Virus record (IMG/VR): IMGVR_UViG_3300017963_000014
Span: 37,797 to 101,796 of that record
Origin: a virus
Length of the DNA stretch: 64,000 nt
Reading direction: 5' to 3' (one strand)
Of this stretch, positions 1 through 64,000 are shown piece by piece. The notes below the pieces were generated by a model. The model was not told where the DNA came from. It worked only from the letters and a program-made list of their open reading frames with translations, and did no database searches. Each line of letters starts with the position of its first letter. The stretch's first letter is position 1. A program made the position numbers and the translations under genes.

Positions 1-1838
1 GCGAGCGACTCCTCGTCCGCGCCCTCGGCGATCTTCCAGCCCGAGGCGGGGCGGGGGTTCGTTACGGAGGCGATCAGGGAGCCTCCGTCGGAGTTGACGA
101 CGACCGTGTTCGCCCCAACGTTCCCGTCGTTCGCGGCCTCGACCCGGTACTCGAACCGGATGTTATCCGTCCCGAGCGGCGGGACTCTCCCGCGCTCCCC
201 GTCCCCGAAGGCGACCGTTAGGACCCCGCGCGAGTCCTGATCGACGACGAAGTGCCGGTCCGTCGAGCCGGAGGTCAGGAGTCGCTCGTCGAGCGCCGTT
301 AGGTTCTCCCACTCGACCTCGCCCCCGCCCTCGTCGACCCAGACCCGGACGGTGTTCCGGAGCCCGGGCGAGACCCCGAGCTCGAACCGCTGACTCGGCC
401 TCCCGTTCGAGCTCCGGAGGTCCTCCGTGTCGACCGTCCGCCCCTGTACCCCCGTCTCCAGTACGTACTGTGACCCCCCGTCGATTATCGCACGATCTAA
501 GATCGGCGCGGTCGGGGTAGAGACCGAGACGAGGCGGTAGCGGATGAAGAACCCGCTCGAACCGTTTACCTCGAGCGGTTGCCAGTTCTCGCGAAGCCCC
601 TGCGGTAGCTCGTACTCGACCGATCCGTCGGCGGAGAGGTCGGAGGTCCCGTCGACGAGCTCGGGGAGGGGGTTCCAGTCGGTACCGACGACGTAGTCCG
701 CTACGTCGAACGAGGGTGTCCCGGTCTGCCCGAGGAACGCCGTAACGTCGAGGACGTTCTTCCCCCCGACGAAGCTCGAGGGGAGGAGCTCGGAGATCCC
801 GGTCGGGAGGTACCGCGCGCGGACGAGCGCGCCGCTCCGGTCGGGGGTCCCGAGAAGGGACGAGAGGTCGAAGCGGAGGAACCCGCCCTCGTCCGTGACC
901 GCGTCCGGGTTCTCGTCCTCCTCGTCCGGGTCGTAGTACTCCCAGACCCCGGAGATCCCGGCCCCGACGGTGTCGAACGTCAGGTCGAGCGGGGTCCAGA
1001 GGACCCAGAAGCTACCGACGTAGAGCTTATCCCCCGCCTCCGGGTCCGCCCAGGGCGTGAAGTCCGGCGCGCCCGCGGTGTTTAACGCGGTCGAGCCGTC
1101 GGCGGTGTACGCTCGGATCCGCCAGGTCAGGTTCGTCTCCGGCGCGAAGAGCGGGTCCGGGTTCCCGAGCGTCCCCGCGAGCTTTACCCGCGATACCGCG
1201 CCGCTCGCGAGGATCGCCGCGAGTCGGAAGACCCCACCGTTCCCGTAGATCGAGTCCTCTACCTCGACCTCCTTCCCGATATCCCCGACGGTTACCGCCA
1301 TCGACGTCGACTGGAGCGCCGTCGGGTCCTCGAGAACGGTCTCCCCGTCCGTCCCCGAGCGGTCGAGCTCGAGCCCGAAGGCGGCGTCGACTACGTTCGA
1401 GGGACCGACGTAGGACTCCTCGAGTACCTCGAACGGGACCGGCTCCGCGTCCTCGGTCCGTCGGGTCTCGAAGAGCGCCGCCGCCTCGTGCAGTTGCTCC
1501 GACGCCCCCGGAACCCGCGAGAGCTCGAGGAGGAGTTCGACGGTCGCGGGCGAGTAGTCCTTGATGTAGTAGTCGATCAGCCGGAGGAGGAGCCGGACCG
1601 AGTCCTGGAGGTGCGCCGTCGGTACGTACCCCTCCTGCGCGACGAGGTCGAGTAGGACGTTGTTGTAGTGCCCGACGAGCGCGTAGCTTCGCTCCCCCTG
1701 GATGAAGGGCTCCTCCTCGACCTCGGACGTGATCTCGGGCGCGTTAACCCGGTTGAAGAGCCGGAGCCTCCGGAGGAGGTCGGCGTAATACGTACCCGAA
1801 AACTCGTAATCCGGTACCACTATTCTGGTGCTAGCCAT
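1..1838 (-). CDS. Baseplate wedge / baseplate J-like protein (partial, runs off left edge)
   Basis: Not in the ORF track. ATG at 1838 reads MASTRIVVPDYEFSGTYYADLLRRLRLFNRVNAPEITSE. Near the window edge it reads RHFVVDQDSRGVLTVAFGDGERGRVPP, typical of baseplate J/gp6-like wedge proteins. Directly follows the gp25-like gene. Confidence 0.8.
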   Translation of the reverse strand, partial: MASTRIVVPDYEFSGTYYADLLRRLRLFNRVNAPEITSEVEEEPFIQGERSYALVGHYNNVLLDLVAQEGYVPTAHLQDSVRLLLRLIDYYIKDYSPATVELLLELSRVPGASEQLHEAAALFETRRTEDAEPVPFEVLEESYVGPSNVVDAAFGLELDRSGTDGETVLEDPTALQSTSMAVTVGDIGKEVEVEDSIYGNGGVFRLAAILASGAVSRVKLAGTLGNPDPLFAPETNLTWRIRAYTADGSTALNTAGAPDFTPWADPEAGDKLYVGSFWVLWTPLDLTFDTVGAGISGVWEYYDPDEEDENPDAVTDEGGFLRFDLSSLLGTPDRSGALVRARYLPTGISELLPSSFVGGKNVLDVTAFLGQTGTPSFDVADYVVGTDWNPLPELVDGTSDLSADGSVEYELPQGLRENWQPLEVNGSSGFFIRYRLVSVSTPTAPILDRAIIDGGSQYVLETGVQGRTVDTEDLRSSNGRPSQRFELGVSPGLRNTVRVWVDEGGGEVEWENLTALDERLLTSGSTDRHFVVDQDSRGVLTVAFGDGERGRVPPLGTDNIRFEYRVEAANDGNVGANTVVVNSDGGSLIASVTNPRPASGWKIAEGADEESL

Positions 1839-1854
1839 CTCTCGGTCCGTCCTC

Positions 1855-2265
1855 TCAGCCGCTACGCGGGCTAGTCCGGTTCGAGTCGACGAGGTTCCCC
1901 TCGAACTCCCGCTCCTCGTCCGCCTCGAGGTCGACGTAGCGGACGTTCGCGATCAGCTCCTCGCCCTCCGCCCGCGTTTCGATCCCCCGCTCCGGGTCGA
2001 GTCGCGCGATCCCGGCCGCGCGGATCCGACGAAAGAAGCGCGTAACGTCCCTCCGGGCGGTCGAGGCGGCGGCGGAGGAGTTCACCTTGAAGATCGTCCG
2101 CTCCGAGACCCCGACGTCGACGCCGTCGCCGCGGAGGAACGGGTTCTGCGATAGGTTCGGGGTCAACCCCGTTCGGATCGTCTGGTCCGTGTACGGCGTC
2201 CCCTGGATAAGGACCGCGCCGCCGCGGCGGTTGACTCTTACGGGTACGGCGAAGCCTCGGGCCAT
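1855..2265 (-). CDS. gp25/GpW-like baseplate wedge protein
   Basis: 136 aa, located between the spike and wedge genes; size and position typical of gp25. Confidence 0.6.
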   Translation of the reverse strand: MARGFAVPVRVNRRGGAVLIQGTPYTDQTIRTGLTPNLSQNPFLRGDGVDVGVSERTIFKVNSSAAASTARRDVTRFFRRIRAAGIARLDPERGIETRAEGEELIANVRYVDLEADEEREFEGNLVDSNRTSPRSG

Positions 2266-2272
2266 CGTCTCT

Positions 2273-2941
2273 CTACTCCGTCTTGACCCGCGTCGAGAGC
2301 CAGCTCGACGCGGCGTTCCGAAGGGCGGTTACCGCCGGTTTGTAGGCGGTCCAGGCGTTCACGAGGTCCGTGAACCCGACGTTAAGCGGGAGGAGGGGGG
2401 GAGCGCCGCTCGCGGTCACCAGCTTCCCGAGTCCTATGAGGATGTCCGTCGCGAGCGTCTCCTCCGCCGCGAGGTAGGCGTCGAGCGCGGAGTTCAGCGT
2501 GTCGCCCCGGACGACCGGGTGCGTCGCCTCCTCTAAACCGAGCCGGAGGGCGGCGGAGACGAGCGCGGTGAGCGCCTTCGCCCGGTCCTGGAGGAAGACC
2601 TCCGCCCCGAACTTCACCCCGCCGCGGCTCGTCGGGTCGCTCCGGAACTCCGCCGGGATCGGGTCCCGGTCCGTGTAGCGGAAGCCCGTTACCCGGGCGT
2701 CGATCTCCTCCGTCCCCCGCTCGGGGTCGGCCTCGACCTCGAGGACCGCGAGCGCGTCCTCGTTCGGGGGGTAGTAGAAGCCCTCGCCGCCGCCGGCGAA
2801 GGGGAAGTCGACGGGGAACCAGGCGTCGTCGCCCTCTAGCGGGACTCCCTCTACGAGGGTCCCGGCCTCGACCCGCGCCCGACCCTGCCGCTCCGGGTCC
2901 GCGGCGGAGACGACCCGCGCGAAGTGCTTCTCCGGCCTCAT
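2273..2941 (-). CDS. Baseplate central spike (gpV/gp5 OB-fold)
   Basis: N-terminal ARVVSAADPERQGRARV...FPFAGGGEGFYYPP is the gp5/VgrG OB-fold pattern. Confidence 0.75.
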   Translation of the reverse strand: MRPEKHFARVVSAADPERQGRARVEAGTLVEGVPLEGDDAWFPVDFPFAGGGEGFYYPPNEDALAVLEVEADPERGTEEIDARVTGFRYTDRDPIPAEFRSDPTSRGGVKFGAEVFLQDRAKALTALVSAALRLGLEEATHPVVRGDTLNSALDAYLAAEETLATDILIGLGKLVTASGAPPLLPLNVGFTDLVNAWTAYKPAVTALRNAASSWLSTRVKTE

Positions 2942-4146
2942 TACTGCTCGGCCTCCTCCCCCCGGACCGCCGAGGTGTTCTCGGGCGAGCCGAGGACGCT
3001 CCGAAGGACCCGCTTCCGCGCGTCGAACCGGACCTCGTAGAGGCTCCGGGCTTGCTGCTTGTGAACGACCCGCCGCAGTACCCAGTCCCCGGAGTACCGG
3101 GGTCCGAGCCCCTCGAAGTCGTGGATCTGCCCCCGCCGGAGGTCGGGCGAGCCGACGATAACGCCGGAGCCCGAGACGAACTCGCGCTCGCGCGCGGAGT
3201 ACCAGGCGGCGGCCCAGCGCTTCGCCTCCGCGGTAGAGCGGAAGGCGAGCCCGGCGACCGCCTCCTCCCGCTGCCCGTGCGTCGTGACCGTGACCGCCGG
3301 CCCGTTCGGGATCTTCTCCTGGAGCCTCTCGAGCCCGATCGCCGCGTTGAACCCCGTCCGCTCCGCCTCCTTGCTCCGGACCTTAACCGTGACGCGGTGC
3401 AGCTTCCTCGTCTTCGGGTCGGTCCAGGAGACCTCGAGCTCCGTCGTCTGCGACGATATCGAGGTCCGCGGCGAGAACTCGAGGAGCGTCGCGTCCGCCT
3501 CGCCGGTCCCGTAGACGAAGCGGCGCCGCTCCTCCTGCCCCTGCGCATCCGGCGGTCCGAAGTAGCCGATCCAGGCCCGCTGCTCCGTGTCCCAGTAGAC
3601 CTGGACGACGAAGTCGTGCAGCTTCGCGAGCCGACGGAGAAACTCCCAGCGGTTCGTCCCCTTCTTCCGCGTCCGCGTCTGGAGCCGCTTCGTCCGGTAG
3701 ACGAACGGGACGACCCCGGCGGAGCGGAAGACGGCGGAGGCGATATCCGAGTCCGTCTGCCTCGAGTAGCTCTTCCCGCGGTCGCGGCCGGGGACGGTCA
3801 TCAGGTCGAAGGAGGCGTCGACCGCGACGACGCGGAGGTTCGGGATACCGCCCCGGGGGAAGCTCGGCTCGGGGGCGACGATGAAGCCACGGTTCATAAA
3901 GCGGAGCGGCTTCCCGGCGTAGCCCATCCAGAGGTCGAGTTCGTTACCCTCCGCGAATACCCTCTCGTCGAGGAAGCGGAAGTCGACGTTGTTTACGTCG
4001 ATCGAGATCTTACTCGCCACGTTCTCCCCCTCCTCGTACTCGACGCGCGAGACGAAGGAGGTTACGTCCTCGCCGAGACCCTTCCCCTCGACCGAGAGGA
4101 GGAAGCGGGGGGCGAGTAGGTCGGTGTTCGGGGCGAAGGACGGCAT
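2941..4146 (-). CDS. Baseplate hub / late control D (gp27-like) protein
   Basis: 401 aa with GNELDLWMGY, TDSDIA, TNRWEFLRRLAK and GLGPRYSGDWVLRRVVH motifs of the GpD/hub family. Confidence 0.8.
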   Translation of the reverse strand: MPSFAPNTDLLAPRFLLSVEGKGLGEDVTSFVSRVEYEEGENVASKISIDVNNVDFRFLDERVFAEGNELDLWMGYAGKPLRFMNRGFIVAPEPSFPRGGIPNLRVVAVDASFDLMTVPGRDRGKSYSRQTDSDIASAVFRSAGVVPFVYRTKRLQTRTRKKGTNRWEFLRRLAKLHDFVVQVYWDTEQRAWIGYFGPPDAQGQEERRRFVYGTGEADATLLEFSPRTSISSQTTELEVSWTDPKTRKLHRVTVKVRSKEAERTGFNAAIGLERLQEKIPNGPAVTVTTHGQREEAVAGLAFRSTAEAKRWAAAWYSAREREFVSGSGVIVGSPDLRRGQIHDFEGLGPRYSGDWVLRRVVHKQQARSLYEVRFDARKRVLRSVLGSPENTSAVRGEEAEQ

Positions 4147-4152
4147 CTCGCG

Positions 4153-4980
4153 CTAGAACTCCTCCGGCGAGCCGTCGGCGTAGATAGCGAGGTACCGGTC
4201 GCGGTTCCGGAGCTCGAGGAGCCGCCGGAGGTTCTCCTCCGCCGCCTCGTAACCCGGTCCCGTCCGGAAGCCGTGAAACGCCGGCCGTAGCCGGAGCGTC
4301 CGGAGGTAGTCCTCCGGGAAGACGTGGACCCCGTCGTTCGGCCGGAGGTCCGCGAGCGGCATGCCCGGGACGCGCGGGTTTAGCTGCCGGAGTAGGACCC
4401 CGAGGAGCGCGTCCCCGTACTCGTCGCGCGCGATCGTCTCGTAGGTGTCCCCGGCCCGCGCCCGTCTGACCCGCGTGAACTGCTGCGGTACCGAGGGATC
4501 GGTCACGACCCAGTCGACCTCCTCGTACCGGAGGAGAGTGATCGTTAGCGAGACCCCCCGGAGCGTCCCGTCCTCGCGGACCTCGTCGTAGGTTACGCCG
4601 CCGATCGATCGGACGAGGCAGTCGAAGCGGAGCGTCGCGAGCGAGCCGAGCCCGAAGTTACAGACCGGCGGTCGCCCGAGGTCGGAGTTCCGACGAACGA
4701 GCGTCTCGAGTCGGACGAGCCGGTCCTCGACCGTGAAGTCCTCGCTGTCCGCGGCCCAGAGCTTCGCGCGGAAGGAGACCTCCTCGACCTCGCCCGATAT
4801 CCACTGGAGGATCGGCCGATCGAGACCGACGCTCTCGCCGACCGCGATCGAGCCCGCGACCGTCTTCGATAGGTCCTGCGGCGTGAACTGCCCGACTATA
4901 TCGTCCCCGCGGTCGAGGTCGGTCAGGACCCAGAGCTTCGGATCCAGGCCTAGTCCTCCGATACCGGCGTTCGAGGCCAT
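4153..4980 (-). CDS. Tail tube initiator with C-terminal LysM-like domain
   Basis: Tube-initiator N-terminus (GQFTPQDLS, GRPPVCNF) and LysM-like RAGDTYETIARDEYGD...LNP; follows the tape measure gene. Confidence 0.7.
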   Translation of the reverse strand: MASNAGIGGLGLDPKLWVLTDLDRGDDIVGQFTPQDLSKTVAGSIAVGESVGLDRPILQWISGEVEEVSFRAKLWAADSEDFTVEDRLVRLETLVRRNSDLGRPPVCNFGLGSLATLRFDCLVRSIGGVTYDEVREDGTLRGVSLTITLLRYEEVDWVVTDPSVPQQFTRVRRARAGDTYETIARDEYGDALLGVLLRQLNPRVPGMPLADLRPNDGVHVFPEDYLRTLRLRPAFHGFRTGPGYEAAEENLRRLLELRNRDRYLAIYADGSPEEF

Positions 4981-4985
4981 TTACC

Positions 4986-7487
4986 CTAACCTCCCGCCCC
5001 GACCGGGGAGAGGTTCCCCGAGAGTAGGAGCGAGCGGTCGCCCGGTCGGAGTCGACCGCCGCGCTCGAGCTCGTCGAGCTGCACCTCCGCTACCGCCCGC
5101 GCGAGCTCGCGCCCGTCGACGGTTAGCGGGACCTCGATCCGGTAGGTTCCCCCGCCCCCGCCCGCGGACGCCGGGGAAGGCGATACCCGCCCGGGGTCCC
5201 CGGTACCGAGCGCTCCCGCGGTAGCCGCCCCGAGGAGTCCCCCGGGGGTTCGCGAGGTTACCGCCGCCGCGAGCTCCGCGCGGTCGAGTAGGACGTCGCC
5301 GGGGGAGGCGTTAACGTACCCGCCGGAGCGGACGAGCGCATCGCCCGCCGGAGCCGGGGTCGGGGTCGTCTTAGCCGGGCGCGTCGCGGGGAACCGCGCG
5401 AGCTGCGTCGAGATCGACGCTAGCGCCCCCGCGATCTGCTCCTGCGTGAAGTTGTTCCTCCGGAGCGTCTCCGCGATCTTCGCCTCCGCGAAACCGCGCG
5501 TAACCGCCCGGCGCTCTCCCCCGGCCTCCGTAACGAACCCGCTCTTGATCCCCGCGAGGTTCGCCGAGATCTGCCGCGCGGTCGTCTTCGCGACGTCCTC
5601 CGGACTCGCCGCCGCCTGCCGGAACCCCTTCCCCCCGAGCGCCTGCGAGAAGAACCGCCCGAGGTCCCCGGAGCGTATCTCGTTGTAGAGATCGATTATC
5701 GCGCGCCAGCCCGCGACGACGCGCTCGATCACCTTCAGGATCGCGGCGAAGGCGGCCCCGACGACGGTTCCGAAGGTCTTCCAGCCCTCGGTCGAGCCCT
5801 GCACCCCCAGGATCGAGGCGAGGAGTCGACCGAACGCGCGCCCGAGCCCCTTGATCTGATTCCAGAGTTCGCCGAGGACGCCCGATCCGGAGATCGCGTT
5901 CGTGAATCCTTGCCAGAGCGCGCGAGCGTTGTCCAACCCCATCGATAGCGCCAGGAGAGCGCCGACGATCCCGACCGGACCGAGGATACCGAGGAGCGGC
6001 CCCAGGATCTTCACGACCCCGAGGGCGATACTCCCGAAGCCCCCGAGAAGCTTAGTTACCCCGAAGAGCGCGATCGAGACCGGTCCGATCGCCGCGAGTA
6101 GTAGGGCGAACTTCGTAACTACCGCCGCGATTCCCCGAGCTCCGGAGTCGCCGGTGAAGCCGAACCACTTCGCTACGCTCTTCAGCGAAGCGATCACGCT
6201 CGAGATCGCGGACTTCGCCGCCTCGAAACCCTCCTTGATCCCCTTCGCGATCTCGAGGTAGACGGGCGGCATCTTCTCGAGGATCGCGAGCGTCTTCGGG
6301 TCCGTTATCTGCTCGCCCTGCACGACCCGGAGCGCTACCGAGAGGTTCGAGAGCATCAGCGTGATCCTCGCGATCCCGCTGGAAAACCCGCTCCCTACGA
6401 ACGTGAAGAGCGCGTTATTCGTCGCCTCGAGCGCGGAGCGGAAGAGGACGATCTTCTGCGAGAGGGGGAGCATCATAATCTCGACCATCGTCTTCGCGGT
6501 CGCGCCCGTCTCCTTCCGGAGCTCCGCTAGCGTCTTGTTGAACTTAGCTAGGTTCGCCTTATCGAGCGCGCTCCCGATCGCGAGCCCGCGTACCCCGAAG
6601 ATCTTCGCCGCGATCGCGGCCCGCTTCGACCGCTTCTCGAACTTCCCGAGCTTGTTGGTAATCGCCGTAAAGAGCCCGACGACGTCCCCTTGGTCGATAA
6701 GCTCCGAGACGACGTCCATCGAGATCCCGAGCTGCGCGATCCCGCTCTTCGCCTCCTTCGTCGGCTTGATCAGCCTCGTTATCGCCGTCCGGAAGGCGGT
6801 CCCGGAGAGGGTAGCCTTCAGGCCGATATCTGCGAGCGAACCTAGGATCGCCGCCGTGTCCGCTAGCGGCGCCCCGACCTGCCGCGCCGAGACGCTCGCG
6901 AACTTTAGCCCCTGCTGGAGCTCGGACATATTCGTGTTCGTCCGCGCCGAGGTCAGCGCGAGGACGCCCGCGACGCTCGCCGCCTCCTTCGCGTCGATCG
7001 AGAAGCCGCGTAGGTTCGAGGCGACCATATCCGCGGCCTCCGCGAGTCCGATCCCCTCGGCCGCCGCCGCGGCTAAGGTACCCTCGACCGCGCCGGCGAC
7101 CTCGTCGACCTCGAGGCCGGCGCGCTTAAGGGCGGTCATCGCGTCGACTGCCTCGGAGGCGGAGAACTTCGTCGTCGCGCCCATCGTCTTCGCGAGGGAC
7201 TCGAGGCCCTTCGTCATATCCCCGGTCGTGTCGAGCGAGACCGCGCGGAGCTTGCTCATCGCGGTCTCGAACTTCATCCCGTCGCGGAGCATCAGACCGA
7301 AGGCGGCGGTAACGGGGGCGGAGGCGAGCGCGATCGAGCCGAGCCCGCGCCCGACGAACGCGGCGCCCCTCCCGATCCCCGCGAACTGCGTCTTTAGCGC
7401 GGAGGCGGCTCGACCGAGGCGCCCCATCGCGGCGGTCGCCCCCTTGTCGACGAACTCGAGGATCGCGGCGAGACCGAACTTCCTCAT
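4986..7487 (-). CDS. Tail tape measure protein (TP901 family)
   Basis: 833 aa, Ala/Gly-rich, with FETAMSKLRAVS, MGATTKFSASE, ARTNTNMSEL and GLKATLSGTAFR core motifs. Confidence 0.92.
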   Translation of the reverse strand: MRKFGLAAILEFVDKGATAAMGRLGRAASALKTQFAGIGRGAAFVGRGLGSIALASAPVTAAFGLMLRDGMKFETAMSKLRAVSLDTTGDMTKGLESLAKTMGATTKFSASEAVDAMTALKRAGLEVDEVAGAVEGTLAAAAAEGIGLAEAADMVASNLRGFSIDAKEAASVAGVLALTSARTNTNMSELQQGLKFASVSARQVGAPLADTAAILGSLADIGLKATLSGTAFRTAITRLIKPTKEAKSGIAQLGISMDVVSELIDQGDVVGLFTAITNKLGKFEKRSKRAAIAAKIFGVRGLAIGSALDKANLAKFNKTLAELRKETGATAKTMVEIMMLPLSQKIVLFRSALEATNNALFTFVGSGFSSGIARITLMLSNLSVALRVVQGEQITDPKTLAILEKMPPVYLEIAKGIKEGFEAAKSAISSVIASLKSVAKWFGFTGDSGARGIAAVVTKFALLLAAIGPVSIALFGVTKLLGGFGSIALGVVKILGPLLGILGPVGIVGALLALSMGLDNARALWQGFTNAISGSGVLGELWNQIKGLGRAFGRLLASILGVQGSTEGWKTFGTVVGAAFAAILKVIERVVAGWRAIIDLYNEIRSGDLGRFFSQALGGKGFRQAAASPEDVAKTTARQISANLAGIKSGFVTEAGGERRAVTRGFAEAKIAETLRRNNFTQEQIAGALASISTQLARFPATRPAKTTPTPAPAGDALVRSGGYVNASPGDVLLDRAELAAAVTSRTPGGLLGAATAGALGTGDPGRVSPSPASAGGGGGTYRIEVPLTVDGRELARAVAEVQLDELERGGRLRPGDRSLLLSGNLSPVGAGG

Positions 7488-7706
7488 CTACCGACTCCTC
7501 GCGCGCCCCCCGCGGGGCGGTCTCCTCCGCCGCCTCTCCGCCGCTTCCCGCGAGCGCTTCAGACGCGCGAGCGTCCAGCGGCGTTTCTCCGGGCTCATCG
7601 CCCGGACGTCCTCGCTCCGGATAGCACCCCCGGAGCCTACGAGAATCGCGAACTCCTCCTCCCAGAGCTGCTCCCGCGGCGTTACCGGGAGGAACTCGCG
7701 AAAAAA
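7488..7706 (-). CDS. Frameshift extension of tail assembly chaperone (gpGT-like C-terminus)
   Basis: The -1 frame after the T TTT TTC heptamer (7706-7700) reads FFREFLPVTPREQLWEEEFAIL...MSPEKRRWTLARL and stops immediately before the tape measure ATG. Confidence 0.75.
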   Translation of the reverse strand, partial: FFREFLPVTPREQLWEEEFAILVGSGGAIRSEDVRAMSPEKRRWTLARLKRSREAAERRRRRPPRGGRARSR

Positions 7707-8581
7707 ACGTCGTACGTCCAGGGGATCGCCGCGGTGAAGGTATCCCCGCACTTCGGGCAGCGGTCGGAGACCTGCATCACCGGCCCGCCGCCGAGCGCGT
7801 CGATCTCGGAGACGACGCGGTTGATCTCCCGGGTCCTCATCGTCCGGAGGTGCTCCGCCGTGAGGAACGTCGGCCCCGCGGGCGCGCCCTCGATCCCGAC
7901 GACCCCGCTCGAGATCATCGCGAGCTTCAGCTTCGCGGCGTTCGAGAACATCCCGGGGTTGTCCTCGATCATCGCCCAGCGGACGGGCGCGATCTTCAGT
8001 ACCTTCAGTCGCTTGCCCGCGAACTCTACCCCGTGCTCGAGCTCTACCCGCCCCTCCGGAACCTCGTCGAAGGTCTTGACCTCGATCGTCCGGAGGTCGG
8101 CCGAGAACTTCGGGATCTCGTACCCGCAGCGGTCGCACTCGACGTCCTTGAGCTTTAACTCCACGCCCTCGGCCGCGATCCGGACCCAGACGTAGGCGTA
8201 GAGGGCGTCGGCGAAGAAGAGGCGGCGAACGAGGAGCCGCCGCTGACTCCGCTTCAGCTCCCGGACGTCGATCGTCCCGACGCGGGTTAGGCCGGCGGCG
8301 ATCACCTCGGACATATAGGTCGCGAGGTTTATCTTCCGATCCTTCTCCGAGATCTCGCCGAGCGACTCCTCGACCGCGTAGTTCCAGTCGACGACCTCGA
8401 AGTCCGCGTGCTTCGTCCCGTCCGCGTCTACGAACCCCGTCGGGAACCGCTTCCCGAGCTCGTCGAGCGTCGGGAGCTTCGCCCCCGAGCTAGACGGGTC
8501 GCCGTCGAGCCGCGCGAGCTCCGGCGGAACCGGTCCCAGCGGTCCCGGGTCCGTCCTCTCCTCCGTCGATTCGTTCTGCAT
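7682..8581 (-). CDS. Tail assembly chaperone (gpG-like)
   Basis: 299 aa between tube and tape measure; CDRC and CPKC motifs; ends at a T7 slippery site. Confidence 0.75.
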   Translation of the reverse strand: MQNESTEERTDPGPLGPVPPELARLDGDPSSSGAKLPTLDELGKRFPTGFVDADGTKHADFEVVDWNYAVEESLGEISEKDRKINLATYMSEVIAAGLTRVGTIDVRELKRSQRRLLVRRLFFADALYAYVWVRIAAEGVELKLKDVECDRCGYEIPKFSADLRTIEVKTFDEVPEGRVELEHGVEFAGKRLKVLKIAPVRWAMIEDNPGMFSNAAKLKLAMISSGVVGIEGAPAGPTFLTAEHLRTMRTREINRVVSEIDALGGGPVMQVSDRCPKCGDTFTAAIPWTYDVFFASSSR

Positions 8582-8727
8582 CTCGTTCCCTCCAGTCGGG
8601 ACCCTCCGCGGGTCCGTTGCGAGGTCTAAAGGTCCGCTCCCCCCGCGGTCGCCCCGGTCGCCGGCGCCGTCCCCCGGGAGGGAGACGACTTACCCGGTCC
8701 GTGGGCGCCCCGCGCGCCAACGAGCGA

Positions 8728-9165
8728 CTAGATCGGGAGGATCCGGTCGCCCTTGAACGTCCAGGTCGTCACGTCGAGATCGCCCTCGTTCTCCATCTCG
8801 AGGTCCGCGGTTTCTCTCATCGACGGGAACGTCCCGAGGAGGTTGTAGCTCTTGACCTGGAGGTTCGAGACGGAGCGCTTCAGGAGCGTCGCCGCCCGCT
8901 TGTACCCCGGCGTCCCGAGCTGCGCCGCGAGGAACCAGGCCTCGAGGTACGCGTTCTCGACCGCGTGGTGTGTCGGGTGCGTCGCCGTCGTCTCGAAGCT
9001 CTTCGTGTTACCGCCGCTCGCGACCGTCCGGTCCGGGAGGTCGACGGTCTCGAGCTCCTCGGGGATCCCGTCGAAGGTCACGAACGTCAGGATCGGCGGA
9101 CCGCCGACGACGATCAGCTCGTAGTTGTTGACCGGAATATGGTCTGGAAGGATCATACCTTTCAT
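8728..9165 (-). CDS. Tail tube protein
   Basis: 145 aa downstream of the sheath gene, with a tube-like C-terminus (SYNLLGTFPS...LEMENEGDLDVTTWTF) and a strong AAGGAG RBS. Confidence 0.7.
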   Translation of the reverse strand: MKGMILPDHIPVNNYELIVVGGPPILTFVTFDGIPEELETVDLPDRTVASGGNTKSFETTATHPTHHAVENAYLEAWFLAAQLGTPGYKRAATLLKRSVSNLQVKSYNLLGTFPSMRETADLEMENEGDLDVTTWTFKGDRILPI

Positions 9166-9243
9166 TTCGCGACCCTCTCTCCTTCTCGCCCCCTATCCCG
9201 GGGGACGGTTTCTCCGCGCGCGGGTCTCCCTCCGGATCGCCGC

Positions 9244-9555
9244 CTACTGCTCGGCGAAGAACCGGAAGACGCCGTCGGCGGCGTTAACGTCGTCGGCGCC
9301 GCCGAGCGAGAAGCCGGTCGGGAGCAGCGTCGGTCCGCCGGTCGTCTCGAGCGTCCGGGTACCGTCGGCGGCGGTCTTGAAGTAGCTCCCGTCCGCCATA
9401 CCCTCGAGGTGCTCGACCTTCACGAGCGCGGTCTCGGTCCGCTCGATCGTCAGTCGCCGGGGCTTGAACCCGACCTTGTCCTCGGCGATCACCAGGGGCG
9501 CGACGCCCGTTCCGACGTAGCTCCCGCTCACGTTCCGTGCGATTCCGCTAGCCAT
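9244..9555 (-). CDS. Hypothetical virion protein
   Basis: 103 aa with AAGGAG RBS, between sheath and tube genes. Confidence 0.55.
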   Translation of the reverse strand: MASGIARNVSGSYVGTGVAPLVIAEDKVGFKPRRLTIERTETALVKVEHLEGMADGSYFKTAADGTRTLETTGGPTLLPTGFSLGGADDVNAADGVFRFFAEQ

Positions 9556-9627
9556 CGTAACTCTCTCTCCTTTCGCTCCCCCGCGCGGGGGAGGGGTTCC
9601 GATTCGAAGTATACCCGCCAGGGGGCT

Positions 9628-11982
9628 CTAGACGACCGCGTCGAAGATCCCGGCGCGTCCGATCACGACGCGGAACCGCTCGACGGTGTCGGCGAGCTTC
9701 AGCGTCAGCTCCGCGTTAAGGTCCCCGTCCGCGAGCGTCGCGTCCGTGTTGTTCTCGGAGTCGATCTTCAGCTCGAACGCCTCGCCGTCGAACTTCCGAC
9801 CGCGGAGCGCGCCCTTAACCCACTCCGGGAGGAAGTAGTCGCGGAAGGAGGTCGCGACGCGCTGCCAGGCGGTCTCGTTGTTGATCGCGAAGACGATCCA
9901 GTCGAAGTTCTCCCGAATCACGTTCTCGTAGTGCGACATCTGGCACCGCTGGTGGTACCACCTCCACTCGCTCGTCGGCGAGAGCGTCCGGTCGCCCCAG
10001 ATAATAACGACGCCCTGCCGGAACTTCACGACGTTCAGCCCCTGCGGGTTCAGCCGCTCCTCGTCGAGCTCCGGCTGCGTCTCCGCGTCCCCGGTCGGGA
10101 GCTCGAGGACCTCCGGAAGCGTTACCTCGATCCCCGCCGGCGCCTTGTGGTACCCCTCGTACTGCCGCGCGACGAGCGCCTCGCGGCCGAGGATCATCCC
10201 GACGAGGGTCTGCTCCTTCAGCGGCGTGACCTCCGCCCCCGGCGTCGCGTCCGGGTCCGGGACCGAGCCGAATGAAGGCCAGTCCGTCGAGGCGTACTCG
10301 GAGCGGCCGAGGGTACCGTTGACCCAGTCGATCGCCTCGGCCTCGGTCGTGTACTGCTTCGGAACCTGGACCTTGAAGCTGTAGTTCCGCGCCGCCGCGT
10401 ACTCGACCCCCGAGCGCTGGAGTGTCGCGGAGGTCAGGCCCGGGGTAGCGAGCTTCACGAGCCCCTTGTTCTTCCCGAAGATCTTGTTCAGCGTCGAGAC
10501 GTTCGGGTCGAACGCGTCGAGGAAGTCCGCGTCCGTTACCGGCGACCCGTTGTGCCCGCCCTCGAACTCCTGCGCGTACTCGAGCAGGAAGAGGTCGCCC
10601 GCGGCGATCGAGCCGCCGTCGGTGAGGTCGAGGCCGGCGCGAACCGAGACGCTGTCCCGGTCGTTGGCGTCGATCCGGAACGCGAGGTTCGGCGTCCCGA
10701 CGAAGTCGGGGTAGACGAGCCCGCCGACGAGCTCGTCCGGGATCAGCGCGAGGACCTCGATCACGACCTCGTCGCCGTCGACGAGGGCGGTCCCGCCGTT
10801 CGTCACGGTCACGGTCCCGATCTCGGGACCGAGGTTAGTAGCTACGCCGGTGAACGCGGCCTGGAGGACGTCGAGCGGACCGATCGAGGTAGTCCAGCGG
10901 ATATCCGCGCCCGCGTTCTCGACCGTCCCCGTGAGGATCTGCGACCGAACCGCCGCGCCCTTGACGAAGACCGTCGTCGGGTCCGCCCCCGCGACCGGGG
11001 AGTCTACCGTGACGTCCGGGTCCGGAAGCGTGAGCGTGAGCGCCGTCAGCGTCTTGCTCTGCCCGTAGAAGTTCGCCGGCCGGACCGCCGCGACGGTCTT
11101 GTCCCCGACGTAGAGGTCCTCGGCGAAGATCTCCCGGTTCGACGGGTCCTGGTTGATCACGTTAACCCAGTAGTTCGCCTTCGTCGGGTCGGTCGAGAGG
11201 TTCCGGTACCGACTCGAGACCTCGGCGCCGTCGACGAATACGCGGAGCGAGAACTCGGTCGAGGGGTTCTCGTCGCCGTCGCCGACGATAACCGCGAGGT
11301 GATCGTCGTTACCGAGGTAGTCGACGTTATCGCGCGTCAGGACGTAGCGGTTCGCCGGGCTTCCACCGCCGGCGGCCCAGTCCGCGGCGAGGTCCTGGTC
11401 CGCCTCGACCGAGATTACGCCCGCGGCGGTATTCCCTACGATCCGGTAGGTCTTCGTCGTGACCTTCTTGAGGTCGAGCGTTCCGCCGGCCCACTCGTTC
11501 TCGATCATCGCGTCGCCGGTGTCGAGCGTCGTCGCCGTTAGGTCGCCGCCGCCGGTGATCTCGTCGATATACGTCTCGCGCCGACCGCCCCAGACCCCGC
11601 CGTTCTTCGCGTAGAGCTTCCCGAGGACCTTTCGACCGGAGGCGGGCGGCGCCGCCGTCCCCTGCCGGGTGTAGAGCGTGAGCTCCGCCCGCTTCTCGTC
11701 GCCGGCCGTGACGCGGTACGGGATCAGCTCGCCCGCGCCGCGCCCCATCTTGTAGAAGTCCTGCGCCGCCTTCGGCGCGTCCCCCTGCGGGATCCTCCCT
11801 CCGTACCGACGGTCGAAGTCGATCCGACCCGAGGGGAACCCGGGCTCGCCCACCTCGCCCCGCTCGTACTCGCCGAGTAGGACGGTAACGCCGAGGGGGG
11901 CCTCCTGGATCTCCTTCTGCGCCTCCCGCTCCTCGACCGAGACGCCGGCTCCTTTCACGGGCCCGAATCTTCTAACGGTCAT
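9628..11982 (-). CDS. Tail sheath protein (large, with inserted domains)
   Basis: GAGVSVEE N-terminus; C-terminal GYHKAPAG, LNPQGLNVV, IIWGDRTLS, WIVFAINN and EWVKGALRG sheath motifs. Confidence 0.92.
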   Translation of the reverse strand: MTVRRFGPVKGAGVSVEEREAQKEIQEAPLGVTVLLGEYERGEVGEPGFPSGRIDFDRRYGGRIPQGDAPKAAQDFYKMGRGAGELIPYRVTAGDEKRAELTLYTRQGTAAPPASGRKVLGKLYAKNGGVWGGRRETYIDEITGGGDLTATTLDTGDAMIENEWAGGTLDLKKVTTKTYRIVGNTAAGVISVEADQDLAADWAAGGGSPANRYVLTRDNVDYLGNDDHLAVIVGDGDENPSTEFSLRVFVDGAEVSSRYRNLSTDPTKANYWVNVINQDPSNREIFAEDLYVGDKTVAAVRPANFYGQSKTLTALTLTLPDPDVTVDSPVAGADPTTVFVKGAAVRSQILTGTVENAGADIRWTTSIGPLDVLQAAFTGVATNLGPEIGTVTVTNGGTALVDGDEVVIEVLALIPDELVGGLVYPDFVGTPNLAFRIDANDRDSVSVRAGLDLTDGGSIAAGDLFLLEYAQEFEGGHNGSPVTDADFLDAFDPNVSTLNKIFGKNKGLVKLATPGLTSATLQRSGVEYAAARNYSFKVQVPKQYTTEAEAIDWVNGTLGRSEYASTDWPSFGSVPDPDATPGAEVTPLKEQTLVGMILGREALVARQYEGYHKAPAGIEVTLPEVLELPTGDAETQPELDEERLNPQGLNVVKFRQGVVIIWGDRTLSPTSEWRWYHQRCQMSHYENVIRENFDWIVFAINNETAWQRVATSFRDYFLPEWVKGALRGRKFDGEAFELKIDSENNTDATLADGDLNAELTLKLADTVERFRVVIGRAGIFDAVV

Positions 11983-12017
11983 CTCCGATTCCTCCTGTCT
12001 GGAGAGACGCGCTCATC

Positions 12018-13352
12018 CTAGTGCGTCTCGGGGGTCGAGGCGGGGACCGGGGCCCCGCTCGCGAGCGCGTCCGACTCCCGCCGGGAGTCGACGTTCGCCC
12101 AGGTGGTCTTGACGGCGAGCACGCCGAAGGTGTCTCGCTCCGGCCGGAGCTGCGCGGCGACGTCTACGAGGTCGAACCGGGTCTTGAACGCCCGGACGTC
12201 CCCGACGTCGCCCTCGATCGGAACGGCCGAGAATTGCTCACGAAGTATCGTTCTAAACCGCCGGTCCGTCGCCCTCGAGCGAACGAAGGGTCCGACCTCT
12301 CCGGGCGGCCCGGCGACGATCGCGCGGGTCGCGGCCTCGAGTAGACCCGCCTGCTCCCGGCTCCTGTCGGTTCGGAGCTCCATCTCTATCCGGTAGGTCG
12401 TTCGGTGCGGGGGCAGGATCTCAACGGCTTCTCCGGTGTCACTCCGTACGGTACCCCTCGCCGCGAACGCCGGGTAATCGGATGAGGAGACCGAGTCCGC
12501 GTCCCGTAGCGCGACCTGCGGGACCTTCCCGATCTCGAGGAAGTCCTCCGAGGTGTCCCAGGCGACGACCGGGCGGACCCGTAGGACGGGGTAGGGGACG
12601 CCGCCGACCGGGATCGGGGCGGAGAGCGAAATTACCCGCGTCCCCGGGTCGTACGAGGCGAGGAGGTCGACGAGGAGGTTCGGGTCGTTCGAGAGGTCGT
12701 ACACCTCCTCGACGTCGACTATCTGTAAACCCGCGTCGTCGCGGTAGTCGTCGAGATCGATCGAGGCGACCGGAGCGGTAACCACCGGCGGTAGCGCGAG
12801 CCGGAGCCGGAAGTCGAGCGCCTCCTGGTAGGTCGCGGTCAGGGAGTCGACGAGGGCGTCGGCGTACCAGTCGACGGTACCCTCCCAGAGGAGGGAGAGG
12901 CAGGCGACGGAGGGGGTAACGCGGTCGTCGGTCGTCCGGAGGTTTAGGACCGGCGCGAACTCCCGCGTCGACTTTACGTCGTACGTCGGGAGCGCCGCGT
13001 TAAGCTCCTCGATCGTGTTCCACTCCCCCGGGTTCGGGGCGCGCCAGGAGCCGCCGTCGAAGTAGAACTCCCCCGCGCCGTCGAAGAGCCGGAACCCGAC
13101 GGAGGTCCCCTCCGGGAGCTCGGCCTCGAGCTGCGCGATCAGGAGCTTTCGAACCGCCTCCGGCCGGGCTATCGGCGGGCGGACGTAGAGGTCGGCGTCG
13201 GTCGGGTAGCGGAAGGCGGCGTTTAGCTTCAGCTCCGCGCGGAAGGTCCGGGGGTCGACCCGGACCTTCGCCGGGTCGGAGAGGGTACTCCCCGCGATCG
13301 CGTCGAAGCCGCGGCCGGGTTCCCAGTAGAAGTCGGTGATTACTCGACTCAT
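12018..13352 (-). CDS. Putative tail completion/terminator protein
   Basis: 444 aa between neck genes and sheath; function inferred from position only. Confidence 0.45.
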   Translation of the reverse strand: MSRVITDFYWEPGRGFDAIAGSTLSDPAKVRVDPRTFRAELKLNAAFRYPTDADLYVRPPIARPEAVRKLLIAQLEAELPEGTSVGFRLFDGAGEFYFDGGSWRAPNPGEWNTIEELNAALPTYDVKSTREFAPVLNLRTTDDRVTPSVACLSLLWEGTVDWYADALVDSLTATYQEALDFRLRLALPPVVTAPVASIDLDDYRDDAGLQIVDVEEVYDLSNDPNLLVDLLASYDPGTRVISLSAPIPVGGVPYPVLRVRPVVAWDTSEDFLEIGKVPQVALRDADSVSSSDYPAFAARGTVRSDTGEAVEILPPHRTTYRIEMELRTDRSREQAGLLEAATRAIVAGPPGEVGPFVRSRATDRRFRTILREQFSAVPIEGDVGDVRAFKTRFDLVDVAAQLRPERDTFGVLAVKTTWANVDSRRESDALASGAPVPASTPETH

Positions 13353-13945
13353 AACCCGTTAAGGGTAGCTTTGACGGACTCGCCGAAGGCTAACTCAATG
13401 CGGGGGACCGCGGCCTCGAACGGCTCCCGGAGGAAGGGGCGACCGCGGACGCGCCAGGTCCGCGCGCCCTCGCCGCCCTTCCCCTCGAACCGGACCTTCC
13501 CGCCCCGGCGCTTCCGGAGCTCGGCGAAGACCGCGGCCCGGACCTTCTCCGTGACGCGGATCACGAACCCCTCGTGAAGCGAGACCGCGACGTCGACGAG
13601 TCCCCGACCCCCGGCGTTCCGCGCGGTCCGGAGCACGCCGACGGCGCCGCGGAGCCGGACCGCGACCGCGTTCGAGCCCTTCGCGCTGACCCCCGTCCGG
13701 ATCCCCGCCCGGAGGTCGCCGCGGTCAACGAGCGGGCGAGAGCTACCCTTGATTAGGACCGTGAGCGGGGAGTTCGGAACCCCGTGCCGCTCCCCGTCGA
13801 TGTACCCGACGACGTCCCGGCGGAGGAGCTCGACCTGCCGCCTCATCTCCCGCCGGACCTTCTTCCGGAACTCCCTCCGAGCCCGCTTAGGTTCGAGGAA
13901 GCGGAGGAACTTAGCCCAGTCTCCGCCGAGACGGAACTTAAGCAC
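13349..13945 (-). CDS. Neck/virion morphogenesis protein (HK97 gp10-like)
   Basis: PNSPLTVLIKGSSRPLVDRGDLR...HEG...RPFLR pattern of tail-completion/gp10-like proteins. Confidence 0.65.
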   Translation of the reverse strand: MLKFRLGGDWAKFLRFLEPKRARREFRKKVRREMRRQVELLRRDVVGYIDGERHGVPNSPLTVLIKGSSRPLVDRGDLRAGIRTGVSAKGSNAVAVRLRGAVGVLRTARNAGGRGLVDVAVSLHEGFVIRVTEKVRAAVFAELRKRRGGKVRFEGKGGEGARTWRVRGRPFLREPFEAAVPRIELAFGESVKATLNGL

Positions 13946-14399
13946 CCCCGCCCCCGAGCCGGTCCGTGAACTGGACCTCGAGCAGCGTCAGCCCGTCCTG
14001 GTCCGGGTACCCCGCGACGTCCCGGAACCAGGCGATGTACAGCGAGGTCGAGCGGCGTCCGACCCGGGAGATCCGATCCCCGCGGGAGAGGAAGATCGTC
14101 AGGGTCCCGTCCGGGTTCTCCTCCGCGAGGTTCCAGGCGAGGAGGTCGACGACGCGGAAGAGGAGGTAGCCGGCCCACTTCTCCTCGACGCCGGCGGGGT
14201 GGTAGTCCGGCTTCCGGATACTCCCCCGGTTGTAGTCGACCTGCGCCTCGACCTCGACCGGTTCCCCGAGCCCGGGCCCGCCGCCGAGCCGCCAGACCTG
14301 CCGGACCGGCTCCCGCGCGACGGGGTCGAAGACGGTAGAGCCCTCGACCTTGCGCTCGAGGACGACCGGGAGCGGGTGAATTAGATTAGGGACGGGCAA
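13938..14399 (-). CDS. Head closure / head-tail adaptor
   Basis: 153 aa, TTG start, FDPVAREP and RGDRI motifs; follows the connector gene. Confidence 0.55.
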   Translation of the reverse strand: MPVPNLIHPLPVVLERKVEGSTVFDPVAREPVRQVWRLGGGPGLGEPVEVEAQVDYNRGSIRKPDYHPAGVEEKWAGYLLFRVVDLLAWNLAEENPDGTLTIFLSRGDRISRVGRRSTSLYIAWFRDVAGYPDQDGLTLLEVQFTDRLGGGGA

Positions 14400-14410
14400 T
14401 TCCGATTCTC

Positions 14411-15406
14411 CTAAATCCGGGGCCCGAAGCGCCGGTTCACCGTCCGCGGGGCCCCGACCTTTATCGGCGCGCGGTACGCCGCGAGGATCTGGTCGACCTC
14501 TGGGTCGCCGGTCGTCGAGTGCAGCTTCGACCCGACGAACGGGTCGCCGTACCTCCGACGATGCCGGTCCGTCTCCTCCTCGACGATCGGACCGAACGCG
14601 GTCGAGCCCCCGCCGCCGACGACGGAGTAGAGTCCGCGGGAGGAGCGGGCGACGAGCTTCTTGATCGCGTACTTAATCGGCTCCGGCGTACTCCCGTCGG
14701 TCTCTACGTACCCGAAGGTCCCGTCGAGGACCTGGTTCTGCTCCCCGACCTCGAAGACCGCCGAGGTCGTCCCGAGGTAGCCCGTCCCCTCGAAGATCGA
14801 GCGCGAGCCGGAGAGGAGCTTCACCCGGGGGTTCCGCCGGTCGTCCTGCCCCGATCCCCCCCGTCCGGCGTAGACCTTGTACGTCCCGGGGTCCGCGGCG
14901 GAGGCGCTCCCGTTGAGGTAGAGCGCCGCGATCGAGATAATCGGTACCGGGAGCTGTAGGAGCGCCGTCCCCGTCCCGTCCCGGACCCAGTCGAACGCCC
15001 GGGGCGTGAACCAGAGCCGGGTGCAGCGCTCGACGAAGGCCTGCCAGGTCAGGATCCGGGAGAGGAGCTGCGCGTCCGAGACGGAGGCGGGGACGCCCTC
15101 GGCCCTCATCTCGTCGAGCGTTACGTAGAGCGCGTCGGTCTCCCCGAGGATCGGGTCCGAGAGCGAACTCTCCTGGAGCGTCGTCGTGTTGAAGTAGCTC
15201 GTCTTGTACCAGTCCGTCGGACTCCCGCCGAGGTCGTCGTAGTAGTAGACCGAGACGCCCGCGACGAACGGGATCCGGGTCGCGGGGGTCGTGATCTCGA
15301 CGTACGGACCGCCCTCGACCGCGGCTCGGAAAACGCGAATGACGTCGAAGATCGTTACGACGTTCTCGATCTTGTTGACGTTTATCGTTACCTTGATAAC
15401 GGGCAT
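14411..15406 (-). CDS. Head-tail connector (gp15/gp6-like)
   Basis: LYVTLDEMRAEG...FVERCTRLWF...DGTG...FGY...PEPIKYAIKKLV...EVDQILAAYR adaptor pattern. Confidence 0.7.
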   Translation of the reverse strand: MPVIKVTINVNKIENVVTIFDVIRVFRAAVEGGPYVEITTPATRIPFVAGVSVYYYDDLGGSPTDWYKTSYFNTTTLQESSLSDPILGETDALYVTLDEMRAEGVPASVSDAQLLSRILTWQAFVERCTRLWFTPRAFDWVRDGTGTALLQLPVPIISIAALYLNGSASAADPGTYKVYAGRGGSGQDDRRNPRVKLLSGSRSIFEGTGYLGTTSAVFEVGEQNQVLDGTFGYVETDGSTPEPIKYAIKKLVARSSRGLYSVVGGGGSTAFGPIVEEETDRHRRRYGDPFVGSKLHSTTGDPEVDQILAAYRAPIKVGAPRTVNRRFGPRI

Positions 15407-15408
15407 CG

Positions 15409-15786
15409 CTAGCTAACCTCCTTCGCCCCGATTATGCGCGGCCGGAGATTCGTCGCCGCGAGGAGCTTCGGGACGAGCTCGACCGCGGCCGAGAGGCTCG
15501 GGACGCCCCCGTCGGCCCCGCCGGTCGAGAGGACTTCAGTATCGTAGTACGCGTAGAGGACGTCCCCCGGATCGTCCGCCGCGCCCTGACTCGGGAGCGG
15601 GGGGAGCTTCATTCGGAAGGTCCCGGCGTCGGGGTCGAGCTCGACCCAGCCGTTCTCGAGCTCGCGCTTCAGCTGCTGCCCGTTTAGGAAGACGACTAGC
15701 GAGTCCGCGCGGTAGTGCGTCGGGACGGAGAAGTCGCGGTTCACGCCGTCTACGACGCCGGCGACGGGTTCGAGGCGGGAGGGCAT
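15409..15786 (-). CDS. Small structural protein (paralog of 15786-16025)
   Basis: GVVDGVNRDF...SLVVFLNG...ELDP..GTFRM repeat shared with the neighbouring gene. Confidence 0.6.
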   Translation of the reverse strand: MPSRLEPVAGVVDGVNRDFSVPTHYRADSLVVFLNGQQLKRELENGWVELDPDAGTFRMKLPPLPSQGAADDPGDVLYAYYDTEVLSTGGADGGVPSLSAAVELVPKLLAATNLRPRIIGAKEVS

Positions 15787-16025
15787 TACGGGGTCTCCTC
15801 CGCGAAGAAGACGTAGACGACGTCCCCCGGGACCGGCGCTCGACGGAGGCGGAAGGTCCCGAGCGGGGGGTCGAGCTCGTCGTACCCGTCTTCGAAGTCG
15901 CGCGCGAGTAGTCTCCCGTTCCGGAGCGCGCGGAGCGTCCCGGGCTCGTACGGGAGGGGCGCGGCGAAGTCCTTGTTGACCCCGTCGATCGTCCCGAGCG
16001 CCTCGAGTAGTCGGGTCTGAGCCAC
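15786..16025 (-). CDS. Small structural protein (paralog of 15409-15786)
   Basis: GTIDGVNKDF...TLRALRNG...ELDPPLGTFRL. Confidence 0.6.
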   Translation of the reverse strand: MAQTRLLEALGTIDGVNKDFAAPLPYEPGTLRALRNGRLLARDFEDGYDELDPPLGTFRLRRAPVPGDVVYVFFAEETP

Positions 16026-16043
16026 GCTTCGCCGCTCTCCTTC

Positions 16044-16454
16044 CTACGCGTACTGTACCTCTAGGAATAAGACCCCGTCGATCGTCCCGTCGGGGGTAAG
16101 ACCGGGGGAGGAGCCCCAGAGGATCCCGACCTCGTCGCCCTTATCCGCGACGATCTCCCCGGGGGTTATCTCCCAGATCTTCTTAGACCCGGAGTCGACG
16201 TCTACGTACTTCCCCGTCGGTACCCCGTTCTTAGTAAGCTCGAAGCGGAGAAAGCCTCCCGTTACCGACTCGCTAAGGACGATCCCGACGGTTACGAGTG
16301 AGGCGATACGGGGTAGCGGGAACTCGACGATACTCGCGGGGAATCCCGCGATCGGGAGCGACGCGCCCGTCGTCTCCCCCGCCGCGAAGTCGCTCCCGCT
16401 CCAGAAGACGGGGAGGAAGGCCCGGGGGCTCTTTACGGTGGTCTCGTTCGACAT
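16044..16454 (-). CDS. Hypothetical structural protein
   Basis: 136 aa beta-rich ORF in a tightly packed structural operon. Confidence 0.55.
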   Translation of the reverse strand: MSNETTVKSPRAFLPVFWSGSDFAAGETTGASLPIAGFPASIVEFPLPRIASLVTVGIVLSESVTGGFLRFELTKNGVPTGKYVDVDSGSKKIWEITPGEIVADKGDEVGILWGSSPGLTPDGTIDGVLFLEVQYA

Positions 16455-16455
16455 A

Positions 16456-17064
16456 TCAGAAGGCCTCCGCCTTCACCCCGATGATCTGGATCGCGACGTC
16501 CGAGGTGTCGCTCGCGTGCGACCCGTCCCGCCCGACCTGAAGCGCGAGCGCGTCGTCCTCCTCGAAGGAGGAAGCGTCGAGGTAGAGGACCGCCCCGAAG
16601 ACCTCGCCGATCGTATCGTAGGAGACGGTAACGTCGACGTACTGCGCGTCGGCCCAGCCCTCGGAGGAGTCGTCCCCGACCCCCTGCGCCTTCGCCCGCG
16701 CCCCGATCCGAACGACGGTCCCGGTTCCGCTCTCCTTGAGGATGAACTTAGCGGAGACCTTCAGCGAGGCCTTCGAGTTACTCTCGTGCGGCCAGCGCCC
16801 CTGGATCGCCCCCCAGCCCGTCGCGCCCGCGGCGACCTCGATCGCCGGTCGATCGTTAGCGACCACCGAGGTAGCGCCCGGGAGGACCGCCTCTACGTAG
16901 GGGTCGGTTACGACGTCCCTCGGGCAGCGGCACTCGAGGACGCCGAGTCCGTTGGGGTCCAGCGAGTGCGCGGGGTTCGTGGGGCACTCCGTCGGGGTGT
17001 CCTGGGACCAGACGTACTTGTACGCACCCTCGGTCGCGCAGCGGATCCGGTAGTACTTCAGCAT
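16456..17064 (-). CDS. Hypothetical structural protein
   Basis: 202 aa, tightly packed; N-terminal YRIRCATE...PTECPTNPAH Cys/His motif. Confidence 0.55.
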   Translation of the reverse strand: MLKYYRIRCATEGAYKYVWSQDTPTECPTNPAHSLDPNGLGVLECRCPRDVVTDPYVEAVLPGATSVVANDRPAIEVAAGATGWGAIQGRWPHESNSKASLKVSAKFILKESGTGTVVRIGARAKAQGVGDDSSEGWADAQYVDVTVSYDTIGEVFGAVLYLDASSFEEDDALALQVGRDGSHASDTSDVAIQIIGVKAEAF

Positions 17065-17072
17065 CCGACCCC

Positions 17073-17585
17073 CTAGAAGAGGATGAGGATCGCGTGGATC
17101 CTCACCCGGTTATTCCCCCCACCCCCCGTCCGCTTAACCTCGATCGAGAGCGACGTCGGCGCCGTCGGTACGTTCGAGATCGCCCCGAGGTCCGTTACCG
17201 TCGGGTACGCGTTCGCGGTCGAGACCGAGGCGATCGTCTGCGCGTTCGGTACGTCGTAGAGTCTGCACTCCACGGAGGTCGCGCCGTTCGGGTCGAGGAT
17301 AGCCTTGATCGAAGTCGGCGCTCCGACGAGGTTCGAACCGGGGAAGAGGTAGTCGCAGACCCTCGTGTAGTCGGTGTTCGCCGTCTCGAAGTACGGGGTA
17401 CCGTTAAGTCCGCTGGCCCCGAACGAGATCGCGACGTGCGCGCCCGGGCGGAGGGACTCCCAGACCCCGCTTCGGTACACGCGGAGCCTACCGAGCGCGG
17501 AGTCGAAGTAGATCAGCCCCTCCGAGGGACTCGCGGGCGGGGTCGCGACCGGTTCGAGGAGCGCGGACTGTAGGCTTAGCGGCAT
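17073..17585 (-). CDS. Fibre/appendage protein
   Basis: PPASPSEGLIYFDSALGRLRVYRSGVW short fibre repeat, also at the N-terminus of the next gene. Confidence 0.6.
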   Translation of the reverse strand: MPLSLQSALLEPVATPPASPSEGLIYFDSALGRLRVYRSGVWESLRPGAHVAISFGASGLNGTPYFETANTDYTRVCDYLFPGSNLVGAPTSIKAILDPNGATSVECRLYDVPNAQTIASVSTANAYPTVTDLGAISNVPTAPTSLSIEVKRTGGGGNNRVRIHAILILF

Positions 17586-18980
17586 CTACGCGCTCTCGCC
17601 GTCCTTCATCGCGATCCAGTTCATCTGGAGGAGGTTCGCGACGTTGTTCGCCCCGACGTTGATCGTAAACCCCCCGGCGACCTGCGACTCGACGACCGGC
17701 GAGAACTGCTGGTTATTCTGTGTAACCGGCGTCAGGACGACCGCGTAGTTCGCGTCCCCGAACGCGGTCGCGAACGTTACCGTCGCCCTCTTCGGGTTCC
17801 CGGCGAAGGAGCCGACGGGGACCCTCCCCGCCTTCTGGTCGAGCGCCTGCTGATCGAGCGCGTCGTCGATCCCCTTGAGGTGCGCCGTCAGGTGGTCGAC
17901 GTCCGTAACCTCCGGCGGCGAGGTGTCCGGCGTATAGTTCGTCGGCGTGAAGTCGATGTCGAGCCGGTCCCCGTCGACCTCGTCCCCCCCGTCCTTGATG
18001 TGCCGCGCCGCGTGCGCCGAGACGTCGACCCCGTCGACGAGGTTCACGTTCGTTACGTTGTTTCCCCCCATATCGAGGTCGCCGGCCATCGCGCGGGCGC
18101 CGGAGACGAGGAGGTACTGCGTGTGGTCGTCGTTCCCGAGTCCGATCAGCGCCGAGTGCTGGACCGCGTTCCCGAACGACCCCCAGACCGAGCCGTTGAA
18201 GAAGTAGTATATGTTCTCGTCCTCGACCTTCAGCGCGAAGCCCTCGTTCGGGGTCGTGAAGATCCAGGCGCTCGCGCCGTCCCACTCCGCGATATCGTCC
18301 TTCTTCCCGTTCCAGGCGTCCTCGGAGAACTCGACGCTCCCGTCCGCGGTCGCGTCCGTCAGGTCCTCGTTTACCGTAATCTCCGTGTTCGGCGCGTTGT
18401 AGACGATCGACGCTACCGTATACGTCCCGTCGTTTCCGGTCGAGCCGACGATATCGAACTCCTCGGTCGCCGATAGCTCCGCCGTCTTGTCCCCGGCGAT
18501 CGAGACGACCTCCGTCGCGGGGTTCACCGCGACGATCGCGTAGGAGTGAACCCCGACTATGTACCGGTCCCCTCCGACCGGGACCGCCGGGGGCTTCGCG
18601 AGGTCCTTGTCGAGGACGGAGTTCTGCCAGTCGAGCCCCTTTAGCTTCGAGTTAATCTGCTCGGTCGTCCAGCTCTCGCTCGCCGCGTTGAACCCCGCGC
18701 CGCTCCCGCCTACGTTCGTGATATCGTTACCGCCCATATCGACGTCGCCGGCGAGCGTCGGACTAGCCGTCCGCGCCTGCTCGAGCGTCGTCGTGTGCGG
18801 GTTCGCGGTCGAGGTCGAGTGCGCCGTGAACGTTACGTTGTCGACAAGCGTATCCGTCGAGCCGTTCCGGTAGAGCTTCAGCTTCTTCTCGGTAACGTTG
18901 TACCAGATCTGCCCCTCTACCGGACTCCCGGGGTCGGAGGTAAGCTCGTCGAACTCGATCGCGAGTATCTTTAAGCCCAT
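17586..18980 (-). CDS. Fibre/appendage protein with DUF2793-like and C-terminal lectin-like domains
   Basis: DPGSPVEGQIWYN repeat; WQNSVLDKDLAKPP..GDRYIV...AWNGKKDDIAEWDG..WIFTTPNEG..VEDE..YFFNGSVW; C-terminal KRATVTFATAF..ANYAV domain. Confidence 0.65.
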   Translation of the reverse strand: MGLKILAIEFDELTSDPGSPVEGQIWYNVTEKKLKLYRNGSTDTLVDNVTFTAHSTSTANPHTTTLEQARTASPTLAGDVDMGGNDITNVGGSGAGFNAASESWTTEQINSKLKGLDWQNSVLDKDLAKPPAVPVGGDRYIVGVHSYAIVAVNPATEVVSIAGDKTAELSATEEFDIVGSTGNDGTYTVASIVYNAPNTEITVNEDLTDATADGSVEFSEDAWNGKKDDIAEWDGASAWIFTTPNEGFALKVEDENIYYFFNGSVWGSFGNAVQHSALIGLGNDDHTQYLLVSGARAMAGDLDMGGNNVTNVNLVDGVDVSAHAARHIKDGGDEVDGDRLDIDFTPTNYTPDTSPPEVTDVDHLTAHLKGIDDALDQQALDQKAGRVPVGSFAGNPKRATVTFATAFGDANYAVVLTPVTQNNQQFSPVVESQVAGGFTINVGANNVANLLQMNWIAMKDGESA

Positions 18981-18981
18981 A

Positions 18982-19443
18982 TCACGTCTCTCCGTTAGCG
19001 ATCGCGTGCCACCCGACGCGATCGAGGTTGGCTAGGTTCCCCGAGCCGAGGTCGACGTCGAACCCCGCGGCGGTCTTCGACGTGACGCCGGGGGCGTAGA
19101 TCTTCCCGTTGATCGTCTCGACCGCGAGGGTAACGGCGTAGTCCGCGGAGGGGTAGGCGGTCGCGAACGCGACCGTCGCCCGCTTCGGGGTCCCGGAGAA
19201 GTCGCCGGGGATCAGGACCCCGGACTTGATCTCCCGCTCCGCGAGCGCGGAGAGCGTAACGACCGGGACGTCGAACCACTTCGAGGAGGAGGACCCGAGG
19301 ATTCGGAGCACCTGACTACAGAGATACGATAGCGTATTCGCTAGGTTTACCGCGTTCGCGTCGTGCTGCGTCGGGTCGAGCGAGTCGTCGATCGCCCCGC
19401 GCTCGCTGTGTATCGAGTCCTGTCTAAGCCTAGGTCTGGCCAC
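18982..19443 (-). CDS. Fibre-associated protein with C-terminal lectin-like domain
   Basis: KRATVAFATAYPSADYAVTL...SKTAAGF..W.A, paralogous to the C-terminus of 17586-18980. Confidence 0.6.
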   Translation of the reverse strand: MARPRLRQDSIHSERGAIDDSLDPTQHDANAVNLANTLSYLCSQVLRILGSSSSKWFDVPVVTLSALAEREIKSGVLIPGDFSGTPKRATVAFATAYPSADYAVTLAVETINGKIYAPGVTSKTAAGFDVDLGSGNLANLDRVGWHAIANGET

Positions 19444-19496
19444 GGGGGCGCGCTCCAGACGTTAGGGTAGAGACGGAAGTATCCGAGACCCTATCG

Positions 19497-19862
19497 CTAT
19501 GAACCCGCCGAAGGTATCCACCTCGGACGCCCCCGGCGGTCGAGGTCGACTCGAACCCGTCCCGCGCGCTCGCCCGCGCGGAGGAGGATCGAGAGCGCGA
19601 CGCCCCCGACCTCGACCCGGAGCCGCTCTCCCGCGAGCGTCCCCGAACGGTCGTGGAGGACCTCCGCGCGGTACCGAACCTCCCCCCGGAAGCGCCGGGG
19701 GAGTGGGAGGTCGACCCGCCCGGCGTCGCTCCGGAGGGCGAGCGAGGTTACGGAGGAGAGGAAGGCGGGGTCGCGGGAGGAGGCCTCCCAGGCGCGGAGC
19801 TCGGGGGGGTTCGAGAGGTCCCAGAGCAGGGTCTGCCCGTCCCGGAGGGTCGCTAGAAGCAT
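19497..19862 (-). CDS. Hypothetical protein
   Basis: 121 aa ORF co-directional with the operon. Confidence 0.5.
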   Translation of the reverse strand: MLLATLRDGQTLLWDLSNPPELRAWEASSRDPAFLSSVTSLALRSDAGRVDLPLPRRFRGEVRYRAEVLHDRSGTLAGERLRVEVGGVALSILLRAGERAGRVRVDLDRRGRPRWIPSAGS

Positions 19863-19871
19863 TCGGCGGGG

Positions 19872-20300
19872 CTAGCGCTCGCTCGGCTTCGTCGCCGGGG
19901 GCTTCGCCGCCGGCTTCGACTTCGCGGGCTTCTCCAGGCGAACCGGATTCGGCTCGGGGGGCTTGACCTTCCCGCGCTTCCGGAGGACCTCGAGTCGCCT
20001 CCCCGGCGGGAGGTGCCCGATCCCCTCCCGCTCCGCGAGTCGCTCGACCTCGGCCTCGGACGCTCCGCGTCGGTCGACTCGCTTGCTCTCGACGTACTTC
20101 GCGACTCGAAGCCTAGCGAATAGCTTCGGCTCCTTCTTCTCGATCCACTCGAGCTCCTCCCGAGTGATCGCCCGCGGGATCCCCGCGAAGAGTCGGAGCG
20201 CGCCGAAGCAACTTCGATTCTTCGGCGCCTCCTTCCCCTCGGGGAACTCGATCTCGACCGAGCCCTGCGAACGGAGCACGACCGTTACCTTTTCGCTCAT
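19872..20300 (-). CDS. Hypothetical protein
   Basis: 142 aa, ATGA overlap with the upstream gene, GGAGG RBS. Confidence 0.6.
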   Translation of the reverse strand: MSEKVTVVLRSQGSVEIEFPEGKEAPKNRSCFGALRLFAGIPRAITREELEWIEKKEPKLFARLRVAKYVESKRVDRRGASEAEVERLAEREGIGHLPPGRRLEVLRKRGKVKPPEPNPVRLEKPAKSKPAAKPPATKPSER

Positions 20301-20653
20301 TTCGACTCGCCTCCTTCCCGGGGCGCGAGGTCCCGGACCTCGAACCGACCGTTCCGGCGAACCCGTCGGAGGACGCGAGGGTCGAGGATCGGGACCGGTC
20401 GGTTCCGTCGGAACCTAACGCCCCTAACCTCGAACGTATCGCCCTCGACGAGCTCGACGATCCCCGGTCGCTCCTCCGGAGGGACCTCCGGGGTCGCGAC
20501 CCTCGGGGGTTCCGGCGCCTTCGGTGACTCCGGCTCCGGTTCCCTCGTCGGCGTCGTCTCCGGCTCCGGCTTCCGCTCGACCTCGTCCGCGACTACCTTC
20601 GTCCGCGGACTCCGTCGGGCGGGAGCGGGGGGTTTACCGCTAGGTTTCTTCAT
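20297..20653 (-). CDS. Hypothetical protein (Pro/Glu-rich)
   Basis: 118 aa, GGAGG RBS, first gene after the major capsid gene. Confidence 0.55.
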   Translation of the reverse strand: MKKPSGKPPAPARRSPRTKVVADEVERKPEPETTPTREPEPESPKAPEPPRVATPEVPPEERPGIVELVEGDTFEVRGVRFRRNRPVPILDPRVLRRVRRNGRFEVRDLAPREGGESK

Positions 20654-20729
20654 AAGGCACCTCCTCCGCGTCGCGGGGGGCTCGAGTCCCTACCTAGAGA
20701 AGAGACCCGGACCCCCGGCGTCCGTGGCT

Positions 20730-21923
20730 CTACTCGATCCCGATGTTGATGCCCTTAACGACCGCGGTGACCTCCTCGATCTGGACCGTGTACTTCGTCG
20801 TGATCGCGAACTGGTTAACGCCCGCGTAGATCTCGCGCGCGGTCTCGATCCGGATGTCCCGGCCGATCCCCATGATAAGATTCTGGAAATTGGCCAGCGC
20901 GATCTGCGCGAGCGTCCGGTACGTAACCTTGTACGGACCCGCGACGGCCATCCCCTGCGCGGCGACGGTCGTGATCTCGCCCGTCGTCCGGTCGACCGTG
21001 TAGTCCGTCCCCTCGACGTACGGGGTAACCGGGGTCGAGCCGAGGGTAACGGGGGTGATGATCACCTCGTCCGAGATCGGACCGTACCGGAGCGACTGCG
21101 TGTCGGGCGCGGCGCCGAAGGTCACGTGCTCGACGACCTTCGGATCGGGGTCGAGGAGCGGGACCGGGACCAGCGGCACGCCGTAGACCGGGATCGAGTT
21201 CGAGGAGGTCATCGCGTTGTCGCCCGCGGTCGTCGCGCGCGAGGCGACCTTCTCCCTCCAGTTCTGCTCGATATCGAGGGCGAGCAGGAACCGGAGGTCC
21301 CGGCGCGTGCGGCGGAACTTGACCGGCATCGCCTTGATCATCCCGGAGAAGACCTTCAGCGACGCGTTCTCCCCCTCCGCGTCGTAGATATTCCCGGCGT
21401 CCATCAGCCGCCACCAGCCGTCGAAGAGCGCGAGGAAGGTATCCTTGATCACCTTGTCCGTCGCGCCGCCGTCGAACAGGTCGTTCTCGATCTGGGCGAC
21501 CCCGAGGGTGTCGCCGTTGACCATCCCCTCCTCCATATCGTTCGCGGTCTGCGTCGCCATCAGCCGGACGACGGTGTCCTCGACCGCCTCGCCCTCGATA
21601 TTCAGCTCGGCGAAGTTGTCCGAGATCTCGAACGGGGTCATGATCTCGCGCGGCGTGAGGACGACCTTCGAGGTCGTTACCCCCCGGCGGATACCGGGGT
21701 CACGGGCCTCCTCCTTCGGGACGCTCACGCGGCGACCGACGCCGATCTTGTCGATCTGGAGGTTCTCCGGACGGAACCGGACGACGCGGACGGCGCCGCG
21801 TAGCTCCGTGACGTCGATCACGAAGTCGATGAACTGATCCGACTGCTCGTCGTTCAGCTTCCCGCCGGCGGCAAGGTCGTTGCTGGTGATAATCGCTCTC
21901 TGGACGAGTTCCTCGTTCGTCAT
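20730..21923 (-). CDS. Major capsid protein (HK97 fold)
   Basis: GGKLNDEQSDQFIDFVID, IDKIGVGRR, NIEGEAVEDT..LMATQTANDME...NGD and NLIMGIGRDIRIE motifs; strong AAGGAG RBS. Confidence 0.92.
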   Translation of the reverse strand: MTNEELVQRAIITSNDLAAGGKLNDEQSDQFIDFVIDVTELRGAVRVVRFRPENLQIDKIGVGRRVSVPKEEARDPGIRRGVTTSKVVLTPREIMTPFEISDNFAELNIEGEAVEDTVVRLMATQTANDMEEGMVNGDTLGVAQIENDLFDGGATDKVIKDTFLALFDGWWRLMDAGNIYDAEGENASLKVFSGMIKAMPVKFRRTRRDLRFLLALDIEQNWREKVASRATTAGDNAMTSSNSIPVYGVPLVPVPLLDPDPKVVEHVTFGAAPDTQSLRYGPISDEVIITPVTLGSTPVTPYVEGTDYTVDRTTGEITTVAAQGMAVAGPYKVTYRTLAQIALANFQNLIMGIGRDIRIETAREIYAGVNQFAITTKYTVQIEEVTAVVKGINIGIE

Positions 21924-21951
21924 TTTCTCTACCCTTTCTCCTTAGTTCCCT

Positions 21952-21970
21952 CGTCGGTTACCTACCGACG
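21952..21970 (-). promoter_or_regulatory. Hairpin in major capsid 5' leader
   Basis: CGTCGGT-aggta-ACCGACG, a perfect 7-bp stem just upstream of the RBS. Confidence 0.4.
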
Positions 21971-22000
21971 TTCACTTCTCTCTCGGTTTCGCTCGCGGTC

Positions 22001-23764
22001 TCAGCCGTTTCGGTTTCGACCGGAGAAGCGCTCGGTGACCACGCCGATCGCGCTCCCGGCCCACTTGCTCACGGGCTTCTCCGGCTCCGGCGCCGGCGGG
22101 GTCGTAGTCGCCCCCGGCGCGCTCTCGCCCCTCGCCTCGGCCCGGATCTTCTCCGTCCGCTCGCCCTGCTCCTTGACCTCCTTCTCGAGGCCCGCGAGCC
22201 GATCGTCGATCGGGGCGAGGGCAGACTTCACGGCGTCGGCGACGATCTTACCGACGTCGACTTCGGGGGAAGCCGGGGGCGGCGGCGCCTCGGTCTCCGG
22301 ATGATTCGAGGGCTCGGTCGGGGCCGGGGTCTCCCCGCCCTCCCGCTTCTCCGTCGAGGCTTCCGGGGGCTTCGGGGGTTCCTCGCTCGGGGGCTTCGGG
22401 GGCTTCTGGGGCTCGGGACTGGGCTGATTCTCGGCGCCCTCCCGCTTCTCCGTCGTCTCCTGCTTCTGTTCTGGGCTCGTCATCTTATCCTTCCTCCTCT
22501 TGATGAAAAACAACTCCTCCTCGTTCGCGCCGGCGTCGACGACGGAGAACTCCTCGACGACTAGTCCGACGAACCAGTTCTCGATCGGGTCTTCCTCGCC
22601 CTTCTCGACCCGCTCGAAGTTCCTACGCTTCGCGAGCGCGAGCTCCTCCGGTCCGTCCGGCCCGACCTCGTCAGCCGAGACCCGGCGGGCGCGCCCGCCG
22701 AAGGAGAGCCCGTTTAGCTGCCCGTTCCGGACCTTCTCGACGATCGGGGGGTCGTCGGAGAAGAGCTGGACGTACCACGTCCCGTCCGCGATCTTCTTCG
22801 TCCCGCCGTCCGGGAGCGGGAAGTCGAGGTCGGTCGGCGCGATCACGTTCTGGATCAGCGTGACCTTGTCCGAGACGTCCTTCTTGTGCATCAGCCCGAT
22901 CGTCCCGAAGTCCCGCATAAACCCTTCGTTCGCCCGCGCGATCTCGGCCTTCGTCTGCGCGTCCCCCTCCGAGTCCGCGACGTTCGGCTTCGCGACGATA
23001 CCGAAGAACCGGACCTCCTTCGAAGGGTCCTCCCCCTCGTCCTCGGACTTCGCGACGAAAATCTCGCCCCGCTTCGCGAACCGGACGAACTTCGAGAGCT
23101 CGTCCTTGAGGTCCGCGGGAAGGAGCGCGTCGAGCGGGTCCTCGGGGTCGAAAGAGGGCTCGATCCCGAAGCGTAGCTCCGCCCGAACGATCCGCTCGTG
23201 CACGATCGCCTTCGACCGCTCGAGCTCGTAAGTCCCGGCGTTCTGCTTGAACCGTACCCGCGCGTTAGCCGCCCGCTCCTCGGTCTCGACCGGGAACTTA
23301 AGGTTCACGGGGTCGGCGTAGAGGTTCTCCTCCGTCGGACCGTCCGCGGGGAAGGAGAGGTTCTCGCCCTTCCCCTCGAGCGCCTCGATCCCCCAGCGCT
23401 CGGCGCGCGCGGCCTGCGCCTCCCGCTTCTCCTCGTTCGAGGCGTCCGCGTCCGGTACCGCCCGGCGGACGGGCTCGTCCCGCCGCTCGCGGGGGGTCCC
23501 GACGAGGGCGACGACGTCGCGCGAGAGCTTCTCCCGCCGGAGCGAGCCGTCCTCGAAGTCCCCCTCCGCGCGGACGCGGGCGAGGATAACGTCCCGGCGC
23601 TGCCGGACCTCGCTCGGCTTCAGCCCGTGGTTGACGGCGAACGCCTTCGCCGCGGCGACCCCCCGGAACTTGTCGAGCGCGAGCTCGAGCGCCGCGACGC
23701 TCTCGACCGTCAGGTTGAAGGGGAGCAGGAGCGCGTTACCGCGCGCGATCTTCTCCTCGTCCAT
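22001..23764 (-). CDS. Prohead protease (XkdF-like) fused to scaffold
   Basis: FFGIVAKPNVADSEGD...EIARA..FM...IGLMH...GTW...EKVRNGQLNGLSFGG...EFSVVDAGAN; Pro/Glu-rich and coiled-coil C-terminus. Confidence 0.8.
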   Translation of the reverse strand: MDEEKIARGNALLLPFNLTVESVAALELALDKFRGVAAAKAFAVNHGLKPSEVRQRRDVILARVRAEGDFEDGSLRREKLSRDVVALVGTPRERRDEPVRRAVPDADASNEEKREAQAARAERWGIEALEGKGENLSFPADGPTEENLYADPVNLKFPVETEERAANARVRFKQNAGTYELERSKAIVHERIVRAELRFGIEPSFDPEDPLDALLPADLKDELSKFVRFAKRGEIFVAKSEDEGEDPSKEVRFFGIVAKPNVADSEGDAQTKAEIARANEGFMRDFGTIGLMHKKDVSDKVTLIQNVIAPTDLDFPLPDGGTKKIADGTWYVQLFSDDPPIVEKVRNGQLNGLSFGGRARRVSADEVGPDGPEELALAKRRNFERVEKGEEDPIENWFVGLVVEEFSVVDAGANEEELFFIKRRKDKMTSPEQKQETTEKREGAENQPSPEPQKPPKPPSEEPPKPPEASTEKREGGETPAPTEPSNHPETEAPPPPASPEVDVGKIVADAVKSALAPIDDRLAGLEKEVKEQGERTEKIRAEARGESAPGATTTPPAPEPEKPVSKWAGSAIGVVTERFSGRNRNG

Positions 23765-23777
23765 CGTTACTACCTCC

Positions 23778-24782
23778 TTAACTCTCCGGAACTACTACAG
23801 TTCGACATCTTCCGTGATACGGCGGTAACGCCAACCCGGCGTTCGCTAGGTCGCCGCGCTCCGCGAGCTCGCGGGCCTCGGCCGCGGTACGCCAGCCGGC
23901 GATCGACTTCACGTCCTCCGGGTCCTCGGCCGAGACGAGCCGGTCGACGAGCGAGCGGCCCTCGGAGACGGCGAAGGTCCGGTTATGCATAAAGCGACAA
24001 ATTTCCGAGGTCCTTTCGTCTAAAACCGCCTCTATTCTGTACCTTACGAAGCCCCCGGCCTCGAACGCGGAGACCGAGCCGAAGGCGAGCCCCCGCGTCC
24101 GGACGTCGCCCGCTAGCTGCGCGAAGTACGCCTCGGGCGAGCCGCGGTAGGTCCCGGGGACGGCGGCCATCGGGAAGGTCCCGTTAACCGCGCCGCGGAG
24201 GATCTGCCCTACCTCGAGCCGCCCGAGTCCGCGGAGGGCGGCCTCGCGCTCGACCGTCGCGAGGATCGTCCGCGAGAGGTGCCGCCCCCAGTACTCGCCG
24301 ATCCAGTAGACGCCCTGGTTCGAGAGCGACCCGATCTCCCGGATGTTACCCCGGGTCAGCGTCAGCTCGATCCTTCGACCGGACTCGCCCGCGAGGTCCC
24401 GGACCCGGCGCTTCGCCCCGAGGTAGAACGCCCCGAGGGCGATCCCGAGCGAGGTCAGGGCGGAGGAGGTGTCGCGCTCGCGCATCCGCGCGTCGGTCCT
24501 CCCGAGGAGCCGCTCGACCTCCGGGATCGAGACCGCCTCCGCCGGGAGGTCGAGGAGCTCGTCGACGAGGATCGGGTCGAGGTCGCCGCGCCAGTCGTCG
24601 AGGAGCTCGCGCGAGAGCCTCCGCTCGGCCGCGGTCGCGCGGTCCTCGACCTTCGCGACCTCCCGCCCGACCCGCTCCTCGACTGCGTCGACGAGGGCGA
24701 AGAGCTCCTCGTCCCCGAGTCCCCGGAGGAAATCCGGAGTAACGGACGCGGCGAAGCGGGGGTCGAGGTCGGGGAGGAGCAT
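23778..24782 (-). CDS. Head morphogenesis protein (Mu gpF / SPP1 gp7 family)
   Basis: AVLDERTSEICRFMH and LPPYHGRCRT motifs. Confidence 0.88.
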   Translation of the reverse strand: MLLPDLDPRFAASVTPDFLRGLGDEELFALVDAVEERVGREVAKVEDRATAAERRLSRELLDDWRGDLDPILVDELLDLPAEAVSIPEVERLLGRTDARMRERDTSSALTSLGIALGAFYLGAKRRVRDLAGESGRRIELTLTRGNIREIGSLSNQGVYWIGEYWGRHLSRTILATVEREAALRGLGRLEVGQILRGAVNGTFPMAAVPGTYRGSPEAYFAQLAGDVRTRGLAFGSVSAFEAGGFVRYRIEAVLDERTSEICRFMHNRTFAVSEGRSLVDRLVSAEDPEDVKSIAGWRTAAEARELAERGDLANAGLALPPYHGRCRTVVVPES

Positions 24783-26822
24783 CTAGGCGTCCCCCTCCCC
24801 CTCGCGGAGGTCGAGCGCCGGCGGGACGAAGCCACCGAAGCGCCGGGCGGCCTCCGCCCGGAGGAGCTCGGCGAGCCGCTCGAGCGGCTCGTCCGCGCGA
24901 TCGACCGTTCCGGCGGGCTCGAGGTCGCGGTCGCGCTCGCCCTCGGTCGCGACCTGAAGCCCCGCCCGCCCCTGCGACGTCGGTTCCCCCCCGCCGGGGG
25001 CGGCGGAGGCGGAGTTCGTCTTCATGATCTCCGCGAGCGTAAGCGAGAAGGGCTTGTCCGGGTCGAGCAGCTTCGGGTCGACCTCGCCGAGGTCCTCGTT
25101 CACGATCCGGGAGAGAATCTTCCGCGCGATCCGCGGGGTCGCCCCACCGGTCTTCTCCCCGCCCGCGAGGATCCGAACGAGATCCGCGTTCTCCGCGACG
25201 TTCGGCCCGTTCGAGCGGAAGACGGAGTTAACGATATTCAGCCGGAGGAGGACGTCCCGCGTGAAGAACCGGTCGACCTTGTCCCGCTCCGGCTCGAATA
25301 CCTGCTCGTCCCCGAGCCTCCTCGAGGCGTCGACGACGTCCCCGGAGTAGTCCTCGGCCTTCCCTACGAATAGCGAGGGGAAGCGCCAGACCCGGCGGAC
25401 GGACTCGTCGTTCGCCGCCTTGTAGTTGACGAAGAGCGCGTCCGTGTGCTGCTCCTTCGTCAGCGGCGTTATATCGATCTTCATCGAGCCGGGGTCGCGC
25501 ATTCCCTCCATCACCGGCTCGGCCTCGATAAGGAGGAACTTCGAGTAGTTGTCGTCCCCCTGGATCGCCGCCTCGACGAACTCGTCGATACGCTCGATCG
25601 ACTCGTCGTCGAGCTTCCCGTTCGATACCGAGATCGCGAGCGACGGGACGTTGTTGTTCTTGAACGTCGTGTAGTTGATCTCCTCCGACGCGCGGGAGCC
25701 CATGATCGCGAAGAGGTTCCCGATATAGCGCGGGAGCCCGTAGGGGGAGCGCGGGCAGTAGATCCGCTGGTGTCTAACCGGGTTCGCCGCGTCCGCGACG
25801 GGGAAGCCGACGAAGGAGTTCGTCCGGACGACGACGCTCCCGTTCGAGAGCGTAAAGCGCGTCGCCCGCTCCTTGTTCCCCTCCGTGAGCTGCTCCCTCG
25901 TTACGACCTCGCCCGTCCGGGAGGAGATCAGGCGGGGGTCGCCGAGCTCCTTGAACCAGACCGCGCGCCCGCCCTCGAGGACCTGTACGTACCTCCGGAA
26001 CCGCTTCCTCCGGAGGTGCTCCTCCCTCCGGTACCGGACCTCGACCGGGAGCTGCTTCCGGACCGCCGCCTCGCCCTCCCCCGGCTCGGGGGGAGCGAGC
26101 TCGCCCGGCTCCCCCGCCGGGGGCGGGGGCGGGAAGGAGACCTCCTTTACGACGCGGTAGTCGACGTACTCCGTCGGCTCGTCGTCCGGCTTCGTGATCC
26201 GCATCGTCCAGGCCGGGAGCTGCTCGAGCCCGTCTAACTCGCCCGTACCCGGTACCTCGACGAACTCCGTGAAGTTGTTCCCCGTCGACTCGAGGTCCCG
26301 CCGGAGCTTGTCCCGGAGGTCCTCGATCGCGCCCTCGGCGCAGGCGGACTCGAAGAAGTTCTCCGCCGCCGTCGCTTCCTCCGCGAGGATCCGGAGGAGC
26401 TCGGGGTCGGTCCGCTCTGTGACCGGGAACCGCGGCCGGAGGCGCCAGCCGAAGCTCTCGACGTTTACGCTCATCGCGTCGATCGCCGGACCGATCTCCG
26501 TGTTGTTCTCCGGCATTACCGCGAGGAAGAGCGGGTCGAACGGGGGCTCGACGACCTTCCCCGCCCGCTGGAGCCGCTCGAACTCCGCGTTCACCCGCTC
26601 GCCCGAGGAGGTCCCGGGCGCGGAGACGCCCTCGTCGCGCTGCTTCGCCACCCCCGCGACTCGCTTCGCGACCCGGTCCCGGGCCCCGCGGGCGCCGGCG
26701 AGCCCGAAGATCGTCGCCTTAACCGCCCGGACGTTACGCCGGACGGCGTCCCCGACGGTCTCCGCTCCCGGGCTCCGCTCGATCGGGACCTCCGCCCCGA
26801 GGCGTACGGTCTCGGCGCCCAC
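24783..26822 (-). CDS. Portal protein
   Basis: VVEPPFDP, DLESTGN, SPYGLPRYIG, NYTTFKNNNVP motifs of PBSX-like portals; located between TerL and gpF. Confidence 0.88.
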   Translation of the reverse strand: MGAETVRLGAEVPIERSPGAETVGDAVRRNVRAVKATIFGLAGARGARDRVAKRVAGVAKQRDEGVSAPGTSSGERVNAEFERLQRAGKVVEPPFDPLFLAVMPENNTEIGPAIDAMSVNVESFGWRLRPRFPVTERTDPELLRILAEEATAAENFFESACAEGAIEDLRDKLRRDLESTGNNFTEFVEVPGTGELDGLEQLPAWTMRITKPDDEPTEYVDYRVVKEVSFPPPPPAGEPGELAPPEPGEGEAAVRKQLPVEVRYRREEHLRRKRFRRYVQVLEGGRAVWFKELGDPRLISSRTGEVVTREQLTEGNKERATRFTLSNGSVVVRTNSFVGFPVADAANPVRHQRIYCPRSPYGLPRYIGNLFAIMGSRASEEINYTTFKNNNVPSLAISVSNGKLDDESIERIDEFVEAAIQGDDNYSKFLLIEAEPVMEGMRDPGSMKIDITPLTKEQHTDALFVNYKAANDESVRRVWRFPSLFVGKAEDYSGDVVDASRRLGDEQVFEPERDKVDRFFTRDVLLRLNIVNSVFRSNGPNVAENADLVRILAGGEKTGGATPRIARKILSRIVNEDLGEVDPKLLDPDKPFSLTLAEIMKTNSASAAPGGGEPTSQGRAGLQVATEGERDRDLEPAGTVDRADEPLERLAELLRAEAARRFGGFVPPALDLREGEGDA

Positions 26823-26826
26823 GCCG

Positions 26827-27240
26827 CTAGCCGCCCTTCCGCCCGTAGACCGGGATACCGGCGACCTCGATTCGGACCCGCTTCCCCGCGCCGCCCGCGA
26901 GTCCGGAGACCTCGAAGAAGACCGACCCGGAGTGCCCGACCCGGAAGATCTTCCTCACCCCCGTATTCGCGCCGGAGAGCGCTATCGTCTGAGGCGTCGC
27001 CTCCGGGACGAACCCGCCGTTCGGGGCCCCGTTCTTCGAGGGACTCCAGAAGTGGGGCTCTATCGTCGCGGCGGTCGCGCCCCCGAGGAGCGAAGCCTGG
27101 ATAACGACCTCGTCGAAGTCCGCGCAGTTTATACCCGACTTCCGCTCGCTCGGAAGTAACGCGTCGTTCGCGTCGACCTCTCGAAATGTATTGAAGTCCG
27201 GGGCGTACGGAACGCTCGCGGTCGGGGTGACTTCGGCCAT
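26827..27240 (-). CDS. Hypothetical protein
   Basis: 137 aa, GGAGG RBS, between TerL and portal. Confidence 0.6.
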   Translation of the reverse strand: MAEVTPTASVPYAPDFNTFREVDANDALLPSERKSGINCADFDEVVIQASLLGGATAATIEPHFWSPSKNGAPNGGFVPEATPQTIALSGANTGVRKIFRVGHSGSVFFEVSGLAGGAGKRVRIEVAGIPVYGRKGG

Positions 27241-27274
27241 TTTCTACCGTCCTCCCTCGCTAGTCCTCTCGGGG

Positions 27275-27778
27275 CTAGCGGATCGCGCGGAGCGCGTTCT
27301 CGGAACCGAGGATAGCGCCCCAGCGGGACTTCCGGAGCTCGAGCTCGACGACCTCGGTCGGCGCCGCCTTCTCGACGTCGCCGCCCCCGACCGGGACGAA
27401 CTCGACCCGGACCTCGACCGGCTCCTCGAACTCGATCTCCCCGCTCGCCGCCCGCCGGAAGTTCGCCCGGAAGAGCTTCCCGGTGTTCCCGTCCCTCACG
27501 ATCACGTGGTCGTTGAAGATCCCCTCGAGCCAGGCGTCGAGCGAGCCGTCGGCGAGAAGGACGCGGTTCGTCTCGACGGCGGAGATCATCGCCCAGATGA
27601 AGTCGTGCAGCTCCTCCCCCGCCCGGAGCTCGACCTTCCGGACCGGGAGGAACCTCCGCCCGGCGTTCTCCGCCCGGCGGAGCTCCGCGAGCTTCGCGAC
27701 CTGCTCGTCCGAGAGCCTCTCGCCCGCCTCGAGCGCCTTCCGAATAGCTACCAGCTTCTTCCCGTCTTCTCGCTTCAC
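27275..27778 (-). CDS. Hypothetical protein
   Basis: 167 aa, GTGA overlap with the TerL stop, GGAGG RBS. Confidence 0.6.
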   Translation of the reverse strand: MKREDGKKLVAIRKALEAGERLSDEQVAKLAELRRAENAGRRFLPVRKVELRAGEELHDFIWAMISAVETNRVLLADGSLDAWLEGIFNDHVIVRDGNTGKLFRANFRRAASGEIEFEEPVEVRVEFVPVGGGDVEKAAPTEVVELELRKSRWGAILGSENALRAIR

Positions 27779-29334
27779 TTTACGCCTCCTGTAGTTACCA
27801 CCACCGAACGTTGCTTGCTCCGAAGCGCGCGGCCGCCCCCGAAGAGACCGACCTTACGCTTCCGCTTCCGCTTCGCCCGGACGACGCAACCGAGGGTTAC
27901 GGCGAGGTCGAGCGAGTCGAAGCGGTCGTCCCGCTTCCCGTGCGGGAACGAAATCAGCTGCGTCTCGAGCGCCTCGCGCCAGCTCGCCTCCTTCGGGTGC
28001 TTGACCCGCCCCGCCTCGTAGCGGGCGGAGAGCTTCCAGGCCCGGGTGACCTTGTCGGTCAGGGTGATCACGGGGACGCAGCGGTCGCCGACCTCCGCCC
28101 CGAGCTCGCGGTAGACCGCGTGGAGCCGCGCCCGCTGGAACGCGTTCGCCTCGATCCCGAAGCGGATCAGCCACTCGCCCCAGCGCTCGAAGAGGTAGCT
28201 CGCCCGCGCGATCTGGAGGTTGTACGGGATTAACCCCGCGTAGTTCTCGAGGACGTAGACGTCGAGTACGTCGGGGTCCCGGTCGTCGACGCCGATAACG
28301 GAGTCCGAGTACTCGTCCTGCTGCTCCTTCTCCGCGATCGCGAGGTCGCAGGCGGCCCAGACCTTGAGCTCGAGCGAGCGGATCAGCTTCTCCGGCTCCT
28401 CCTCGTACTCGGCTCGAAACATCTCGTCCGCGAAGATATCGCCCTTCATCCGGGTCGTCGACTGCTGGAACTGAGAGTCAAAGTGCGCGGATCCCATCGA
28501 GACGCGGAGCGCGCGGAGGTCGGCGGCGGGGAGCATCTCCTCGACGATCGAGACCCCCCGCTCGGGGTCGGCCTCGCCGGTCTCGGGGTCGATCAGAGCG
28601 GGGACCTCGCAGACGCTACGCTCGAACTTCGGGTCGTTCTCCTCGAGCCGCGCGTAGAGGTCGTCGGGGTTGTAGCGCGTCCCGATCACGTCGATCTCGC
28701 CGGGGGTACCGTCGGAGCGCTTCATCAGCAGGGTCGGAACGAGGGTCTTGTAGAAGAAGATCGCGATCCGGTCACGCTCCCCCTGCGTCCGCGCGTTCCG
28801 CTCGTCGACGAGGTCGTCGGCCTTAATTAAGTCGAAGTGCTTAGAGGTTACGGGTCCGTCGGCGCCAGCTGCGAGCCAGGTCGGCTCCTTCAGCTTCCGG
28901 GTCCGCGTCCGGATCGTCGCCTCGCCCGTCCCCCACTTCTCGCCCCGGAGGTCGCCGAAGAGCTCGCAGAAGCGCTCGACCTCGAAGCAGCCCTGGATCT
29001 CCGAGAGGATATCCTTCGACTGATCCTTGACCCGGGACCCGATAAGTATCCGTACGTTCGGGTCTATCAACGGCCGGTGAACGCAGTCCGCGACCGTTAG
29101 GATCGTCGACTTCCCGCAGCCGCGGGGGAGGAGGAAGAGGCGCCAGGGGCCGGGAAGGAGCCGCTTCGCCTCGATCATCAGCCAGTGAACGGGGAGGACC
29201 TCGAAGCCGAGGACGCGGGCGAGGACGTCCAGGCGACGCTCCTCGACGATGAGCTTCCGCTGGACGATCGCCTTGCTCTCGTAGATCCGGTCGAGCTCTC
29301 GCTTGAGTTCGCTCGAGGTCGGAACGGTCGGCAT
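27775..29334 (-). CDS. terL: Terminase large subunit
   Basis: Walker A LLPRGCGKST, Walker B FDLIKADDLVD, IGTRY, nuclease ACDLA, IEANAFQ, DKVTRA and FPHGKRDDRFDSL motifs. Confidence 0.93.
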   Translation of the reverse strand: MPTVPTSSELKRELDRIYESKAIVQRKLIVEERRLDVLARVLGFEVLPVHWLMIEAKRLLPGPWRLFLLPRGCGKSTILTVADCVHRPLIDPNVRILIGSRVKDQSKDILSEIQGCFEVERFCELFGDLRGEKWGTGEATIRTRTRKLKEPTWLAAGADGPVTSKHFDLIKADDLVDERNARTQGERDRIAIFFYKTLVPTLLMKRSDGTPGEIDVIGTRYNPDDLYARLEENDPKFERSVCEVPALIDPETGEADPERGVSIVEEMLPAADLRALRVSMGSAHFDSQFQQSTTRMKGDIFADEMFRAEYEEEPEKLIRSLELKVWAACDLAIAEKEQQDEYSDSVIGVDDRDPDVLDVYVLENYAGLIPYNLQIARASYLFERWGEWLIRFGIEANAFQRARLHAVYRELGAEVGDRCVPVITLTDKVTRAWKLSARYEAGRVKHPKEASWREALETQLISFPHGKRDDRFDSLDLAVTLGCVVRAKRKRKRKVGLFGGGRALRSKQRSVVVTTGGVK

Positions 29335-29423
29335 GAGGGAGAATTTACTACGCTTACAGAAAGTCCCTATTCCGATGAGCCCCCGCTCTAGTAAGATGGA
29401 CGAACGGAACGGAGGAGGTCCCG

Positions 29424-30152
29424 ATGCGAAGCGAGATCGCCGCGGAGCGCGACGAGGTCCCCGAGCGGACGGAGGATGCGCTCGAGGAGGGTCGCCCGGT
29501 CCCGGCCCGGTCCCGGGCTCTAGAGGTCGCCCGGCGGGGGTTCCGGAGGTTCGCCCCGAACCAGGAGCCGAACGAGCGGAAGCTCGCGATCGCGCAGTAC
29601 CGGGCCTGCCGCGCCCTCCTCTGGACGCGCGAGCAGATCCTCGAGGAGACCGGTTGGTCGCGGCAGTGGCTAGCGTCCGTCGAGCGCCTCGCCCGGGAGG
29701 AGGACTCGGTCCTCCTCGAGAAGGGGGCGGACCCGGTCGAGATCTTCACCGAGTACCGGGAGGCGCAGCTCCTCGCCGCGCGCGAGCTCGAGGACCTCGC
29801 GCAGATCTTCCGGAGCTCGAAGCAGTTCTCGGCGCTCGTCGGCGCGGTCAAGGCGCGGTCGGAGATACTCGACAAGATCATCAAGACCGGGCAGGAGCTC
29901 GGGCTGATACGGCGGGCGGCGAAGGAGATCCGGGTCCGGGGGAAGGTGAACTACGAGACGAAGACGATCAAGGAGCTCCGGCTCCTCCTCCGCGGGGAGT
30001 TCGAGGAGATGCAGCGCCTGATCCGCGCCCCCGGCGAGGTCGTCTCCGGCCCCGCCGCCGCCGTCCTCCGGCGGGTCCTCCCCCCGGCGAACGCGGAGTC
30101 CGCGGTAAATCCGTCCCGGAAGAAACCACGGGTAAAGAAACTCGCCGGTTAA
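29424..30152 (+). CDS. Probable terminase small subunit (divergent from TerL)
   Basis: GGAGG RBS; HTH-like WTREQILEETGWSRQWL, helical middle and IIKTGQELGLI segment; adjacent to TerL and no other TerS candidate seen. Confidence 0.55.
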   Translation: MRSEIAAERDEVPERTEDALEEGRPVPARSRALEVARRGFRRFAPNQEPNERKLAIAQYRACRALLWTREQILEETGWSRQWLASVERLAREEDSVLLEKGADPVEIFTEYREAQLLAARELEDLAQIFRSSKQFSALVGAVKARSEILDKIIKTGQELGLIRRAAKEIRVRGKVNYETKTIKELRLLLRGEFEEMQRLIRAPGEVVSGPAAAVLRRVLPPANAESAVNPSRKKPRVKKLAG

Positions 30153-30170
30153 CTCCGCGTCCCACCCGAA

Positions 30171-30386
30171 CTAACTTAGACCGTAGGAGGTCTCGCAGCG
30201 GAGCCAGCGGGGGCGGGGGGCCGGGTCCGTCGCGCGAAACGGTAGCGCCGGGTCGAGCTCGCGCGCGAGCGCGCGCTCCGCGCGGAGGAGGGCGTCGTCG
30301 AGCCGCCGGCGGGGTCCCGGGCGCCGGAGGAGAGCGCCGCGGGCGAGGCGGACCGCGCGGAGGGCGCGGCGGAGGTCGGCGCTCAC
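30171..30386 (-). CDS. Hypothetical protein
   Basis: GTG start overlapping the upstream TGA; 71 aa. Confidence 0.45.
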   Translation of the reverse strand: MSADLRRALRAVRLARGALLRRPGPRRRLDDALLRAERALARELDPALPFRATDPAPRPRWLRCETSYGLS

Positions 30387-30625
30387 GAGAGCCCCCGGAC
30401 GAGCCCGTCGAGGAGGGCGTTCAGCTCGCCGAGGAGCTCGGCGTCCCCGCCGCGGTCGGGGTGGAGCGCGCGGTTCACCCGCCGCTGGAGCGCCCGGAGC
30501 CCCGGGACGTCGAGGACCCCCCGGAGCCGCGCGCGGGCCCCGACGAGCCCGCGGAGGAACTCGAGCTCGCGCCGGGTCGCGCGGATCGACTCGACCGCGC
30601 GGGCGACCTCGTCCCCGGGGGTCAC
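30383..30625 (-). CDS. Small protein with J-domain HPD motif
   Basis: LQRRVNRALHPDRGGDAELLGELNA. Confidence 0.6.
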   Translation of the reverse strand: MTPGDEVARAVESIRATRRELEFLRGLVGARARLRGVLDVPGLRALQRRVNRALHPDRGGDAELLGELNALLDGLVRGLS

Positions 30626-30921
30626 GACGCGACCCCGAGCCGGGCGGGGAGCTCCTCGAGCGCGAACGCGAGGAGCGCCTCCCGGACGCGCTCGAGCGCG
30701 CCCCCGGCGGTCGGGGGCGGAGGAGCGGGGCGGCGACGCTCCGCCGCGTCGAGCCGGCGGACGAGCTCCGCGACCTCGCGGTCGACCCGACGGAGCCCCG
30801 CGAGCCCGTGCTCGACCTCCCAGCGGAGGTTCCCGACGTTCTCCGCCGCGGACTTCCCCGCCCCGAGGCTCTCGCGGAGGACCGCGGCGAGCTCGAGGAC
30901 CTCGGTACGAAGATCGGACAT
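30622..30921 (-). CDS. Hypothetical protein
   Basis: 99 aa, AAGGAGG RBS. Confidence 0.6.
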   Translation of the reverse strand: MSDLRTEVLELAAVLRESLGAGKSAAENVGNLRWEVEHGLAGLRRVDREVAELVRRLDAAERRRPAPPPPTAGGALERVREALLAFALEELPARLGVAS

Positions 30922-31006
30922 CCTAGACCTCCTTCCGGGTCCCGGCGACCCGCCGGGGCCCCCTCGGGGGAGGGGAGCCCGGCCGACCGCCGGTCGACCC
31001 CGCGAG

Positions 31007-31417
31007 CTACCGCTCCGCCGAGCCGGTCAGCTCGACCCAGGCCGGCTCGGAGTCGTTCCGGTAGGTACCGGCGGAGACCGCGGCGAGTCCGGCCCGGTAG
31101 CCCGCGGCGTACCAGAAGTTCGCCTCCGCGGAGACCGTCCGCGTCGTCTGCGGGCCGCGCTCGACCACCTCCCGGGCGCCGGACTTCAGCGTCCCGTCGA
31201 GGTGCGCGTCGTGGTACCCCCAGTTGAAGCGGATCCGCGGGTGGGTCAGGTCCGCCGCGCCGCTCCCGCGACAGGAGGAGCAGGTCCCGCGGCCGCGGCG
31301 ACCGGTCCCGCGGCAGGCGGGGCAGCGGGAGTCGCGGGCGAGGCGGGCGGAGAGGGTCGGGGAAGAGGTAGTCATCGCGGCCTCCTTCGGGGTTTCGGTC
31401 TTTTTCGTCGTCGTCAT
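31007..31417 (-). CDS. Early protein with DnaJ-type CxxCxGxG zinc finger
   Basis: CPACRGTG...CSSCRGSG. Leaderless start at 31417 (MTTTKKT) and an alternative AAGGAGG-led ATG at 31375. Confidence 0.65.
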   Translation of the reverse strand: MTTTKKTETPKEAAMTTSSPTLSARLARDSRCPACRGTGRRGRGTCSSCRGSGAADLTHPRIRFNWGYHDAHLDGTLKSGAREVVERGPQTTRTVSAEANFWYAAGYRAGLAAVSAGTYRNDSEPAWVELTGSAER

Positions 31418-31483
31418 AATTATATCTTATCATCTAGAAAGTATTTGTCCAGAGGAAAAGTGCCTCCCCCGCGATTTTTTTTT
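31391..31483 (-). promoter_or_regulatory. Early promoter cassette copy 1
   Basis: A-tract, TGGACA (31451-31446), 16 nt, TGnTAAGAT (-10 at 31429-31424), 6 nt, ATG. Confidence 0.8.
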
Positions 31484-31486
31484 CGC

Positions 31487-31687
31487 CTACTCCCCGCGGG
31501 CCCGCTCGATCGAGCGGTTGCAGAACTCGCGCCGGACGAGGCGCGCGAGCCGGCGGGCGTCCGCCTCCGGCCAGTCGAGGCGGAAGTGCCCCTCGAGCGC
31601 CCCCCGGGGGAGCATCCCAAGCCCGACGGCGTCGGCGACGTCCCGGACGAGCTCGGCGACGGCGGGGTTCCACGGTCGGTCTTCCAT
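31487..31687 (-). CDS. Hypothetical protein
   Basis: 66 aa, GGAGG RBS. Confidence 0.55.
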   Translation of the reverse strand: MEDRPWNPAVAELVRDVADAVGLGMLPRGALEGHFRLDWPEADARRLARLVRREFCNRSIERARGE

Positions 31688-31726
31688 CTCGAACCTCCCT
31701 CCGGCGGGGCGTTCCCCCGCCCGCGG

Positions 31727-32035
31727 TCAGAGCAGCGAGGCGCGGGCGTCGACCCCCGCCTCGAGCTCCGCGTCCGTCGACTCGAGGAAGCACTCGTCGA
31801 CCCCCTCGTCGAGGTACCCCTCCGCCAGCGCGCGGAGCTCCCGGGCGGAGGCGACCGCGACGAACCGCTCGCCGCCCCGGAGCGGGTAGGCGAAGGCGAC
31901 CTCCCCGAGGGGGGTCCGGGCGACGTGCGTGCAGGGACCGCCGGTCGCGTACTCCGCGCGGATCGTAACCTCCGCGTCGCGGTAGCGTTCGTGGCGACCG
32001 GAGGCGTCGAACTTCTCGAAGCGCAGCTTACCCAT
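31727..32035 (-). CDS. Hypothetical protein
   Basis: MGKLRFEKF start at 32035 with GGAGG RBS. Confidence 0.55.
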   Translation of the reverse strand: MGKLRFEKFDASGRHERYRDAEVTIRAEYATGGPCTHVARTPLGEVAFAYPLRGGERFVAVASARELRALAEGYLDEGVDECFLESTDAELEAGVDARASLL

Positions 32036-32336
32036 CGGAGACCTCCTCCGAGGGAACCCGACGGACGCCGGCGCAGAAGTCGCAGGTCCCCCCGGGGAGG
32101 GAGCGACAGTAGCAGGCGCGGTCGAGCGCCTCGGCGTCGAAGGGAAGGAACTCCTCGAGGGTAGGTTCCCAGCGCTCGGGGTCGAGGAGCGGGGTCGTCC
32201 CGAGCCAGGCCCCGCCGCGGACGGGGGCGGAGTACCAGAGCGGAGCACCTGGAGGGAAGAGGTAGACCCGGGAGTCGCGGAAGACGACCCGGAAACCGGC
32301 GGCGCGGTAGCGCGCGGCGTTCGTAAGCTCCGTCAT
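32028..32336 (-). CDS. Hypothetical protein with C-terminal CxC..CxxC
   Basis: MTELTNAARY start at 32336 with AAGGAGG RBS. Confidence 0.55.
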   Translation of the reverse strand: MTELTNAARYRAAGFRVVFRDSRVYLFPPGAPLWYSAPVRGGAWLGTTPLLDPERWEPTLEEFLPFDAEALDRACYCRSLPGGTCDFCAGVRRVPSEEVSDG

Positions 32337-32554
32337 AGCGGACCTCCTTCGCTTCGTAACGACTCCAGAGCATCGGGGCTCACCCAACCGAGGCGCGGGA
32401 GGTAGTCCCAGCGGGCGCCCCGGAGGAGCCGCCCCGCGTACCTCGGCGCCGCGTACCCGCGCTCGACGCGGTCGGAGAGCGCGCAGCAGACGCGGAAGGA
32501 GCGGACCCCCGCGGGCGAGCGGGAGAACTCGAGGCGACCGGGTTTACTCGGCAT
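32333..32554 (-). CDS. Hypothetical protein
   Basis: 73 aa, translationally coupled to neighbours. Confidence 0.5.
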   Translation of the reverse strand: MPSKPGRLEFSRSPAGVRSFRVCCALSDRVERGYAAPRYAGRLLRGARWDYLPRLGWVSPDALESLRSEGGPL

Positions 32555-32556
32555 CT

Positions 32557-32829
32557 CTACCTACCTTTCCCCGCCGCGCGGCGGCAGGAGTTCGAACCGT
32601 ACCAGAGCCCGGCGCGGTAGAGCGCGGGGGCGCAGAAGCGGGACCCGCGCGAGAGCGCGGGGATCCCGGAGCGCCTCGAGTACTCCTCCCGGCGGGCGAG
32701 GAGGTCGCTCGAACGCTCGCCCCGCGGCGGGAGGGAGCGGGTCTCGCGGTAGGTCTCCCGCTCGTCGCTCGCCATAAAAGGGCCGCCCCAGTTCTGCTTC
32801 GTCGCGGCGTCGAACTCGCGCTTCGTCAT
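32557..32829 (-). CDS. Hypothetical early protein
   Basis: 90 aa, first gene after promoter cassette 2. Confidence 0.55.
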   Translation of the reverse strand: MTKREFDAATKQNWGGPFMASDERETYRETRSLPPRGERSSDLLARREEYSRRSGIPALSRGSRFCAPALYRAGLWYGSNSCRRAAGKGR

Positions 32830-32847
32830 CGGCTTCCCCCGGCTCTC

Positions 32848-32946
32848 GGTTTCGGTCTTTTTCGTCGTCGTTATAATTATATCTTATCAGATAGAAAGTA
32901 TTTGTCCAGAGGAAAACGCACCTCCGTACAAATTATTTTCTGTACG
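32848..32946 (-). promoter_or_regulatory. Early promoter cassette copy 2
   Basis: TGGACA (32908-32903), 16 nt, TGnTAAGAT (32886-32881); ATA in place of ATG; AT-rich upstream element. Confidence 0.8.
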
Positions 32947-32971
32947 GGGAAAGGCTAGCTAGCGAAGGGAG

Positions 32972-33451
32972 TTAGCGGTCGTAGCGGATCGTCTTCGCGG
33001 GGCCCGGGCGGGCGAGGACGACGACGGACTCGTTCCGGTCGGTCGCGCTCTTAATCCGGTAGTTCCCGCGGCGGGTCAGCTTCGAGACGCGGCGGACGAC
33101 GAAGCGCCCGGCGCCGGGGCGGCGCTCGCGGCGGAGGCGCCAGGCGAGCCCCTCGGCGCTCGAGACGGTCCGCGCGGAGGTCGGGACGCGGACGCGGGCG
33201 GCGCGGTTCGACTTCCGGACGACCGCGGGGTAGACGAGGTCGGTCCGCGCCCGGTTCTGGACGAGGAACTCGACGCTCGCGCCCGAGCGGCTCTCGCCGC
33301 TCCGGACGACGCGGACGTTCGTCGAGAGCCCCGCCCTCCGGAGCGCGGAGAGGATCGGGGCGCGACCCCAGCGGCCGTCGAGGCACCTCGCCTCCGCCGC
33401 GGGCGAGGGTAAGAGGGCGAGGAGGAGGATAGGTGAGACGAATCTACGCAT
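32972..33451 (-). CDS. Putative secreted basic protein
   Basis: AAGGAG RBS; signal-peptide-like MRRFVSPILLLALLPSPAAEA; 159 aa, Arg-rich. Confidence 0.6.
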   Translation of the reverse strand: MRRFVSPILLLALLPSPAAEARCLDGRWGRAPILSALRRAGLSTNVRVVRSGESRSGASVEFLVQNRARTDLVYPAVVRKSNRAARVRVPTSARTVSSAEGLAWRLRRERRPGAGRFVVRRVSKLTRRGNYRIKSATDRNESVVVLARPGPAKTIRYDR

Positions 33452-33569
33452 GGCCGGACTCTCCTTTCGGGTTAGGCGCCGGGGGTTAGCTAGAACCGGG
33501 CCACCCCGGAGGGGCGCGGAATCGCGGGACCCGGGGGCTCTAGCCCCCTCCGGTTCCCGGAGAGTCGGC

Positions 33570-33812
33570 TTACGGAGCGGCGGCTCGGCGGACGCGGCGG
33601 GGGCGGCGGTCGCGGTAGGCGCGGGGGAGCCAGGCGTCGGCGTCCGAGCGGCGGACGACCCAGAACTCGCCGACGCGGGTCGCGCGGAGCCGCCCCTCCT
33701 TAATCGCCCCGAGTACCGCGGGGCGGGAGACGCCGCGGAGCGCGGCGACCTCGGAGACGGAGAGGAGCTCCGGCTCGCGTTTCCTAGGCTTCCTCGGGCT
33801 CTTCCTCGGCAC
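33570..33812 (-). CDS. Excisionase-like HTH DNA-binding protein (HTH_17 type)
   Basis: LLSVSEVAALRGVSRPAVLGAIKEGRLRATRVGEFWVVRRSD. Confidence 0.85.
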   Translation of the reverse strand: MPRKSPRKPRKREPELLSVSEVAALRGVSRPAVLGAIKEGRLRATRVGEFWVVRRSDADAWLPRAYRDRRPRRVRRAAAP

Positions 33813-33834
33813 GATTCCCTCACTTTCTCCTCCT

Positions 33835-33863
33835 ATCTTAGCGAACGGAAAGCGGGGAGTAAA
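33835..33863 (-). promoter_or_regulatory. Sigma70-type promoter of the Xis-like gene
   Basis: TTTACT, 17 nt, TAAGAT; back-to-back with cassette 3. Confidence 0.65.
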
Positions 33864-33873
33864 GGGGTCTGCG

Positions 33874-33960
33874 AAAAAAATCCCGCTCCCGGGTCGCTTT
33901 CCCCTTTACAAATACTTTCTATCTGATAAGATATAATTATGACGACGACGAAAAAGACCG
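33874..33960 (+). promoter_or_regulatory. Early promoter cassette copy 3
   Basis: A7 tract, TTTACA (33905-33910), 16 nt, TGnTAAGAT (33927-33932), 6 nt, ATG at 33939. Confidence 0.8.
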
Positions 33961-34139
33961 CGAACGATAAGGCGAACGAGGCGTTAGGTTACTTCGTCCG
34001 GAACAGCGAGCTCCCGACCGGTACCCCGACCTCCCCCGACGTCGCGGAGGCGGTCGAGAACTTCGACGGGTCGACCGCCGCCGAGAACTACCTCTGGAGT
34101 TCCCTCGAGACCGCGTTCTCGAACGCGGAAGGAGAGTAG
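33939..34139 (+). CDS. Leaderless early protein (MTTTKKT...)
   Basis: 66 aa; no Shine-Dalgarno; its end carries the RBS of the next gene. Confidence 0.65.
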   Translation: MTTTKKTANDKANEALGYFVRNSELPTGTPTSPDVAEAVENFDGSTAAENYLWSSLETAFSNAEGE

Positions 34140-34142
34140 AAG

Positions 34143-34538
34143 ATGAGCGAGATCGCCTACGGCGCGAAGTACGACCGCTCCCTCTCGACGACCGAGATCG
34201 CCCGCCGCTTCCGCGCGGACGTCGCGGCGGAGAAGAAGGCCGGACGCCTCCCGCGGGAGCTGAAGCTCTCCGTTAAGACCCGCTACTACTCCGGCGGGAG
34301 CTCGATCGACGTCCGGATAAAGGGCCTCCCCGCGGGCTTCCCGGTCCGGAACCGCGAGGTCGCGCCGACGGCGGGGACGCTCCGGTTCGCGCCCGAGCTC
34401 CGGGAGCTGAAGGAGCGGCTCCAGGGCCTGCTCGACGCCTATAACTTCGACGGGTCCGACTCGATGACCGATTACTTCCACGTTAACTTCTACGGCTGGG
34501 TCGAGGTCGACTCGAGACTGGAGGCCGACGATGCCTAG
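34143..34538 (+). CDS. LPD29-like (large polyvalent protein domain) protein
   Basis: KLSVKTRYYSGGSSIDV...AYNFDGSDSMTDYFHVNFY. Confidence 0.65.
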   Translation: MSEIAYGAKYDRSLSTTEIARRFRADVAAEKKAGRLPRELKLSVKTRYYSGGSSIDVRIKGLPAGFPVRNREVAPTAGTLRFAPELRELKERLQGLLDAYNFDGSDSMTDYFHVNFYGWVEVDSRLEADDA

Positions 34539-34767
34539 ACCCCCTCGCCTCTCCTTCCGGCCCGACGCCCGCGTCGAGGTCCTCGCCGACGACGGCTCGG
34601 TCTACCTCGACGGGAATCTAATCGGCGCCGTCTCCCGGACCCGCCGGGGCTTCCGCCCGCTCCTCCTCTCGACGCGGACGCCGGCGGGGTCGACGCACTT
34701 CCCGACGTTCCGCGCGGCGCTCGAGGTCGTGCTCCGGAACTCGGGGGTAGAGCTGGACGATCTCTAA
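34531..34767 (+). CDS. Hypothetical protein
   Basis: 78 aa, GGAGG RBS. Confidence 0.55.
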   Translation: MPRPPRLSFRPDARVEVLADDGSVYLDGNLIGAVSRTRRGFRPLLLSTRTPAGSTHFPTFRAALEVVLRNSGVELDDL

Positions 34768-34856
34768 AAAAATCGCGGGGGAGGCGCTTTTCCTCTGGAC
34801 AAATACTTTCTAGGTGATAAGATATAATTATGACGACGACGAAAAAGACCGAGACC
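34766..34856 (+). promoter_or_regulatory. Early promoter cassette copy 4
   Basis: A-tract, TGGACA (34796-34801), 16 nt, TGnTAAGAT (34818-34823), ATG at 34830; 3 mismatches to copy 1 over about 91 bp. Confidence 0.8.
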
Positions 34857-34973
34857 GAGACGAAAAAGCCCTCGAATTGCAAAATGACCCCGAAAAGCGC
34901 CCTACCCTGCGCACCCGGCGCTTGCTGGAGCTACGCGTTCTGCCCGCTGAGAAAGGAGACGAACGATGCCTAG
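34830..34973 (+). CDS. Leaderless 47-aa Cys-rich peptide (MTTTKKT...)
   Basis: Not in the ORF track: MTTTKKTETETKKPSNCKMTPKSALPCAPGACWSYAFCPLRKETNDA; stop overlaps the next gene's start region. Confidence 0.55.
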   Translation: MTTTKKTETETKKPSNCKMTPKSALPCAPGACWSYAFCPLRKETNDA

Positions 34974-35352
34974 CCCGAAGAAGATCCGGATCGAGGCCGA
35001 CTCCCTCCCCGCGCTCGCGGCCGCCCTAATCGCCGAGATCGAATCGGCGGCGGAGACGAACGCGGAGCGCGCGGAGGACGACTACGAAGCGACTCGGAGA
35101 AACTACGCCGCCGTCGCCGAGTTCGTCGGTACCCTTAGCGAGTACCGACCCTTCCTCGAGAGCTGCCTCGAGACCGCGCTCGAGAACGTCTCGGACTCGC
35201 AGGAGGCGATACGCGCGATCGAGGAGGAAGATCCGGACGAGGGCTGGGAACCCGCGCCGCAGTACGGCGTCCTTACTACCTGCCCGCGCTGCGGCGGCGT
35301 CCGCGACCGCGACCCGGGCGGAGGGATCTACTGCACGGAGTGCGGGCGGTGA
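34966..35352 (+). CDS. Hypothetical protein with C-terminal zinc ribbon
   Basis: AAGGAG RBS; CPRCGG...YCTECG. Confidence 0.65.
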   Translation: MPSPKKIRIEADSLPALAAALIAEIESAAETNAERAEDDYEATRRNYAAVAEFVGTLSEYRPFLESCLETALENVSDSQEAIRAIEEEDPDEGWEPAPQYGVLTTCPRCGGVRDRDPGGGIYCTECGR

Positions 35353-35600
35353 GCGCCCCGACCCTCCGGGAACTCCGTCGGGTAGCGGCGCCGGCCACGG
35401 TCGAGGACGACCGCCCGGCCGGTTGCTACCGCGCGACGGCTCCCAACGGCTACCGTTGGGAGCCGGGACTCCACGAGCTCGTCGCCTGGTACGAGGTCCC
35501 GTTCTTCGCGGCGGAGGCGCGCGAGGCGCTCGCCGAAGACCTCCGCGGTAGGACGCCGGAGATCTGCGACGACCCAGACTGCGACTGGTGCGAACGATGA
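35349..35600 (+). CDS. Hypothetical protein
   Basis: GTGA-coupled start; C-terminal CDDPDCDWC. Confidence 0.55.
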   Translation: MSAPTLRELRRVAAPATVEDDRPAGCYRATAPNGYRWEPGLHELVAWYEVPFFAAEAREALAEDLRGRTPEICDDPDCDWCER

Positions 35601-35851
35601 AAGTAAATCACCGGAACGCCGAGGGGATCTGGTACGAGGGCGCGAACGGTTGGTTCGCCGCCCTGAAGCCGGGTCTCTGCACGGAGCCCGGGCTCCACTC
35701 CGCGCACTCCGACGAGAGCCTCCCGAGGAGAGAGGGCCTCCGGGACCTCCTCCGGAAGCTCGACGGGGCGCGCCTCTGCCGCTGCGCGGACTGCCTCGCC
35801 TTCGACCCGAACCCCGGGGACGACGACCCCGGAGGAGACCTCCTACCGTGA
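35597..35851 (+). CDS. Hypothetical protein
   Basis: ATGA-coupled; CRCADC motif. Confidence 0.55.
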   Translation: MKVNHRNAEGIWYEGANGWFAALKPGLCTEPGLHSAHSDESLPRREGLRDLLRKLDGARLCRCADCLAFDPNPGDDDPGGDLLP

Positions 35852-36054
35852 AGACCCCGAGCGAGGAGACCGCCTGGAGGCGGAAGAACGCCCACCGCCG
35901 CTGCCCCGGTTGCGGCGCCTACTCCCTCGAGCGGGTCCCGGGCGAACGCCTGAACCCCGAGACCCACTTCCCGGGGGTCGTCTACCGCGTCTGCGGCGGC
36001 TGCGGGTGGGAGTCGCCCGTCCGCCCGCGGAGGCGACGCGGGGGGCTACCGTGA
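35848..36054 (+). CDS. Small zinc-ribbon protein
   Basis: GTGA-coupled, GGAGG RBS; CPGCG...CGGCG. Confidence 0.55.
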   Translation: MKTPSEETAWRRKNAHRRCPGCGAYSLERVPGERLNPETHFPGVVYRVCGGCGWESPVRPRRRRGGLP

Positions 36055-36347
36055 GCCGCTCCGCCCCCTCCGCGCCCCGCTTCTGCCGCGGCGCCTTCGA
36101 GCTCGTCCCGAACCTCCGCGTCCGCTGCGCCTGCGGCGAGCCGACCCGGCTCCTCCGCCGGGGGCGGGTCTACCTCCTCCCGACCGGGCACGACTGCCCG
36201 GCGCGCCGGACGCAGGAGGATCTGCTCCGGACGCTCGCGCTCGAGGAGTCCGCGGGGGTCCGGGTAACGGAGGCGGAGGTCGACCGCCGCCTCCGCCGCT
36301 GGGGGCTCGGCGGCGACCTAATCTGGCGGTACCGCGACGAAGATTAA
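36051..36347 (+). CDS. Hypothetical protein
   Basis: GTGA-coupled; CACG...HDCP; last gene of the rightward unit. Confidence 0.5.
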   Translation: MSRSAPSAPRFCRGAFELVPNLRVRCACGEPTRLLRRGRVYLLPTGHDCPARRTQEDLLRTLALEESAGVRVTEAEVDRRLRRWGLGGDLIWRYRDED

Positions 36348-36565
36348 AGCAGCCCGCTCGAGCGCGGAGGGTTCCGGGTCGCGAAGACCGCCTCCGCTCT
36401 CGCCTCGCGGGGGTCCCGGTCCGCGATCCGCGGCGGGGCGCCCGCGAGTAGCTCCTCGTCCGGGTAATCCCCGACCGGGGGCGGAACCCCGAGGAGCTTC
36501 ACGAAGCCGAACTCGACCGCGCGACGGTAGGCGTCCGCGAGGAGGGCGGCGTCGGAGGGGTTCAC
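36344..36565 (-). CDS. Hypothetical protein
   Basis: 73 aa, GTGA-coupled. Confidence 0.45.
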   Translation of the reverse strand: MNPSDAALLADAYRRAVEFGFVKLLGVPPPVGDYPDEELLAGAPPRIADRDPREARAEAVFATRNPPRSSGLL

Positions 36566-36909
36566 CGCGGGGACCGCGGGGCGAGCGCGAGGAGCGCCCG
36601 GACCCGCTCGCCGTCGCCGGACTTTAGGTACTTTCCGCTCTCGGTCTCGCGCCAGGAGAGGTCGTAGCCGACGAGCTCGAGCTCGTCGAGCCCCCGGCGG
36701 ATTAGGATTACCTTCTCGCCGCCGGTGACGACGCCCCGGAACTCGAGCAGCTCGAGCCCGCCGTAGCTCGAGAGCGGCGGATCGGGTACGGGGAGCGGCG
36801 TCCGGAGGACCGAGGTAGCTATCCGTAACGCGTAGATAACGCCGGCGGAGACGGAGACCGCCGCGAGGAGCGCGACGAAGGCGAGGAGGGCGGAGGAGAG
36901 CGGGGTCAC
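36562..36909 (-). CDS. Membrane-anchored hypothetical protein
   Basis: N-terminal hydrophobic helix LLAFVALLAAVSVSAGVIYAL. Confidence 0.55.
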   Translation of the reverse strand: MTPLSSALLAFVALLAAVSVSAGVIYALRIATSVLRTPLPVPDPPLSSYGGLELLEFRGVVTGGEKVILIRRGLDELELVGYDLSWRETESGKYLKSGDGERVRALLALAPRSPR

Positions 36910-37076
36910 GGGAGGCGGTCCGGGGGGTTTAGGACGAGGTCGAAGGCGCGGCGGAGAATCGTTACCGAGAGCCCGGCGACCGGGCGGCCGCCGATAACGT
37001 CGACGAAGACCTGGAGCCCGAGTAAACCCGCGTCGCGGCGGCGGGCGAGGCGGAGGAGGGGGCGGAGGGAGAGCAT
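36906..37076 (-). CDS. Hypothetical protein (56 aa)
   Basis: Below the track cut-off; MLSLRPLLRLARRR...; fills the gap with coupled start and stop. Confidence 0.4.
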   Translation of the reverse strand: MLSLRPLLRLARRRDAGLLGLQVFVDVIGGRPVAGLSVTILRRAFDLVLNPPDRLP

Positions 37077-37241
37077 TTACCTAGTCCCGAGGTGCGGCGC
37101 GAGCGCGATCCCGATCGCGACCCCCGTCGAGAGCGCGGCGCCGAGTACGAGCCAGACGGCGAGGTAGAAGCGACCGCGGGAGCTCGCGAGCGAGGAGAGT
37201 AGGGAGAGGAGGCAGCTCGAGGCGAGGAGCGCGGTAAGCAT
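37077..37241 (-). CDS. Small two-helix membrane protein (54 aa)
   Basis: MLTALLASSCLLSLLSSLASSRGRFYLAVWLVLGAALSTGVAIGIALAPHLGTR. Confidence 0.45.
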   Translation of the reverse strand: MLTALLASSCLLSLLSSLASSRGRFYLAVWLVLGAALSTGVAIGIALAPHLGTR

Positions 37242-37245
37242 CCGG

Positions 37246-38061
37246 CTAGCTCCCGCCCTCGTCGAGCTCGACCCGGACGCGGAAGGGGACGACGCGGAGG
37301 AGGATCAGCTCGGGGTCGCGCTCGAGCCGAGCGAGCGCCTCCGCCCGGTCGACCGTTCGTAGGTTATCCTCGAGGTCCCTTCGGGGGAGGAGGACGTACT
37401 CCGCCGGGGGCGGATCGGCGGCGGCGTTCAACTCCGCTCGAACCGCGGCGAGCGCGACTTGCCTCCGCTCCTCCTTCCCGACGAGCTCGCGCGCCTCCGC
37501 TACCCCGCGGTCCCGCTCGGCGAGCGCGGAGGCGGAGACCGCGACCTCCGCCCCCTCGATATATTCCGGGAGCGCCTCCTCGGGCTCCGGCGGAACGAGC
37601 GCGGAGTCCCCGGGCCCGTCCGCCGGCGGAAGCTCGACCCCGCGGAGCGCGTCCGCGAGCGCCGGGTTGAACGGCGGTCCCCCGCGCTCCCGAGCGGGAG
37701 TCCCCGGACTCGGGGGCTCCGTCGGCCTCCGCGCGAGGAGCGTCACGACCGCCTCGCCCGGGCGGTCGGAGCCGGGGAGGGAGTTCGGCTTCAGGAGCGC
37801 CCAGACCGAGCCGCGCCGGACCGTGAGCCCGTCGAACGCGAGCTCGACCGCCCGCGCCCGGTCCCCGTCCGCGTCCTCGAACTCGACCGCCTCCCCCCGC
37901 TCGAGCGCCGCCGCGACCGCGTCGTCGATAACCCGCGCGAGCTCCGCGTCCGAGAGCGTCGGCGGAACCTCCGCCCGCGCGCGGAGCCGCTCGACCGCGT
38001 GCCTGCTAACGTACCGCCTCGGTCCGCCGCTCGGCGCGGGCGCCCGGTGAGCCATCGCCAT
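37246..38061 (-). CDS. Hypothetical protein
   Basis: GGAGG RBS; N-terminal YVSRHAVERLRAR motif; C-terminus paralogous to the next gene. Confidence 0.6.
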   Translation of the reverse strand: MAMAHRAPAPSGGPRRYVSRHAVERLRARAEVPPTLSDAELARVIDDAVAAALERGEAVEFEDADGDRARAVELAFDGLTVRRGSVWALLKPNSLPGSDRPGEAVVTLLARRPTEPPSPGTPARERGGPPFNPALADALRGVELPPADGPGDSALVPPEPEEALPEYIEGAEVAVSASALAERDRGVAEARELVGKEERRQVALAAVRAELNAAADPPPAEYVLLPRRDLEDNLRTVDRAEALARLERDPELILLRVVPFRVRVELDEGGS

Positions 38062-38110
38062 CTTCTTCGCCTCCTACCGGGTTCTATCCCGGGATGAGAG
38101 TGTACAGATA

Positions 38111-38812
38111 CTACTCCCGCTCGAGCTCGACCCGAACCGAGAGCGCGTACGGGACCCGGCGGAGCAGCGCCGGGAGCGGGGGTTCGCCGCCCCGGATCCG
38201 GAGCGCCTCGAGCGCCTCCGCCCTCGAGAGCGGGCGGTAATCCGCGAAGACCTCGCCGGGGACTAAGAAGTAGTCCCCGAGGTCCCCCGCCTCCCCGCCC
38301 CCGGTCGGCTCGCTCTCGACCTCGGACGCGCCGCGGTCGAGCTCCTCGCGGAGCGCCTCGAGACCGACGCGGAGGTCCTCGACGAGTCCCTCGACCCCCG
38401 GGGAACCCCCGGCATCCCGGAAGAGATCGAGCAGCCCGTCGACCCGCTCCCGAACGAAACCGAGGCGGAGAGGGGGAACCGTCCGAGCGGGGACCCCGCC
38501 CCCGGGGGACTCCCCGAGCAGCCGCGCCTCGGTCTCCGCCGAGAGCGGGAGGTCGGAGGGGGCGAGCCCGAGCAGCTCGGCGACCTCCGCCCGGCGAACG
38601 CGCGCCGCGAGCGACGAGCCGGGGAGCCGGAGCGCGCGGAAGGTCGCCCCGAGCGACCTCGTCGACCGGCGGCGGAAGCCCTCGGCGTCGAGTAAGTCCG
38701 CTAGCACGGAGTAGGCGACCCCCGGCGGTTCGTCGAGGCGCTCGAAGCGCGTCAGGCGAGTGAGGGCGAGCAGCTCGGCCCGGGTCCAGTACACGTCGGA
38801 GTACCTCGGCAT
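38111..38812 (-). CDS. Hypothetical protein
   Basis: GGAGG RBS favours ATG at 38812; C-terminal domain shared with 37246-38061. Confidence 0.6.
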   Translation of the reverse strand: MPRYSDVYWTRAELLALTRLTRFERLDEPPGVAYSVLADLLDAEGFRRRSTRSLGATFRALRLPGSSLAARVRRAEVAELLGLAPSDLPLSAETEARLLGESPGGGVPARTVPPLRLGFVRERVDGLLDLFRDAGGSPGVEGLVEDLRVGLEALREELDRGASEVESEPTGGGEAGDLGDYFLVPGEVFADYRPLSRAEALEALRIRGGEPPLPALLRRVPYALSVRVELERE

Positions 38813-39088
38813 AGGTTCCACCTCCCGTCCGGGTCTATCCCGGGATGAACCTTACACTTACTTTCTGTACAGCTTCCCCGCCGCGGGGGGCGCGTATCGA
38901 GCGGGGGTTAGCCCGCCTCCGACATCTCCGCCCCGGGGTCCCGCGGGCGCCCTCACCCGGGGGAGTCCGCGCGCCCGCCTTCTACCGAGTGGGTACGGGG
39001 GAGCGCGCTCGGGCCCGCTCCGGCGCCCTCCCCGCGGCCCCCGGGGGCTCGAGACTTGTACAGACCCTCTAGGAAGTGTATAGGGGAT

Positions 39089-39124
39089 GCCGGTTTTGCG
39101 GGTTTTACGGGGTTCGCCGGGATC
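39089..39124. repeat. Four degenerate tandem 9-mers (iteron-like)
   Basis: GCCGGTTTT GCGGGTTTT ACGGGGTTC GCCGGGATC in the largest non-coding gap. Confidence 0.5.
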
Positions 39125-39358
39125 GGGGGGAGGCGCAAGAGGACTCATCCGCCCCGCCGCCCGTCCCCCCGGCCCGTCCCCGCTCGCCTCCCCTCCCGCG
39201 CTCCGGCTCCCGAACCCCGCCCCCGCGGGCTTTCCGGCGCCTCCCCGGGCCCCGGGGGACGCGTCCCGGGGCGGGCGCGGGGGGACGTCGGGTTCGCCGC
39301 CGGGACCGCGGGGGACCCGGAACCCCGTTGGGGGCTCTGGCCCCCTATTCCGGATAAC

Positions 39359-39499
39359 CTACCCCGAATCTGGGGGCTCTGGCCCCCTACCCCGTCCGGA
39401 ACCGCCTCGTCCGGGGGAACCGCCCGGTCGCGCGGCGGAGAGGCGCATAAGGGCGCGGTTCGGGAGCTTCCCGTCGAACTGGAGCAGCGCGACCCTCAT
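39359..39499 (-). pseudogene. Remnant N-terminus of phage radical-SAM-type protein
   Basis: MRVALLQFDGKLPNRALMRLSA followed by low-complexity sequence and a stop after 46 aa. Confidence 0.45.
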
Positions 39500-39502
39500 C
39501 GT

Positions 39503-39910
39503 CTATACAGATACTTTACTACGTCTAAGCAGCCAGTCGCGGGAGCGGAGGAGTTCGACCCGGTACGCGGAATCCTTCGTATACCGGAGGTAGGCTAGCT
39601 CGAGGCGGCGTTCCCCGGTCCCGATAGACTCCGCGGAGGAGACCTCGTACTCCGCGTCGTCGAGCAGAAGAACGTCGCCCGGTCGGATCGACTCCGCCGG
39701 GACCGGCTCGAAGTTCACGGGGACCGGTTCGGGCGGCTTCTCGGGCTCCGGGACGCGCTCGAGCGCCTCTACCGGGAGCTCGGCGCCGCGGATAGCGCCG
39801 GAGACGTCGACGTAGTCGACGAAGGCGACGAGCCGCTCGACGGTTAGCCGCGGGCCGCCGGAGCGGAGGCGGACGACGTCGCCGGGCTCGAGTTCTGGCT
39901 TCTTAATCAT
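39503..39910 (-). CDS. DUF2158/YodC-like plus SH3-like domain protein
   Basis: LEPGDVVRLRSGGPRLTV; second module VPAESIRPGDVLLLD. Confidence 0.65.
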   Translation of the reverse strand: MIKKPELEPGDVVRLRSGGPRLTVERLVAFVDYVDVSGAIRGAELPVEALERVPEPEKPPEPVPVNFEPVPAESIRPGDVLLLDDAEYEVSSAESIGTGERRLELAYLRYTKDSAYRVELLRSRDWLLRRSKVSV

Positions 39911-39923
39911 CGGTAGCTCTCCT

Positions 39924-40541
39924 CTATACAGATACTCTCCGAACGCGGACGCGGTCGCGGAGTCCGAGTCGGATACGGGAGTTCCCGAGGTCGAGCTCGA
40001 GAGACCAGGTATCGGTCCGGGAGACCCGCTCGACGGTCTCCTCGCGGCCGGGGGCCCAGGCGATAGAGCCCGGGGGCTCGAGTAGGACGTCGCCCGGTCG
40101 GACCTCGGCCGCGGGGAGTTCGAGTTCCCGCGGTTCCCGCGTCTCCGCGAACGGGACTCGGAGCTCGCCGTTTCGGGCGAAGCCGAGCAGCAGCCGCCCG
40201 AGCTCGCCGGCTAGGGCGCGGTCGAGCGCGAGCTCGGGCGAGAGGTAGAGCCGGGGTTCGCCGGAGCTCTCCCGCTCGAGGTAGCAGGTATCGGCGGAGG
40301 CGTCCTCGAACTCGTAGCCCGAGCCGCCGTCCGAGCGCTCGCGGAGGGTCGGCTCGACCCGCCGGAGGTTCGCGACGTTCGCGGAGGTCAGGACCCGCTC
40401 GCTCCCGTCCCTCTCCTCGAGGACGGCGAGCTCGCGCCCGAGCGCCACCAGGCGGTAGCGGGTCCGCTCGGCGGCGGGGTCGCTCGACGGCGACTCGAGG
40501 AGGTCGCCCGGCTTCAGTTCGGTTCCGTCCCGGTCCCTCAT
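39924..40541 (-). CDS. Modular hypothetical protein (SH3-like repeats)
   Basis: True start MRDRDGTELKPGD at 40541 with AAGGAGG RBS. Confidence 0.6.
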   Translation of the reverse strand: MRDRDGTELKPGDLLESPSSDPAAERTRYRLVALGRELAVLEERDGSERVLTSANVANLRRVEPTLRERSDGGSGYEFEDASADTCYLERESSGEPRLYLSPELALDRALAGELGRLLLGFARNGELRVPFAETREPRELELPAAEVRPGDVLLEPPGSIAWAPGREETVERVSRTDTWSLELDLGNSRIRLGLRDRVRVRRVSV

Positions 40542-40830
40542 CGGTCTCCCTCCTTGGCGTCTAGGAGAACGCTTTCGCGGTCGAGCGCGGCGTCGAGCTC
40601 CGCCACCGTCCGATCGAGCGCATCCGCCATCGGACCGGCGAGTTCCTCGCAGGCGGACGATTGACCCCTCCACCTGTAATCATCGGCCTCGGCGACGCGA
40701 AATATCTCACGGGCGGTTACACCGCTACGCATGAGATCGAGAACGTCGCTAGACGTTCTCAGTTTGCCTAGCTCGATAGGTTTCGGCGCCCTCTCGCGGG
40801 CGTCCCGGTCCCTCATCGGTCTCCCTCCTT
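40526..40830. repeat. 30-bp perfect direct repeat bracketing one gene
   Basis: CGTCCCGGTCCCTCATCGGTCTCCCTCCTT at 40526-40555 and 40801-40830. Confidence 0.9.
40538..40816 (-). CDS. Hypothetical protein (inserted cassette)
   Basis: 92 aa, begins MRDRD and ends KEGDR through the repeat; lower GC than its flanks. Confidence 0.6.
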   Translation of the reverse strand: MRDRDARERAPKPIELGKLRTSSDVLDLMRSGVTAREIFRVAEADDYRWRGQSSACEELAGPMADALDRTVAELDAALDRESVLLDAKEGDR

Positions 40831-42735
40831 CCGTACGGATACCCTCCTAACGGGGAGCGAGCCCGGGAGTCGCCAGCGCCCGGGGCGGTCCCGGAGCCGG
40901 AGGATAGACTCTCTCCCGTCGTCCGAGCGGCTCACCGAGTCGACCGCGACCGGTCCGTCCTCGCCGAGGTCGAGGCGGTCGTCCGGCCGGATCTCGCGCG
41001 CGGGGACCTCCTCCCCGTCCCCGGTAGAGGGGAAGCGGACCTCGACGCCGGCGGGGGCGGAGACGCCGAACTCCCCGTCCCCGGTCGGGGGGAAGCGGAG
41101 GCGACGGGCGCCCGAACTTCCGACCCGGGGACCGAAGGATAGACCCTCGCGGGTTAGGGTAAGCTCCGCGACCCCGATCTCCGGCCAGCCGGGGCGGACC
41201 TCCTCGGCAGTGACCCAGCGCCAGCCGTTCGCCTCGAGCCGCGCCTTCAGGAGCGAGAGCTCGCGCTCCCCGGCCCCGCGGAGGTCGAGCGCTAGGCTCT
41301 CCCCCTCCGCGAAGCCCTCGAAGCGCGGGAGGTCCTCGAGCGCGACCGGGGCGTCGTCCGGGGGTAAGTCGCCGGTCCAGGAGGCGTCGAGGAGCGCTCG
41401 GAGCCGGTCGAGTACGCCAGCCCGGGCGAGGGTCGCCCGGTCCGCGAGGATCGAGCGGAGCTCGGCGTAGACCCGCCTCAGCTCCGCGGAGACGGCGTCC
41501 GCGACCTCGACCGTGCTTCGACGCTCCGGGGCCCGTCCGGGGGTGTCGAGCGCGAGCTCGAGGTCGGGGTGTAGCTTAAGGAACACCGTATCTAGATCGC
41601 CTTCGACCTCGCGGATGCGGACCTCCCGGAGGTTCGGAGACGGGTGCCCGTAGAGCTCGTTCGAGACGACCGCGTGCGTCAGACCGTCGAGCCGGAGCAG
41701 GTCGCCCGGGACGAGGTCGCGGACGCGCTTACGCCCGCGGGGGATCCGGCCGCAGTCGCGGGAGGTCCGAAGGACCTCGAGCGCCGCCCCCTCGAGCCGC
41801 TTCCGGTCCTCCGCGCGGAGGAGACCGCCGTTCCCGGTCAGCGGGGAGAGGCGATAGCCGACCTCTCGGGCCAGCGAGAGGAGGTTCCCGAGCGCGTCGA
41901 GCGCGGCCCGCCCCTCGCCCGAGAGGTTCGCCGCGGGGACGAGCGCGCCGCCCTCGAGTACGAGACCGTCGACCTCTACCCGCTCGGACGGATCTACCCG
42001 ACCCTCGACTTCGTCCGGATCCGCGAGCTCTCCGGTCTCGGCCCAGCGGAGGAGAACTCGCGCGAATTTACGCGCGGTCTCCGGCGAGAGGTCGCGGAAG
42101 AAGTACTCGGAACCACCGGCGACGACCTCCGGTAGACCGAGACGAAGGTACGGTCGTTGCCTCCCGCGAAACCCCGCGTTCCCGCTCCGGAGCCGCATCG
42201 GGTCGCCCTCGATGTCCTCGAAGCGGAGCCCCCCTCCGTGCTCGTCTACCGTCGACTGGAAGTTCGCCGCGGAACCGGCGGGCTCGCCCTCGGGGGCCGG
42301 CTCCTCGCTCGGGGCGCCCCGAGGCTCCGGGACCGCGAGCGCGCCTCCCTCGCCCCAGGCGAGGACCGCCGCGCCGACCTCGCGCGCGAGGCGGCGGTCG
42401 AGGACGACGACCGGCGTCTCCCCGAGGACGTGGACCTGGAGTAGGTCCCGCTCCTCCCCCGGGAACTCCTTTAGGAACGCCGGGTCGCCCGCGGCGTCGG
42501 CGAAGTCGAGCGAGTCGCGGTGGATGTTCCGCCCCAACGGGTTCGCCCGGGCGAACTCCCCGCGCTCGAGTGCGACGTAGGAGACGGCGATCTCCGCACT
42601 CCCCCCGAACCGCCCGAGGAAGCCGTCCTCGCCGAGCGCGGTGACGCGGAGCGGGACTAGGTCCGAGGCGCGCTCGAGCCAATCGCCGACGGTTAACTCG
42701 CCGAACTTATCGATCTGCTTCGATTTATTTATCAT
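40813..42735 (-). CDS. Large modular hypothetical protein
   Basis: 640 aa, AAGGAG RBS; repeated SH3-like and F.D..GD...L..W...G.L modules. Confidence 0.65.
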   Translation of the reverse strand: MINKSKQIDKFGELTVGDWLERASDLVPLRVTALGEDGFLGRFGGSAEIAVSYVALERGEFARANPLGRNIHRDSLDFADAAGDPAFLKEFPGEERDLLQVHVLGETPVVVLDRRLAREVGAAVLAWGEGGALAVPEPRGAPSEEPAPEGEPAGSAANFQSTVDEHGGGLRFEDIEGDPMRLRSGNAGFRGRQRPYLRLGLPEVVAGGSEYFFRDLSPETARKFARVLLRWAETGELADPDEVEGRVDPSERVEVDGLVLEGGALVPAANLSGEGRAALDALGNLLSLAREVGYRLSPLTGNGGLLRAEDRKRLEGAALEVLRTSRDCGRIPRGRKRVRDLVPGDLLRLDGLTHAVVSNELYGHPSPNLREVRIREVEGDLDTVFLKLHPDLELALDTPGRAPERRSTVEVADAVSAELRRVYAELRSILADRATLARAGVLDRLRALLDASWTGDLPPDDAPVALEDLPRFEGFAEGESLALDLRGAGERELSLLKARLEANGWRWVTAEEVRPGWPEIGVAELTLTREGLSFGPRVGSSGARRLRFPPTGDGEFGVSAPAGVEVRFPSTGDGEEVPAREIRPDDRLDLGEDGPVAVDSVSRSDDGRESILRLRDRPGRWRLPGSLPVRRVSVRKEGDR

Positions 42736-42747
42736 CTTTTCTTCTCC

Positions 42748-43359
42748 TTAGCAGCCGGCGAAGAAGGCGCCGAAGAATAGTAGCGAGCCGAAGGCGGAGA
42801 GCGCGAAGACCGCATAGAACACCGCCCGCGCGAGATCCCCGCCGTACCTCGGGTCCTCCCGAAGCGGAGGCGGCTCGGGTAACTTCCTCTCGGCCGCCTC
42901 CTTAGCCGCGCGCAGCTTCCCCGCGTGAATCGCCTCCTCCGCCTCCCTTAGCGCCTCCGAGAGCGCGTTACCCGCGTCCGGCCCGCGGTAGACGCCCCCG
43001 CCGCCGGTGAGCGCGGGCTCGAGATCCCGGAGCCTCCGAACGAGCTTAGAGAGCGCCTCGCCCGCTCCCGAAGGATTCGGTAAGGGAGGTCGGATCGGAA
43101 GCCCGGTCGCCTCTAACGAGGGCGTACCGTTCGGGAGTAGCTCCCCCCTCGATTCGAGGTACCGGGCGAGGGCCCAGAGGTCGCAGAGCTCGCGCTCGAC
43201 GCTAGAGCCCGGTCTCCGCCCGTCCTCCGCCCGGCGCCAGACGGTACCGGAGCCGAAGTATCGGTATAGTCTGTCGTCTCGGGTATCGAAGACCTCGAGC
43301 TCGCAGCTCCCGGAGCGCGCGCCCTTCGCGCGGACGAGGCGGAGGGGTCGTTCGCTCAT
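42748..43359 (-). CDS. Hypothetical protein with C-terminal TM helix
   Basis: AVFYAVFALSAFGSLLFFGAFF tail. Confidence 0.6.
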   Translation of the reverse strand: MSERPLRLVRAKGARSGSCELEVFDTRDDRLYRYFGSGTVWRRAEDGRRPGSSVERELCDLWALARYLESRGELLPNGTPSLEATGLPIRPPLPNPSGAGEALSKLVRRLRDLEPALTGGGGVYRGPDAGNALSEALREAEEAIHAGKLRAAKEAAERKLPEPPPLREDPRYGGDLARAVFYAVFALSAFGSLLFFGAFFAGC

Positions 43360-43841
43360 AAGGGAACTCCCTCCCTCGACGCGGCGAGGACCCGCTCGAG
43401 TCGCTCCCTTAGCGTCCGCTCGAGCCGATCGAGTAGCTCGCGATCCCCGAGCGAGGCCTCGAGCGCGAGCGCGTGGATCTCCGCCGCCGTCGCCGGCCCG
43501 AACTCGCTCAGGATAGGGGGGACGAGCTCGCGGGCGACCCAGGCGTCGCCGGAGATATCTAGGATAGCGTCGAAGCGCCTCCCCGCGAGCCGCTCCGCGA
43601 GCCGTCCCGGGGGGTCCGCGCGGAAGTGCTCGACCTCCGACCCGTTCGCGAACCGGAGCTTCGTCCCCGAGCCGCCCTCGATCGTCGCCGGGACCGCGCG
43701 ACCGAGCCGCGCGCAGGTCGACTCGTACTCCTCGAGCAGGTACCGGGGGTTCGGGAAGATCGCCGCGAGCCGGAGCCCGGGGACCCGCGTAGCGAGGCGG
43801 ATCAGCTCCTCGAGGCTGTCGGGGAGGCGGGGGTAGCTCAC
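43356..43841 (-). CDS. Terminase-ATPase-like fragment protein
   Basis: GTG start at 43841 coupled to the upstream stop; KLRFANGSEVEHFRADPPGRLAERLAGRRFDAILD; no Walker A. Confidence 0.5.
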   Translation of the reverse strand: MSYPRLPDSLEELIRLATRVPGLRLAAIFPNPRYLLEEYESTCARLGRAVPATIEGGSGTKLRFANGSEVEHFRADPPGRLAERLAGRRFDAILDISGDAWVARELVPPILSEFGPATAAEIHALALEASLGDRELLDRLERTLRERLERVLAASREGVPL

Positions 43842-45304
43842 TTCGACCCCCCGGTGCCCGCGCCCGCGGGGGGCTCGAGGTAGAGGACCGCCTTCGGCGC
43901 GAGCTTCAGGGAGAGGGGGTTCGCGTCGGGGTCGAGGACCCGCCCGGAGGCGTCCCGGATCTCGTACGCGGCGGAGAGCGGCTCGGAGGCCCCGAGCTCC
44001 CGGAGCGCGCACTCGCGGAAGCGCGCGAGCGGCTCGCCAAGGCCCCCGAGGACCTCGACGATCGAGCCCTTGAGTTCGTCTCGCCCGCTCGGGAAGTAGT
44101 TCCGCGGGAGGTCGGCGACGACGCGGAGTAAGATCGGGTCCGTCCGCGGAGGGTCGCCCTCGTCCGCGAGACCCTCTAGTGAGCCTAACTTCCGCTCCTC
44201 CCTCGAGGGTTCCGCGAGCCCGTCGACGGGTTCCCCCGGCTCGACCGCGTTCTCGAGGAGCGCCTTCGCCTCGGGGAGCGTCCAGGGGGTTCCGTCCTCC
44301 TTAACGAGGGGAACGCCGAGGATCTCGAGCTCGCCGTTAGCCGGCTCTAGGGTATCGCCCGCGAGTCGACGGGCGACGCGGAGGAAGCGGAGTACGTTCG
44401 CGGGGGTACACTTTAGCCGCCGCGAAGAGATAACGGGCTTAGGAAGTAACGGAGAGTCGCTCGAGATCGAGATTCCCCCGATCTCTCCGTTCCGAACGCG
44501 CTCGTAGGTCTCGGCGTCGACCTCGACCTCGAGGCGAAGGACGTCCTCGCGACCGGCCTCCGACGGTATCCTCCGGGACTCCGAAACTTTCAGAATCTTC
44601 AGTAAGTCCGGTGCATTCGGGTCGGATGGAACGAGCCGAACCTCGCTCGAGAGGGACGAGGTATCGAGAACTCGATCGTCGCTCGGCTCCGGCGGGACCG
44701 GGAGCTCCGAGCGGAGCTTCTCGAGCGCGGCGAGCCCGTCGGCGGCGCAGTCGAGGGCGACGACCCAGCGGCGGCCGTCCCAGCGGCGGTCGCGCTTCGG
44801 GTCTAGGTACCAGAACTCGTCGCCCGCGCGCCCGAGCTCCGGCGGTCGGTCCGGGTGAGTCGTGTTTATCAGGTAGTTCGCGACCTTCGAGACCCGCCGG
44901 CGGTCGACGTCCGGTAGCGCGGTGTAGAGGTCGGCGTAGGTTACGCCCCGGAGCCGCTCGCCCGCGTCGTTCCCGGTCTCGCGCGCCTCGCGCGCTACGC
45001 GGAGTAGGGCCTCGCGGATCTCGGCGAACTCCCAGACCCCGATTTGAGACCCCTCGGATTCGAGGTCGAGCTCGACCTCCCGCGGGAGCGGCTCGAGGAC
45101 GTCCTCGACGTCCCGTTCGACGTAGGGGGCGAGCTCGTCGACCCCCCGGTTCGCCCGGCGGGTTAGCTCGCCCGCGATCCAGGCGTCGGACTCGAGGTAG
45201 TCGCCGCGGACGGTTACGGCGCGGATCCGGCCCTCGGTCGCGCCGGGGGCGCGGACGGAGGCGGTTAGGGTCAGGGTCAGCTCGTAGCGGCGGTCGCTAC
45301 CCAT
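43838..45304 (-). CDS. Multidomain protein with C-terminal ubiquitin-like (DUF2604-like) domain
   Basis: Start MGSDRRYEL at 45304 (GAGGA RBS); C-terminus EPLARFRECALRELG...AYEIRDASGRVLD...LYLEPPAGAGTGGSK. Confidence 0.55.
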   Translation of the reverse strand: MGSDRRYELTLTLTASVRAPGATEGRIRAVTVRGDYLESDAWIAGELTRRANRGVDELAPYVERDVEDVLEPLPREVELDLESEGSQIGVWEFAEIREALLRVAREARETGNDAGERLRGVTYADLYTALPDVDRRRVSKVANYLINTTHPDRPPELGRAGDEFWYLDPKRDRRWDGRRWVVALDCAADGLAALEKLRSELPVPPEPSDDRVLDTSSLSSEVRLVPSDPNAPDLLKILKVSESRRIPSEAGREDVLRLEVEVDAETYERVRNGEIGGISISSDSPLLPKPVISSRRLKCTPANVLRFLRVARRLAGDTLEPANGELEILGVPLVKEDGTPWTLPEAKALLENAVEPGEPVDGLAEPSREERKLGSLEGLADEGDPPRTDPILLRVVADLPRNYFPSGRDELKGSIVEVLGGLGEPLARFRECALRELGASEPLSAAYEIRDASGRVLDPDANPLSLKLAPKAVLYLEPPAGAGTGGSK

Positions 45305-45740
45305 CCCGTTCCTCCTCGAGCGGCTCCGCGCGTATCCCCCAGGTGAACGTCCTCCCCCGTCCCCTCGTAGGGTACGGGAGCGATCTCGCCCGTCTCCACC
45401 CCTCGGAGCGGTCCCCGCCCTCCGGCGACTCGAGCCGGAAGACGTCGCCCGGGCGGAGGTCCTCGAAGTCGACCTCGCGCTCCCCCGGGGCGCCTGTCTC
45501 CTTCGAGACGCCCTCGGTCCGAACGAAAACCCGGACCGCCGGGAGGTCCTCGGGGAGGGGGTCCCAGCGGTGCCCGGGGTCCTCGACGAAGACCGCGGAG
45601 GTAGGCAGGGAGACGACCCAGCCCCCGGGGACGCGGAGGCGGGCGAAGTCGTCGAAGCGCTCGAGCGCGGCGGGTAGGATAAAGCTACCCTCGTCGGACT
45701 CCTTCTCCGATATCGGAATCTCGTTATCAATCTCTCTCAT
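45297..45740 (-). CDS. Hypothetical protein (SH3-like C-terminus)
   Basis: AAGGAG RBS; ARLRVPGGWVV and FEDLRPGDVFRL. Confidence 0.6.
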   Translation of the reverse strand: MREIDNEIPISEKESDEGSFILPAALERFDDFARLRVPGGWVVSLPTSAVFVEDPGHRWDPLPEDLPAVRVFVRTEGVSKETGAPGEREVDFEDLRPGDVFRLESPEGGDRSEGWRRARSLPYPTRGRGRTFTWGIRAEPLEEERDG

Positions 45741-45936
45741 CCCGTCTCCTTCGTCTTCGCGCCCGGCGCCCGGCGGGGCAGCGGAGGCAGCGGTCGTAGA
45801 GCTCGACCGGCGTCAGGCCCGGGGGCGCGCCGGCGGGGCACGCCTCGGTACTCCGGAAGTCCGCGCCGGCGCCGCCCGAGACCGCGACGCGGCGCCCGCA
45901 GTGTACCCACATCCGGTCGGTCGCGGCTCGGGTCAT
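45727..45936 (-). CDS. Small Cys-rich hypothetical protein
   Basis: 69 aa, overlaps the next gene. Confidence 0.45.
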   Translation of the reverse strand: MTRAATDRMWVHCGRRVAVSGGAGADFRSTEACPAGAPPGLTPVELYDRCLRCPAGRRARRRRRRDERD

Positions 45937-45946
45937 CTACCCCGTT

Positions 45947-46612
45947 CTATCCGTCTATGAGCTTCCGAAGCGACCTCCTCGCCCGCTCCCGGGTGAACCG
46001 CTCGACCTCCCGCTCCGCGGCCCGGCGGAGGTCCCGAACGGCCCAGGGGCAGGCGAAGCCGTAGGCGCGGCCGCGGAGGAGCCGCCCGAAGGTCTCCGCG
46101 CGCAGGCGGACGTACGCCGGGGTCAGCGAACCGTCGGCGAGCCCCGCGCGCCAGGCGGTAACCTCGGCGTCCCTCTCCAAATAGTAGCGCCCGAGCGCGA
46201 GCCCGAGCGGGAGCGGGAGCCCGAGGACGTAGACGACCGCGTAGGGGAGGACCCCGACGACGGCGCGGACCCGCCGCCCGAGGAGCCCGAGGGGGAGCCA
46301 GCCGAGGACGGGGACGAGGTAGCCGAAGGCGACGAACTGCGTAACGTGCCGGAGCTCGTGCCGGAGCCAGCGAAACCCGATCGAGGCGGCCCTAGGGGGG
46401 AAGCCGACCCAGATCGCGACGCCCGAGGCGAAGTCCTCGAGGAAGCGCCGGAGCGGGACCAGGGCGGCGAGGACGCCGAGCGAGAGGACGGCGCCGACCC
46501 ACCAGAGGGCGCGCCAACCGGGGGCGTCCTTCGACCCGAGGACCGCCGCGGGCTCGACCGACTCGGCGAGCGCCTCGTACTTGAGCTTATCGTCTAGCCA
46601 GGACCTAGTCAT
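45947..46612 (-). CDS. Membrane protein with HExxH metallopeptidase motif
   Basis: WLRHELRHVTQF plus downstream ERDAE and several hydrophobic helices. Confidence 0.6.
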   Translation of the reverse strand: MTRSWLDDKLKYEALAESVEPAAVLGSKDAPGWRALWWVGAVLSLGVLAALVPLRRFLEDFASGVAIWVGFPPRAASIGFRWLRHELRHVTQFVAFGYLVPVLGWLPLGLLGRRVRAVVGVLPYAVVYVLGLPLPLGLALGRYYLERDAEVTAWRAGLADGSLTPAYVRLRAETFGRLLRGRAYGFACPWAVRDLRRAAEREVERFTRERARRSLRKLIDG

Positions 46613-46893
46613 ACTTGCCTCCGAGGGTTCCGCGAGAACCGGCGGTAACGGCGGGGGAACGCGAGGATCTCCGCGATCCGGACCCGCTCCTCGACGTCTG
46701 CGGTACCTAACTTCTCGTCGACGGTGATCTCGGCGAAGCGAGACTCCGCCCCGCGCTGAAACTCGACCGCGAGGAGGTACGTCCGCTTGTAGAGGTCGTA
46801 CTCGAGCCCGTAGAGTATCGCGCGGGAGAACCCGCAGCGGTCGAGGATCGCCTCGACCTTCGTCCTCCGCGGGTCCACGAAGGTATCTGTCAT
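46609..46893 (-). CDS. Hypothetical protein
   Basis: 94 aa, ATGA-coupled, GGAGG RBS. Confidence 0.6.
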   Translation of the reverse strand: MTDTFVDPRRTKVEAILDRCGFSRAILYGLEYDLYKRTYLLAVEFQRGAESRFAEITVDEKLGTADVEERVRIAEILAFPRRYRRFSRNPRRQV

Positions 46894-47942
46894 CCGAGAC
46901 CTCCCCTTCTGCTCTCGCGGTACGCCCGCCGCTCCGCGTCCTGGGCCGCCCTCCGCCGCGCCTGCCGGCGGAGGAGCTCGAGCGAGAGCGCGGCGGCGGA
47001 GGCGGCGTCCGGGCAGAGGACGGAGCCGTCGGGGCGGACCTCGAACGGGCGCCCGACCCCCTCGAGCCGCACGGAGTTCATCATAGGGAGGAAGACCTCC
47101 TCCTCGAGGACCGCGGGACGTCGGAACCCTCCGGCGCGCGCGGAAGCCTCCTCTACTCCCCTCGCGAGCCGCTCGCGCGACTCCGCGTCGATCTCCCCGC
47201 TCTCGAGCCGTACCGATACCGGGAGTCCGAGTCGCTCCCGGACGCGCGGGACGTCCCCGACGTGCTCCGACTCGGAGCCCCCGGGAACCGTCCCCTCCTC
47301 CTTCTCGAGGAACTTCTCGCGGTTTACCGTCGGCGCGTCTCCCCCCGCCGACTCCGCCCGCTTCCGCCGGAGGTAGCGGGCGACGCCGTTCTCGCTCGGG
47401 AGCTCGCTCGGGAGTAGGACCCGCGCGAGCGCCTTGTACGTTCGGGCGGGCCCCCAGCCCTCCGAGAGCGCGTTCTCGAGTACCCTCACGGCGTCGCCGG
47501 TAAACTCGTCTAGCTTCGCGTACCTCGTTCGCTTCTGACCCTTCCTCGGACTCATCTCGAGCTTCTCCTCGCCCCCCTTCGGGGCGTGCGGGTTTTGCGG
47601 GTTTTGATATCGTAAATAACCGTAATCCTTAAATCCTTTTAACCTCCGGCGGAGGACCCCGACCGCGCGGTCGACCCCCTCGGAGGCCTCGCGGTACGAG
47701 CGTAGCGCGCCGGGGACGTCGAGGTCCGTCGCGCCCGGGGGGACGGGGCAGGAGGAGCAGTCGACGCCGGGCCAGTCCCGGCGGTAGGCGGCCTCGCGGC
47801 AGGCCTCGCGGCGGACGCAGACCTCGCGGGCGAAGTCGTAGCACTTCCCCCGGAGCGGCTCGGGGAAGACGCCGCGGACCGGGGGGAGTAGCGGCGGGAA
47901 GGTTCGTCCGTTTCGCTTCCTTCCCCGCTCGCCGCCTCTCAT
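46890..47942 (-). CDS. Hypothetical protein (Cys-rich N-terminus, possible HTH)
   Basis: 350 aa, coupled to neighbours. Confidence 0.5.
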   Translation of the reverse strand: MRGGERGRKRNGRTFPPLLPPVRGVFPEPLRGKCYDFAREVCVRREACREAAYRRDWPGVDCSSCPVPPGATDLDVPGALRSYREASEGVDRAVGVLRRRLKGFKDYGYLRYQNPQNPHAPKGGEEKLEMSPRKGQKRTRYAKLDEFTGDAVRVLENALSEGWGPARTYKALARVLLPSELPSENGVARYLRRKRAESAGGDAPTVNREKFLEKEEGTVPGGSESEHVGDVPRVRERLGLPVSVRLESGEIDAESRERLARGVEEASARAGGFRRPAVLEEEVFLPMMNSVRLEGVGRPFEVRPDGSVLCPDAASAAALSLELLRRQARRRAAQDAERRAYRESRRGGLG

Positions 47943-48205
47943 TAGGCACCCCGGAGCCGCTTCTCTCGCGGCGGGCGCGCGAGCCGGACGTCGCCGCCCG
48001 GGAGGACCGCCGCGCCGACCTCGCGGGCCGGGCCCGGGTAGGCGGAGACGAAGACCGTCCGCTCGACCGCCTCGAGCGGCTCGAGCGGCGAGAGTATCTC
48101 CCGGAAGGCCTTCTCCGCCTCCTCCCGCGAGCGGGCGGCGAGCGCGACCCGGAGCGTAAGGCTCGCTAGGTAGGGCGAGGTCCCGGGCGGGCGCTCCAGC
48201 GGCAT
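47942..48205 (-). CDS. Hypothetical protein
   Basis: 87 aa, TGATG coupling. Confidence 0.5.
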   Translation of the reverse strand: MPLERPPGTSPYLASLTLRVALAARSREEAEKAFREILSPLEPLEAVERTVFVSAYPGPAREVGAAVLPGGDVRLARPPREKRLRGA

Positions 48206-48450
48206 CAGAGGATCCCCAGACGCCGCTTCTCGACGAGGACGAAGTACCGGGTCTCGACCGCCCCGAGAATATACTCGTAGACCACCTGCGGCGAGAGCGG
48301 GAGCGTCGAGGCTAGGACGCGCGCGACCCCCGCGAGCGGCTCGAGGAGCTCCGGCGGGAGGCCCCGCGCCCGAAGCCGCTCGCGCTCCTCGAGGACCCAG
48401 GCGTCGGGACCGAGGCGAAGCTTCAGGTACTTGATAAGTAATTTAAGCAT
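48205..48450 (-). CDS. Hypothetical protein
   Basis: 81 aa, purine-rich RBS. Confidence 0.55.
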   Translation of the reverse strand: MLKLLIKYLKLRLGPDAWVLEERERLRARGLPPELLEPLAGVARVLASTLPLSPQVVYEYILGAVETRYFVLVEKRRLGIL

Positions 48451-48463
48451 TCTAGCCCCTTCC

Positions 48464-49375
48464 TTAACTCCACTCCCGCAGCCGAGCCCGGAGCGTCCGG
48501 AGCCCGGCCGCCGCGAAGAGCGCCCGCGCGCGGTCGAGGTCGAGGCGCCCGCGGACGAACCGGAGCGGGACGTCGTGCAGCTCGACGAGCCAGCGCATCA
48601 ACTCGAGGCGCTTCAGGCCCTCGGGCGTCCAGACCTTTCGAAACGCGGTCTCTACCCTCTTCTCTAGCTTCCCGTCGACGAGGTCCCCGATCGGCGGAAA
48701 GTTACCGATCAGGAGCGTTTCAACCAAGTGCGGGTACCACTCGAGGAGTGCGGTCGCGGTCTTCGGCCCGACCCCCGGGAGCCCGGGGACGTCGTCGCCG
48801 GGGTCGCCCGAGAGCGCCTTCCAGTCCGTGAGCGCCGCGCCGACCCGTCGACCCTCCTTGCCGGCGCGCGCCGGCGTGTAGAGCGTCTCCCGGCTCCCGA
48901 CCTTCAGGTAGACCGAGACCCGCTCCGAGACGAGCTGGAGGAGGTCCGCGTCGCGCGTGAGGACGAGGACCCGCTCCCCCCGCGCCTCCGCCCCGCGGGC
49001 GAGCGTCGCGAGGACGTCGTCAGCCTCCCAGCCCGGGGCGTACGCCTGCGCGACCCCGAGCGTCGGGAGCAGGCGCCGGAGCTCGGCGAGCTCCCCGACG
49101 TACTCCGGGTCGTACCGGAGTAGGGAGAAGTCCCCGGGGTTCGGGTTCGGCTCCGTCTCCCTCCGCCGCCGGCTCTTCTTGTAGTCGGGGAAGCGCCTCC
49201 GCCGCTCCTCCGCGTTGTCGTCCGGGTCCCAGGCGACGACCTGCCGGACCCCCCGCTCCTCCCCGTTTAGCTTGAAGACCCGGAGCAGGAACCGGTGCGC
49301 GAGCGCCCGCTTCCCCCGCACGAACGCCGCCTTCGCGAAGCCGGAGCCGTCGATCAGGGCGAGGTCGTAGGTCAT
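48464..49375 (-). CDS. 5'-3' exonuclease / flap endonuclease (PolA N-terminal type)
   Basis: LIDG, PDYKKSR, EADDVLATLA, TRDADLLQLV and LSGDPGDDVPGLPGVGPKTA motifs. Confidence 0.92.
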   Translation of the reverse strand: MTYDLALIDGSGFAKAAFVRGKRALAHRFLLRVFKLNGEERGVRQVVAWDPDDNAEERRRRFPDYKKSRRRRETEPNPNPGDFSLLRYDPEYVGELAELRRLLPTLGVAQAYAPGWEADDVLATLARGAEARGERVLVLTRDADLLQLVSERVSVYLKVGSRETLYTPARAGKEGRRVGAALTDWKALSGDPGDDVPGLPGVGPKTATALLEWYPHLVETLLIGNFPPIGDLVDGKLEKRVETAFRKVWTPEGLKRLELMRWLVELHDVPLRFVRGRLDLDRARALFAAAGLRTLRARLREWS

Positions 49376-49376
49376 C

Positions 49377-49721
49377 CTAGTTCCCTAGCACCGTCGAGAG
49401 GAGTCGGTAGAGGAGGTGCCCACCAGCGAGCCCGCAGAGGACGAGGAGGACCGTCCCCGCGGAGGCGCCCCAGGAGCCCCGCTCGACGGCGGGGCGTCCG
49501 CGCGACGGCATCCTCGTGGGCGGAACCTCTCGTGGGGGTTTCCAGACGCACTCGATCTTCAGCGCGGCCTCCTCCGGGTCCTCGAGGACCCGGATCGGGG
49601 TGCCGTCGACGTAGACGTTCGAGCCGTCCCCGCGACCGCCGTGGGGGGAGACGCGGGAGACCCGCTCGGGGTCGACGAAGAGCGGCGCGTTCGCCGCGTC
49701 GGAGAGCTTCGCGAACCTCAT
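49377..49721 (-). CDS. FlbD-like domain protein with C-terminal TM helix
   Basis: FAKLSDAANAPLFVDPERVSRV...IRVLEDPEE; hydrophobic tail. Confidence 0.5.
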   Translation of the reverse strand: MRFAKLSDAANAPLFVDPERVSRVSPHGGRGDGSNVYVDGTPIRVLEDPEEAALKIECVWKPPREVPPTRMPSRGRPAVERGSWGASAGTVLLVLCGLAGGHLLYRLLSTVLGN

Positions 49722-49927
49722 CCGCAGCCCCCGAGGAGTCGGTAGAGGTAGATCGAGAGTACGCTCGAGATCAGCCCGACCACGAACCCGACGAGGAGCG
49801 TCCGGGCGAGGCCCGAACGCGGACCGGTCCAGCGGGGTCCGGTCCGGACCGGGACCTCCGCCCGGCCCCCGAGGAAGTCCGTCCGCTCCCGCTGCTCGAT
49901 CGCGCCGCGTGGGAGTTCGCCGTTCAT
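49718..49927 (-). CDS. Small membrane protein
   Basis: TLLVGFVVGLISSVLSIYLYRLL. Confidence 0.55.
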   Translation of the reverse strand: MNGELPRGAIEQRERTDFLGGRAEVPVRTGPRWTGPRSGLARTLLVGFVVGLISSVLSIYLYRLLGGCG

Positions 49928-50082
49928 TTCATATCCTCCAAGTTCGGTGGAAGATTCGGACCCCTCGAAATCTTCCGTAGGTGCCGACGGTGATCTTCCG
50001 TCTGACAGTAAGCTCGAACCTTCTTAACTTCTCGGTACCGTTTTCTGCGTTTACGTCTCGATTTTCTCCGACGTGGAGTCAC
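49924..50082 (-). CDS. Small highly basic protein (52 aa)
   Basis: GTGA-coupled; TPRRRKSRRKRRKRYREVKKVR. Confidence 0.45.
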   Translation of the reverse strand: MTPRRRKSRRKRRKRYREVKKVRAYCQTEDHRRHLRKISRGPNLPPNLEDMK

Positions 50083-50873
50083 TTTAAGTACTCCCGGACG
50101 TCGAGCCGCTCGACCTTCACCCCGTTCCGGAGCAGGAGCTGCCGCGCCTCGCGCGAGAGCCCGTAGCGGGACTCGTACGCCCCGCCGAAGACGACGCGGG
50201 CGACGCGGACGCGGAGGAGGCGCTTCGCGCAGTCGTAGCAGGGTCCGGCGGTCGTGAAGACCGTCGCCCCCGCGGGCGAGACGCCGTCGAGCGCGCACTG
50301 GAGGAGCGCGTTCTCCTCCGCGTGCAAGGTTCGGACGCAGTGCGAGTCGACGAGGACGTGCCCGCCCGAGAGCCGGCCGCCGCAGTCCGGGCACTCCCCG
50401 GCCTCGAGCTTCGCGCGGGCGAAGCCGTGCGCGTCGCTCGCCTCCGGGATCCCCGCGGACCAGTCCGCCTCGCAGTCGTCGCAGACGAGGTCCGAGCAGT
50501 GCGGCTCGCCCGGCGGCGAGCCGTTGTACCCGCCCGCGATCAGGCGGTTCTCGCGGACGAGCACCGCGCCGACCCCCCGTCGCCCGGGGTCGAGGAGCAG
50601 CTCCGGCCCGCGGTCGCAGGTCGAGCGGGTCGCCGCGAGGTGCGCGTGTAGCATCCAGAACGCGGGCCAGGGGAGGCGGGGGACGCGGAGAGGTAGGGGG
50701 GACTCCTTAGACTCCGAGGCTGCGCGCTCGCCCGACGTATCGATAAGGAGCACGGGTTTACCAAAATCCTCGCCCGCGCGGAGCGAGACGCCGTCCAGCC
50801 TTACGGTTCCGTCGGGGTTCCGAACCCCGGCGAGTTCGAGGCGAACGGGAAGTCTCTCGTTACCGGACGTCAT
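50079..50873 (-). CDS. dCMP deaminase
   Basis: RSTC, VGAVLV, GYNGSPPG, HAEENA and PCYDC zinc-binding motifs. Confidence 0.9.
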   Translation of the reverse strand: MTSGNERLPVRLELAGVRNPDGTVRLDGVSLRAGEDFGKPVLLIDTSGERAASESKESPLPLRVPRLPWPAFWMLHAHLAATRSTCDRGPELLLDPGRRGVGAVLVRENRLIAGGYNGSPPGEPHCSDLVCDDCEADWSAGIPEASDAHGFARAKLEAGECPDCGGRLSGGHVLVDSHCVRTLHAEENALLQCALDGVSPAGATVFTTAGPCYDCAKRLLRVRVARVVFGGAYESRYGLSREARQLLLRNGVKVERLDVREYLK

Positions 50874-50903
50874 CGCGGAGCCCTCCCCGAGAGTTTGGAA
50901 AGC

Positions 50904-50968
50904 GGGCGGGGCGGGTCGCGCTGGGCACCGCTGAGGGGGGGATCAGAGGTACGCGACCCGCCCCGCCC
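50904..50968 (-). promoter_or_regulatory. Long GC-rich hairpin upstream of dCMP deaminase
   Basis: 17-bp perfect inverted repeat at 50904-50920 and 50952-50968. Confidence 0.6.
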
Positions 50969-50980
50969 TGGTACGTTACT

Positions 50981-51346
50981 CTATCCGGGATGAGTCTCCG
51001 CGAGCAGCTCGTCGAGCCGGCGGAGGAGCGTCTCGACCCGCGTCTCCGCCGGGACGGCCCCAGAGTCGATAAGCGCCCGTAGCGAGCCCCGGAGGTCGAG
51101 CGCCTCGCGCCGCTCCAGGTTCTCCGCGATCGCCCTCCCGACCTCCGCGTGCGCGGCCTCCCCGATCGTACCCCGCCGGAAGAGGATCAGTGACCGACGC
51201 TGTATCTCCGCGAGCGTGACCCGCGCCGCCGCGACCGTCTCGTACTCCTCGCCCGAGAGGCGGAGTCCTCCCTCCCCGACGAGCTTCTCCGCGTTCGAGA
51301 GGATCGAGCGGGCGGCGACGAGGACGTTCTCCTTCGGGTTCTGCAT
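50981..51346 (-). CDS. Hypothetical protein
   Basis: 121 aa, AAGGAG RBS. Confidence 0.6.
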   Translation of the reverse strand: MQNPKENVLVAARSILSNAEKLVGEGGLRLSGEEYETVAAARVTLAEIQRRSLILFRRGTIGEAAHAEVGRAIAENLERREALDLRGSLRALIDSGAVPAETRVETLLRRLDELLAETHPG

Positions 51347-51353
51347 CTTCCGG

Positions 51354-51510
51354 ACTCCTTCTAGGAGCGGGGACGAGCAAGGTACGTTGGACGCCTTGAG
51401 TCCCCCTCGCTCGTCCCCCGTAACTGAAGGGATACCCCCGAGAATAGTCAGATCTCTCGATCTCCGACGACCGCGCGGGGTCCCTTTCGGGGACGCGACC
51501 CTCTCGCTTA
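51354..51510 (-). ncRNA. Candidate structured leader RNA
   Basis: GAAA-capped stem (51480-51494), a 14-bp stem with a G-U pair on the minus strand, and an RBS-sequestering hairpin. Confidence 0.35.
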
Positions 51511-51537
51511 AAACTATTCTCGCCCCTATTACCCTCT

Positions 51538-51744
51538 CTATCCCGGATGAGTTACCCGCACCTCGATCCGCTCGACCGGAACGACGAGGTCGAGGTCGAC
51601 CTCGTACTCGATCCCGACCTCGTCGGTCGGGACGTTCCGCGCGGGGCAGACCTCGTTCAGGCAGACGAACTTAGGCCCAGAGTCGTAGAGCCTGGAGCCG
51701 CAGGCGACGCAGAGCGGGCCCTTCGAGTAGCGGATCTCGGGCAT
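51538..51744 (-). CDS. Small zinc-ribbon protein
   Basis: MPEIRY start overlapping the RNR stop; CVACG...CLNEVC. Confidence 0.55.
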   Translation of the reverse strand: MPEIRYSKGPLCVACGSRLYDSGPKFVCLNEVCPARNVPTDEVGIEYEVDLDLVVPVERIEVRVTHPG

Positions 51745-54485
51745 CAGGAGCAGCCCGTCGTCTCGCCGCAGGTCGGGCAGCGGTGGCACGCCCCCGCGGG
51801 CTCGGTTATCGCGCCGCAGGCGGGGCAGGGCGGACCGGAGTCGAGCTCCGCGGCCCTCCGCTCGAGCGCCTCCTCGATACTCGCCGGCGCCGGCGCCTCG
51901 CCCCCGCGGCGACCGCCGGGGAAGCGGGACTCGACCCAGCGAACGACGTAGTCTAGCGGGGAGGTCGCGGACCCTATCTCCGCGTTGTCCGTGAACCCCG
52001 CCGGGTCGAAGCGACTCCGCCGGAACTTCTCGAGGATAGCGGACCAGGGGACGCCGTACTGTAGCGCGATCGAGGCGAGGGTAGCCCAGGCGTCGGTCAG
52101 GCCCCGGACGGTGCTACCCTCCTTCGCCATCAGGACGAAGAGCTCGCCGAGCCTCCCGTCGGGGTAGAGTCCGGCGGTTACGTACCCCTCGTGTCCGGCG
52201 ATCTCGAACTTGTGCGTCCTCGACTCCCGCTCCGACGGGAGCTTCTCCCGCTCGCCGGCGACGCGCGGGGGGCTCTCCGTCAAGAGGCGGTTAACGCCCT
52301 CGATTACCCTCCGGTCCTCCTCCCTCCGTACCTCGGCGTACGGGTCGCTCGCCGCGGGGCGGAGCGGCTGCGTCCCACGGCAGCCGTCGCGGTAGACGAC
52401 GACGCCCTTCAGGTCGAGCCGGTGCGCGGTCCGGAAGACCGCGTCGACGTCCTCGACCGTCGCGGAGTTCGGGAGGTTAACGGTCTTCGAGATCGCGCCC
52501 GAGAGAAGGGGTTGGACGGCGGCGAGCATCTTGACGTGCCCCTCCCACGAGATCGACCGCCCGTCCTCGCCGGCTGGGAGCGCGGCGTCGAATACCGGGA
52601 GGTACTCCTCCCGTACCCCGCCAACCGAGCCGGTCTCCGCGAGGTTTCGAATGATACGAGCCCGGTCCGACGCGCAGTACCCGAGTCGCTCGAGCGCGGG
52701 GTCGACGCTCCGGTTGAACTGAAAGACTACCCCTCCGCCCGCGAGCTCCTTCCGGGTAGCGAGCGCTAGCGCGGGCTCGACCCCGGTGGTGTCGCAGTCC
52801 ATCATCAGCGAAGTCGTCCCAGTCGGCGCGAGGAGCGTCACCTGCGCGTTCCGGAATCCGCTGTAGCTACCTTCGAGGACGTCGTCCCAGATCCGCTCCG
52901 CGGCCGCGCGGAGCTTCTTACCCGCCTCGCCGACGAAGTCGTTCCGGGAGGCGCTCGCGTGGAAACCTAGCACCCTCCGGAGCGAGTCCGCGTTTCGTTC
53001 GTACGCCTCGAACGCCCCCTTGACCCCCGCGACCTCCGCCGAGCGGCGGTAGGCGGAGGCGGTCAGGATAGACGTTACCCCCGCCGCCGTCGCCCGCGCC
53101 TCGTCCGAGTCGTAGGGGAGGCCGGCGGCCATCAGGAAGGCGCCGAGGTTCGTGTACCCGAGCCCGAGCGGGCGGAGCCGTCGAGAGTTCCGCTCGATCT
53201 CCGGCGTCGGGTAGGAGCTCCGGTCGACGAGGATATCCTGCGCGAGGATCGCCGTATCGACCGCCGCGACGAGGTCCCCGACGTCGAGCGACCCGTCCCC
53301 CGCCTGGAACCTCCGGAGGTTGAGCGACGCGAGGTTACAGGCCGAGTCCGGTACGAAGACGAACTCCCCGCAGGGATTGGAGCCGATGATCGGGCCCTCG
53401 GCCGGACAGGTGTGCGCGCGGTTCGTCGCGTCCGCGAACTGGAGCCCGGGGTCCCCGACCTCCCAGGCGGCGCGGAGGAGCTTCGCCCAGATCTCGCGGG
53501 CGTCGACGGTCTCGGCGAGCGAGCCGTCGCGGCGGTTCCGGAGGTCCCAGGAGAGCCCGCTCTCGACCGCCTGCATGAAGGCGTCCGAGACCCGGAGCGA
53601 GTTGTTCGCGTTCTGGAACGCGACCGTCCGGTAGGCGTCGGAGTCCATCCCCGAGCCGAAGCCCGCGGCCTCGAGCGCCCGGATCTTCGCCTCCTCCCGG
53701 ACCTTGCACTCGACGAACTCCTCGACGTCCGGGTGCTCGTCGTCGAGAACGACGATCTTCGCCGCCCTTCTCGTCCTCCCCCCGCTCTTGATCACGCCGG
53801 CGAAGGCGTCGAACCCGCGCATAAAGGAGACCGGGCCCGAGGCGATCCCGCCGCCGTTCAGGCTCTCGGCGGAACCGCGGAGCGGCGAGAGGTTTACGCC
53901 CGAGCCGCCGCCGTACTTGAAGATCCTCCCCTCGGTCTCCGCGAGCCTCATGATCGACTCGAGCGAGTCGTCGACCGAGTTGATGAAGCACGCGCTCGAC
54001 TGCGGCCGCTCCTCGATCCCGACGTTGAAGTAGACCGGCGAGTTGAACGCGAGCCGCTGCGTCCCGAGGAGGAACTGAAGCTCCTTACGGAAGATCGAGC
54101 GCCCCTCCTCGTCGAGGTACCCGTCGCGGAGCCCCCAGTCCGCGATCGAGTCGGAGATCCGGCAGATCATCGTCCAGACCGAGGACTCGCGCTCCGGCGT
54201 CCCGAGCCGGCCGCGGAGGTACTTCGAGGCGACGACGCGGACGGCGGTGTCGCTCCAGGAGACCGGAGCCTCGACCCCCGCCTGCTCGAAGACGACCCGC
54301 CCGTTCGTCGCGTCCTCGATCCGGACGTCGCGCCGGGACCAGGGACCGACGAGTTCGTAGACGTCGGCGGACTCCGGGACGAAGTACCGCTCGACGCGAA
54401 CGCGCCGTGCCTCCGACTCCCGGATCGGATTCGGGGCGACCTCCTCCATCACCTCTATCGGGTTCGGCGTGGATACGGACGACAT
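51744..54485 (-). CDS. nrdJ: Class II (adenosylcobalamin-dependent) ribonucleotide reductase with TSCPD domain
   Basis: FNSPVYFN, SACFI, GGRTRRAAK, SNPCGE, CNLASLNL, LAPTGT, GAISKTVN and YRDG motifs; C-terminal TSCPD and zinc ribbon. Confidence 0.95.
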   Translation of the reverse strand: MSSVSTPNPIEVMEEVAPNPIRESEARRVRVERYFVPESADVYELVGPWSRRDVRIEDATNGRVVFEQAGVEAPVSWSDTAVRVVASKYLRGRLGTPERESSVWTMICRISDSIADWGLRDGYLDEEGRSIFRKELQFLLGTQRLAFNSPVYFNVGIEERPQSSACFINSVDDSLESIMRLAETEGRIFKYGGGSGVNLSPLRGSAESLNGGGIASGPVSFMRGFDAFAGVIKSGGRTRRAAKIVVLDDEHPDVEEFVECKVREEAKIRALEAAGFGSGMDSDAYRTVAFQNANNSLRVSDAFMQAVESGLSWDLRNRRDGSLAETVDAREIWAKLLRAAWEVGDPGLQFADATNRAHTCPAEGPIIGSNPCGEFVFVPDSACNLASLNLRRFQAGDGSLDVGDLVAAVDTAILAQDILVDRSSYPTPEIERNSRRLRPLGLGYTNLGAFLMAAGLPYDSDEARATAAGVTSILTASAYRRSAEVAGVKGAFEAYERNADSLRRVLGFHASASRNDFVGEAGKKLRAAAERIWDDVLEGSYSGFRNAQVTLLAPTGTTSLMMDCDTTGVEPALALATRKELAGGGVVFQFNRSVDPALERLGYCASDRARIIRNLAETGSVGGVREEYLPVFDAALPAGEDGRSISWEGHVKMLAAVQPLLSGAISKTVNLPNSATVEDVDAVFRTAHRLDLKGVVVYRDGCRGTQPLRPAASDPYAEVRREEDRRVIEGVNRLLTESPPRVAGEREKLPSERESRTHKFEIAGHEGYVTAGLYPDGRLGELFVLMAKEGSTVRGLTDAWATLASIALQYGVPWSAILEKFRRSRFDPAGFTDNAEIGSATSPLDYVVRWVESRFPGGRRGGEAPAPASIEEALERRAAELDSGPPCPACGAITEPAGACHRCPTCGETTGCS

Positions 54486-54505
54486 CAATCCTCCTATTAT
54501 CTTCT

Positions 54506-54865
54506 CTACTTACCGAAACCGAGCGCGTTTAGCCGACGGAGGTAGGAGACGCGGAAGAGCGCGAGCGTCTTGTCCGTCGCCGGCTTCTGCTCGAACTCCT
54601 CGTAGACGAACCGCGCGACCTCCCCCGCGATCCGTCGATCCTCGGGCGCGAGCGAGTTAACGAGCGGCGCGAGGTCAAAGAGGTTCTCGTCGAAGGGGGC
54701 GTAGCGGATTAGGCGACCGAGGCGGTCTAGGTCGTACCTACGGAGGAAGTCCGGGCGGCGCCACCTACCGAAGCGCGCCTCGAACTCGCGGTCCCGGGCG
54801 GTGTACGGCTCGAGCCGCTCGACGAGCTTGTCGACGACCGCGCCCGGCTTGATTATCCTACTCAT
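54506..54865 (-). CDS. Hypothetical protein
   Basis: 119 aa, coupled. Confidence 0.55.
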   Translation of the reverse strand: MSRIIKPGAVVDKLVERLEPYTARDREFEARFGRWRRPDFLRRYDLDRLGRLIRYAPFDENLFDLAPLVNSLAPEDRRIAGEVARFVYEEFEQKPATDKTLALFRVSYLRRLNALGFGK

Positions 54866-55064
54866 CCTCGGGTTCCTCCTCTTCCCCGGAGCAGTCGACG
54901 CAGACGAGGATCCGCGCGACCCCCGGCGGGGCGTTCGGCGGGACGGTCCGGAGCTCGCGCTCGGGGAACTCCCGCCCGCAACGAAAGCAGGTCGTGATCC
55001 GCGGTCCGAGGAGCTCGCGCGCCTCGGGGCGGGCCCGGAGACCGGACGGTCGGAATCTTCCCAT
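54858..55064 (-). CDS. Small zinc-finger protein
   Basis: CFRCG...CVDC. Confidence 0.5.
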   Translation of the reverse strand: MGRFRPSGLRARPEARELLGPRITTCFRCGREFPERELRTVPPNAPPGVARILVCVDCSGEEEEPEDE

Positions 55065-55141
55065 ATCGAGTCGAGGCTCCTCCCGGTCGGGGGAGAGCTA
55101 GGTTAGCCCTCCGGGGGGACCGGTCCTCAGGGTTATGCCCT

Positions 55142-55720
55142 CTAGTTCGGCGCCTTAACCCCGCGGAGCTCCTCCGCCCGCTTCCGGAGTTCCTCCGCGT
55201 AATTCCGGATATTCTCCGGGATCTCGCCGTGTAGCTTCTCGAACTCCCCGAGGACGTCGAGCGCCGGGATCGGCTTCCCCGCCTTCAGGAGCAGGCCGAC
55301 GGCGACGACGCCGTCCTCGAGCGTCGTCGAGATCCCCTTCGCGTTCGCCCAGATCTCGTGCGCGAGCTTCGAGAGCGCCTCGCGGTCGAGGTTCTTCTCG
55401 CTCGTTAGCCGCGAGGCCTCCGCGAGGAGGCTCTGCCGCGCCTTGAGGCCCTCGGCGCGACGGGTCATCTCCTCGATCTTCCCCGCGTCCCAGCCGGGGA
55501 ACTTCTCGTTCAGGAAGTCCTCGGCCGCCCCGAGGACGACCGCGTTCGAGTTCCCCGCCTCGACGAGCTTCGAGAGCTGCCGCCCGACCGCGATCCGGAA
55601 GTCGAGGACCTCCTTCGAGAGCGTCGAGAGCTTCGCCTCGGCGCGAGTCAGTCGGATCTCGAGCTCGCTCGCTTCCCGGGGCTCGCCCGCGTACTCCTCG
55701 TTCTTCGGTTCTTCGCTCAT
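55142..55720 (-). CDS. Hypothetical helical protein
   Basis: 192 aa, ATGA-coupled, AGGAG RBS. Confidence 0.6.
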   Translation of the reverse strand: MSEEPKNEEYAGEPREASELEIRLTRAEAKLSTLSKEVLDFRIAVGRQLSKLVEAGNSNAVVLGAAEDFLNEKFPGWDAGKIEEMTRRAEGLKARQSLLAEASRLTSEKNLDREALSKLAHEIWANAKGISTTLEDGVVAVGLLLKAGKPIPALDVLGEFEKLHGEIPENIRNYAEELRKRAEELRGVKAPN

Positions 55721-56067
55721 CTCTCGGCTCCTATCAGGCGGAGGACGGCCTCCGCCTCGTTCGTCAGCATCGAGTGAACGACCCGCGCGACGAGTCGCCA
55801 GAACTCGCCCGCCCGGCCGTCCGGTAGCTTCAGGTCCCGGTCCTCCGCGAGCAGCGCGAGGTGCTCGTCGAGCGCGAGGACCGGTCCGACCGCGCGAAGG
55901 CGCTCCCCCTCCGGCTCCGGCGCCCGGAGGTCGCCGGTAACGGTCCCGCGGAGGTCACGGACGACCTCCTCCGGGGGTTCCGGGGCGGACTCCCCCGCTA
56001 CGCGGTAGCACTCGAGGAGGTACGCGAGCGTAGACTTACGGAGGATCGCGTAGCCGTCGGCGCTCAT
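55717..56067 (-). CDS. Hypothetical protein
   Basis: 116 aa, AAGGAG RBS. Confidence 0.6.
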   Translation of the reverse strand: MSADGYAILRKSTLAYLLECYRVAGESAPEPPEEVVRDLRGTVTGDLRAPEPEGERLRAVGPVLALDEHLALLAEDRDLKLPDGRAGEFWRLVARVVHSMLTNEAEAVLRLIGAER

Positions 56068-56708
56068 ACCGGGGGCTCCTTCCGAACGACCTCCGCCGGA
56101 AGGCGCTGCAAGAACTCCCGCCGCGGCTTCCCCGTTAGGATCCGCGAGACCGCGTCGACCGCCGCGCCTACCGGGGCGAAATTCGTCGCGCCCTCCGCGT
56201 ACGCGGTCGCCCGCCGCTCCCCGTAGAGCTCCGGGAGCGCGAGGAGGTGTATCGAGAGCGAGCCCGGTCGGTGCCAGTACTCGAGCGCGCTACCGAGCGC
56301 GTACTGTAGGTGCTGCTCCGGTAACTCCCGCCGCTTCCGAATCTCCTCGTCGAACCCCCCGATTACGACCCGCGAGAGCGGGGCCCGGAGGTTAAGGAGA
56401 CCGAAGACGGTCTCGACCCCCTGCCGGACGTACCCGTGCCACGCCGCCTGGTAGAGCGCCCGCTCCCGCTCGAGCGGGTGCCGGAGCGCGAGGTGAACGA
56501 ACCCCTCGATCCCCTCCGTTAGGGGAGGCGCGGAGTCCTCGAGGTAGTAAAACGCCCGCTGGTTAAGGTACCGCGGCGTCCTCCCGTCGTCCTCGAGCTC
56601 GGCGGTCGAGAGGTCGTCCTTAACGATTACGAGGTGCCCCTCCTCGACGAGCCGGTCGACGACGTAGGAGCCGAGGAAGCCGCAACCACCGGTTACGAGT
56701 ACCTTCAT
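56064..56708 (-). CDS. Short NAD-dependent epimerase/dehydratase-like protein
   Basis: VLVTGGCGFLGS Rossmann motif, DDLS, HLA; only 214 aa and no YxxxK. Confidence 0.7.
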   Translation of the reverse strand: MKVLVTGGCGFLGSYVVDRLVEEGHLVIVKDDLSTAELEDDGRTPRYLNQRAFYYLEDSAPPLTEGIEGFVHLALRHPLERERALYQAAWHGYVRQGVETVFGLLNLRAPLSRVVIGGFDEEIRKRRELPEQHLQYALGSALEYWHRPGSLSIHLLALPELYGERRATAYAEGATNFAPVGAAVDAVSRILTGKPRREFLQRLPAEVVRKEPPV

Positions 56709-56710
56709 CT

Positions 56711-57082
56711 CTACCCTCCGGGCTTACTTCGTCGACCCCGCCGGGCGGGCGAGACCTTCGGACTCAGCTTTAGCGGGACGCGGGGCTCCGGTTCCCGCGC
56801 CGGGGCGCGCGGGGGCTCGAAGTCCCCGCCGGGGGAACCGCCCGTCCCGGTTCGGAGGACGTTCCCGTCGTCCCAGGAGAGGGCGACGAACTCCTCGTCC
56901 GGGGGGTCCCAGTCGAGCTCGCCCGCCCGCGCGCGGCGGAGCGCCTCCCGGAGAAGCGCCCGCGGACCCTCCTCCTCGCCGTCCGGCGGGAGCTCGGTCG
57001 AGTTCGCGGCGCCGACCGCGAGGTCGTCGTCTTCGAGCTCGAGTTCCGCGACCGCCGCCGTCCGGTAAACCTTCACGTACAT
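56711..57082 (-). CDS. Hypothetical protein
   Basis: 123 aa, AGGAG RBS. Confidence 0.55.
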   Translation of the reverse strand: MYVKVYRTAAVAELELEDDDLAVGAANSTELPPDGEEEGPRALLREALRRARAGELDWDPPDEEFVALSWDDGNVLRTGTGGSPGGDFEPPRAPAREPEPRVPLKLSPKVSPARRGRRSKPGG

Positions 57083-57192
57083 TCCGACGCTCCTATAAAA
57101 CTACCCGCCGGGTCGCCCCGGTTCGTAGACCTGGGTGACCTGCCTAGTCCTTCGGTCGCTCCCCGGGGCGGGTCCCCGGCGGGTCCTCTCCG

Positions 57193-58365
57193 CTATATAT
57201 CCGCGATGCGCTCGGGAGCCTCGAGGAGGCGCCAGCCCCGAAGCTCGCGCTCGAGCGCGCCCCGGGTCCGCGGCCCGGCGATCCCGTCGACCGCTAGCCC
57301 CCGACTTCGCTGGTAAATTCGAACCGACGCGAGTAGTCCCTCGGGACTCCCGACGAAGTAGCCGAAGCGGCGGAACCCCTCGCGGACCTCCTCCGCCGAG
57401 TCGATCTCGCCCTCGATCTTACCCGGGTCGAACCCCTCGAGGTCCTCCTCCGCCCGGTCCCCCTGCCGCTCCGCGAGCTCGCCCGTAAGCTGCCAGGGCT
57501 CCTCCGCGTACTCGAACCCGTCCTCGAAGTCGTCGAGCTCGGCGAGCCAGTCGATCTCGTCGACGTGCCTCCGGTCGTAGAGCGCGGCCTCCCGGATCCC
57601 CTCGAGGTTCGGGAGGAGGACGCAGTCGTTCTTGACGCGCGAGACGTTGTGGTGCGCGAGGAGCCACTCCGGGCGGAGCGAGCCCTCGAAGAGCGAGTTC
57701 AGGTAGCGGAGGAGGACGATCACGGTCGCGACGCTCCCGCGGGACCAAGTCTCCCACCAGGAGCCGCGGAGGCGGGTTACCTCGCCGCGGAACTCGGTCG
57801 ACCAGCCCTCGGGCCACCAGTAGAAACGGAGGTCGTGCGCGTCCGCGTTCGGGTACCGGAAGAAGTCCCGGCGGTCGATCCCGGAGACGAGCGCGGAGGC
57901 GCGCCCGAGTCGCCGGGCGTGCGGGCGTAGTACCCCCGCGTTCCGGACCTCGATCCCGGCGAGGAAGCGGTTGACCCAGCCGCCGTGCCACGCCGGGAAC
58001 TCCGGCGGGACGACCTGCGAGACCTCCGCCCGGAGGTCCCGGTCGAGGTCGAGCGAGCGGCGGAGCTCGTCGAAGTTCCGGTCGAGCGCCTTCGCGACGA
58101 CCCAGTTCGAGGAGGCCCGCCGCTCCTTGACGAAGTGCCGGACCGTCCCCGCGAACCGCGTCCCCGCCGTGTAGTGGAGGAGCGCCCCGATCGGGGCGCC
58201 GTCGTAGTCGTCCTCCCACTCGGGGTATCGGTTCCGGGAGGGCCAGGCGGAGTGTACGTCCCGGAGCTCGACCCGGACGTACTCCGCGGAGTACGCGGCG
58301 AGCCGGGCGAAGAAGTCCCTGGCCTCCGCCGGGGTGTAGTGCAGGACCGCTTTCTTGCTAGGCAT
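57193..58365 (-). CDS. Endolysin: N-acetylmuramoyl-L-alanine amidase with C-terminal peptidoglycan-binding domain
   Basis: LLHYTAG, ASSNWVV, AWHGG, GIEV, AHHNV...KND; PGBD VRIYQRSRGLAVDGIAGPRT. Confidence 0.85.
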   Translation of the reverse strand: MPSKKAVLHYTPAEARDFFARLAAYSAEYVRVELRDVHSAWPSRNRYPEWEDDYDGAPIGALLHYTAGTRFAGTVRHFVKERRASSNWVVAKALDRNFDELRRSLDLDRDLRAEVSQVVPPEFPAWHGGWVNRFLAGIEVRNAGVLRPHARRLGRASALVSGIDRRDFFRYPNADAHDLRFYWWPEGWSTEFRGEVTRLRGSWWETWSRGSVATVIVLLRYLNSLFEGSLRPEWLLAHHNVSRVKNDCVLLPNLEGIREAALYDRRHVDEIDWLAELDDFEDGFEYAEEPWQLTGELAERQGDRAEEDLEGFDPGKIEGEIDSAEEVREGFRRFGYFVGSPEGLLASVRIYQRSRGLAVDGIAGPRTRGALERELRGWRLLEAPERIADI

Positions 58366-58383
58366 CTCTCGATTCTCCTTTTC

Positions 58384-58809
58384 TCAGTAACCGGACCGAC
58401 GTCGAACCCGGCGACGATCCTCGACGACGAGGACGCCGTAGACCCGCGGCGGCGGCCCGGGGTCGACCCACTCCCGGATCCGGTGCCCCTCCTCCTCGCC
58501 CTCGATCTTGTCGAGCAGTACCCGGATCTCCGCCGGGACGAGCCGGACGAACTCCGGCGGCGCGCCCCGCGCCCGGACCTGCCTCCTTACGAACGTACCG
58601 ACCGAGGATAGGATCTGGTGCGCGCGCCGGACCGGCGGGACCGAGAAGCCGAAGCCGAGGCAGGCGCGGCAGGCGGAGGCGCAGTCGGGGCAGACGCAGC
58701 CGGAGCCGATCCGCGGGGGCGTCGGTTCGGAGGCGCACCCGCAGCCCCGGAGGCGGTACTCCGCGGGGTCGCGGACGAAGGGGTCGTCGAAGTCCATCTT
58801 GCAGTACAT
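58384..58809 (-). CDS. Cys-rich hypothetical protein
   Basis: 141 aa; CPDC, CRACLG. Confidence 0.5.
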   Translation of the reverse strand: MYCKMDFDDPFVRDPAEYRLRGCGCASEPTPPRIGSGCVCPDCASACRACLGFGFSVPPVRRAHQILSSVGTFVRRQVRARGAPPEFVRLVPAEIRVLLDKIEGEEEGHRIREWVDPGPPPRVYGVLVVEDRRRVRRRSGY

Positions 58810-59124
58810 TTAGAGCCGGGTCCTCCGCCCCCGGTGGTAGAAGCGCCGGGCGGTCTCGACGCCGAGGTAGCGCCAGAGGTTCCGGCGGTGGACGAGGATC
58901 GCCCCGCCCCAGAAGAGGACCTCCCGAGTTACGTCGGGCTCTACCTCGTACTCGCCGAAGAACGTCGAGACGCGGAACCCCTCGAGGACGGCGTAGTCCC
59001 GGGGGTCCTTATCCAAATACTTTCCCTGCTTCCCACACGGGGGGTTACTCTCCTCTCTCATCCGGAAGCAGAGGACCTGCGCGTACCCCGGGAGCGCCTC
59101 GGTCTTCAGGTCCCGGAGCCTCAC
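58810..59124 (-). CDS. Hypothetical protein
   Basis: 104 aa, GTGA-coupled. Confidence 0.5.
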   Translation of the reverse strand: MRLRDLKTEALPGYAQVLCFRMREESNPPCGKQGKYLDKDPRDYAVLEGFRVSTFFGEYEVEPDVTREVLFWGGAILVHRRNLWRYLGVETARRFYHRGRRTRL

Positions 59125-59576
59125 GAGTTCGCCCCCCTCCAGCGGGGGAGGGCGTAGACGAGGACCGGCGAGAGCGCGGGGGGCGAGCCTAGGCGACGCC
59201 AGAGCGCGCGCGAGAGGTCGACCGAGGCGCGGAAGCGCCAGCCGCGGGGGGGACGGAGGGAGCGGGTCCAGACGCGCCAGCGACCCTCGCGGACCGCGTT
59301 CCGGAGCGGCCCGCGGTATATCCCGAAGGGACCGGCGTCGCGGACCTCGGTCAGGGCGCAGCGGCGGGTGGCTGCGGCGCAGACGAGGAGGCGGCGGCCG
59401 CAGCCTAGTCGGCGCCAGTTCCGGCGGGCGACGTGATCGTCCCCCGCCTCGAACCGCCCGCCGCAGGCGAGCTCCCCCGAGTTGAACCCGTCCCCCGGCC
59501 AGTAGACCGAGAGCCGCCCGAACTCGACCTCGCCCGCGGCGAGGAGGAGCCCGAGGAGGACTAGCGCCGCAGCCAC
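59121..59576 (-). CDS. Secreted RlpA-like double-psi beta-barrel protein
   Basis: Signal-like N-terminus; G.LSVY...LACG..F, CGRRLLV, VRDAGPF and VDLSRALWRRLG. Confidence 0.7.
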   Translation of the reverse strand: MAAALVLLGLLLAAGEVEFGRLSVYWPGDGFNSGELACGGRFEAGDDHVARRNWRRLGCGRRLLVCAAATRRCALTEVRDAGPFGIYRGPLRNAVREGRWRVWTRSLRPPRGWRFRASVDLSRALWRRLGSPPALSPVLVYALPRWRGANS

Positions 59577-59770
59577 TTGTCGACCCCCGCGCGGATGTTC
59601 TCGAGCGCCTCGACCTGCCGCGCCGTAACTAGCTCCGCGTCCTCCACGAACTCCTGGATCGACTCAACCTTCTCCCGAACGGACTCGGCGAAGTCCTCCG
59701 CCCGCTCCGGTAGGTCGTCGATATCGTTAAGTAAGTCTTTGCAGAAGGTAAGTGCTTCCTCCCAGTCCAT
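59561..59770 (-). CDS. Hypothetical acidic protein
   Basis: 69 aa, GGAGGAG RBS. Confidence 0.6.
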   Translation of the reverse strand: MDWEEALTFCKDLLNDIDDLPERAEDFAESVREKVESIQEFVEDAELVTARQVEALENIRAGVDKWLRR

Positions 59771-59771
59771 C

Positions 59772-60107
59772 TTAGGCTCCTCTCCGGAGGCGCTTTACGC
59801 GAGGCTCGCGGCGGCGCCTCATCTTAACGCGGGTGAACGGCGGGTGGAAGCGCCAACCGCGGGCTTCGAGGTAGTCGACTAGCTTCTCCGCGAAGTCCAA
59901 GGGAAGTTCCAGCTCCTCGAACGCGAGTTCGACCTCGGCGAACGTCTCCTTGAACGCCTCCTCCGGCGTATCGACTGCGACTATCTCTTCCTCCATTTCG
60001 CGGAGTCGCTGTAAAAAGGATCTACGGTATCGCTCCTCCGCTTCTTTGAAAGCGTCGATCATCTCGAGCCGCGCAACCGGGTGGAGCGCGTAGAAATTAT
60101 TAGGCAT
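59772..60107 (-). CDS. Hypothetical protein
   Basis: MPNNFYAL start at 60107 (GGAG RBS); lower GC. Confidence 0.55.
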   Translation of the reverse strand: MPNNFYALHPVARLEMIDAFKEAEERYRRSFLQRLREMEEEIVAVDTPEEAFKETFAEVELAFEELELPLDFAEKLVDYLEARGWRFHPPFTRVKMRRRREPRVKRLRRGA

Positions 60108-60795
60108 CTCTCCGCTCTTCGAAGGGTAGGTCCAGGATATTCGTCGGGTAGGTCTTCGTCGTCCGGAGTAGAACTCGGCGCGCCCCATCCGGGAGCGACT
60201 CGAGGCTCCGGACCCCGTCCCGGACCTCGGACTCGACCCGGAGCAGGCGCCCGATCGAGAGCGCGTCCGCGAGGTTCCCGGCGGCGGCGTTCGTCCGCCC
60301 GAAGGGGAGGAAGTCGACGCCCCAACGGTCGCGGGCGGCGAGGACCATGTCAGCCTTCTCCGCGTCCGCCTTCCCCGTAGCGTAGATCTTAACCGCGAGC
60401 GGGTCGTAGACGCGGAAGGGGATCCGGCGGGACCAGAGTAGGAGCCGGACGACCGCTCCGACCTCCCCGAGGTAGCGCGCGGTTATCGGCGCCTTCGTCT
60501 GCGCGTACCCCTCGAGCGCCGCTCGAGGGGGGGCCCAGGAATCTAGGAACGCCCCGAGTCGGATCCGAATATTCTCGAGCCGCGCGGTCCGGTCCCCCTC
60601 GGAGTTCGGGGCGACCTTCGGGGAGAAGACCGCGCCCTCCGCCTCGAGCGCGGACGCCGCCTTCTTCGTCTCGACCCAGAAGACCTTCCCGAGGATCTCC
60701 CCCGCCGAGTCGAGCGCGACCGCGGCGGTCCCGACCGCGGACTGGTCGATCCCAACGTAGAGACAGTCCGTTCCTTCGCTCCGGAGTCGCTTCAT
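60100..60795 (-). CDS. ruvC: RuvC-like Holliday junction resolvase
   Basis: YVGIDQS..GT, AALEGY, VKIYATGKADAEKADM and NLADAL motifs. Confidence 0.85.
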   Translation of the reverse strand: MKRLRSEGTDCLYVGIDQSAVGTAAVALDSAGEILGKVFWVETKKAASALEAEGAVFSPKVAPNSEGDRTARLENIRIRLGAFLDSWAPPRAALEGYAQTKAPITARYLGEVGAVVRLLLWSRRIPFRVYDPLAVKIYATGKADAEKADMVLAARDRWGVDFLPFGRTNAAAGNLADALSIGRLLRVESEVRDGVRSLESLPDGARRVLLRTTKTYPTNILDLPFEERRDA

Positions 60796-61634
60796 CTCTC
60801 CCTCCGATCGCGCGCGAGCCGCCGGGCGATCGCCCGGACCTGCGCGGGGTCGCGCTCGACGCAGACGCAGCGACGGCGGTTCCGGTCCGCCGCGACGAGC
60901 GTGGTCCCGGTCCCACCGAAGGGGTCGAGGACGAGCCCGCCCTCCGGGCAGCCCGCGCGGACGAAGGCCTCGACGAGGTCGAGCGGCTTCTGCGCGCGGT
61001 TCAGCGGCTTCCCGTCCGGCTTCTTTACCCTCTCCTTACTCGAGAGGACCGCGCGCTCGACCCAGCTCGGGGAGACCGCCGGAGCCGTCTCCCCGTCGGG
61101 GTAGAGGACGCAGTAGTTCCGCTGCCTCGGGAACTCCCCGAGCTCGAAGTACGCCCCGGGGGTCGAGGCGAAGGCGAGGAACTCGCAGGCGGAGACGAAG
61201 CAGCGCCTCCGGACCGACTGCGGGGGGTTCGGCTTCGCCCAGACGTAGGACGGGTAAACGCGGAACCCCGCGCGGTAGAACTTCCACTTCAGGGTCGAGA
61301 GCCACCAGTCGGAGGTCCAGACCCAGGCGTTCCCGGTCGGTACTAACTTGGCAGCCGCGAGGACGGTCGCGCGGAGGAGGCGAATCATCTCGACGGGGGA
61401 GACCCGGTCCCAGACCTCGTCGAACTCGAGCGCCGTCCGCCCGGCGAGCGGGATCGTGTTCGCGTTCGCGACCGCGTACGGGGGGTCGGTTAGGATTAGG
61501 TCGACCGGTCCGCCCGCCTGCTTCACGAGTTCCCGGAGGAACGCGAGGTCGCGAGCGTCGCCGCATGCTAGGACGTGCCCCTCCGGGTAAACCCGGGCGT
61601 AACCGGGTTCGAACTGCTCGGCGAGTCGCTTCAT
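60792..61634 (-). CDS. DNA methyltransferase (N6-adenine/N4-cytosine, beta class)
   Basis: Start MKRLAEQF at 61634; LILTDPPY precedes QKPLDL...VLDPFGGTGTT. Confidence 0.9.
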   Translation of the reverse strand: MKRLAEQFEPGYARVYPEGHVLACGDARDLAFLRELVKQAGGPVDLILTDPPYAVANANTIPLAGRTALEFDEVWDRVSPVEMIRLLRATVLAAAKLVPTGNAWVWTSDWWLSTLKWKFYRAGFRVYPSYVWAKPNPPQSVRRRCFVSACEFLAFASTPGAYFELGEFPRQRNYCVLYPDGETAPAVSPSWVERAVLSSKERVKKPDGKPLNRAQKPLDLVEAFVRAGCPEGGLVLDPFGGTGTTLVAADRNRRRCVCVERDPAQVRAIARRLARDRRER

Positions 61635-63847
61635 TCGTTCCACGCTCCGCTCCGGTCCTCGGCCTCCCAGCGGTGGACGACGACCGCGTTCCCGAACTCC
61701 CGCCGCGCGTCCGCGTGCGTGACGAGGAGGACCTGCCGAACCCCCGCCGCCTCGACCCCGCGCCGGAGGAGCGCGTGGAGCGCCTCCCGGTTCGGTCCGT
61801 CGAGCGCGCCGTCGGGCTCGTCGACGAGGAGGTGCTCGCACCGGACCGCCCGCGTCGCCCCCGGGAGCGAGAGGAGCCCGAGCCGGACCCCGAGCGAGAG
61901 GAGGACCTTCCCCCCGCCGGAGTCGAGCTCGAACGAGCTAGCGTTCCCCCCGTCCTCGACCTCGAGCCGGAGTTCATCGCGGCGGCGTCGACGGCGGGGG
62001 GCGCCGCAGAGCCGGCAGAGGTGAGTCCGCTCCCCCTTCTCGAACGTCGTCCCGCAGCCGAGGCAGGCGGGCTCCCAGTCCTTCAGCTCGCGGGTCGGGG
62101 CGAAGCGGAGCCGGAGCGGGGTCCGGAGGTCCTCGAGGGCGCGGTTCATCGCGTCCTCGGCGAGGCCGAAGGCGTTCTCTAGCTCTCGCGACGGGATCCC
62201 GGCGGCGCCGAAGGCGTAGGCGGCCCAGGCGAGGTTCTCGATCTTTCCCTTAAGCAACTCCCGGTCGGAGCGGATCCTAACGAGCTCCCGCTCCCCCTTC
62301 TCGAACCCCGCGACCTCCGCCTTCGCCGCCGCGAGCCGCCCCTCCGCCTCCGTCTTCCCCTCCTCCGCGAGCGCGAGCGCCTCCGCCGCCTCCGCGAGCG
62401 CCTCCTCCGGGTCCGCGCCCACGTCCGCGGGGAGTTCCTCTAACTTCTTCCGGGCGCGGGCGAGCGCCTTCCCCGCCTCCGTCCGCCCGAGCTTCGATCG
62501 CTCGAGCGCGCGCTCGGCCCTAGCCTTCCCCGCCTTCGCGCGCTCCAGCTCCCGAAGCGCCTCCTCGACCCCGACCGCGTCCCGGAGTTCCTGGATCCCC
62601 TCGATCTCCTCCCTAGCGAGGTCGACGTCCGAGCGCGCGTTGTTCAGCGCGAACTCCGCCTCCTCGACCTCGCGCTCGAGCCGGAGCGCCGCCCGACGGT
62701 GCCCGAGCCCCCGGGTCTTCATCTCCTCGAGGACGCCCTCGTCCGGGACGACCCGGTCGCAGGGTTCCCCGAGGACGGGGCAGGCGCCGGTCCGGGAGGC
62801 CTTCAGCTCCCGGAACTTCTCGAGCAGCTCCGCGCGCGCCCGCGTCTCCCTCCGGAGCTCGCCGCGGAGCTCCGCGACCTTCCCCGCGAACTCCCCGACC
62901 GCGCCGAAGAGCTCCGCGAGCGCGGCCTCCTTCGCCTCGAGGTCCCGGAGTCGGTCTCGACGCGCGACCGCTACCTCTACCTCCCGGTTCGCGTCCTCGA
63001 GTGCGAGCGCGGCTTCGTCGAGCGCTCCGCTACTTTCGATCCTCTCCCGCGTAACCTCCGCCTCGAGTCGCTCGACCTCCCGCTCTAGCTCCCGCCGCTC
63101 CCGCCGCCGCTCGACCTCGCGCTCGAGGCGGGCCTTCGTCTCCTCACGCGCCCGGAACGCCTCCGAGACGCGGTCTCCCCAGATCTTCGCGTCCCGCTCG
63201 GCGAACCCGAGGCGGAGCTCCGCGTCCCCCCGCCCCTCGCGCACCCCGGCGAGCTCGAGCGCGCGGTCCTCGAGATTCGAGAGCTCGAGGCGGGCGCGGG
63301 CGAGTCGGGCGCGGGCGAGGTCGGAGCGGGGTACCCAGCGGTCCGTCTTGAACCAGGGCGAGACGAGCCGCCGCTTCTCCGCGGGCGAGAGCCGGAGGAA
63401 GCCGTGCATCTCGCCCTGCTCCGCGGCGGCCGTCAGGCGGTACTCCTCCTCCGAGAGTCCGAGGACCTCCTCGCGGACGACCCGCTTAAGGTCCTCGTCC
63501 GAGACGCGGGAGCCGTTCAGGAGCCGGATCGGGTCCCCGCCGGCGGTTCGCCCGCGGCGGATAAGCCAGTCCCGACCGTCGGAGGATACGTACTCCCCCT
63601 CGACGTAGGCCGACTCCCTACCCCGGGCCAGTCGGTGTGGGAGGTCGTCGACCCCCCGCCCCCGGAACGAGCCGAAGAGCGCGTAGAACTGCGCGTCCGC
63701 CGCGAGCCAGCTCTTCCCCGCGCGGTTACTCCGCTCCCCCGCCCCCTCGTACTCCGCGACGAAGACGTTCACGCCCTCGCGGAGCTCGACCTCCCAGTCC
63801 CCGAGGAACGGCCCGACGTTCGAGACCTCGATCCGCTTAACTATCAT
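61631..63847 (-). CDS. sbcC: SbcC/Rad50-like SMC ATPase
   Basis: Walker A SNRAGKS, Q-loop EQG, coiled coil, signature SGGGK, Walker B LLVDEPDGALD, H-loop LVTH. Confidence 0.9.
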   Translation of the reverse strand: MIVKRIEVSNVGPFLGDWEVELREGVNVFVAEYEGAGERSNRAGKSWLAADAQFYALFGSFRGRGVDDLPHRLARGRESAYVEGEYVSSDGRDWLIRRGRTAGGDPIRLLNGSRVSDEDLKRVVREEVLGLSEEEYRLTAAAEQGEMHGFLRLSPAEKRRLVSPWFKTDRWVPRSDLARARLARARLELSNLEDRALELAGVREGRGDAELRLGFAERDAKIWGDRVSEAFRAREETKARLEREVERRRERRELEREVERLEAEVTRERIESSGALDEAALALEDANREVEVAVARRDRLRDLEAKEAALAELFGAVGEFAGKVAELRGELRRETRARAELLEKFRELKASRTGACPVLGEPCDRVVPDEGVLEEMKTRGLGHRRAALRLEREVEEAEFALNNARSDVDLAREEIEGIQELRDAVGVEEALRELERAKAGKARAERALERSKLGRTEAGKALARARKKLEELPADVGADPEEALAEAAEALALAEEGKTEAEGRLAAAKAEVAGFEKGERELVRIRSDRELLKGKIENLAWAAYAFGAAGIPSRELENAFGLAEDAMNRALEDLRTPLRLRFAPTRELKDWEPACLGCGTTFEKGERTHLCRLCGAPRRRRRRDELRLEVEDGGNASSFELDSGGGKVLLSLGVRLGLLSLPGATRAVRCEHLLVDEPDGALDGPNREALHALLRRGVEAAGVRQVLLVTHADARREFGNAVVVHRWEAEDRSGAWNE

Positions 63848-64000
63848 ACGACCGCCCCCGCGTCCGCCTCGCGCGCAAGCTCGGCCGCGAACGAGACCTT
63901 CTCGCCCGCGTCCCGCGCCCGGGTCTCCGCGGCGAAGATCCGGAGGCTCTCCTCGAGCGGGACGTCCGCCGCGTGCCTCTCGTCCCGCTTGACCCGCTTC
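63844..64000 (-). CDS. C-terminus of probable SbcD/Mre11 nuclease (partial)
   Basis: Frame KRVKRDERHAADVPLEESLRIFA...AVV* is ATGA-coupled to sbcC; identity inferred from position. Confidence 0.5.
   Translation of the reverse strand, partial: KRVKRDERHAADVPLEESLRIFAAETRARDAGEKVSFAAELAREADAGAVV

Follow-up and report, generated by a model that had tools for sequence, protein, structure and literature searches.

A phage protein with an orphan BilA-type ubiquitin-like domain at its C-terminus, a candidate pseudo-substrate of host Bil machinery

The C-terminus of P0001, a 488-residue protein of an uncultured phage, is a true BilA homologue. The ubiquitin-like (Ubl) domain is an orphan, because no ThiF E1, CEHH E2 or JAB match was found anywhere in the complete genome of the phage. 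As the phage brings neither a Bil E1 nor a deubiquitinase, the Ubl would most likely act on Bil-type machinery of the host. Our leading reading, to which we give a probability of roughly 0.4, is that P0001 is a phage BilA homologue that acts on this machinery, most probably as a competing pseudo-substrate.

Gene and domain organisation

The window (the whole stretch of 64,000 nucleotides that was analysed) belongs to a complete phage genome (DTR, 101.8 kb, ~102 kb). Two metagenome runs contain the phage DNA, one from sediment and one from seawater, and either may be where it came from; no RNA run is among those listed as containing the phage sequence. The nearest relatives of the phage RNR are from Myxococcota. 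The features of the gene, in window coordinates, are as follows.

43838..45304, minus strand: whole gene P0001, 488 aa, ATG at 45304-45302 and TGA at 43840-43838
45309..45317, minus strand: Shine-Dalgarno sequence GAGGAGGAA, read directly from the sequence, GAGGAGG lying 5 nt before the ATG
44660..45304, minus strand: N-terminal conserved domain(s), residues 1-215, common to the homologue P0002 (70% identity over aligned residues)
44732..44953, minus strand: residues 118-191, the best-conserved core (86% identity with P0002), helical, possibly winged-helix-like
44153..44659, minus strand: residues 216-384, the variable middle region, which P0002 lacks and which matches no family
44228..44419, minus strand: module, residues 296-359, 47% identical to an otherwise unrelated 247-aa metagenomic protein, P0003
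44465..44503, minus strand: 13-residue protease-like motif ERVRNGEIGGISI, whose match to the phage protease is not significant
43841..44152, minus strand: BilA/DUF2604-type ubiquitin-like beta-grasp domain, residues 385-488, from fold and profile matches
43841..43867, minus strand: tail AGAGTGGSK, residues 480-488, corresponding to the reactive [AV]GAGG end of BilA with its cap

The start of P0001 is backed by the N-terminus of P0002 and by the ribosome binding site (RBS). The start codon overlaps the end of an upstream 147-aa ORF (ATGGGTAG), the frame is intact, the RBS is strong and there is translational coupling on both sides. The position is that of a tightly coupled non-structural operon with replication genes near. 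In promoter and terminator scans of 39-50 kb, no signal exceeded that of shuffled sequences. The downstream ORF (43356-43841) was considered as a terminase fragment and rejected, having no similarity to terminase.

An exhaustive phmmer search among 1.8 billion representative proteins returned a single homologue, P0002, plus P0003 through its one module; a cadherin-repeat match, P0004, was rejected as spurious. IMG/VR and JGI metagenome scans found no relatives of the whole protein, and tblastn against 50,697 deposited phages gave no matches for the whole protein, its Ubl or the Ubl of L086 (an orphan gene described below). Pfam, PHROGs and PDB sequence searches with whole P0001 gave no usable match, the RBD_SIN1 and DUF2510 hits being sub-threshold noise. 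P0002 keeps both the N-terminal domain and the Ubl, the latter with 61% identity as compared to 86% for the core, and is missing the middle ~170 residues. The minimal conserved architecture, judged from these two proteins, is the N-terminal domain plus the C-terminal Ubl, and the retention of both in P0002 though the middle was lost argues for selection on the combination. P0001 is best described as modular: the N-terminal domain is conserved and may bind nucleic acid or protein, the middle insert is dispensable and the terminus is a BilA homologue.

A winged helix at residues ~88-195 is a weak lead from structural comparison. DsrD, the SelB WHD, Fur and IclR are the neighbours of the Atlas model (TM by query 0.29-0.36). 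VIA-align of the core, using a low-confidence model, gave Z of at most 6.7 with mixed helical DNA binders including Crp, and Pfam DsrD scores 12.5 bits on the core, below its cutoff of 24.2. The AF2 model of whole P0001 made without an alignment (pLDDT 42) was too poor for use. The sequence-only reading had also seen a prohead-protease-like fragment in the middle region, which the comparisons do not support. The motif shares 7 of its 13 residues with the phage's XkdF-type protease ORF (22001-23764, which matches PF14550 at 1.2e-16), the pairwise E being 0.065, and it found no match at E<=10 in a search against all genome ORFs. Residues 205-385 have no Peptidase_S78, S78_2 or other Pfam match at E<=5.

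The C-terminal domain and its tail

The last ~100 residues had been proposed from the sequence to be a DUF2604-type Ubl, to be checked by AlphaFold and Foldseek; a beta-grasp was found, and fold, profile and genome-wide searches agree. The AF2 model of residues 385-488 (pLDDT 77.6, pTM 0.67) has the topology b1-b2-a1-b3-b4-b5. Its best Foldseek matches in the PDB are 8tyx_A and 8tyz_B, the Ubl of Ensifer aridi (E 2e-6, TM by target 0.88/0.84), and 8tyz_B is also the best VIA-align match (Z 12.7, rmsd 2.1, 83/83 aligned, 26% identity). SUMO, ubiquitin and NEDD8 follow E. aridi BilA as the next structural matches. The ESM Atlas model of the Ubl resembles DUF2604 clusters (TM 0.71/0.84). The b1-b2 hairpin carries a 14-residue insertion relative to P0002 and BilA.

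Alignment by hhalign to six DUF2604 proteins, two of them from verified bilA-bilB-(bilC)-bilD loci, gave a probability of 96.7% (E 3.3e-10, 82 columns, 33% identity), as against 0.1-0.3% for control alignments of the N-terminal and middle parts of P0001; hhalign likewise rejected a further beta-grasp, be it in residues 1-88 or in the middle region. BLASTP with the BilA of locus L084 gave E 4e-6. An HMM of the six proteins has one match in the whole phage genome, the Ubl (E 1.4e-6), and the Ubl is also the sole match of Pfam PF10790 in a six-frame genome search. The PF10790 score (11.9-12.1 bits) is below the gathering threshold of 25, so that the Pfam DUF2604 model misses diverged viral members. 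On a BilA profile derived from Myxococcota the Ubl scores 24.8 bits, as compared to about 12 on the general model of Pfam, which may hint at the host. The word-indexed protein search with the Ubl domain alone as query gave no matches.

E. aridi BilA (PDB 8TYX/8TYZ) is the Ubl of a Type II BilABCD (CEHH/6C) system, and BilA proteins that carry extra N-terminal domains have been reported (Chambers et al., 10.1101/2023.09.26.559546). P0001 resembles BilA/PF10790 proteins in having a single beta-grasp at the extreme C-terminus and a Gly tail with a short non-conserved cap. The BilA motifs WE[IV]RD..G..L and LFL...GAGG are recognisable as YEIRDASGRVL and LYL..AGAG. Unlike BilA, P0001 is encoded by a phage, has ~385 unrelated N-terminal residues without a cellular BilA counterpart and contains the hairpin insertion as well as a Thr within or in place of the reactive GG.

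The capped Gly-rich tail recognised in the sequence was confirmed as AGAGTGGSK. In a survey of 45 metagenomic BilA genes, the family tail is [AV]GAGG followed by 0-8 variable residues. P0002 is in exact family register (AGAGG + SLA), whereas P0001 reads AGAG-T-GG-SK. By hhalign, T484 is an insertion and G485 occupies the reactive column; in the gap-free alignment, T484 itself is at the reactive column. In BilA, a universally conserved Gly is followed by up to nine residues, which are removed by BilC before the E1 acts (10.1101/2023.09.26.559546).

The best BFVD fold matches of the Ubl are eukaryotic-virus ubiquitins (7-19% identity), and no phage protein is among the significant matches. Eukaryotic viruses carry ubiquitin genes as baculovirus v-ubi, giant-virus ubiquitins and pestivirus ubiquitin inserts. 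The likeness to P0001 is that of a virus carrying a copy of a host Ubl modifier; they differ in being eukaryotic ubiquitin proper and in the domain of life of the host.

Missing enzymes and other DUF2604 genes

In Type II BilABCD, the Ubl gene is accompanied by a CEHH E2 (BilB), a JAB deubiquitinase (BilC) and a ThiF-type E1 (BilD), whereas the phage genome is without all three. Profiles PF00899, PF14464, PF14455 and PF01398, and BilB and BilC protein queries, gave no matches in the complete 101.8-kb genome. The absence of E1, E2 and JAB genes claimed for the window was thus upheld there and extends to the whole genome.

Approximately 40 of the 47 metagenome DUF2604 copies sit in normal bilA-bilB-bilD operons, and cellular bilA copies are almost always directly followed by bilB and bilD. 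The survey gave two more orphan DUF2604 genes, L086 and L128, both in phage-like contigs. L086 (IMGVR_UViG_3300012532_000007) has a PD-(D/E)XK nuclease gene on one side and Rad52-like, HTH and VRR-NUC genes on the other, and its 40-kb record gave neither a ThiF nor a Prok-JAB match. L128 adjoins GroEL/GroES, a weak TerS match and phrog_6978. Both resemble P0001 in having a BilA-type Ubl without conjugation enzymes nearby, a non-structural phage neighbourhood and an end of GAGG type, which in P0001 carries the Thr. Stand-alone orphans of this kind are, however, small (112-150 aa) and above the Pfam cutoff, whereas the Ubl of P0001 is more diverged and forms the end of a 488-aa multi-domain protein. 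Among 301 Myxococcota genomes sampled, only 2 had DUF2604 (Type II Bil), which makes the presumed target a rare one.

Possible functions of P0001

Conjugation of a Ubl as an anti-phage mechanism is known from the Type I Bil system of Collimonas sp. OK412, for which the only counter-measure discussed is not a viral Ubl but a speculative role of the DUB domains that siphophage tail-assembly proteins carry (Hor et al., 10.1101/2023.09.04.556158). This system provides the functional frame for a viral Ubl mimic, although Type I BilA has two beta-grasp domains and the Ubl of P0001 has one. A BilA tail would have no role outside the Bil E1 and deubiquitinase active sites. That P0001 is a decoy for host Bil enzymes or hijacks them would fit the lack of partner genes, the placing of the domain at the terminus and the retention of an enzyme-facing tail. 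The most probable mode would be that of a competing pseudo-substrate, which may keep BilC and/or BilD-BilB occupied or be loaded instead of the BilA of the host, and Ubl conjugation to virion proteins would be blunted. Thr at the reactive position (GAG-T-GG) may make P0001 a poor or dead-end substrate. The recurrence of orphan DUF2604 genes in phage-like contexts (L086, L128) speaks for a pseudo-substrate. Counting against it are the N-terminal 385 residues, most of the protein, which may carry the real activity, as well as the rarity of the presumed target, the sub-cutoff Pfam score and the Thr at the gap-free reactive position; also, if the host system were to conjugate so bulky a Ubl, the phage could be harmed rather than helped. 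The predicted complex of the Ubl domain with a Myxococcota BilC scored 0.00 without controls, which counts neither for nor against.

The Ubl could alternatively be a non-conjugated interaction or oligomerisation module of a middle-gene regulator or DNA-binding protein of the phage, with the activity in the N-terminal core and the Bil enzymes uninvolved. We regard this as unlikely, yet the strongest of the alternatives. In integral UBL domains, the Gly tail is usually lost and a C-terminal position is not required, whereas P0001, P0002 and the other phage-borne copies keep both an AGAGG-type tail and the terminal position. The module is favoured by the core being better conserved than the Ubl (86% versus 61%), by the weak winged-helix neighbours of the core, by the location of the gene within a non-structural operon and by the Thr at the gap-free reactive position; bacterial Ubls are also known to mediate self-assembly (PMC11601603).

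Rather improbable is a hijack in which host Bil enzymes mature and charge P0001 and then attach it, N-terminal cargo included, to proteins of the host or the phage, from which the phage would benefit. The architecture is that of host BilA proteins with N-terminal cargo domains, the tail is intact and capped (clearest in P0002) and the phage genome lacks E1, E2 and DUB. No target or benefit can be named, however, the phage would depend on a host system found in 2/301 Myxococcota genomes and the reactive position is altered in P0001.

A neutral remnant, that is, a captured host bilA with an N-terminal domain, now functionless and drifting, is slightly less credible still. The off-consensus reactive position, the hairpin insertion and the single homologue among 1.8 billion representative proteins speak for it, but the intact frame, strong RBS and two-sided translational coupling argue against it. 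So do the 61-86% conservation of the N-terminal domain and Ubl in P0002 across a domain deletion, the recurrence of orphan copies in other phage-like contigs and the N-terminal domain, for which no counterpart was found in any cellular BilA. That P0001 is a decoy also bearing a fragment of the phage's own prohead protease, within an island of protein fragments, can be set aside almost entirely: the 7/13 identity is at chance level, neither Peptidase_S78 nor S78_2 gave a signal in the middle region, which is dispensable in P0002, and no terminase similarity was found for the neighbouring ORF.

Returning to the pseudo-substrate, a broader and more tentative version is that phages have repeatedly captured BilA against Bil defence, and that P0001, with its ~385-residue cargo, may be bound or loaded unproductively by BilC or BilD/BilB, or may redirect conjugation. 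No relevant paper came up in literature searches on DUF2604, anti-Bil or phage-encoded Ubl, and the only viral Bil countermeasure described in the searchable literature is the speculation on DUB domains of tail-assembly proteins. Antiviral tagging by ISG15 and ubiquitin has its clearest bacterial counterpart in Bil systems. P0001 is a concrete, clonable candidate, a BilA homologue that keeps the enzyme-facing tail with all enzymes missing, and the fusion is a natural 'Ubl with cargo' with which to probe the tolerance of Bil E1, E2 and DUB. If the broader version is true, no viral inhibitor of ubiquitin-like conjugation in bacteria would have been described before P0001, which would parallel, in bacteria, the interference of viruses with ISG15 and ubiquitin.

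A BilA-type domain at the C-terminus of P0001

The protein under study, P0001, is the product of the following gene.

43838-45304, minus strand: P0001 gene, single ORF, 488 aa

Its C-terminal domain (residues 385–488) is a ubiquitin-like (Ubl) domain of the BilA type, the tag of Type II Bil anti-phage operons (Pfam PF10790, DUF2604), and several independent lines of evidence agree. The AF2 model of these residues, made from a two-sequence alignment, has the order β1-β2-α1-β3-β4-β5 (pLDDT 77.6, pTM 0.67). Foldseek against the PDB places 8tyx_A and 8tyz_B, two chains of the Ubl that belongs to the Type II Bil system of Ensifer aridi, at the top (E 2-3e-6, TM by target 0.88 and 0.84, rmsd 1.7–2.2 Å). 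In VIA-align, an independent comparison with 48,161 representative chains, 8tyz_B again comes out on top (Z 12.7, rmsd 2.1, 83/83 residues, 26% identity), with the second-best Ubl at 11.7. The ESM Atlas's own model of residues 387–486 matches DUF2604 clusters (TM 0.71 by query, 0.84–0.85 by target), followed by SUMO, UBX and YukD. The β1-β2 hairpin of P0001 carries a 14-residue insertion, which is absent from its lone homologue P0002 and from BilA.

PF10790 scores about 12 bits on the domain, under the cutoff of 25, and this is its sole match in the six frames of the genome. True BilA reference proteins were obtained by sampling 301 Myxococcota genomes for DUF2604, which gave two loci.

L083: gene order CapP, CapH, DUF2604, Metal_CEHH (BilB), Prok-JAB (BilC), E1
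L084: gene order WYL regulator, DUF2604, CEHH, E1

The two BilA proteins and four more relatives make up alignment A5. In hhalign the P0001/P0002 pair matches A5 with 96.7% probability (E 3.3e-10, 82 columns, 33% identity); two internal controls, residues 1–88 and the middle region, reach 0.1% and 0.3%, respectively. The A5 HMM finds only the C-terminal domain in the phage genome (E 1.4e-6, 24.8 bits), and BLASTP of the domain with L084 BilA gives E 4e-6. The sequence-only reading had proposed a DUF2604-type Ubl, to be checked for a beta-grasp fold, and both the models and the profile searches bear this out.

The same reading described a Gly-rich tail capped by extra residues, correctly: P0001 ends in AGAG-T-GG-SK, and the family, in 45 metagenomic genes, in [AV]GAGG plus 0–8 variable residues. 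The survey agrees with the published description of BilA, a universally conserved Gly followed by at most nine residues, which the DUB BilC cuts off before the E1 BilD can adenylate the Gly (10.1101/2023.09.26.559546). The tail of P0002, AGAGG-SLA, is in perfect register with the family. In P0001, hhalign takes the Thr as a one-residue insertion and G485 therefore falls in the reactive column; a gap-free alignment places T484 there.

The absence of E1, E2 and JAB genes, first seen in the window, holds for the complete phage genome, in which neither the ThiF, Prok-JAB, JAB and Metal_CEHH profiles nor the L083 BilB and BilC proteins have a match. Run on control genomes, these family searches did give matches, except for CEHH, which is rare, so the negatives for E1 and JAB are to some extent backed up.

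The remainder of P0001 and its genomic setting

Searches of Pfam, PHROGs and the PDB with the whole P0001 sequence returned nothing, and BLASTP against every phage ORF gave no paralogue. Exhaustive phmmer against 1.8 billion representatives found three proteins only, one of which, P0004, is a spurious cadherin-repeat match. The sole true homologue, P0002 (286 aa, ENA), covers residues 1 to about 215 and 385–488 (68% identity over 1–88, 86% over 118–191 and 61% over the C-terminal domain). Since the middle is absent from P0002, the conserved unit, judged from this alignment, is the N-terminal plus the C-terminal domain, and some 170 middle residues of P0001 are an optional insert. Part of the insert recurs elsewhere.

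44228-44419, minus strand: module of residues 296-359, 64 residues, 47% identity to P0003

P0003 is a 247-aa metagenomic protein that has only this module in common with P0001 and is otherwise unrelated, which suggests that domains have been shuffled between these ORFans.

The middle region also contains ERVRNGEIGGISI, identical at 7 of 13 positions to the phage protease.

22001-23764, minus strand: XkdF-type protease ORF, 587 aa; PF14550 at 1.2e-16, Peptidase_S78_2 (XkdF) domain 249-361

The proposed prohead-protease-like fragment did not hold up. Pairwise comparison gives an E-value of 0.065, a search of all phage ORFs at E≤10 fails to return the match, and the middle region has no Pfam match at E≤5; we treat the likeness as chance. 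The protease ORF itself also has a DUF6582 match (residues 148–202, below cutoff) and extends far beyond the protease domain at its C-terminus; it may be a fusion of protease and scaffold. For residues ~88–195, the nearest structural neighbours of the Atlas model are winged-helix proteins at low TM, and a low-confidence model gives mixed helical DNA binders (best Z 6.7); a winged helix here is a weak lead.

GAGGAGGAA sits 5' of the P0001 ATG at 45304, which overlaps the stop codon of a 147-aa ORF upstream. The virus record (101,796 bp, GC ~70%) has direct terminal repeats and is rated complete. The gene lies within a long, densely packed minus-strand block with a class II ribonucleotide reductase (RNR) and a 5'-3' exonuclease, then a series of ORFs without family match; terminase, portal and XkdF-type protease form the structural module at 20–29 kb.

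43356-43841, minus strand: 161-aa ORF downstream of P0001; GTG start overlaps the P0001 stop as GTGA
51744-54488, minus strand: class II RNR with TSCPD domain

The GTGA overlap suggests translational coupling. The 161-aa ORF has no family match; part of it looks terminase-like, yet it has no similarity to the phage terminase and we rejected that origin. A promoter and terminator scan around the P0001 gene gave no outstanding signal, and a search of sequencing runs found no RNA sequencing runs containing the sequence. The nearest cellular relatives of the RNR are in Myxococcota MAGs (~51% identity), then Acidobacteriota, which, taken with the 70% GC, hints weakly at the lineage of the host. At 39924-42735 (minus strand), 640-aa and 249-aa ORFans and a 92-aa ORF between them have similar ends (…RVRRVSV / …PVRRVSVRKEGDR) and no family matches.

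DUF2604 genes in other contigs

Scanning IMG/VR with A5 gave one viral contig, L086 (IMGVR_UViG_3300012532_000007, GC 74%). Its 150-aa gene (48.4 bits on PF10790, end AGAGG) is flanked by a PD-(D/E)XK nuclease on one side and Rad52-like, HTH and VRR-NUC genes on the other, and neither ThiF nor Prok-JAB matches anywhere in the 40-kb record, which is 62% complete. JGI metagenomes yielded 47 loci, about 40 with bilB directly downstream; most of these with enough downstream sequence also have bilD (and bilC where at least 5 kb is present). Few loci break this pattern: L131 and L086 are identical, short or ambiguous sequence precludes an operon call in L115 and L133, and two others stand apart.

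L130, 1074-1819: 182-aa BilA with N-terminal extension, then a ~50-residue BilB remnant, then unrelated genes
L128: 112-aa DUF2604 gene, end VGAGG-AA, directly followed by GroEL, GroES, a weak TerS match and phrog_6978

L130 looks like a Bil operon in decay, and L128 is probably phage-derived because of the genes that follow the Ubl. On this 4.5-kb phage-like contig (200-2626) the orphan Ubl overlaps the GroEL start, an unusual adjacency of Ubl and chaperonin. None of these Ubls matches a PHROG, and tblastn of 50,697 deposited phages with P0001, its Ubl or the L086 Ubl gave nothing. P0001 stands apart in carrying its Ubl as the C-terminal domain of a large protein.

In many Type II Bil loci among L089-L125, bilC is on the strand opposite to bilA, 4–5 kb downstream of it, which departs from the published order bilA-bilB-bilC-bilD (10.1101/2023.09.26.559546); in L083, unlike these, bilC lies between bilB and bilD. 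The operon BilA open frames of L105/L106 (5479-6258), L114, L121 and L129 are 147–259 aa, with putative N-terminal extensions and a single beta-grasp domain.

Possible roles of P0001

N-terminal cargo domains have been described on host BilA proteins (10.1101/2023.09.26.559546), so the architecture of P0001 would in principle be enzyme-compatible. We rank first, at a probability of roughly 0.4, that P0001 would act as a pseudo-substrate or competitor that blunts Bil. Against any Bil-directed role stand the occurrence of DUF2604 in just 2 of 301 sampled genomes of Myxococcota, the phylum of the nearest RNR relatives, and the fact that the Ubl scores higher with the Myxococcota-type profile than with Pfam's general one. 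The next reading, somewhat unlikely, makes the Ubl a non-conjugated module for interactions, attached to a regulator that acts through its N-terminal core. A true hijack of the host Bil machinery, to which the same scarcity of DUF2604 applies, is doubtful, and a neutral remnant slightly more so. A decoy carrying a protease fragment, given the chance nature of that match, is very improbable.

The Ubl tail is not known to play any structural part; the E1 and DUB active sites are the only places that it is known to enter. P0001, from a phage without conjugation enzymes, carries at its extreme C-terminus a real BilA homologue whose tail resembles that of the family. The retention of such a tail in P0001, P0002 and the other phage-borne copies therefore suggests that it engages host Bil-type enzymes.
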